A DNA stretch of 32,000 nucleotides from Promethearchaeia archaeon. GTDB lineage: Archaea; Asgardarchaeota; Lokiarchaeia; Sigyniarchaeales; SOKP01. The position numbers and the translations under genes were made by a program. The stretch lies in contig JAWOFX010000029.1 of NCBI GenBank assembly GCA_046497275.1, positions 1 to 32,000 on the forward strand, given 5' to 3'. Shown here in pieces: positions 1-32,000 of the stretch (the stretch's first letter is position 1; each line of letters starts with the position of its first letter). The notes under the pieces were generated by a model that did no database searches, had not been told where the DNA came from, and worked only from the letters and a program-made list of their open reading frames with translations.

Positions 1-87
1 TACAGCCGATACTCAAAGCCGAGAATACCTTTAAATAATAGTTCTACCATATAAGTATTCAAAGACGAGTATAAATACAAACTAGGT

Positions 88-3000
88 ATGATTATGAGTA
101 TGAAACGAGTTGGATTCCCTTCACGCAGAGGCGTGCGTGTGGGGATATTGTGTGTGTTGTGTGTGGGGTTGGTGATGGGGGCTTCGGTTGCGAGTATGTG
201 GGCGGGGTTAGGTGAGCAGATGTCCGAATCGCGACCGAGCGACCCGTTCATTCCGAAGAACGCGGACTTTTCTGACGACGGGGTTGTGATTTTCGGCTCC
301 GTTCAGGAATCGCTGTTAAATACGAGCACGATTGGGTTTTCTAATCTCAGCGAGAGCGGTTCGTTTTCGCACCCCGCACCGACCATTGACGGCTACAATA
401 CGACCTTTGCGAACATTACCGTGGATAATATTGAAGCGCCCGACCAGTATTTTATGAATGATTATGATTCGGGTTCGTTTTATGCGAGTTTAGGGAATAA
501 CCTTTATGCATCATTCAAAGTGAAAGGAGATGGTCTTTTGAAGAATGTGTCCGTCTATTTAGAGAATCTCGCTGGATATTCAGAGAATTTTGCTATTAGC
601 CTATTTAATGCTACATTAGTGAGTGGGGATACAAAATATGATTCGAAGATCGCCGATTTATCCACAGAAAGTTTATCTAATGGATTTAAGAATTGGGTAA
701 ACGTGACGGGATTATCAGAGATACTGGATGTGTCAAACACCTATGATAATACCTTTTTTATTCGAGTTGGAAGTCTAGCTGGGAGCAGCGGATTTTGGTA
801 TGACGCAACAGATATAGAGTTTGACAGCTTTCTATGGGACGGAAATATCTTACGATCAACTCGAACGATGAGTATGAAAGTAGGACTTTCTCCCTTCAAT
901 AACACGCCCAGTCCCGAAGATATCAATATGAAGATTAACGACCTTGCTGTGAATGTGTATGAGAATGTCAATGGAACGGGCTATTGGAATACGACCGAGG
1001 GCATTCTGCCCGACCTGTCGGGAACGCTTGGCTTCGAGATGACTGCCGACTGGTGGGATGTGTCGTGCGACATTACCCGCATTCAGATTAACTACACAAA
1101 AACGGGATTGAGTGCGAATAGCAGTTTCTATGTGCCGTTCAGCGGGGCAAGTGTGCAATGGAACGTGACTCGGGACGATTTTGACTTCTTTGACGCACGG
1201 ATTAGCCACACGCAAACGATTAACCTTTCCTTGCCGCTCTCGTGGAATGAAGCCACCATCAGCGCCTTTAAGGGAAGCACTCCGAAATCGATGGACTATA
1301 CGCTATATTCGGATCGGATTGAGGCACGGATTCTGAATGCCGAGAACGGAAGCGATTGGTATTTGCTGGTTAATTCGACGAATATAATGAGCGGAATAGA
1401 GACCTACGAGGGAGTCGATACATTAGCCAATCAATTCACCTATTCGGACATTGTCAAGATAAATGCGTCCTTCTCCGAGATACTTTCAGATGGGACAGCG
1501 ATCTTGACGGTCTTTTCTCCTACGGGCTATGAGAATCATTCGGATTCGATTGTGAATCCAAGCGGAACGGAGATTCAATTTGCCGAGTGGGACATAAGTA
1601 ATACTATTGAAGAGTATGGGGTTTTTAATGTAGAATGCTCGTGGAATAATGAGACCACGGCGGGATATGTTACCAATACTATTACTCTAATTGGTGAGAC
1701 CGATCTTTCATTGTTATCTCCTACAAATAATTCTTATTATTCAAAAACCGATCCTGCATTTACTGTCAGTCTTAGTTTTTATGATACGGGGTTTGATGAA
1801 TATATTGATACTACTCTGAATTTTGATAACGAGACTGATCAAGGCATATTATCAAATAACGGATCTATTGGAAAGTTTGAATTTACCATCAATCCAAACA
1901 ACTATGATTATGGATACCATCTTATCCGCTTTAATACCTCTATTCAATATTATCAAAATAAATCGCTTGATTTTGGGTTCAATATTATTAACATTACACA
2001 AATAGATGATGCCGGACGTAATTTTTCCTCTTATAATTTTTTAAATGTCACGTATCAATTTACTTATGTAGATAGCACAAATAGTCTACCGATTTCTGGG
2101 GCTTCTTTTTCAAATATTGAAACTCCCTCAGGAATGACATTTTTTTCAGAAGATTTGCTTAACGGTTCATATTCGATTGATATCAGCATTGATAATGTTT
2201 CTGCTTTTTCTAACCCTTATCTTGTTAATTTTACTGTTTCTAAAACTGGAAAACAGCCGCAAGATATTACAGTAAATATTAACGTCGAACTAATAGAAAC
2301 AACCTTGCAAATCTTTAATTATAATAACAATATCAAAAGATTAACAGGAAACAATCAAACAATCGATTTTTGGTTTAATCATTCTATTACACATGAATTT
2401 ATTTCTAATTTAAATGTTTCTGATATTATAGTGAGGGAGAATAATTCGGTATGGTCCAACAATATCACTTTAATTTCTCATTCTAATTATTATACGCTTA
2501 ACGTTTCTTTAAATGATTTAAACATGGGGAATTATACTATCTTTTTAAATGTAAGCAAATATCCCATTTACGAGAGTTCTGAGAAATGGATTTCCTTTTA
2601 TCTTGAAGGGAATGAAACCGTTATTGATTTGGTTTCCGTAGAAGCGAATCATAATCCTCTTCCAAAGGTTGGAGGCAGATACGCATTTCACCAAGGAAAC
2701 AACATTGATATTTCATTACAGTTACTTGACACCAACAACGGGAATCAAACTGTTGCTGATCCTTCATTCGAGGCTAATTTTATAGTAAGATGCAACGGGG
2801 AGGTATTATCAAGCGGTATTGTATATTCTCTCTCTTTGGGGTTGTTTGAGGGATCCGTGAATACATCTCAATTAGATCCTCTTACTAACTATACCCTTAC
2901 AATCTATGTCTCTTTGACCAATTACGAAATTCATACTTTAGATATTGAAATTACTGTACAAGAGGCATCTCCTCCTATAGGAATTACCTTTGAACAATTA

Positions 3001-4359
3001 CTTCCTTATATAATAGGAGTCATTATTGCTCTCATAATTGGAACCATAATATTCCTGTATAGAAAAAAGGTGGTAATTCCTTTGAAACTTGTGAAGGAAC
3101 AATCTTTACGAGAAACAACTACGATAATAAAAGACGCATTGAATCTAGACCATATCCTTATCTTGGTGAAGCATCAAGGCATTTGTATTTATTATCACTC
3201 ATTATCAGAGGGAAAAGTATCTGCCGATTTAGTTGGGGGGTTTATTTCTGCTGTATCGACGTTTGGACATGAATTAGAAACACAGAAGAGTTTAAACGAG
3301 GTAAAATATAAAGATAAAAGCATACTGTTAAGTGATGGTCAATTCATCAGAGCGGCATTAATTTTGTCTTCCGAGCCTTCCTATCTTTTGAAACGTCAGT
3401 TGAGAGAGTTTATTAAGAAGTTCGAGGAGATACATCATAATACATTGGAAAAATGGAGGGGGAGTTTGAATCCGTTCAAGAATACTATTGTTTTAATTGA
3501 TAAATATTTCAATACTTCTTTATTTCTCCCCCATTATATTAGTAAAAGGGATACTGGAAAGGTTGATATGACCAAAGAAATGAAAAAAGTTTTAAAAATA
3601 GCAAAGGATTACTTGAATAACGATCATGATACCATTAATATGTCTAAACTAGTCAATCTTTCCATGCGGGACGGGTTGGAGAGACCAGAGATTTGGTTTG
3701 TTATAGTTAAGTTAAGAGATGCAGGGATTCTAACCCCTCTTGAAAGGAAGTTCATAGAAGAGACCAAAATGAGCGAAGAAGAGATTTCAGAAATCCGTTC
3801 CAAATTGGATAAGGTAAAAAGTTTTTCTGAAAGGGAAAAGGATCATATTATTAAGAGTTTAAGATTCAAGACACCTAATGCCAGAGAGGCATATATTCAG
3901 TCTCTTGTGTCTGGAGAACGTATTGTTTCTGCTCCCATTAAGGAGAGTTATAACGGGATTCAGATAATCAATAAAGGACAAGCTAAGGAAGAGATCGACA
4001 AGATATTAAAAAAGGCAAAGAAGGAGAAGTCGGTTATGAATTTTGAGGGAATTATCGATCTTTATAATAAGGCACTCCATATTGCAATAGATTGGGATTT
4101 TTCTAAACTCTCTCGGGAACTTGAGAGTTCAATATTACAAACAAAGATTAATAAATTAGTCTTAAAAATGGAAGAGTTTGAGACTAAGGGAAAAGTATCA
4201 AAAGGAAAAGGTAATTTCAAAGAAGCGTCTCAATATTACAAAAAAGCTTCTAATTATGCTTCGGAAGTCTTTAAATTAGGAGAACATTCTATTTCTGCAC
4301 ACCAAAAGAAACTTAATAATATCTCTATAAAGCTCCAGAAAATGGACACTCAGAAATAA
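88..4359 (+). CDS. Large single-pass membrane protein: signal peptide, about 950-aa Asn/Ser/Thr-rich extracellular region, TM helix, then cytoplasmic longin-like domain, helical/wHTH-like region and C-terminal MIT/TPR-like helical repeats (Lokiarchaeia-type receptor-like protein)
   Basis: 1423-aa ORF. Hydrophobic N-terminus (VGILCVLCVGLVMGAS), many N-x-S/T sequons, TM LLPYIIGVIIALIIGTIIFLY followed by RKK (about 2995-3066). LDHILILVKHQGICIYYHSL...SADLVGGFISAVSTFGHEL...FIRAALILS...LREFIKKFE matches the longin/roadblock-like pattern as I recall it. Start could be 88, 94 or 100. Confidence 0.85.
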   Translation: MIMSMKRVGFPSRRGVRVGILCVLCVGLVMGASVASMWAGLGEQMSESRPSDPFIPKNADFSDDGVVIFGSVQESLLNTSTIGFSNLSESGSFSHPAPTIDGYNTTFANITVDNIEAPDQYFMNDYDSGSFYASLGNNLYASFKVKGDGLLKNVSVYLENLAGYSENFAISLFNATLVSGDTKYDSKIADLSTESLSNGFKNWVNVTGLSEILDVSNTYDNTFFIRVGSLAGSSGFWYDATDIEFDSFLWDGNILRSTRTMSMKVGLSPFNNTPSPEDINMKINDLAVNVYENVNGTGYWNTTEGILPDLSGTLGFEMTADWWDVSCDITRIQINYTKTGLSANSSFYVPFSGASVQWNVTRDDFDFFDARISHTQTINLSLPLSWNEATISAFKGSTPKSMDYTLYSDRIEARILNAENGSDWYLLVNSTNIMSGIETYEGVDTLANQFTYSDIVKINASFSEILSDGTAILTVFSPTGYENHSDSIVNPSGTEIQFAEWDISNTIEEYGVFNVECSWNNETTAGYVTNTITLIGETDLSLLSPTNNSYYSKTDPAFTVSLSFYDTGFDEYIDTTLNFDNETDQGILSNNGSIGKFEFTINPNNYDYGYHLIRFNTSIQYYQNKSLDFGFNIINITQIDDAGRNFSSYNFLNVTYQFTYVDSTNSLPISGASFSNIETPSGMTFFSEDLLNGSYSIDISIDNVSAFSNPYLVNFTVSKTGKQPQDITVNINVELIETTLQIFNYNNNIKRLTGNNQTIDFWFNHSITHEFISNLNVSDIIVRENNSVWSNNITLISHSNYYTLNVSLNDLNMGNYTIFLNVSKYPIYESSEKWISFYLEGNETVIDLVSVEANHNPLPKVGGRYAFHQGNNIDISLQLLDTNNGNQTVADPSFEANFIVRCNGEVLSSGIVYSLSLGLFEGSVNTSQLDPLTNYTLTIYVSLTNYEIHTLDIEITVQEASPPIGITFEQLLPYIIGVIIALIIGTIIFLYRKKVVIPLKLVKEQSLRETTTIIKDALNLDHILILVKHQGICIYYHSLSEGKVSADLVGGFISAVSTFGHELETQKSLNEVKYKDKSILLSDGQFIRAALILSSEPSYLLKRQLREFIKKFEEIHHNTLEKWRGSLNPFKNTIVLIDKYFNTSLFLPHYISKRDTGKVDMTKEMKKVLKIAKDYLNNDHDTINMSKLVNLSMRDGLERPEIWFVIVKLRDAGILTPLERKFIEETKMSEEEISEIRSKLDKVKSFSEREKDHIIKSLRFKTPNAREAYIQSLVSGERIVSAPIKESYNGIQIINKGQAKEEIDKILKKAKKEKSVMNFEGIIDLYNKALHIAIDWDFSKLSRELESSILQTKINKLVLKMEEFETKGKVSKGKGNFKEASQYYKKASNYASEVFKLGEHSISAHQKKLNNISIKLQKMDTQK

Positions 4360-4360
4360 A

Positions 4361-4380
4361 TCTTTTTTTATTTTTTTTAT
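4361..4380 (+). terminator. Oligo-T tract, probable archaeal intrinsic terminator
   Basis: tctttttttattttttttat immediately after the stop codon at 4357-4359. Confidence 0.5.
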
Positions 4381-4520
4381 AACAATATTAAAGATTTAGC
4401 GAGACTTTAAAAAATAAGAACTGATATTCCTATTACTAATATCACAAAAATGCTTCCCCACTTTTTAGAGCAATTAATGAGAAATTTTAAAAAGTCACTA
4501 TTTTTATTTGAGAACTTTTA

Positions 4521-4739
4521 TCAACTTTCATCCCTCTCTATCTTTATATTTAGATTACGCTTTAACCCATCAATAAGTATTTCTGGCTCTTTTCCTTCCC
4601 TTCTTGCTTTAGAAATGGTTTTTTCAACCCTCAGTTTCTTTAGGAGAACATTTGAAATTATCCGATATTCAAAAACATAATGAATTAAAAAAATTTTCAT
4701 TATTTGGGGTTGATTGTAAATTGTCAGATGTATTTCCAA
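4521..4739 (-). CDS. Small hypothetical basic protein (72 aa)
   Basis: ORF track. A strong GGGGGGTGA SD-like motif lies at the 5' end on the minus strand, but directly abuts the TTG, so the true start may be the ATA two codons later. No recognisable domain. Confidence 0.35.
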   Translation of the reverse strand: MEIHLTIYNQPQIMKIFLIHYVFEYRIISNVLLKKLRVEKTISKARREGKEPEILIDGLKRNLNIKIERDES

Positions 4740-4964
4740 TCACCCCCCTCTCTCCGAATGGTTTGGGATGGTATTTAAATAGAATCCTCTTTCTTTCAAA
4801 TGAAATTATTCTTTTTCTTTAAATATATGTTTTTGTATATTATGTTAGGGTAAAACTTATGGCATCAAAAAATAAAAACTATATGGAAAAAACTCTCTCT
4901 AAAGAGATTAGAGACTTAAAAACTCTCACTTTACATAATATGAACTCATAAAAAGGAGATTATT

Positions 4965-6023
4965 GTGAAAATGAATTTAGTAGAAATAGTAAGATATCTC
5001 TTATCAGATTTGTACCGAAAATACAGAAAAAAATATGATATCTCAATATCCATCGAAGAGTTATTTCGAGATTTAATTGAAAGCGTAATAGATCGCGATC
5101 AAGAGTATTTTATAGAAGGTAATGAGGTATTTCTAATTAGAAAGGACCAAGAACGTCTAGAATCTCAGAGCTTTATTAGTAAAAATGATTATTATATCGC
5201 TTTAAAGTATTTAAAATCTCAAGAAATAATCTCTTTTAGTGACATTCATCACCCAGATACCAAAATTACCATCAATTTAGACATAATACACATATTTGAC
5301 GATCTTCCTCAATATACATATTTATTCATTGGCGAGAGATCTAAAGATTTCCTTCTCGGTGATACATATAATAATAAGGATACTGCTTCTAAATCGGATG
5401 AAGAGTTTGATGACGGAATGTTTTATGAAGATACTGAAGATGAATTAGATTCTCTTAATTCTTTTTTAGAAGAGGAGGACGTTATAGAAGATCCATTTGA
5501 TGATGAATTAGATTCTCTTGATTCTTTTTTAGAAGAGGATGACGTTATAGAAGATCCATTTGATTATAACGAGAATGATGATGGGTTTGGTACCGAGGAA
5601 GACCTTTCATGTGAGGATTATTATGAAATAAAAGCATACTCTGAAGATCAGGAGTGTTCTCAAAATTCTCAAAACTCCCTTATATGTGAACCTCATACCA
5701 AAAAGAAATTTCCAATAAAAATAATAAGATTTCATTATACTAAGATGCAAGAATTATTGTTCAATATCCTCGCGGGGGGATGCTTATTTTTGAGTGTTTC
5801 TATACTCATGTTAGGATTAGTAAGTTTGGTCCCTTTTTTTAACACAAATTTCTTCTTGATCATTCTTGGAATTATTTCGCTAATATTAAGCCTCTTTTTG
5901 ACCTTTTTAATTTGGTTTAACACAGCTATTAGTATGGCTCAGACTCTCAATATAAGTATAAATTCAGGTATCTTGGTGATCATTATTCCCTCAATAATAC
6001 TCATCTTAATTATGATCTTTTAG
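4965..6023 (+). CDS. Hypothetical membrane protein: N-terminal wHTH-like region, very acidic central linker with a tandem duplication, 3 C-terminal TM helices
   Basis: 352-aa ORF; AAGGAG upstream of GTG4965/ATG4971; D/E-rich middle; hydrophobic C-terminal segments. Confidence 0.75.
   Translation: MKMNLVEIVRYLLSDLYRKYRKKYDISISIEELFRDLIESVIDRDQEYFIEGNEVFLIRKDQERLESQSFISKNDYYIALKYLKSQEIISFSDIHHPDTKITINLDIIHIFDDLPQYTYLFIGERSKDFLLGDTYNNKDTASKSDEEFDDGMFYEDTEDELDSLNSFLEEEDVIEDPFDDELDSLDSFLEEDDVIEDPFDYNENDDGFGTEEDLSCEDYYEIKAYSEDQECSQNSQNSLICEPHTKKKFPIKIIRFHYTKMQELLFNILAGGCLFLSVSILMLGLVSLVPFFNTNFFLIILGIISLILSLFLTFLIWFNTAISMAQTLNISINSGILVIIIPSIILILIMIF
5439..5564 (+). repeat. Intragenic tandem duplication, 2 x 63 bp (DELDSL(N/D)SFLEE(E/D)DVIEDPFD)
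   Basis: 5439-5501 versus 5502-5564 differ at 2 positions (aat/gat, gag/gat). Confidence 0.95.
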
Positions 6024-6228
6024 GGAAATGATCATAAAGAACTTCCTTATTTTTATTTTGATTTTATTAGATCTCTTATCATTATAAAGAATTCGTTCTG
6101 ATTTTGGATTTTTTGATATGTATGTTGAATTCTTTTCTCTCTCTGTTTCTTTGTGGTTTTTTTGATGCGTAAATATAAATATAAAAAAAACTATGTTTTA
6201 AATAATAATTTTAAATTAACTGGTTATT

Positions 6229-8169
6229 ATGGAAAGCGCTGAGGTTTTGGTTCGGACAATTTTTGGTTTTATGAGCGGGAACGCCGATATTCGCGCGCTT
6301 CTTCAGAGAAAACATCTTGAATTTTCGCATGACATTCAATTTCGAGTTGTTTCTCCTGTCTTTGAGTATCTGAAAGCCAACAAACGAGACTGGCTCAGGG
6401 AGCTCCGAAAAGCTTTTAAGGAGGATGATAATGCTCTAAATAGGTTTTTAATGTCTGTGAGTATTTCCATCTTTTTGTTATCTTGCGACTCAGATTTCTC
6501 CATTAAACAGATCGCTTGCTATTCGGACAAGGGTCCTTCATTTGTTGAGGAAATTAAGGACATTCTCCAATCTGGTGGTAGTGTTTTAAAAGGATTTGAG
6601 AAGAATAATAATGTTTCTAGAAGGAATTCCCCTCATGTTTTTATTTCACGTTCTAAAACAACTTATAAGCGATGTGTCAAATTGGGAGATGAGCGGGATG
6701 ATTTAGAATTTGCGATGACTGAGGAGGAGTTCAATAGAGCAATGAAAAATCGGGGAAAGACTTACCCCAGTCGTGTTGAATTAAAATGGAAATGTTTAAA
6801 GGATCCCACACATGGGACGTTTCGTTTGTCCGTTCAGAGGATGGTTGATGAGGTTCAAAGAAAATGTCCTAAGTGTCCAATTGTTAAAACAAAAGCAAGG
6901 TTGAAATATAAAGATTGTGTGGAATTAGGAAACGGAAGGAATGATCTTGAATTTGCAATGACTAAAGAAGAGTTTAATAGAGCAATGAAAAATCGGGGGG
7001 AAAAAAAGCCTTCAAAAATAAAGTTGAGATGGAAATGTTTAAAGGATCCCACACATGGAACTTGGAAGACTAGATATGACATTATCAAGCAAGGAAGCGG
7101 TTGTCCATTATGTGCACCAAAAGCGGAGAAATCATATCAAGATTATGTTGATCTAGGTAATGAGAGGGATGATCTTGAATTTGCAATGGCTAAAGAAGAG
7201 TTTCAAAAAGTTATGCATAAGAGGGGTTCGGGAACCGATCCTTCTAGGGTTTATGTAAACTGGCGATGTACTAAAAATCCATATCATGGAACTTGGAATT
7301 CCACTTGGGATAGCATTAGTAGAGGAAGTGGGTGTGTAGAATGTATAGGCATTTCTTATGAGGATTGTGTGGAATTAGGAAACGGAAGGAATGATCTTGA
7401 GTTTGCAATGACTAAAGAGGAGTTCCAAAAGGCTATGCATGAGAGGGGTAATATACAAAAAAGTAGGGTGGGAAGGTTAAAATGGCGTTGCAAAGTGAAT
7501 CCTAATCATATATGGGAAACCAGTTTCGCGAGTATACGGGATGGATCGGGCTGTCCATTATGTGGACAGAGGGTTGTTTTAGTTGGGACATATATCCATC
7601 CAATATTAGAATATTATTCTCTTCTTCTATTAAGTAATAGTGGAATTACTGTTAATTATGAGCATTGTATCAAATCTGATGATTTTTTTCATCCCGATTT
7701 ACTTATCTATTGTACTGAAGTTTTTAAAGAACGATTAAGTTCTTTTCAGGATGTCTTAAGTATTTCAGATTCTATTAAAGAAATTTCTTTAGATTTCACA
7801 TATTCTTTAAATTTAACTGTGATGTTAGAGAAATGTAATAAATATTATCAAGCCCAAACAAGATATTTAATCATCGTTCTTTTACGAGAAGGGACAAAAT
7901 TAAATGCCGATTATTTTCAAAATGAAATTGAGCATAACTCATCAGTTAAATTTGTTGAGAATATTAAGATTATCAATTTTGAAACTTTTTTGAAATATAT
8001 AAGTGAACTTAGTGGACAGAGAGTTGATGAAGTTCTTAATGAGCTAACTAAGGTTAGGGATTTCGGAATAAAAGCATTCAGGAATGATAAAGCCTTTAAA
8101 TCCCTTAGGAATACTAGTGAACAATACAAAAAAAAGTTAGCATCTGATTTTAAAAACTTTACTAATTGA
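6229..8169 (+). CDS. Tandem zinc-ribbon (DUF4379/PF14311-like) repeat protein with N-terminal HTH-like segment and C-terminal PD-(D/E)xK-like putative endonuclease domain
   Basis: Four 74-81-aa modules, each with W(K/R)C...H.(W/F)...CxxC; C-terminal HPDLLIY...EISLDFT resembles a restriction-like nuclease core; SIKQIACYSDKGPSFVEEI resembles an HTH. Confidence 0.75.
   Translation: MESAEVLVRTIFGFMSGNADIRALLQRKHLEFSHDIQFRVVSPVFEYLKANKRDWLRELRKAFKEDDNALNRFLMSVSISIFLLSCDSDFSIKQIACYSDKGPSFVEEIKDILQSGGSVLKGFEKNNNVSRRNSPHVFISRSKTTYKRCVKLGDERDDLEFAMTEEEFNRAMKNRGKTYPSRVELKWKCLKDPTHGTFRLSVQRMVDEVQRKCPKCPIVKTKARLKYKDCVELGNGRNDLEFAMTKEEFNRAMKNRGEKKPSKIKLRWKCLKDPTHGTWKTRYDIIKQGSGCPLCAPKAEKSYQDYVDLGNERDDLEFAMAKEEFQKVMHKRGSGTDPSRVYVNWRCTKNPYHGTWNSTWDSISRGSGCVECIGISYEDCVELGNGRNDLEFAMTKEEFQKAMHERGNIQKSRVGRLKWRCKVNPNHIWETSFASIRDGSGCPLCGQRVVLVGTYIHPILEYYSLLLLSNSGITVNYEHCIKSDDFFHPDLLIYCTEVFKERLSSFQDVLSISDSIKEISLDFTYSLNLTVMLEKCNKYYQAQTRYLIIVLLREGTKLNADYFQNEIEHNSSVKFVENIKIINFETFLKYISELSGQRVDEVLNELTKVRDFGIKAFRNDKAFKSLRNTSEQYKKKLASDFKNFTN
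6664..7563 (+). repeat. Four intragenic repeat modules starting at 6664, 6907, 7135 and 7357
   Basis: Periods of 243, 228 and 222 nt. Shared motif Y..(C/Y)V.LG..R.DLEFAM..EEF...M..RG. Exact DNA blocks: 6913-6950 = 7363-7400 (38 nt) and 6786-6815 = 7029-7058 (30 nt). Confidence 0.92.
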
Positions 8170-8259
8170 AGTAGTAAAACTATTTTTTTCTATTAAGATT
8201 TTTTAGAAACTAAATTTTATTATGTAATAATTATATAAAAAATTTTTATAAATAAGAAT

Positions 8260-8265
8260 GGTGAT
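8260..8265 (+). promoter_or_regulatory. Putative Shine-Dalgarno GGTGAT for korB
   Basis: GGTGAT lies 5 nt upstream of ATT8271, the first codon after the in-frame TAA at 8268-8270. Confidence 0.5.
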
Positions 8266-8270
8266 TATAA

Positions 8271-16868: not shown

Positions 16869-18731
16869 TTAGTGTTTATAAAGTATTATCTTTTTCCTTC
16901 TTAATATATAAATAAGCCCAATAATGCTCGTGGTTGAGAATGCAATGAGAACGATTGGTTCATATCCTGGAATTTCTCCTCCTGGTTGAGATATCGAGAT
17001 TACTGTCGCAGAACCATATTTCACGCTAGCGAAACGAAGAACGCCGTTACTATCCCAATCCATATCAATATTAATGTTTGGCATCGGGTCTGGCATATCC
17101 ATTTGCATAGATTTAAATGTTATTTGTGTTTTGTCATAGGTACTCCCAAGAAACATTAACAAATTACCAACTGCCGGATAAACCAAGGCTTCCATAGGAT
17201 CTGAAAAGGCAACTTCGAGGTCAGCTGGATCAAAAATCCATATACCATCTTCAGGAAAAGGAAAATCCTCGGTAATATCATAATATTCTCCAGTACCAAA
17301 ATCAGCATGTATTGTATAATTAAGTTGGGTAGCATTTAATCCGCTTACAACTTCGGCCTCATTTAATATTTCAGTTATATTCAATCGAAGTTTAATTCCT
17401 GTCGTAAGCATTGCGAGTTCTTCTACTTCACTAAAAAGCATATCAAAGCTCAGCATTGAATACTCCCATAACTCATCAATTAACTCATTTATGGATAGTT
17501 CATACCACGGAACTCCGAAATATTTAATAGAGAAATTATAAAAACCGCCATCATCGGATTGATTAATTGCGTATAATAACTCGAGAGAAGCATTATTTAG
17601 AATCTCACCTGCAGTAATATCGGGTGCAAATGGAAAATTCTCCATATAGAGAGATTGATTGATACCCATTTTCATGAATTCTATACAATATGATATATTC
17701 ATACTCAAAATGTCAAATCCCGGATCCTCAATAGTTTCGTTAATATTGGTTAATGTTTCATTAATTAACTCTGAAATAGTGAGGACGTCCCAATCTTCGG
17801 GGATAATTGCTGCGTTAATGTCATAATTGATTCCCATCATAGTAAGATTTAACAGATCAGACATGCTACAAGTAACAAGATCTAAGGGGAAACCATCAGC
17901 ACCAGCAGTTTCATTAAGTATATAAATTGATTCATTTAATAATTCCTCCATATCCCAAGTTAAAAGGAAATCTGCCACTTCATCTCCATCAGAAGTAAAA
18001 TTAACTATATACAGAATGAAATCAATGAAATTACTGTCAAGTCCAGGAATTATGCCCTCCATAAAGCCGGACATAGTTAGATCTTCCCAATCATCGGGGA
18101 TTTCAAATGTGCCACCAGTGAAATATGTCAAAAGATCATTCATAAAATTATTTAATTGCCACATTAGAAGTTCCTTAAATGTTAAGCTTTCCCATCCATC
18201 AGGTAAAGCTCTTTCTACTGGTGTTTCAGCAGCGATATCCTCAATAATTGTGTCAATTATATCAAAAAGAGTATCTTCAGTAGCACCTTGTGCTTCAATT
18301 ATTTGATCAGCAAAAGCAGTTAAATTCATAGATTTCCAATTCGTTAATCCCAAATCATATTCAGTATTTACAAATTCTACCAAGGTTTCAATTGTTCCTT
18401 CAAAGAGTTCGGTTAAATTGAGGGATTCCCAATTAGGAGGTAAGATATCAGAGAAAATATCAATGCTTATTTGTTTAAAGAACTCAGTGAAATTTAAATC
18501 TCCATATTCATTCAATTCTTCTTTAAAGTCATCTTTAACACCTTCCAAATCGTCCATAATTTTATCTATAGTGCTGTTACTCAAAACAATATTCCATTCA
18601 TAAACGTCTCCTTCAGAAACACCCACATAACTTGGAATGGTTTGAGCAGTAGAATATCCTTGTAAAGATATCGTAGAAAACATAAGGCTTATTATTATTA
18701 ATGTTAATAATAGTTTTTTCTTCATTTTCAA
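16869..18731 (-). CDS. Secreted acidic surface protein with a Loki-CTERM-type C-terminal sorting signal and internal PxxW repeats
   Basis: Signal peptide KKKLLLTLIIISLMFS; PSYVGVSEGDVYEWNI N-terminus; C-terminal EIPGYEPIVLIAFSTTSIIGLIYILRRKK. Confidence 0.85.
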   Translation of the reverse strand: MKMKKKLLLTLIIISLMFSTISLQGYSTAQTIPSYVGVSEGDVYEWNIVLSNSTIDKIMDDLEGVKDDFKEELNEYGDLNFTEFFKQISIDIFSDILPPNWESLNLTELFEGTIETLVEFVNTEYDLGLTNWKSMNLTAFADQIIEAQGATEDTLFDIIDTIIEDIAAETPVERALPDGWESLTFKELLMWQLNNFMNDLLTYFTGGTFEIPDDWEDLTMSGFMEGIIPGLDSNFIDFILYIVNFTSDGDEVADFLLTWDMEELLNESIYILNETAGADGFPLDLVTCSMSDLLNLTMMGINYDINAAIIPEDWDVLTISELINETLTNINETIEDPGFDILSMNISYCIEFMKMGINQSLYMENFPFAPDITAGEILNNASLELLYAINQSDDGGFYNFSIKYFGVPWYELSINELIDELWEYSMLSFDMLFSEVEELAMLTTGIKLRLNITEILNEAEVVSGLNATQLNYTIHADFGTGEYYDITEDFPFPEDGIWIFDPADLEVAFSDPMEALVYPAVGNLLMFLGSTYDKTQITFKSMQMDMPDPMPNINIDMDWDSNGVLRFASVKYGSATVISISQPGGEIPGYEPIVLIAFSTTSIIGLIYILRRKKIILYKH

Positions 18732-18855
18732 TCAATAAGATTTTTTATAAAATACATTAAACCCTTGTAAAAAAATAATTCAATCCATTATTTAAATATA
18801 TTTCAATTTGGTATGGATGAAAGTTTTTAATTTTTTGTGAGTTTTATAGAGTATC

Positions 18856-19791
18856 TTGGTAAAAGAGAATATAAAAAAAGGGATAATATTTGGGTTTTTT
18901 GCCAATTGTTTCATAGGTCTACAGCCTATAGTAGCTAACGCTCGACCAGAGTATATTGATCCTTTCTTTTATGCAGCATTGACAGTCTTATTTGAATCAG
19001 TTGTTTTCTTACCCATCATGATAATAAAAAGAAGAAAAATTAAAAACGATTTTAATGATGGATTAATTTCTCAAGAAGATTTTTATTCTCTACTATATGG
19101 ATATAGAAAAAATAAATTAGTTTTAATATTTATTGGAGCTGTTTTTGGGATGGGTCAAATTCTGTTTTTTATTGGATATCGTTTAGCAGGTTCAATAAAT
19201 GGGTCATTAGCTCAGAAATCTACAATTTTCTTCTCTCTTTTGTTTGGATTTTTATTTTTAAAAGAAAAAATCACAAAACTTCAGATATTATTTTCGATAT
19301 TTCTCTTCTTTGGACTTATTATTGCTGTTACTGAAGGTTCATTTAATTTATTAACATTAAATCTAGGAGTTCTTGTTATAATTATTCTAACATGTATGTG
19401 GACGATAGCTCATACCTTAACAAAACCTATATTTGAGAAAAACGAGGGGTTCCCTTCTCAAATAGTTGTTATTAGAAATGGAATAGGTGCTGTTATTTTG
19501 TTTAGTATTTTTTTTATTATTTTTCCAATCCAAGTAATAAATATGTTATTAGATCCTGTTTATGTTTTTTGGGGTTTTGCAATGGGAGCGACTTATAGCA
19601 TAGGTTTGTTTTTTTGGTATCAAACTCTTTCATCCTTAGATGTTTCTAAAGCAAGTATCCTCGTTTCTCCGACTCCAGTTGTGACCGCATTATTTGCAAC
19701 TCTGTTATTACATGAAACATTTACATTTTTTGATTTTTTAGGCACTTTAATCATAATCGTGTCTATCATTATAATAATGAGAGAGAAATAG
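18856..19791 (+). CDS. DMT/EamA family transporter
   Basis: About 10 TM helices; GSINGSLAQKSTIFFSLLFGFL, SKASILVSPTPVVTALFA and TTG start. Confidence 0.85.
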   Translation: MVKENIKKGIIFGFFANCFIGLQPIVANARPEYIDPFFYAALTVLFESVVFLPIMIIKRRKIKNDFNDGLISQEDFYSLLYGYRKNKLVLIFIGAVFGMGQILFFIGYRLAGSINGSLAQKSTIFFSLLFGFLFLKEKITKLQILFSIFLFFGLIIAVTEGSFNLLTLNLGVLVIIILTCMWTIAHTLTKPIFEKNEGFPSQIVVIRNGIGAVILFSIFFIIFPIQVINMLLDPVYVFWGFAMGATYSIGLFFWYQTLSSLDVSKASILVSPTPVVTALFATLLLHETFTFFDFLGTLIIIVSIIIIMREK

Positions 19792-19870
19792 ATTATTAAA
19801 TCGGGTATTTTATTGTTTGATAATTTCTCCTAAAAAGTAAAACTTATAGGACAAAAATTTTTAGAAAATA

Positions 19871-20680
19871 TTGAAAATGTCAGATAATATAATAATAAAA
19901 GTACGGAACTTAAAGAAATACTTCGAAAACGTGAAGGCAGTAGATGGTATCTCTTTTAATGTTAGTGAAGGGGAGGTTTTTGGATTATTAGGACCGAACG
20001 GTGCAGGAAAAACTACCACGATTAAATTACTTCTGGGTTTGCTTGAACCCAATGATGGCGAAATGGAGATATTCGGGTTAGATCCGCAACGTAATGATGT
20101 TCAAATAAAGGCAAATACGGGTTATGTCAGTGAAGAACCTTTGATATTTAAATCCTTAACACCGAAAGATATCTTCAATTTTATTGCCTCAATCCGTGAA
20201 CTTGATGAAACAAAAGTCCAAGAACGAGCTAAAGAATACTTAGAAAGTTTGGATGCTCTTGAATTCTATGATCAAATGGTTGCTACATTATCTCATGGGA
20301 ACAAACAAAAAATCCAGATTATTTCGTCAATTTTGCATGATCCTAATTTGTTAATTTTAGATGAACCATTAGCAGGACTTGATGCGAAATCAGTAAAAGT
20401 GATGAAGGAAATACTTGATATACATACTGAAAATGGAGGAGCAGTCCTATTTTCAACTCATATTATGGAGATTGCTCAAGATATTTGTGATAGAATAGCG
20501 ATTATAAATAAAGGGAAACTAGTTGGAATTGGAACCATAGAGGAATTACGAAAACAATCAGATAAATTAGGGGCGAGTTTGGAGGATGTTTTCTTACGTC
20601 TAACGGAACAAGATACATCAGTTAATGACATTGTGAAAAAATTAAGAGAATCTTTCAAGAAAAAGAAGGAGTTGATGTGA
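19871..20680 (+). CDS. ABC transporter ATP-binding protein (ABC-2 type)
   Basis: GPNGAGKTT, LSHGNKQK, LLILDEP and STH. Confidence 0.95.
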   Translation: MKMSDNIIIKVRNLKKYFENVKAVDGISFNVSEGEVFGLLGPNGAGKTTTIKLLLGLLEPNDGEMEIFGLDPQRNDVQIKANTGYVSEEPLIFKSLTPKDIFNFIASIRELDETKVQERAKEYLESLDALEFYDQMVATLSHGNKQKIQIISSILHDPNLLILDEPLAGLDAKSVKVMKEILDIHTENGGAVLFSTHIMEIAQDICDRIAIINKGKLVGIGTIEELRKQSDKLGASLEDVFLRLTEQDTSVNDIVKKLRESFKKKKELM

Positions 20681-20684
20681 TCTT

Positions 20685-23282
20685 TTGGATGAAAATCTTC
20701 TTGATTTATATTCACAGACAAAATATATAACCAGAGAAGTTTTTATAGAATCTCAACTACAATCTGCTGGCTCAAACCAAGCGCGATTGCTTGAAAAGAT
20801 GGAAAAAAATAAGAATTATATGCGCAATAACGTAATTGCTTTAAAGATTGTTTATGCTTTTGTTTTATCTTTTATGCCTATAATTCCTCTAATCTCATAT
20901 TTTCAAGTAAGAGAATTATTAGGAAGTGCTCCAATTGAAGCAATTATATTTACACAAAGTATCATTTTCTCAATATTCTTCGGATTAAATTTTGCGTATC
21001 TAATTCTATTCGGAATGTTAAATACAAGTTCATTTATGTCAGGAGAATCGTTCGAATGGCTACATACACTTCCGATATCTGAGAAAAAGATGAAGAAATT
21101 AGGTTTTTTAACTATTTTTAGAAGCTTAGACCTTCCTCTTATTGTAATGATGGTATCTTTTCCTATCATTATCGTAATCGGAACTCGGGATGTTTTATTA
21201 ATGATAATTACAGCTATAGTATCTGTACCTAATGTTATTTTGAGTTTTAGTGTTTTAATATTTATCGGAGAGAAACTTAGTCGAATTCTTTATGGAGAAC
21301 AAAAAACCACTAAAAAAACAACTATTCTTAGAATGGTGACAATGATTAGTTATATACTGATGGCAATGAGTTTAGGTTTTATCATAAATTTATCTGTTCA
21401 AGCTGTTGATTTTTTATTTAATATTTTTATAGTTTCGGAAGATATGTTAATCCTCAGCATCATTTTCACTTTAATCCCTTACCCATTCGCTCCTAGTTTT
21501 TTAATATCTAATTTTTCTGCACCCTTACAAATCTCACCTATTATTTGGACTACAACTATTATTGGTTTTATTCTTTTCGTATTATTAACGTGGATAATAT
21601 ATCATAAAGCAGTAAATTCACTTAAAGCAGTCACTGCATTCGAGAAAAAAGAGGAAAAAATTGAACAGCCGATAGAAAGAAAAACTGAAGTGATCCAAGT
21701 TGAAATAACAACACGAACCCCTATTATGGCATATCTTCGAAAAGATCTCACAACCGCTACAAGAGATTTTCAAACTTTTATGTTTTTATTAATGCCTATA
21801 ATTTTTCCACTTATTTTAGTTCTTTCTGGCTCAGCGGCAATAAGTTTTACGAATCCTATTCAAGATGTAATAATTATTTGGGTTTTGATACTAGCAAGTT
21901 TGGCTTATATTCCAGCGATTTTAGTTTCAGGATTGCTTAATATGGAAGAAACAGGAGCTACTATTTTATCCTCTTTGCCTATTATCCCTAGAGATCAAGC
22001 AAAAGCAAAACTCTTATTAATGTTATCAATTCAAACTGCTTCGTTTTTAATTGCACCATTAATACTTTCCATTGTTTTTGGAGTATGGACTATCTTTTTA
22101 TTAATTGGTGCTTCCATTCCTCTCGGATGGACTTTTATGATTCTATTTTTTGAGCTTAAGATCAGGTTATTTGGACAGATGCGATATAAATATGTAATTG
22201 AAGAAATAAATAGGGAAAAAAAAGTTTTAAAATGGGCTGTTATGCTTATCGTAGAATTAGGTTTATTTGTTTTAGTTTTAATTATTGTTTTAAATATCGC
22301 GTTCTTAATAACCGATATTATTCTAATTTCAAGTGTTGTTCTTATAATGGGTTTAATCGGTACATTAACCACTTGGTATTCATTCAATCGTTTGTTTCCA
22401 AAACCTAAAGAAATGGGAGATTATGCAACTGGGGGTGCTCTAAGAGAAACTCCAATCATTGGAGGTGTAGTTTTAACACTGACATATTTTGGATTCCAAA
22501 TCTTACCAGGCTTCTTAGAAGCGCTTCTCATACTTCTATTATTCCCTTTTTTATCATATCTGGGTTTAGTATTAATAGATTTCATTTTCATATTTGGTTT
22601 CTTAGCCCTCTTATTTCTATATGTAGTTCCTTTTGGATTTAAACTTCCTTTCAAGGATCGTAATTTTAGTGAATATCTTCAAGATGTCGGGTTGGGTAAG
22701 AAGCAACCGATATTTAAAAATATTTTAATTGGAGTCTGCGCTTTTATATTCTTTGTACTAATAGTAGTACCCGGTGGAGTAATTTTAGGAGATTTTACAT
22801 TTGATCTTGATATTTTATTTGGAAACCCCAATCTATCTAATCTTGGGTGGTTTTTATTCATTATTATGCTAATCCCAGGGATATGGGAAGAGTTTTCCTT
22901 TAGAGGAGTGATTATGCCAAACTTGAAAAGAAAATATTCGGATGTTTCAGTGATATTAATAAGTGGAATCATTTTCGGTCTTGCTCATTCAATCAACTTT
23001 TTAAATATCCTTGCCGGACTAAATCCATTATATGTTGGTTTTCAAATATTCTATGCGTCGTTATTGGGTTTCAGTTTTGGATATATGTTTTTAAAAACTG
23101 GCAGTCTAATTCCTAGCATCACTTTTCATTATCTTGTGGATTCTGTTGGTCAGCTATTTTTAAATGTTTACTTTAGTAATTGGTTAACGACATCAATATA
23201 CTTGATTGTATTTATAGGAATTCTACCAACGCTTATAACTATCCTATTCGTTAGATATATCACCAAATCAAACGAGAGATAA
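20685..23282 (+). CDS. ABC exporter permease fused to a C-terminal CPBP (type II CAAX/Abi) intramembrane glutamic protease
   Basis: Two permease-like halves (AYLRKDLTTATRD), then PGIWEEFSFRG, IIFGLAHS and SITFHYLVD CPBP motifs from about 22875; 4 nt downstream of the ATPase gene. Confidence 0.88.
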   Translation: MDENLLDLYSQTKYITREVFIESQLQSAGSNQARLLEKMEKNKNYMRNNVIALKIVYAFVLSFMPIIPLISYFQVRELLGSAPIEAIIFTQSIIFSIFFGLNFAYLILFGMLNTSSFMSGESFEWLHTLPISEKKMKKLGFLTIFRSLDLPLIVMMVSFPIIIVIGTRDVLLMIITAIVSVPNVILSFSVLIFIGEKLSRILYGEQKTTKKTTILRMVTMISYILMAMSLGFIINLSVQAVDFLFNIFIVSEDMLILSIIFTLIPYPFAPSFLISNFSAPLQISPIIWTTTIIGFILFVLLTWIIYHKAVNSLKAVTAFEKKEEKIEQPIERKTEVIQVEITTRTPIMAYLRKDLTTATRDFQTFMFLLMPIIFPLILVLSGSAAISFTNPIQDVIIIWVLILASLAYIPAILVSGLLNMEETGATILSSLPIIPRDQAKAKLLLMLSIQTASFLIAPLILSIVFGVWTIFLLIGASIPLGWTFMILFFELKIRLFGQMRYKYVIEEINREKKVLKWAVMLIVELGLFVLVLIIVLNIAFLITDIILISSVVLIMGLIGTLTTWYSFNRLFPKPKEMGDYATGGALRETPIIGGVVLTLTYFGFQILPGFLEALLILLLFPFLSYLGLVLIDFIFIFGFLALLFLYVVPFGFKLPFKDRNFSEYLQDVGLGKKQPIFKNILIGVCAFIFFVLIVVPGGVILGDFTFDLDILFGNPNLSNLGWFLFIIMLIPGIWEEFSFRGVIMPNLKRKYSDVSVILISGIIFGLAHSINFLNILAGLNPLYVGFQIFYASLLGFSFGYMFLKTGSLIPSITFHYLVDSVGQLFLNVYFSNWLTTSIYLIVFIGILPTLITILFVRYITKSNER

Positions 23283-23387
23283 AGGTTTTATTTTAAAAAA
23301 ATTATCTTTTTATTAAGCCTTTTTTTTTGAATAATAATTCTCTAATATTTAACTAGAGTTAACTATATTCTATCAAAAGATCATAAA

Positions 23388-23798
23388 ATGAGCGAAAAAT
23401 TATATCCTATAAGTGTAAATCCTGATTTATGTAAACGTTGTCAAAAATGTTCTTATTCTTGTCCAACGAAAGCAATTTTTTGGAAGGCTTCTATGAGATA
23501 TGTAAACTATAATAAATGTAAGGGATGTTTAAAATGCGTTGAAGTTTGTGAGCATGGAGCCGTTTCAGTCATTTCTATTGAGGAAGGAATTCTTAAAGGT
23601 TTTAAAATTGATAAAGAAAGATGCAGTCTATGCTTAACTTGTACAAAAGAAGGTTTTTGTTTTCAAGATAGGTTTTCATTTGATGAAGAGAAGAAACAAA
23701 TAGTTTTTGATGATAGTGATTTGAATAAATGCTCAGCGTGCCTGAAATGTTTCAAATCCTGTCCGGAAAATGCGATAATTCCCATTATAGAAGAATAA
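23388..23798 (+). CDS. Polyferredoxin (4 x [4Fe-4S] motifs)
   Basis: CKRCQKCSYSCP, CKGCLKCVEVCE, CSLCLTC...C and CSACLKCFKSCP. Confidence 0.9.
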   Translation: MSEKLYPISVNPDLCKRCQKCSYSCPTKAIFWKASMRYVNYNKCKGCLKCVEVCEHGAVSVISIEEGILKGFKIDKERCSLCLTCTKEGFCFQDRFSFDEEKKQIVFDDSDLNKCSACLKCFKSCPENAIIPIIEE

Positions 23799-23878
23799 GA
23801 AAAATATAAGCTTCATTTGGATCTTATTAATAATTTGAAATCGCAATAAATAAATATTTTCTCTTTTGATTTTAAAAT

Positions 23879-24091
23879 ATGGCAAATCTAAGTGCGAGAA
23901 ATCAATTAGAAGGTACTATTAAAAAAATCACCGAAGGAGCTGTAAATTCTGAAGTAATCATAGAGCTCCCCGGTGGTATTGAAATCACTTCCATCATTAC
24001 AAAACATTCTGTAGAACGTTTGGGTCTTAAGGAAGGGAAAAAAGCCAAAGCCGTGATTAAAGCAACTAGCGTAATGATTGGAACTGATTAA
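23879..24091 (+). CDS. mop: Molbindin / TOBE-domain molybdate-tungstate binding protein
   Basis: LSARNQLEGTI...ITSIIT..SVERLGL..G....AVIKATSVMI, the classic Mop signature. Confidence 0.93.
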   Translation: MANLSARNQLEGTIKKITEGAVNSEVIIELPGGIEITSIITKHSVERLGLKEGKKAKAVIKATSVMIGTD

Positions 24092-24112
24092 ATAATTTTA
24101 TTTTTTTTATTA

Positions 24113-25396
24113 TTATTTTGAATTTAAAGATTCACTATTAATATATCCCAAACAGATCTTTAAGACTTGCTCAAGTGAGCCTCTTTCTATCATATCCAAT
24201 GTGTCAGTTGGTTGATGATAAAATTTCATTAATTCCTCCAATTCCATCGCAGAAATGGTACTAGCTTTAATATTAGCTTTAGAGAACGCAGCAGCATCGG
24301 TTCCACCACTTATTTGTCCAATAAGTTTTTCTTTAACAGATGATCCGAAAGCTTGTGCATTAATATTTACACTCTCAGCCGCTTTAATAAGTTTTTCAAC
24401 AACCTCTTCGGAATGCTTAGTCCTGGTGGTAGGTTCATATTCTACAAACTTTATCTTATTCTTACTCATAATCCCATCCATATTCACGTTTTCAGCATCT
24501 AATTTTTTTAAATTCTCTTCATGTGCTTCTACATATCGATAGGCACCTCTTAGACCTGCTTCTTCACATCCGAAGGAGATTAATCTAATTTCTGTGTTTT
24601 TAGGAATAAGATTATTATGTTTTTTCAAATGTCTTCCGATTCCCAGTACTATCGATACTGCACTTAAATTATCAACAGCGCCAGGAACTTTATTTGCTGT
24701 TTTTCCGGGAGTGACAAAATTAAATAACGCTATCAAGGGAATAATCCCAATTATTAACAACCAATATGCTATGGTTAATAAAATGTGATATAATTCTATA
24801 GTGAATATTGTAAAGATAAAATATAATAATGAAACGATTAACCAAGTGATCATTATTCCCAATCCAAGAAATATAACTATTGGATATCCAATTTTTAAAT
24901 AACGTAAAAGATTAAATTGGAGTGCTGAGTCATGATGACCGGAAAATATAAGAATTTTTCTTATTTCACCATTTCCTCGTATTTTTCCAATTACATTTTG
25001 AGATTGTCGCTTTTTAAAAATTGGATCAATAAACTCTCTATAATTAAAAAACTCATTCCAAATAATTATGAACGCAATGCCATTTAGCAGGAAAATTAAA
25101 AATGAAAAAACTAGTTCTATTAAATATCCATAACCTTTTGGTTGGAATAGGAAGAGTAGAAAAGAAATAAAAACCATTACTACATTTATTTTAATGAATC
25201 CTAAGAAGGCACGAGGCGCGCAAGTAAAGGTCTCGATTTTTGTCTCGTCACATACTTTTTCCAGTTCATTTCTAATTATTTTTGCTGCCTTTTCTTCTCT
25301 TTCACTACAAGGCATTCGTGGTCCACATTGATCGATTATTTTATCGATAATATCATATAAATATGCAGAATCTTCAGAAGATATTTCAATATTCAT
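24113..25396 (-). CDS. M28-family metallopeptidase with inserted TM hairpins
   Basis: GPRMPCSERE, SGHHDS, GAVDNLSAV, FGCEEAGLRGA, GGTDAAAF and YHQPTD. Confidence 0.88.
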   Translation of the reverse strand: MNIEISSEDSAYLYDIIDKIIDQCGPRMPCSEREEKAAKIIRNELEKVCDETKIETFTCAPRAFLGFIKINVVMVFISFLLFLFQPKGYGYLIELVFSFLIFLLNGIAFIIIWNEFFNYREFIDPIFKKRQSQNVIGKIRGNGEIRKILIFSGHHDSALQFNLLRYLKIGYPIVIFLGLGIMITWLIVSLLYFIFTIFTIELYHILLTIAYWLLIIGIIPLIALFNFVTPGKTANKVPGAVDNLSAVSIVLGIGRHLKKHNNLIPKNTEIRLISFGCEEAGLRGAYRYVEAHEENLKKLDAENVNMDGIMSKNKIKFVEYEPTTRTKHSEEVVEKLIKAAESVNINAQAFGSSVKEKLIGQISGGTDAAAFSKANIKASTISAMELEELMKFYHQPTDTLDMIERGSLEQVLKICLGYINSESLNSK

Positions 25397-25552
25397 ACTA
25401 AATCATCTGCTTAATACAATTTAAATCTTATATAGAAAAATATTCCAAATAAATTTGTATATTAAAGTAGATTTAATTTTAAAATATAAATAAAACAAAT
25501 AATTACCTAAACATCTTATTATAATCTATTCAAAATATAACAATGATTCATA

Positions 25553-26392
25553 ATGGCTGATTTAAAAAATAAAACTCTTTTCATAACAGGAGCAAGTAGA
25601 GGGATTGGTAAAGCAATAGCTTTAAAAGCAGCTCGAGATGGCGCTAACATAGCTGTTGTCGCAAAGACTAAAGAACCACATCCAAAACTTCCCGGAACAG
25701 TATATACTTCAGTAGAGGATATAGAAAAGGTTGGAGGACACGGACTGCCTTGCATTGCTGATATCCGTTTTAAAGATCAAGTTGAAAATGCAATAGAAGA
25801 AACTCTTGACAGATTTGGTGGAATAGATATCTTAGTAAATGATGCAAGCGCAATTAATTTAACTTCTACTCTCAACACTTCTATGAAGCGATTTGATCTC
25901 ATGTTTTCTGTAAATGTTCGAGGGACTTTTCTTTGTTCTAAATTATGCATTCCTCATTTGAAGAACGCAGAAAATCCTCATATTCTGAATATGTCTCCTC
26001 CATTAAATCTCGACCCGAAATGGTTTAAAAACCATGTAGCCTATACAATGTCTAAATATGGGATGAGTATGTGTGTATTGGGAATGGCGGAAGAATTTAA
26101 AGAGGATGGAATCGCTGTAAATGCATTATGGCCTAGAACAGCCATAGCAACAGCCGCCGTAAAGAATTTATTGGGAGGGGAAACATCGATAAAACATTCT
26201 CGGAAACCTGAAATAGTTGCAGACGCTGCTTATTATATTCTTACTTCCCCTAGCAAAGAATATACGGGAAATTTTTTCATAGATGATGAGGTTTTAATGG
26301 AAAATGGAATAACAGATCTGGAGAAATATTCTGTTATTCCTGGAGCGAAATTAATTCAAGACTTTTTCTTATATGGTGGGGGAGAAACTTAA
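25553..26392 (+). CDS. SDR family NAD(P)-dependent oxidoreductase, HSDL2-like (lacking the SCP2 domain)
   Basis: TGASRGIG, AKTKEPHPKLPGT, HILNMSPPLNL, YTMSK and VNALWPRTAIATAA. Confidence 0.92.
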   Translation: MADLKNKTLFITGASRGIGKAIALKAARDGANIAVVAKTKEPHPKLPGTVYTSVEDIEKVGGHGLPCIADIRFKDQVENAIEETLDRFGGIDILVNDASAINLTSTLNTSMKRFDLMFSVNVRGTFLCSKLCIPHLKNAENPHILNMSPPLNLDPKWFKNHVAYTMSKYGMSMCVLGMAEEFKEDGIAVNALWPRTAIATAAVKNLLGGETSIKHSRKPEIVADAAYYILTSPSKEYTGNFFIDDEVLMENGITDLEKYSVIPGAKLIQDFFLYGGGET

Positions 26393-26512
26393 ATTAAGAT
26401 ATATAACTATTTTTTATAGTAAAATCCTAAGGAAGGAGTCTATTTTTTTATTATTCTTTAAAATTCAATAGGTAATTAAAAAACAAAAAGAAGATTAATT
26501 GTTAATCCAAAT

Positions 26513-27406
26513 TTATATCCAAGAGACCTCTAATGGAGCTCGTGGTGGAGCTCTATAATATTTTAGATCAGGATAACCAAGAATGAACAATCCATTAATG
26601 TTCATATTATCGGAAATTTCCAAGACTTCTTTTAACTCATCATATCGATTTAATGCTTCCTGCGCATATCCTATCCAACATGTTCCCAGACCAATTGATT
26701 GAGCTGCGAGCATACCATGTGTTAACGCAATTCCGGCATCATTAGGAGCGAGTGAACCAAGTTCAGGAGCATAAGAAATAATTACGACTGGAGCTTCATA
26801 AAAAACTGGATCTTCTCCTTTCTCTATACGATCAAAAAAATCATTCAAACTTACTTCTGTTCTCTTTTCAGTCACCATATGTTTGATACTCTTTGGAAGG
26901 AAATATTTTATAATTCTTTTATGTTTTACAAGTTTATTCAATAATCCGAGCATTTTAATAACAGCTTGTCTTATTTGGTCTATTTTTTCATGATCCTTTA
27001 AAACAATATATTGCCATGATCGGTCATTCCTAGCACTTGGTGCATAGCGCATTGCTTTTAGAACTTTTTGAATCTCTTCTTTAGGGACATCTTTTTGTTC
27101 GAATCTCCGAACTGAACGCCTTACTCGAATAAATTTCATCAAACTCTCATAATCTAAAATTTTTTCTGGAGTTTTAGCTTCATCAAACTCTAAAGATTTA
27201 TCTTCCGCCTTGTAAATGATTGCGTTCGTTGGGCATATTGCTATACAATGCCCACACTCGATACATCCATTATCTGGATCTTTAAATATTACCTTCCTTT
27301 TTTCCCCAATCTTCGTTGGAGGCTTGATAAAGAGTCCTGATGGGCAATCTTTGACACATTCTAAGCATTTTATACATTTTACATTATCTATTCCTTCAAT
27401 TTTCAT
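26513..27406 (-). CDS. Nitroreductase family protein with an N-terminal 2x[4Fe-4S] domain
   Basis: CIKCLECVKDCP, CIECGHCIAICP, RRSVRRF, APSARN and GLGTCWIG. Confidence 0.92.
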   Translation of the reverse strand: MKIEGIDNVKCIKCLECVKDCPSGLFIKPPTKIGEKRKVIFKDPDNGCIECGHCIAICPTNAIIYKAEDKSLEFDEAKTPEKILDYESLMKFIRVRRSVRRFEQKDVPKEEIQKVLKAMRYAPSARNDRSWQYIVLKDHEKIDQIRQAVIKMLGLLNKLVKHKRIIKYFLPKSIKHMVTEKRTEVSLNDFFDRIEKGEDPVFYEAPVVIISYAPELGSLAPNDAGIALTHGMLAAQSIGLGTCWIGYAQEALNRYDELKEVLEISDNMNINGLFILGYPDLKYYRAPPRAPLEVSWI

Positions 27407-27495
27407 ACCTATTCATCTAATTTTTAAAAATTAACAGATCTTAATTATTTTATTAATGAATATTTTTTTAATATTACTCCAAAATACTATTAGAT

Positions 27496-28419
27496 ATGAA
27501 ACAAAAAAATTATGATGATTATTGGTTTCATTATGTCTTATCTGAGAATCCCATAAAAATTAAGGAGGCAATTAAAGAAACCAATATTGTTTCTGAAGAT
27601 ATTAAAATCCATGTAGATATATATGGAGATGAATTTTTAACAGATAAAAATATTATTTTTATCCATGGTACTTCAGTATATGGTAAATTTTATGCTGAGT
27701 TTTGCTATAATTTACTAAAACAAGGATATCGGGTTTTTGCTCCAGATCTAATTGGACATGGTTTAAGCGATGGAACACGAGGTCATTTCACTATGGAAAA
27801 CTTTACAAATATAATTTATGACCTAACAACTCATATAATAGAAAATTATGGGAATAATGTTGTGGTTATGGGATCCAGTTTAGGTGGAATTACGACATTA
27901 TATTGCGCTGCTAACGATTCGAGACTGAAAGGAGCCATCTGTCATAATGCAGCAATTTTTAATGAGGATGCTTACAAAAGAATCATAAATTTAAATGGAG
28001 TTTTGAAATTGTTAATACGAATCATTCCAATTATGACAAAACTATTTCCAAAATTGAAACTAAGTGTTTTTATCTACTTAGATTTTTATGAACTAGCTAA
28101 ATCTGATAAAATTCTTGAGTCCATCGATTTTTTACTAAAAGATAAATTATTCAATAAAAAATATACCTTGACAGCAATAAAAACTCAAATGCGAGCACCA
28201 TTGAAAAGACCTATTGAGAAAATTGATACACCTATAATGATTATTAATGGAGAAAATGATAATTTATTTTCTGTAGGTTATATGAAGGAATTGTATAATC
28301 GAATAAATTCTAAAAACAAAGAATTGGTAATTATAAAGGATGCATCACACCTGATATTTCAAGAAAATATCCAAGAATCTCTAGAAAATATTATAAATTG
28401 GTTAGAAAAAATTTTATAA
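27496..28419 (+). CDS. Alpha/beta hydrolase (lysophospholipase/monoacylglycerol lipase-like)
   Basis: FIHG, DLIGHGLSDG, GSSLGG nucleophile elbow, GENDNL and ASH. Confidence 0.9.
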   Translation: MKQKNYDDYWFHYVLSENPIKIKEAIKETNIVSEDIKIHVDIYGDEFLTDKNIIFIHGTSVYGKFYAEFCYNLLKQGYRVFAPDLIGHGLSDGTRGHFTMENFTNIIYDLTTHIIENYGNNVVVMGSSLGGITTLYCAANDSRLKGAICHNAAIFNEDAYKRIINLNGVLKLLIRIIPIMTKLFPKLKLSVFIYLDFYELAKSDKILESIDFLLKDKLFNKKYTLTAIKTQMRAPLKRPIEKIDTPIMIINGENDNLFSVGYMKELYNRINSKNKELVIIKDASHLIFQENIQESLENIINWLEKIL

Positions 28420-28445
28420 TATGGCGTATACTTTAGATTGAGATC

Positions 28446-28637
28446 ATGTTATATTGTGAAAAATGTCAGAAAGAAGTAATTATTGTTGGAGAAGGAAGTC
28501 TCGCTGGAATGGATGAAGAAGTAGATGAGTGGGAAGAGAAGATTGAAAAGCAAGGGAAATTGATATTATATGATCCTCCTCCCAATCCTCCTTATTTATG
28601 CCCCAAATGTGGAAATGATCTAATAGAGAAAGATTAA
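28446..28637 (+). CDS. Small Zn-ribbon/rubredoxin-like protein
   Basis: CEKC near the N-terminus and CPKC near the C-terminus; 63 aa. Confidence 0.7.
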   Translation: MLYCEKCQKEVIIVGEGSLAGMDEEVDEWEEKIEKQGKLILYDPPPNPPYLCPKCGNDLIEKD

Positions 28638-28808
28638 TAGAACTCTCTTTTTATAGATTTACATTTTTTATTATAATTATTCAATTGACTCTATATTATG
28701 AGTTTTTTTGAAGAAATAGTTAAAACTACTAAAATATATATTGTTAATTTGAGAATTATTTATATAAGAAAATTAAAGTCAAAAAATTTGATCATCAATA
28801 ATAAGATT

Positions 28809-29654
28809 ATGACGGACGGAGAGAGAGAAATACGCTTAACGTGCCCCATTTGCCAAAAAGAGAAAAAAATTCGTATTCCAAATAAAGTTTTTGCTCAAAA
28901 GAAATTTGGAAGCATCAAAATCCAAGTACCTCCAGGAGCGGTGTGTCCCGATCATCAATTCATCGTCTTCCTAGACCCAAAGGGATTGATCCGAGGATAT
29001 GAAAAGATAGATATTCTAATGAAAACACAGCCTGAGGAGGCAAAAAAAGTTATTGAAGGTAAAATAAATCTTAAGAAATTGATTAATATTTTTGGATTGT
29101 ATGGGGTTTTTAGTTTAATCCATTCAAAAATTTTTGGTTATCCTGCCTATATTATCAGGGATAATCCCCCAGAGGGATTAAGTCAACAAATAAATGAATT
29201 CTTTAATAATGTATCTAAAAATAAATTTACCGAAACATCTCAAATTCAGTTTATTGAGGAAACTAAATACGATGATATTAAATTAAAAAATAATACTCTT
29301 TTGATAGATGCTCATAACAACATCCTTCAAACTCCTTGGGAAGAGAAATTGGATTTTGAAGAGTTTATTGTTAAAAAAGCTTTAGAAATAATTGATGAAA
29401 ATGAGCAGAAAGTTCTTTTGCGACAGGATATAAGTAATCTCCTAAAGGAGATTGACCATACTGTTAAGGTATTGGAGGATACTGATGAGATTTATGATAC
29501 TGAATTAATCGAAACTCTCTCCAAGGATTTAAAAATCCCAAAAATGAGCAAATCTCGACTCAATTTAATTAGAAAATTTGTAAAAATGAATATATCAGAA
29601 GATCTTGCTAACAAAGTTAAAAACAAGGTCCAAGAGTTCTTGAATTTCTTATAA
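28809..29654 (+). CDS. Hypothetical protein with an N-terminal Zn-binding motif (CPIC...CPDH)
   Basis: The ORF track starts at 28698, but the first 37 codons look like AT-rich intergenic sequence; ATG28809 (MTDGEREIRLTCPIC) is more plausible. Confidence 0.75.
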   Translation: MTDGEREIRLTCPICQKEKKIRIPNKVFAQKKFGSIKIQVPPGAVCPDHQFIVFLDPKGLIRGYEKIDILMKTQPEEAKKVIEGKINLKKLINIFGLYGVFSLIHSKIFGYPAYIIRDNPPEGLSQQINEFFNNVSKNKFTETSQIQFIEETKYDDIKLKNNTLLIDAHNNILQTPWEEKLDFEEFIVKKALEIIDENEQKVLLRQDISNLLKEIDHTVKVLEDTDEIYDTELIETLSKDLKIPKMSKSRLNLIRKFVKMNISEDLANKVKNKVQEFLNFL

Positions 29655-29936
29655 TTTACATTAGAATAAATAAATTAGCCTTAATTTTCTGTATTCAAAA
29701 TTGTAATATAAAATTGATTATGTTTCATCTAGTTTTTATATAGATATTTCTTTAAAAATTCCATTATTGAATTCTATTTTTCCAAGAAATTATTAATTCT
29801 TTAGTTGTAAAATCTAAATAGAAAGCTCTATTCCACCTTAAAGAATAAGGGTAATAAACTATAAAATTTAATACAATTTAATAATTAATAAGCACATATA
29901 ATAGAATAAATATAATCGAAGAGAAGTGAAAAAAAT

Positions 29937-30758
29937 ATGGAAAATATGCAATGGGGTATGAAGAATCGTTTATCCCGTATTATTAATCCAAAAACAGGTC
30001 ATTGCGTAATGCTTGCGATGGATCATGGGTATTTTGGAAATATACCCGGTCAACTTAAATGCTTCAGCGATTTAAATCCCTTATTTGAATATGCTGATGC
30101 ATTAATGCTTACAAGAGGTATGCTTAGGTCATGCGTTGCAGCGGAGATCGATAAACCAATTGTACTTAGAGTATCGGCTGGAGCCAGTATGATGAAGGAA
30201 TTATCTAATGAAGTGATTAATGTAACTATTGATGAGGCAATTAGATTGAATGTGTCGGCAATAACATGTTCTATTTTTGTTGGTGGAGAATTTGAAAAAC
30301 AAACTATTATGAATCTTTCAAAACTCGTGAATTGGGGCCAAGATTATGGGATCCCAGTGTTAGCAGTCACAGCGGTAGGGAGGGAAATGGCAAGGGATGC
30401 TAGATATTTAGGAATGGCAAGTAGATTAGCAGCAGAAATGGGAGCCAATTTTGTTAAAACATATTACTGCGATGATTTCGAAGATGTTATCGGAGTTTGC
30501 CCCGTTCCAATTGTCATTGCAGGCGGAAAAATAGATTTGAATTCCTAATCTATGCCGAAAAAAATCCCAGAAAGGGATGCCCTGCAAATGGCTAAAGATG
30601 CAATAGATAAGGGAGCCGTTGGAGTAGATATGGGAAGAAACATTTTTTTAAGTGATAGCCCTGTTGGAATGATTCAAGCAGTAAGGGAGATTGTCCATAA
30701 AAATGCTTCTGTAGACGAAGCATACGAAATTTATCAACAAGGACCAAAAGGTCTTTAA
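29937..30758 (+). CDS. lsrF: LsrF-like 3-hydroxy-5-phosphonooxypentane-2,4-dione thiolase (class I aldolase/DhnA fold), interrupted by a 30-nt in-frame insert containing TAA
   Basis: [38 protein letters not shown] and GVDMGRNIF. The two ORF-track pieces (29937-30548 and 30552-30758) are in the same frame. Confidence 0.9.
30530..30559 (+). other. Candidate bulge-helix-bulge-like mRNA intron (30 nt, aatagatttgaattcctaatctatgccgaa)
   Basis: 7-bp stem ATAGATT/AATCTAT, central helix CGGA/GCCG (3 G-C pairs plus an A-G mismatch), two AAA bulges; removal restores GGA AAA AAA ATC. Confidence 0.55.
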
Positions 30759-30808
30759 AATATTATTCTCTTTTTTTTAATTTTGTTTTTTAAATATACA
30801 ATAATTGT

Positions 30809-32000
30809 TTATATTTGAAAAGTAGTAATTTCTTCACTTTTTGTAGAAGTTTGGTTATCTAATCTCCATTTAATTTTTCTCACGTTATCTAAAAAATTAA
30901 AGGATTCCCTTAAAACATTGAAAATATTTTTCTGAAATATGAGTCTGAGACCTTTACTTCGTAATAGTCTGAGAATAGTATCCTTCCAATTTCGATTGAA
31001 ATATGCGTTATAATATGCTTTTAACAGAAGTTCTTCCAATTTTTCTTTAGATAAATAATTCAATCTATTTACGGCGGTTGTAAAGTTATATTGACTCCAA
31101 TCCTCAGATAATAAATATCCTTTTTGAATTATAAGATCTCTAAATTTGGTGCCTGGTAAGGGTGTCATGACTGAATAAATCGGAAAATCAATATCTAGTT
31201 TTTTAACAATCCTAATCATTATTTCAGTATCTTTTTCTACTTCGTCGAGATTTGCACCTATTAGCAGGCTTCCTACGATTAAAATATTATTTTCATGAAG
31301 TATTTGAATGGATTTGATTATATCCTTAAAATTAACTTTTTTATCAATATTATTTAAAGACTTTTGGTTAAATGATTCGATTCCACAGAAAAAAGACCAA
31401 AATCCCGCCTTCGCCATTTTCTTAATTATCCTTGGATTTCTATTAATAACATCCATTCTACTTTGGCACATTAGATCCAACTTAATTCCCTCTTCAATAA
31501 TTAAGTCACAGATTTTCTCAACACGCTTCATATTAGCAGTAAAATTATCATCTACTATTAACACGTTCGTACGTCCTTTTTCTTCATATATAATCTTCAA
31601 TTCTTTCAAAACACGTTCTGGAGTTTTCATTCGATATGTTCCTCGAAAAAATAGATGAATATTACAGAATGTACATTTATATGGACAACCTCTGCTTGTT
31701 TCAAGAGCGTCAACAGGTAATTGAAAAATTTGATAATAAGATTTATTATCTCTTAAATGTCTTGCGGGAATAGGTAATTTATTAATATCTTTAATTAAGG
31801 GGCGATCTGGATTATTAATTATGTTTCCTTCTTTTTTATAAGATATACCATCAATTTCTTCGAAATCTTTATTTTGAATTAATTCTTTAAAGGTTATCTC
31901 TCCTTCCCCACGAACCACCACATCTACAAAACTATATTTTAATACATCAAAGGGAACAAAATTTGGGTGCCACCCTCCCAAAACTGTGGCGTATCCATTT
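30809..32000 (-). CDS. B12-binding-domain radical SAM protein (class B methyltransferase-like), 5' end outside the window
   Basis: VLGGWHP, VVRGEGE, SRGCPYKCTFC, VDDNF and GIES; the frame stays open to the window edge. Confidence 0.92.
   Translation of the reverse strand, partial: NGYATVLGGWHPNFVPFDVLKYSFVDVVVRGEGEITFKELIQNKDFEEIDGISYKKEGNIINNPDRPLIKDINKLPIPARHLRDNKSYYQIFQLPVDALETSRGCPYKCTFCNIHLFFRGTYRMKTPERVLKELKIIYEEKGRTNVLIVDDNFTANMKRVEKICDLIIEEGIKLDLMCQSRMDVINRNPRIIKKMAKAGFWSFFCGIESFNQKSLNNIDKKVNFKDIIKSIQILHENNILIVGSLLIGANLDEVEKDTEIMIRIVKKLDIDFPIYSVMTPLPGTKFRDLIIQKGYLLSEDWSQYNFTTAVNRLNYLSKEKLEELLLKAYYNAYFNRNWKDTILRLLRSKGLRLIFQKNIFNVLRESFNFLDNVRKIKWRLDNQTSTKSEEITTFQI

Follow-up and report, generated by a model that had tools for sequence, protein, structure and literature searches.

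Hardly any archaeal protein-coding gene is on record as having an intron of the tRNA type. In the searchable literature, those within coding sequence are limited to the BHB introns of crenarchaeal cbf5, to which a 5′ UTR case in Haloferax can be added (PMC7714728, PMC2738675). The intron of the cbf5 pre-mRNA in Crenarchaeota (Watanabe 2002; Yoshinari 2006; Yokobori 2009, PMC2738675) is small, its splicing has been demonstrated by experiment, and its helix-bulge motif is built in part from exon sequence and is often relaxed; it is tied to a heterotetrameric EndA of broad specificity and shows patchy gain and loss among relatives (PMC2738675). In Haloferax volcanii the archaeal splicing endonuclease acts on the intron of HVO_1309 mRNA, as confirmed both in vivo and in vitro, but this intron lies in the untranslated leader, and its euryarchaeal host has a homodimeric enzyme of narrow specificity (PMC7714728). 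Asgard archaea are known for non-canonical tRNA introns, for which half of the motif is exonic, gains have been repeated and the route of arrival is not known; the studies describing them report no introns in protein-coding genes (PMC11291895; bioRxiv 10.64898/2026.10.13.758758). We found no description of BHB introns in Asgard protein-coding genes in the searchable literature, which is not proof of their absence.

The locus described here is an LsrF-family aldolase gene of a member of the Lokiarchaeia, whose genome is a 3.85-Mb MAG of 188 contigs with 30% G+C and a completeness of 98.9%. The gene lies within the 32,000-nt stretch of DNA that was analysed (the window) and is composed as follows.

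29937-30758, forward strand: LsrF-family aldolase gene, in a single frame throughout except for the TAA at 30546-30548.
29937-30529, forward strand: exon 1, codons 1-197 and the first two bases of Lys198 (open reading frame and translation).
30560-30758, forward strand: exon 2, from the third base of Lys198 through the stop codon; it contains the phosphate-binding region DMGRN.

Exon 1 matches Pfam DeoC/LacD (PF01791), the class I aldolase family, and scores 296 bits on its own against the NCBIfam LsrF equivalog NF006081 (cut-off 297), for which an intron-less sister gene (L096) scores 395 bits. With this sister as the query, the E. coli LsrF structures PDB 3GKF, 3GLC and 4P2V were matched over residues 4-257 at E ∼4e-89. 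The neighbours of the gene encode a radical SAM protein, a protein with no Pfam match, an alpha/beta hydrolase, a nitroreductase, a short-chain dehydrogenase and an M28 peptidase, and none of them is the kinase, isomerase or transporter of an lsr operon. Judged by these matches, “lsrF” is a fair name for the gene despite its neighbourhood, and the enzyme belongs with LsrF (3-hydroxy-5-phosphonooxypentane-2,4-dione thiolase) in the DeoC/FbaB class I aldolase family; because lsr genes are missing nearby, the name does not imply a particular substrate in this archaeon.

The frame is interrupted by an insert with the following parts.

30530-30559, forward strand: predicted BHB-type intron of 30 nt, missing from 114 of 117 orthologues.
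30524-30527, forward strand: CGGA, the exon strand of the central helix H (4 positions), whose partner is 30554-57.
30528-30530, forward strand: AAA, the 5′ bulge, with the predicted 5′ cut after 30529.
30531-30553, forward strand: intron hairpin h′, a perfect 7-bp stem (30531-37 with 30547-53) and a 9-nt loop (30538-46) that includes GAATTC.
30546-30548, forward strand: in-frame TAA, at which the unspliced frame stops after 203 codons.
30554-30557, forward strand: GCCG, the intron strand of the central helix H, identical to that of an intron at the same site (site B) in a relative, L102.
30558-30560, forward strand: AAA, the 3′ “bulge”, with the predicted 3′ cut after 30559; an open loop or tail with no specific helix beyond it.

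We consider it likely that 30530-30559 is a functional mini-intron of the BHB type, spliced by EndA and RtcB from the LsrF-family pre-mRNA, and that the lsrF message is probably cut and rejoined ahead of translation. At the level of bases, everything stated in an earlier note that had proposed such an intron is borne out. The extra nucleotides and their in-frame stop codon are evident both in the sequence and against the orthologues that lack them, ATAGATT and AATCTAT are exact complements, three of the four positions of the central helix are paired (C-G, G-C and G-C, with A30527.G30554 mismatched), and three A residues do follow each helix strand. The inner helix h′ adjoins the 5′ bulge and is made of intron bases. 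Beyond the 3′ AAA, no local pairing of exon bases into an outer helix h was found, and because a specific outer helix is missing, the motif is of the relaxed HBh′ class and not a canonical hBHBh′. The distant outer helix that had been suggested, TTGCAGG with CCTGCAA, did not survive comparison as part of the motif: complementarity of at least 6 of 7 positions is found in 30 of the 117 orthologues, nearly all of them insert-free, and in L102, the second carrier of an insert at this site, only 4 of 7 positions are complementary. On this comparison the pairing is a by-product of conserved coding sequence, outside the motif. The minimum free energy structure given by RNAfold for 30505-30600 is the proposed succession of helix, bulge, hairpin and helix, at −25.1 kcal/mol compared with −16.8±3.1 kcal/mol for shuffled sequences (z = −2.67; 1 of 200 as good as native). 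No Rfam family was matched in the window, and no second copy of the insert was found in its own genome with up to 5 substitutions allowed, so the insert is not a repeat element.

Removal of 30530-30559 leaves an intact junction and restores the frame. Since there are A-runs at both bulges, however, exact restoration is weak evidence at this locus alone: five alternative 30-nt deletions give an identical nucleotide product, and cut registers that keep 0, 1, 2 or 3 bulge nucleotides with the exon give one and the same protein. It is an established rule that EndA cuts after the second nucleotide of the bulge. The excision of exactly 30 nt previously deduced from this rule does restore the protein, but all four registers do so here, and the rule is consistent with 30530-30559 without being discriminating. 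The register was therefore scored over 35 inserts, comprising 28 in lsrF orthologues and seven in other genes of this genome, by asking how many nucleotides of the bulge must stay with the exon for the reference translation to be recovered. With register 2, in which the cut follows the second nucleotide of the bulge, the protein was restored in all 35, whereas registers 0, 1 and 3 did so in 2, 12 and 21 (1, 9 and 13 in a stricter version) and a mirror-image geometry in 0-2.

The 28 inserts come from a set of 117 non-redundant lsrF orthologues, assembled from species-representative genomes and metagenome contigs. They are 30-37 nt long, all parse as H(4)-bulge(3)-hairpin-H(4)-bulge(3), and they occupy four sites.

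Site D: 30-nt inserts following VML, in 3 genes.
Site A: 30-nt inserts following DHG, in 8 genes.
Site B, the site of 30530-30559: inserts of 30, 36 and 37 nt in 3 genes, interrupting the first Lys codon of AGGKK.
Site C: inserts of 30-32 nt in 14 genes, interrupting the Asp codon of GVDMGRN.

A single gene carries three inserts, and two genes carry two each. With lengths of 31, 32 or 37 nt, several inserts shift the frame, which leaves no rescue by read-through. The alignment of related lsrF genes that the earlier note had called for thus yielded patchy inserts at four sites, together with compensatory changes in the helices. At site C, 95.7% of cells are paired (0 of 500 shuffles as high; 26-42% in slid controls), the central helix between exon and intron is 100% paired, and one exon/intron pair of H is C-G in 5 sequences, A-U in 2 and U-A in 2, with synonymous changes of a Gly codon (GGC, GGT, GGA) matched by changes of the intron base. 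At site A, where a short exonic outer helix is also present and the motif is canonical hBHBh′, pairing reaches 93.1% of cells and 4 stem pairs have changed on both sides.

The other site-B inserts, in L102 (37 nt, CGGT/GCCG) and L021 (36 nt, AGGT/GCCT), fall at exactly this point, between the second and third bases of the first Lys codon. For the outer pair of H, this genome and L102 have C-G and L021 has A-U, which amounts to one compensated pair among three sequences. The inner position is U.G in L102 and L021, giving them 4 of 4 paired, and A.G in this genome because its second glycine codon is GGA rather than GGT. The three site-B introns have short words in common (AATTCCTA; GGAATT-like loops) in addition to the H strand; for AT-rich sequences of 30-37 nt this is not decisive as to descent.

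These comparisons bear on two explanations that do without splicing. The insert could be an artefact of assembly or binning, or a small palindromic mobile element of DNA that duplicated its target site and has no role as RNA, as the 188 contigs of the MAG and the GAAAAA on both sides of the insert might suggest. Inserts of the same design are, however, present in many independent assemblies from different studies, the insert is single-copy in the genome, and the flanking repeats are the two A-rich bulges, which differ at other sites; we regard this explanation as most improbable. Alternatively, ribosomes could bypass the insert, taking off at AAA 30528-30 and landing at AAA 30558-60 with the hairpin skipped. 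Bypassing has precedents in T4 gene 60 and the mitochondrial “byp” elements, and the two AAA codons match and are spaced by exactly 30 nt, with the hairpin beginning directly after the first. Against this, the codon after the take-off site is AUA and not a stop, sites A, C and D and an insert in the EF-1alpha gene of the same genome have no matched codons, the inserts there occur in codon phases 1 or 2, and bypassing gives no reason to expect that pairing of the exon with the 3′ end of the insert would be conserved. It thus seems hardly probable as an account of this locus, and excision as a BHB-type intron remains the reading that we prefer.

Inserts of similar design were found in other genes of this genome.

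EF-1alpha, on contig C83 at about 19113-19144: 32 nt inside the P-loop, between GHIDHG and KSTMMG, with H = ATGG/CCAT; the cut rule restores the protein exactly.
RNA polymerase A′: 30 nt separating CMGHFGH from IELARP; H is GGGC/GCCC and the stem has 9 bp; the cut rule restores the protein exactly.
Enolase-superfamily gene: Pfam MR_MLE_C is split (profile positions 14-156 and 161-218).
Nucleoside-phosphorylase-family gene: split at HS/TGG.
ABC ATPase: split in Walker B; a weaker case, with a C.A mismatch in H.
Thiolase-like gene: a weaker case, with an inner A.G in H as at the lsrF site.

EF-1alpha and RNA polymerase A′ are essential and their genes are consequently not pseudogenes, so the organism must remove such inserts. 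A genome-wide scan for BHB geometry with fusion of open reading frames, using a mirror-geometry arrangement as the control, also picked up the lsrF locus, RNA polymerase A′ and others. It showed no enrichment over the control (for example, 23 versus 29 when a stem of 8 or more and flanks of 100 or more codons were required), since most of what it counts are hairpins lying between neighbouring genes, and it is not used as evidence here. The scan for hairpin-split genes that had been proposed earlier therefore provides verified examples but no genome-wide statistic.

We also considered the possibility that the gene has undergone fission, the TAA at 30546-48 and an in-frame ATG at 30552-54 delimiting fragments of 203 and 68 residues that would be made by coupled translation and form one barrel. 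The required TAA-TCT-ATG is present and the downstream frame of 68 codons is open, but no Shine-Dalgarno-like sequence was found upstream of this ATG and the sister introns have no conserved in-frame ATG. Fission also leaves the pairing between insert and exon, and the exon/intron covariation at sister sites, without an explanation, and it is unworkable for EF-1alpha in this genome, whose P-loop insert shifts the frame. We judge it very unlikely.

If the insert had inactivated lsrF long ago, the remainder of the gene should have decayed. Its closest relatives are the metagenome contigs L096 and L151, from different samples (∼90% DNA and 98.5% protein identity), and G002; all lack the insert, making the insert at 30530-30559 a singleton. 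Compared with the intron-less L096, the gene has a dS of 0.61, a dN of 0.0085 and an omega of 0.014, and omega is 0.02 for exon 2, downstream of the TAA. The check for relaxed selection envisaged in the earlier note thus turned up purifying selection and no other lesion. Changes that could be polarised to the branch of this gene are 9 synonymous and 1 conservative non-synonymous (I to V), where neutrality would give ∼3.6 non-synonymous changes per synonymous change. This pattern argues against long-standing decay and is compatible with a very recent insertion. The insert-bearing lsrF genes as a group are full length and stop-free once the inserts are removed, with pN/pS of 0.02-0.12 relative to close relatives, and the purifying pattern extends to the gene with three introns and to a clade with a common intron A across a dS of ∼1.

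The rival explanation that most needs to be weighed is that a BHB-intron-like insert arrived in lsrF recently and undergoes little splicing or none, leaving a young pseudogene or a weakly expressed gene. The absence of the insert from a 98.5%-identical sister and from other members of the genus, the A.G mismatch beside the 5′ bulge and the lack of an outer helix are all in keeping with this; furthermore, a singleton may be recent, so exon conservation can neither date the insertion nor prove splicing of this copy. On the other hand, the gene bears no further lesion, the 9:1 ratio of changes on its branch is far from the neutral expectation, the thiolase-like and ABC ATPase candidates likewise have one mismatch in H (A.G and C.A, respectively), and the known cbf5 mRNA introns are typically relaxed too (PMC2738675). 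We consider this explanation unlikely, although less so than the others. Each of the rival explanations explains less than splicing does, particularly as regards the exon/intron covariation and the frameshifting siblings, and the proposal of a relaxed BHB-type mRNA intron in an Asgard lsrF gains support from the comparison of orthologues, from selection, from the inserts in the same genome and from the splicing machinery.

With respect to that machinery, the genome has two EndA genes (PF01974), located at C46:30159-30764 and C168:8025-8627, and two genes for the ligase RtcB. EndA alpha is closest to A. pernix 3P1Z_B, the catalytic subunit of a heterotetramer, and keeps the Tyr/His/Lys region and the equivalents of K44 and R46 in the specific loop; the second paralogue lacks the catalytic His and is beta-like. 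K44 is required for cleaving non-canonical substrates (PMC3241643), and an (alpha-beta)2 EndA with this loop has been reported for Asgard archaea (PMC5829648). By homology, the host encodes a broad-specificity EndA pair and an RNA ligase. ARAGORN identified just 13 uninterrupted tRNA genes in this nearly complete genome, which fits the heavy tRNA-intron load of other Asgard classes (PMC11291895; bioRxiv 10.64898/2026.10.13.758758).

In the pathway that we envisage, exon CGGA would pair with intron GCCG in the transcript as a central helix of 3 bp plus A.G, and the intron would fold back into a 7-bp hairpin, with an AAA left over on either strand. The (alpha-beta)2 EndA would cut after the second base of each AAA, and RtcB would ligate the exons to GGA-AAA-AAA-ATC (AGGKKI), giving an enzyme of 263 residues. 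The relaxed HBh′ motif would require an EndA of broad specificity, such as the one that this genome encodes. The predicted spliced junction is GGCGGAAA joined directly to AAAAATCCC, in a message 30 nt shorter than the unspliced one, and the excised 30-mer would probably be circularised. Among 5.8 billion proteins none is identical to the spliced form, the best being 92% identical, an outcome that speaks neither for nor against splicing. An unspliced message would give a 203-residue fragment in which the end of the TIM barrel, and with it the conserved DMGRN segment, is missing. For this imperfect copy, we infer cleavage, ligation and their efficiency from the features described above.

On the gene tree the introns are very patchily distributed, with a minimum of 5 changes for site A, 3 for B, 12 for C and 2 for D, and insert carriers adjoin near-identical non-carriers. 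This patchiness implies that introns are often lost precisely, often gained at the same sites, or transferred between alleles. That sites are filled in distant lineages and empty in near-identical sisters may point to a novel route of spread, either homing-like or by recombination of alleles. All four lsrF insert sites fall within highly conserved motifs. The motifs occupied are AGGKK, DHG and DMGRN of LsrF and, in the other genes, the EF-1alpha P-loop, the zinc/clamp motif of RNA polymerase A′ and Walker B. We tentatively propose, as something that may well be so but to which we would not yet commit ourselves, that BHB mini-introns of 30-37 nt form a population in Lokiarchaeia that is repeatedly gained and lost in protein-coding genes, prefers conserved motifs and spreads by an unrecognised route, the lsrF copy being a young member.

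The lsrF locus and its relatives point to introns in both metabolic and core informational genes of Lokiarchaeia, sometimes several per gene and with fast turnover between close relatives. If splicing does take place, gene callers would systematically mislabel such genes as truncated, frameshifted or pseudogenes, and essential proteins would need EndA and RtcB for their expression. Interrupted mRNAs, mended by protein enzymes, would then already be tolerated in the lineage closest to eukaryotes, which would bear on the spread of introns before the spliceosome.

Joining of an mRNA by enzymes of tRNA splicing is also found in eukaryotes, where Ire1 cuts the HAC1/XBP1 mRNA at two stem-loop sites, tRNA ligase or RtcB joins the ends, and the downstream frame changes. 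That endonuclease is unrelated to EndA and the splicing is regulated by stress, so the likeness to lsrF is one of working only, with no homology. The HVO_1309 intron is, like the lsrF insert, carried by an mRNA, but it interrupts no reading frame. Asgard tRNA introns presumably use the same EndA and RtcB and likewise place half of the motif in exons; for lsrF, in contrast, the host RNA is an mRNA, and base-exact excision is needed to keep the frame. The closest likeness is to the cbf5 intron, which is likewise small and within an archaeal coding sequence, with a partly exonic, often relaxed motif, a heterotetrameric EndA and patchy occurrence. Whereas splicing of cbf5 has been shown experimentally, that of lsrF is deduced from sequence; lsrF is a metabolic aldolase gene of Lokiarchaeia rather than a gene of Crenarchaeota, its family has four sites and up to three introns per gene, and this genome has inserts in several other genes, including those for EF-1alpha and RNA polymerase A′.

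The genome of the window (G000, a Lokiarchaeia metagenome-assembled genome) carries bulge-helix-bulge (BHB)-shaped inserts in genes other than lsrF, the LsrF-family aldolase gene, including two that encode core components of translation and transcription:

G000 C83 about 19113-19144, plus strand: EF-1alpha (L176), 32-nt BHB-shaped insert inside the P-loop, between GHIDHG and KSTMMG
G000 C83 about 1644-1673, plus strand: RNA polymerase A' (L177), 30-nt BHB-shaped insert between CMGHFGH and IELARP

Cutting after the second base of each bulge restores both proteins exactly. Five more genes (L171-L175) contain BHB-shaped inserts of 30-32 nt; the Pfam halves flanking the insert are contiguous in two of them and plausibly so in another two, and the fifth is a candidate case:

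C141:2920-4045, minus strand: enolase superfamily gene, Pfam halves contiguous
C171:11591-13175, plus strand: nucleoside-phosphorylase family gene, Pfam halves contiguous
C59:7740-8824, plus strand: ABC ATPase gene, contiguity plausible
C105:25520-26713, minus strand: thiolase-like gene, contiguity plausible
C46:5118-6600, plus strand: Prismane/CODH family gene, candidate case

Among lsrF orthologues, L102 (metagenome contig SDBT01038897.1) has two frameshifting predicted introns, one of 37 nt at site B, the position of the window's insert, and one of 32 nt at site C. Because together they add 69 nt, the exon that follows is in register again, and translating the unspliced sequence as it stands gives a single long ORF that reads through with 23 extra residues. 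A second orthologue, L012 (G018:C144), shows a change of another kind, with no insert involved: in-frame TAA stands in place of GAA (Glu) at two positions that lie just two codons from each other (GG*Y*KQ vs GGEYEKQ). The same G-to-T change occurs twice in an otherwise well conserved gene, which could reflect a pseudogene, sequencing error or something else.

ARAGORN identified only 13 intron-free tRNA genes in the whole 98.9%-complete G000 genome, rising to 25 when anticodon-loop introns were allowed; non-canonical introns probably split the majority of its tRNA genes. The same genome encodes two full-length copies of RtcB, the proposed joining enzyme:

C100:5154-6461, minus strand: RtcB ligase (PF01139, 571 bits)
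C145:7959-9266, plus strand: RtcB ligase (PF01139, 553 bits)

In the window itself, the ORF immediately preceding lsrF matched no Pfam family; the N-terminal part of its product contains a cysteine/histidine motif, CPIC...CPDH:

28698-29654, plus strand: 318-residue ORF

At lsrF sites A-D and in the EF-1alpha, RNA polymerase A', ABC, phosphorylase and enolase-type genes, the inserts lie inside the most conserved protein motifs, often adjoining Gly codons. Distant lineages share an occupied site at which near-identical sisters are empty. In these respects the distribution of the inserts is reminiscent of homing elements.
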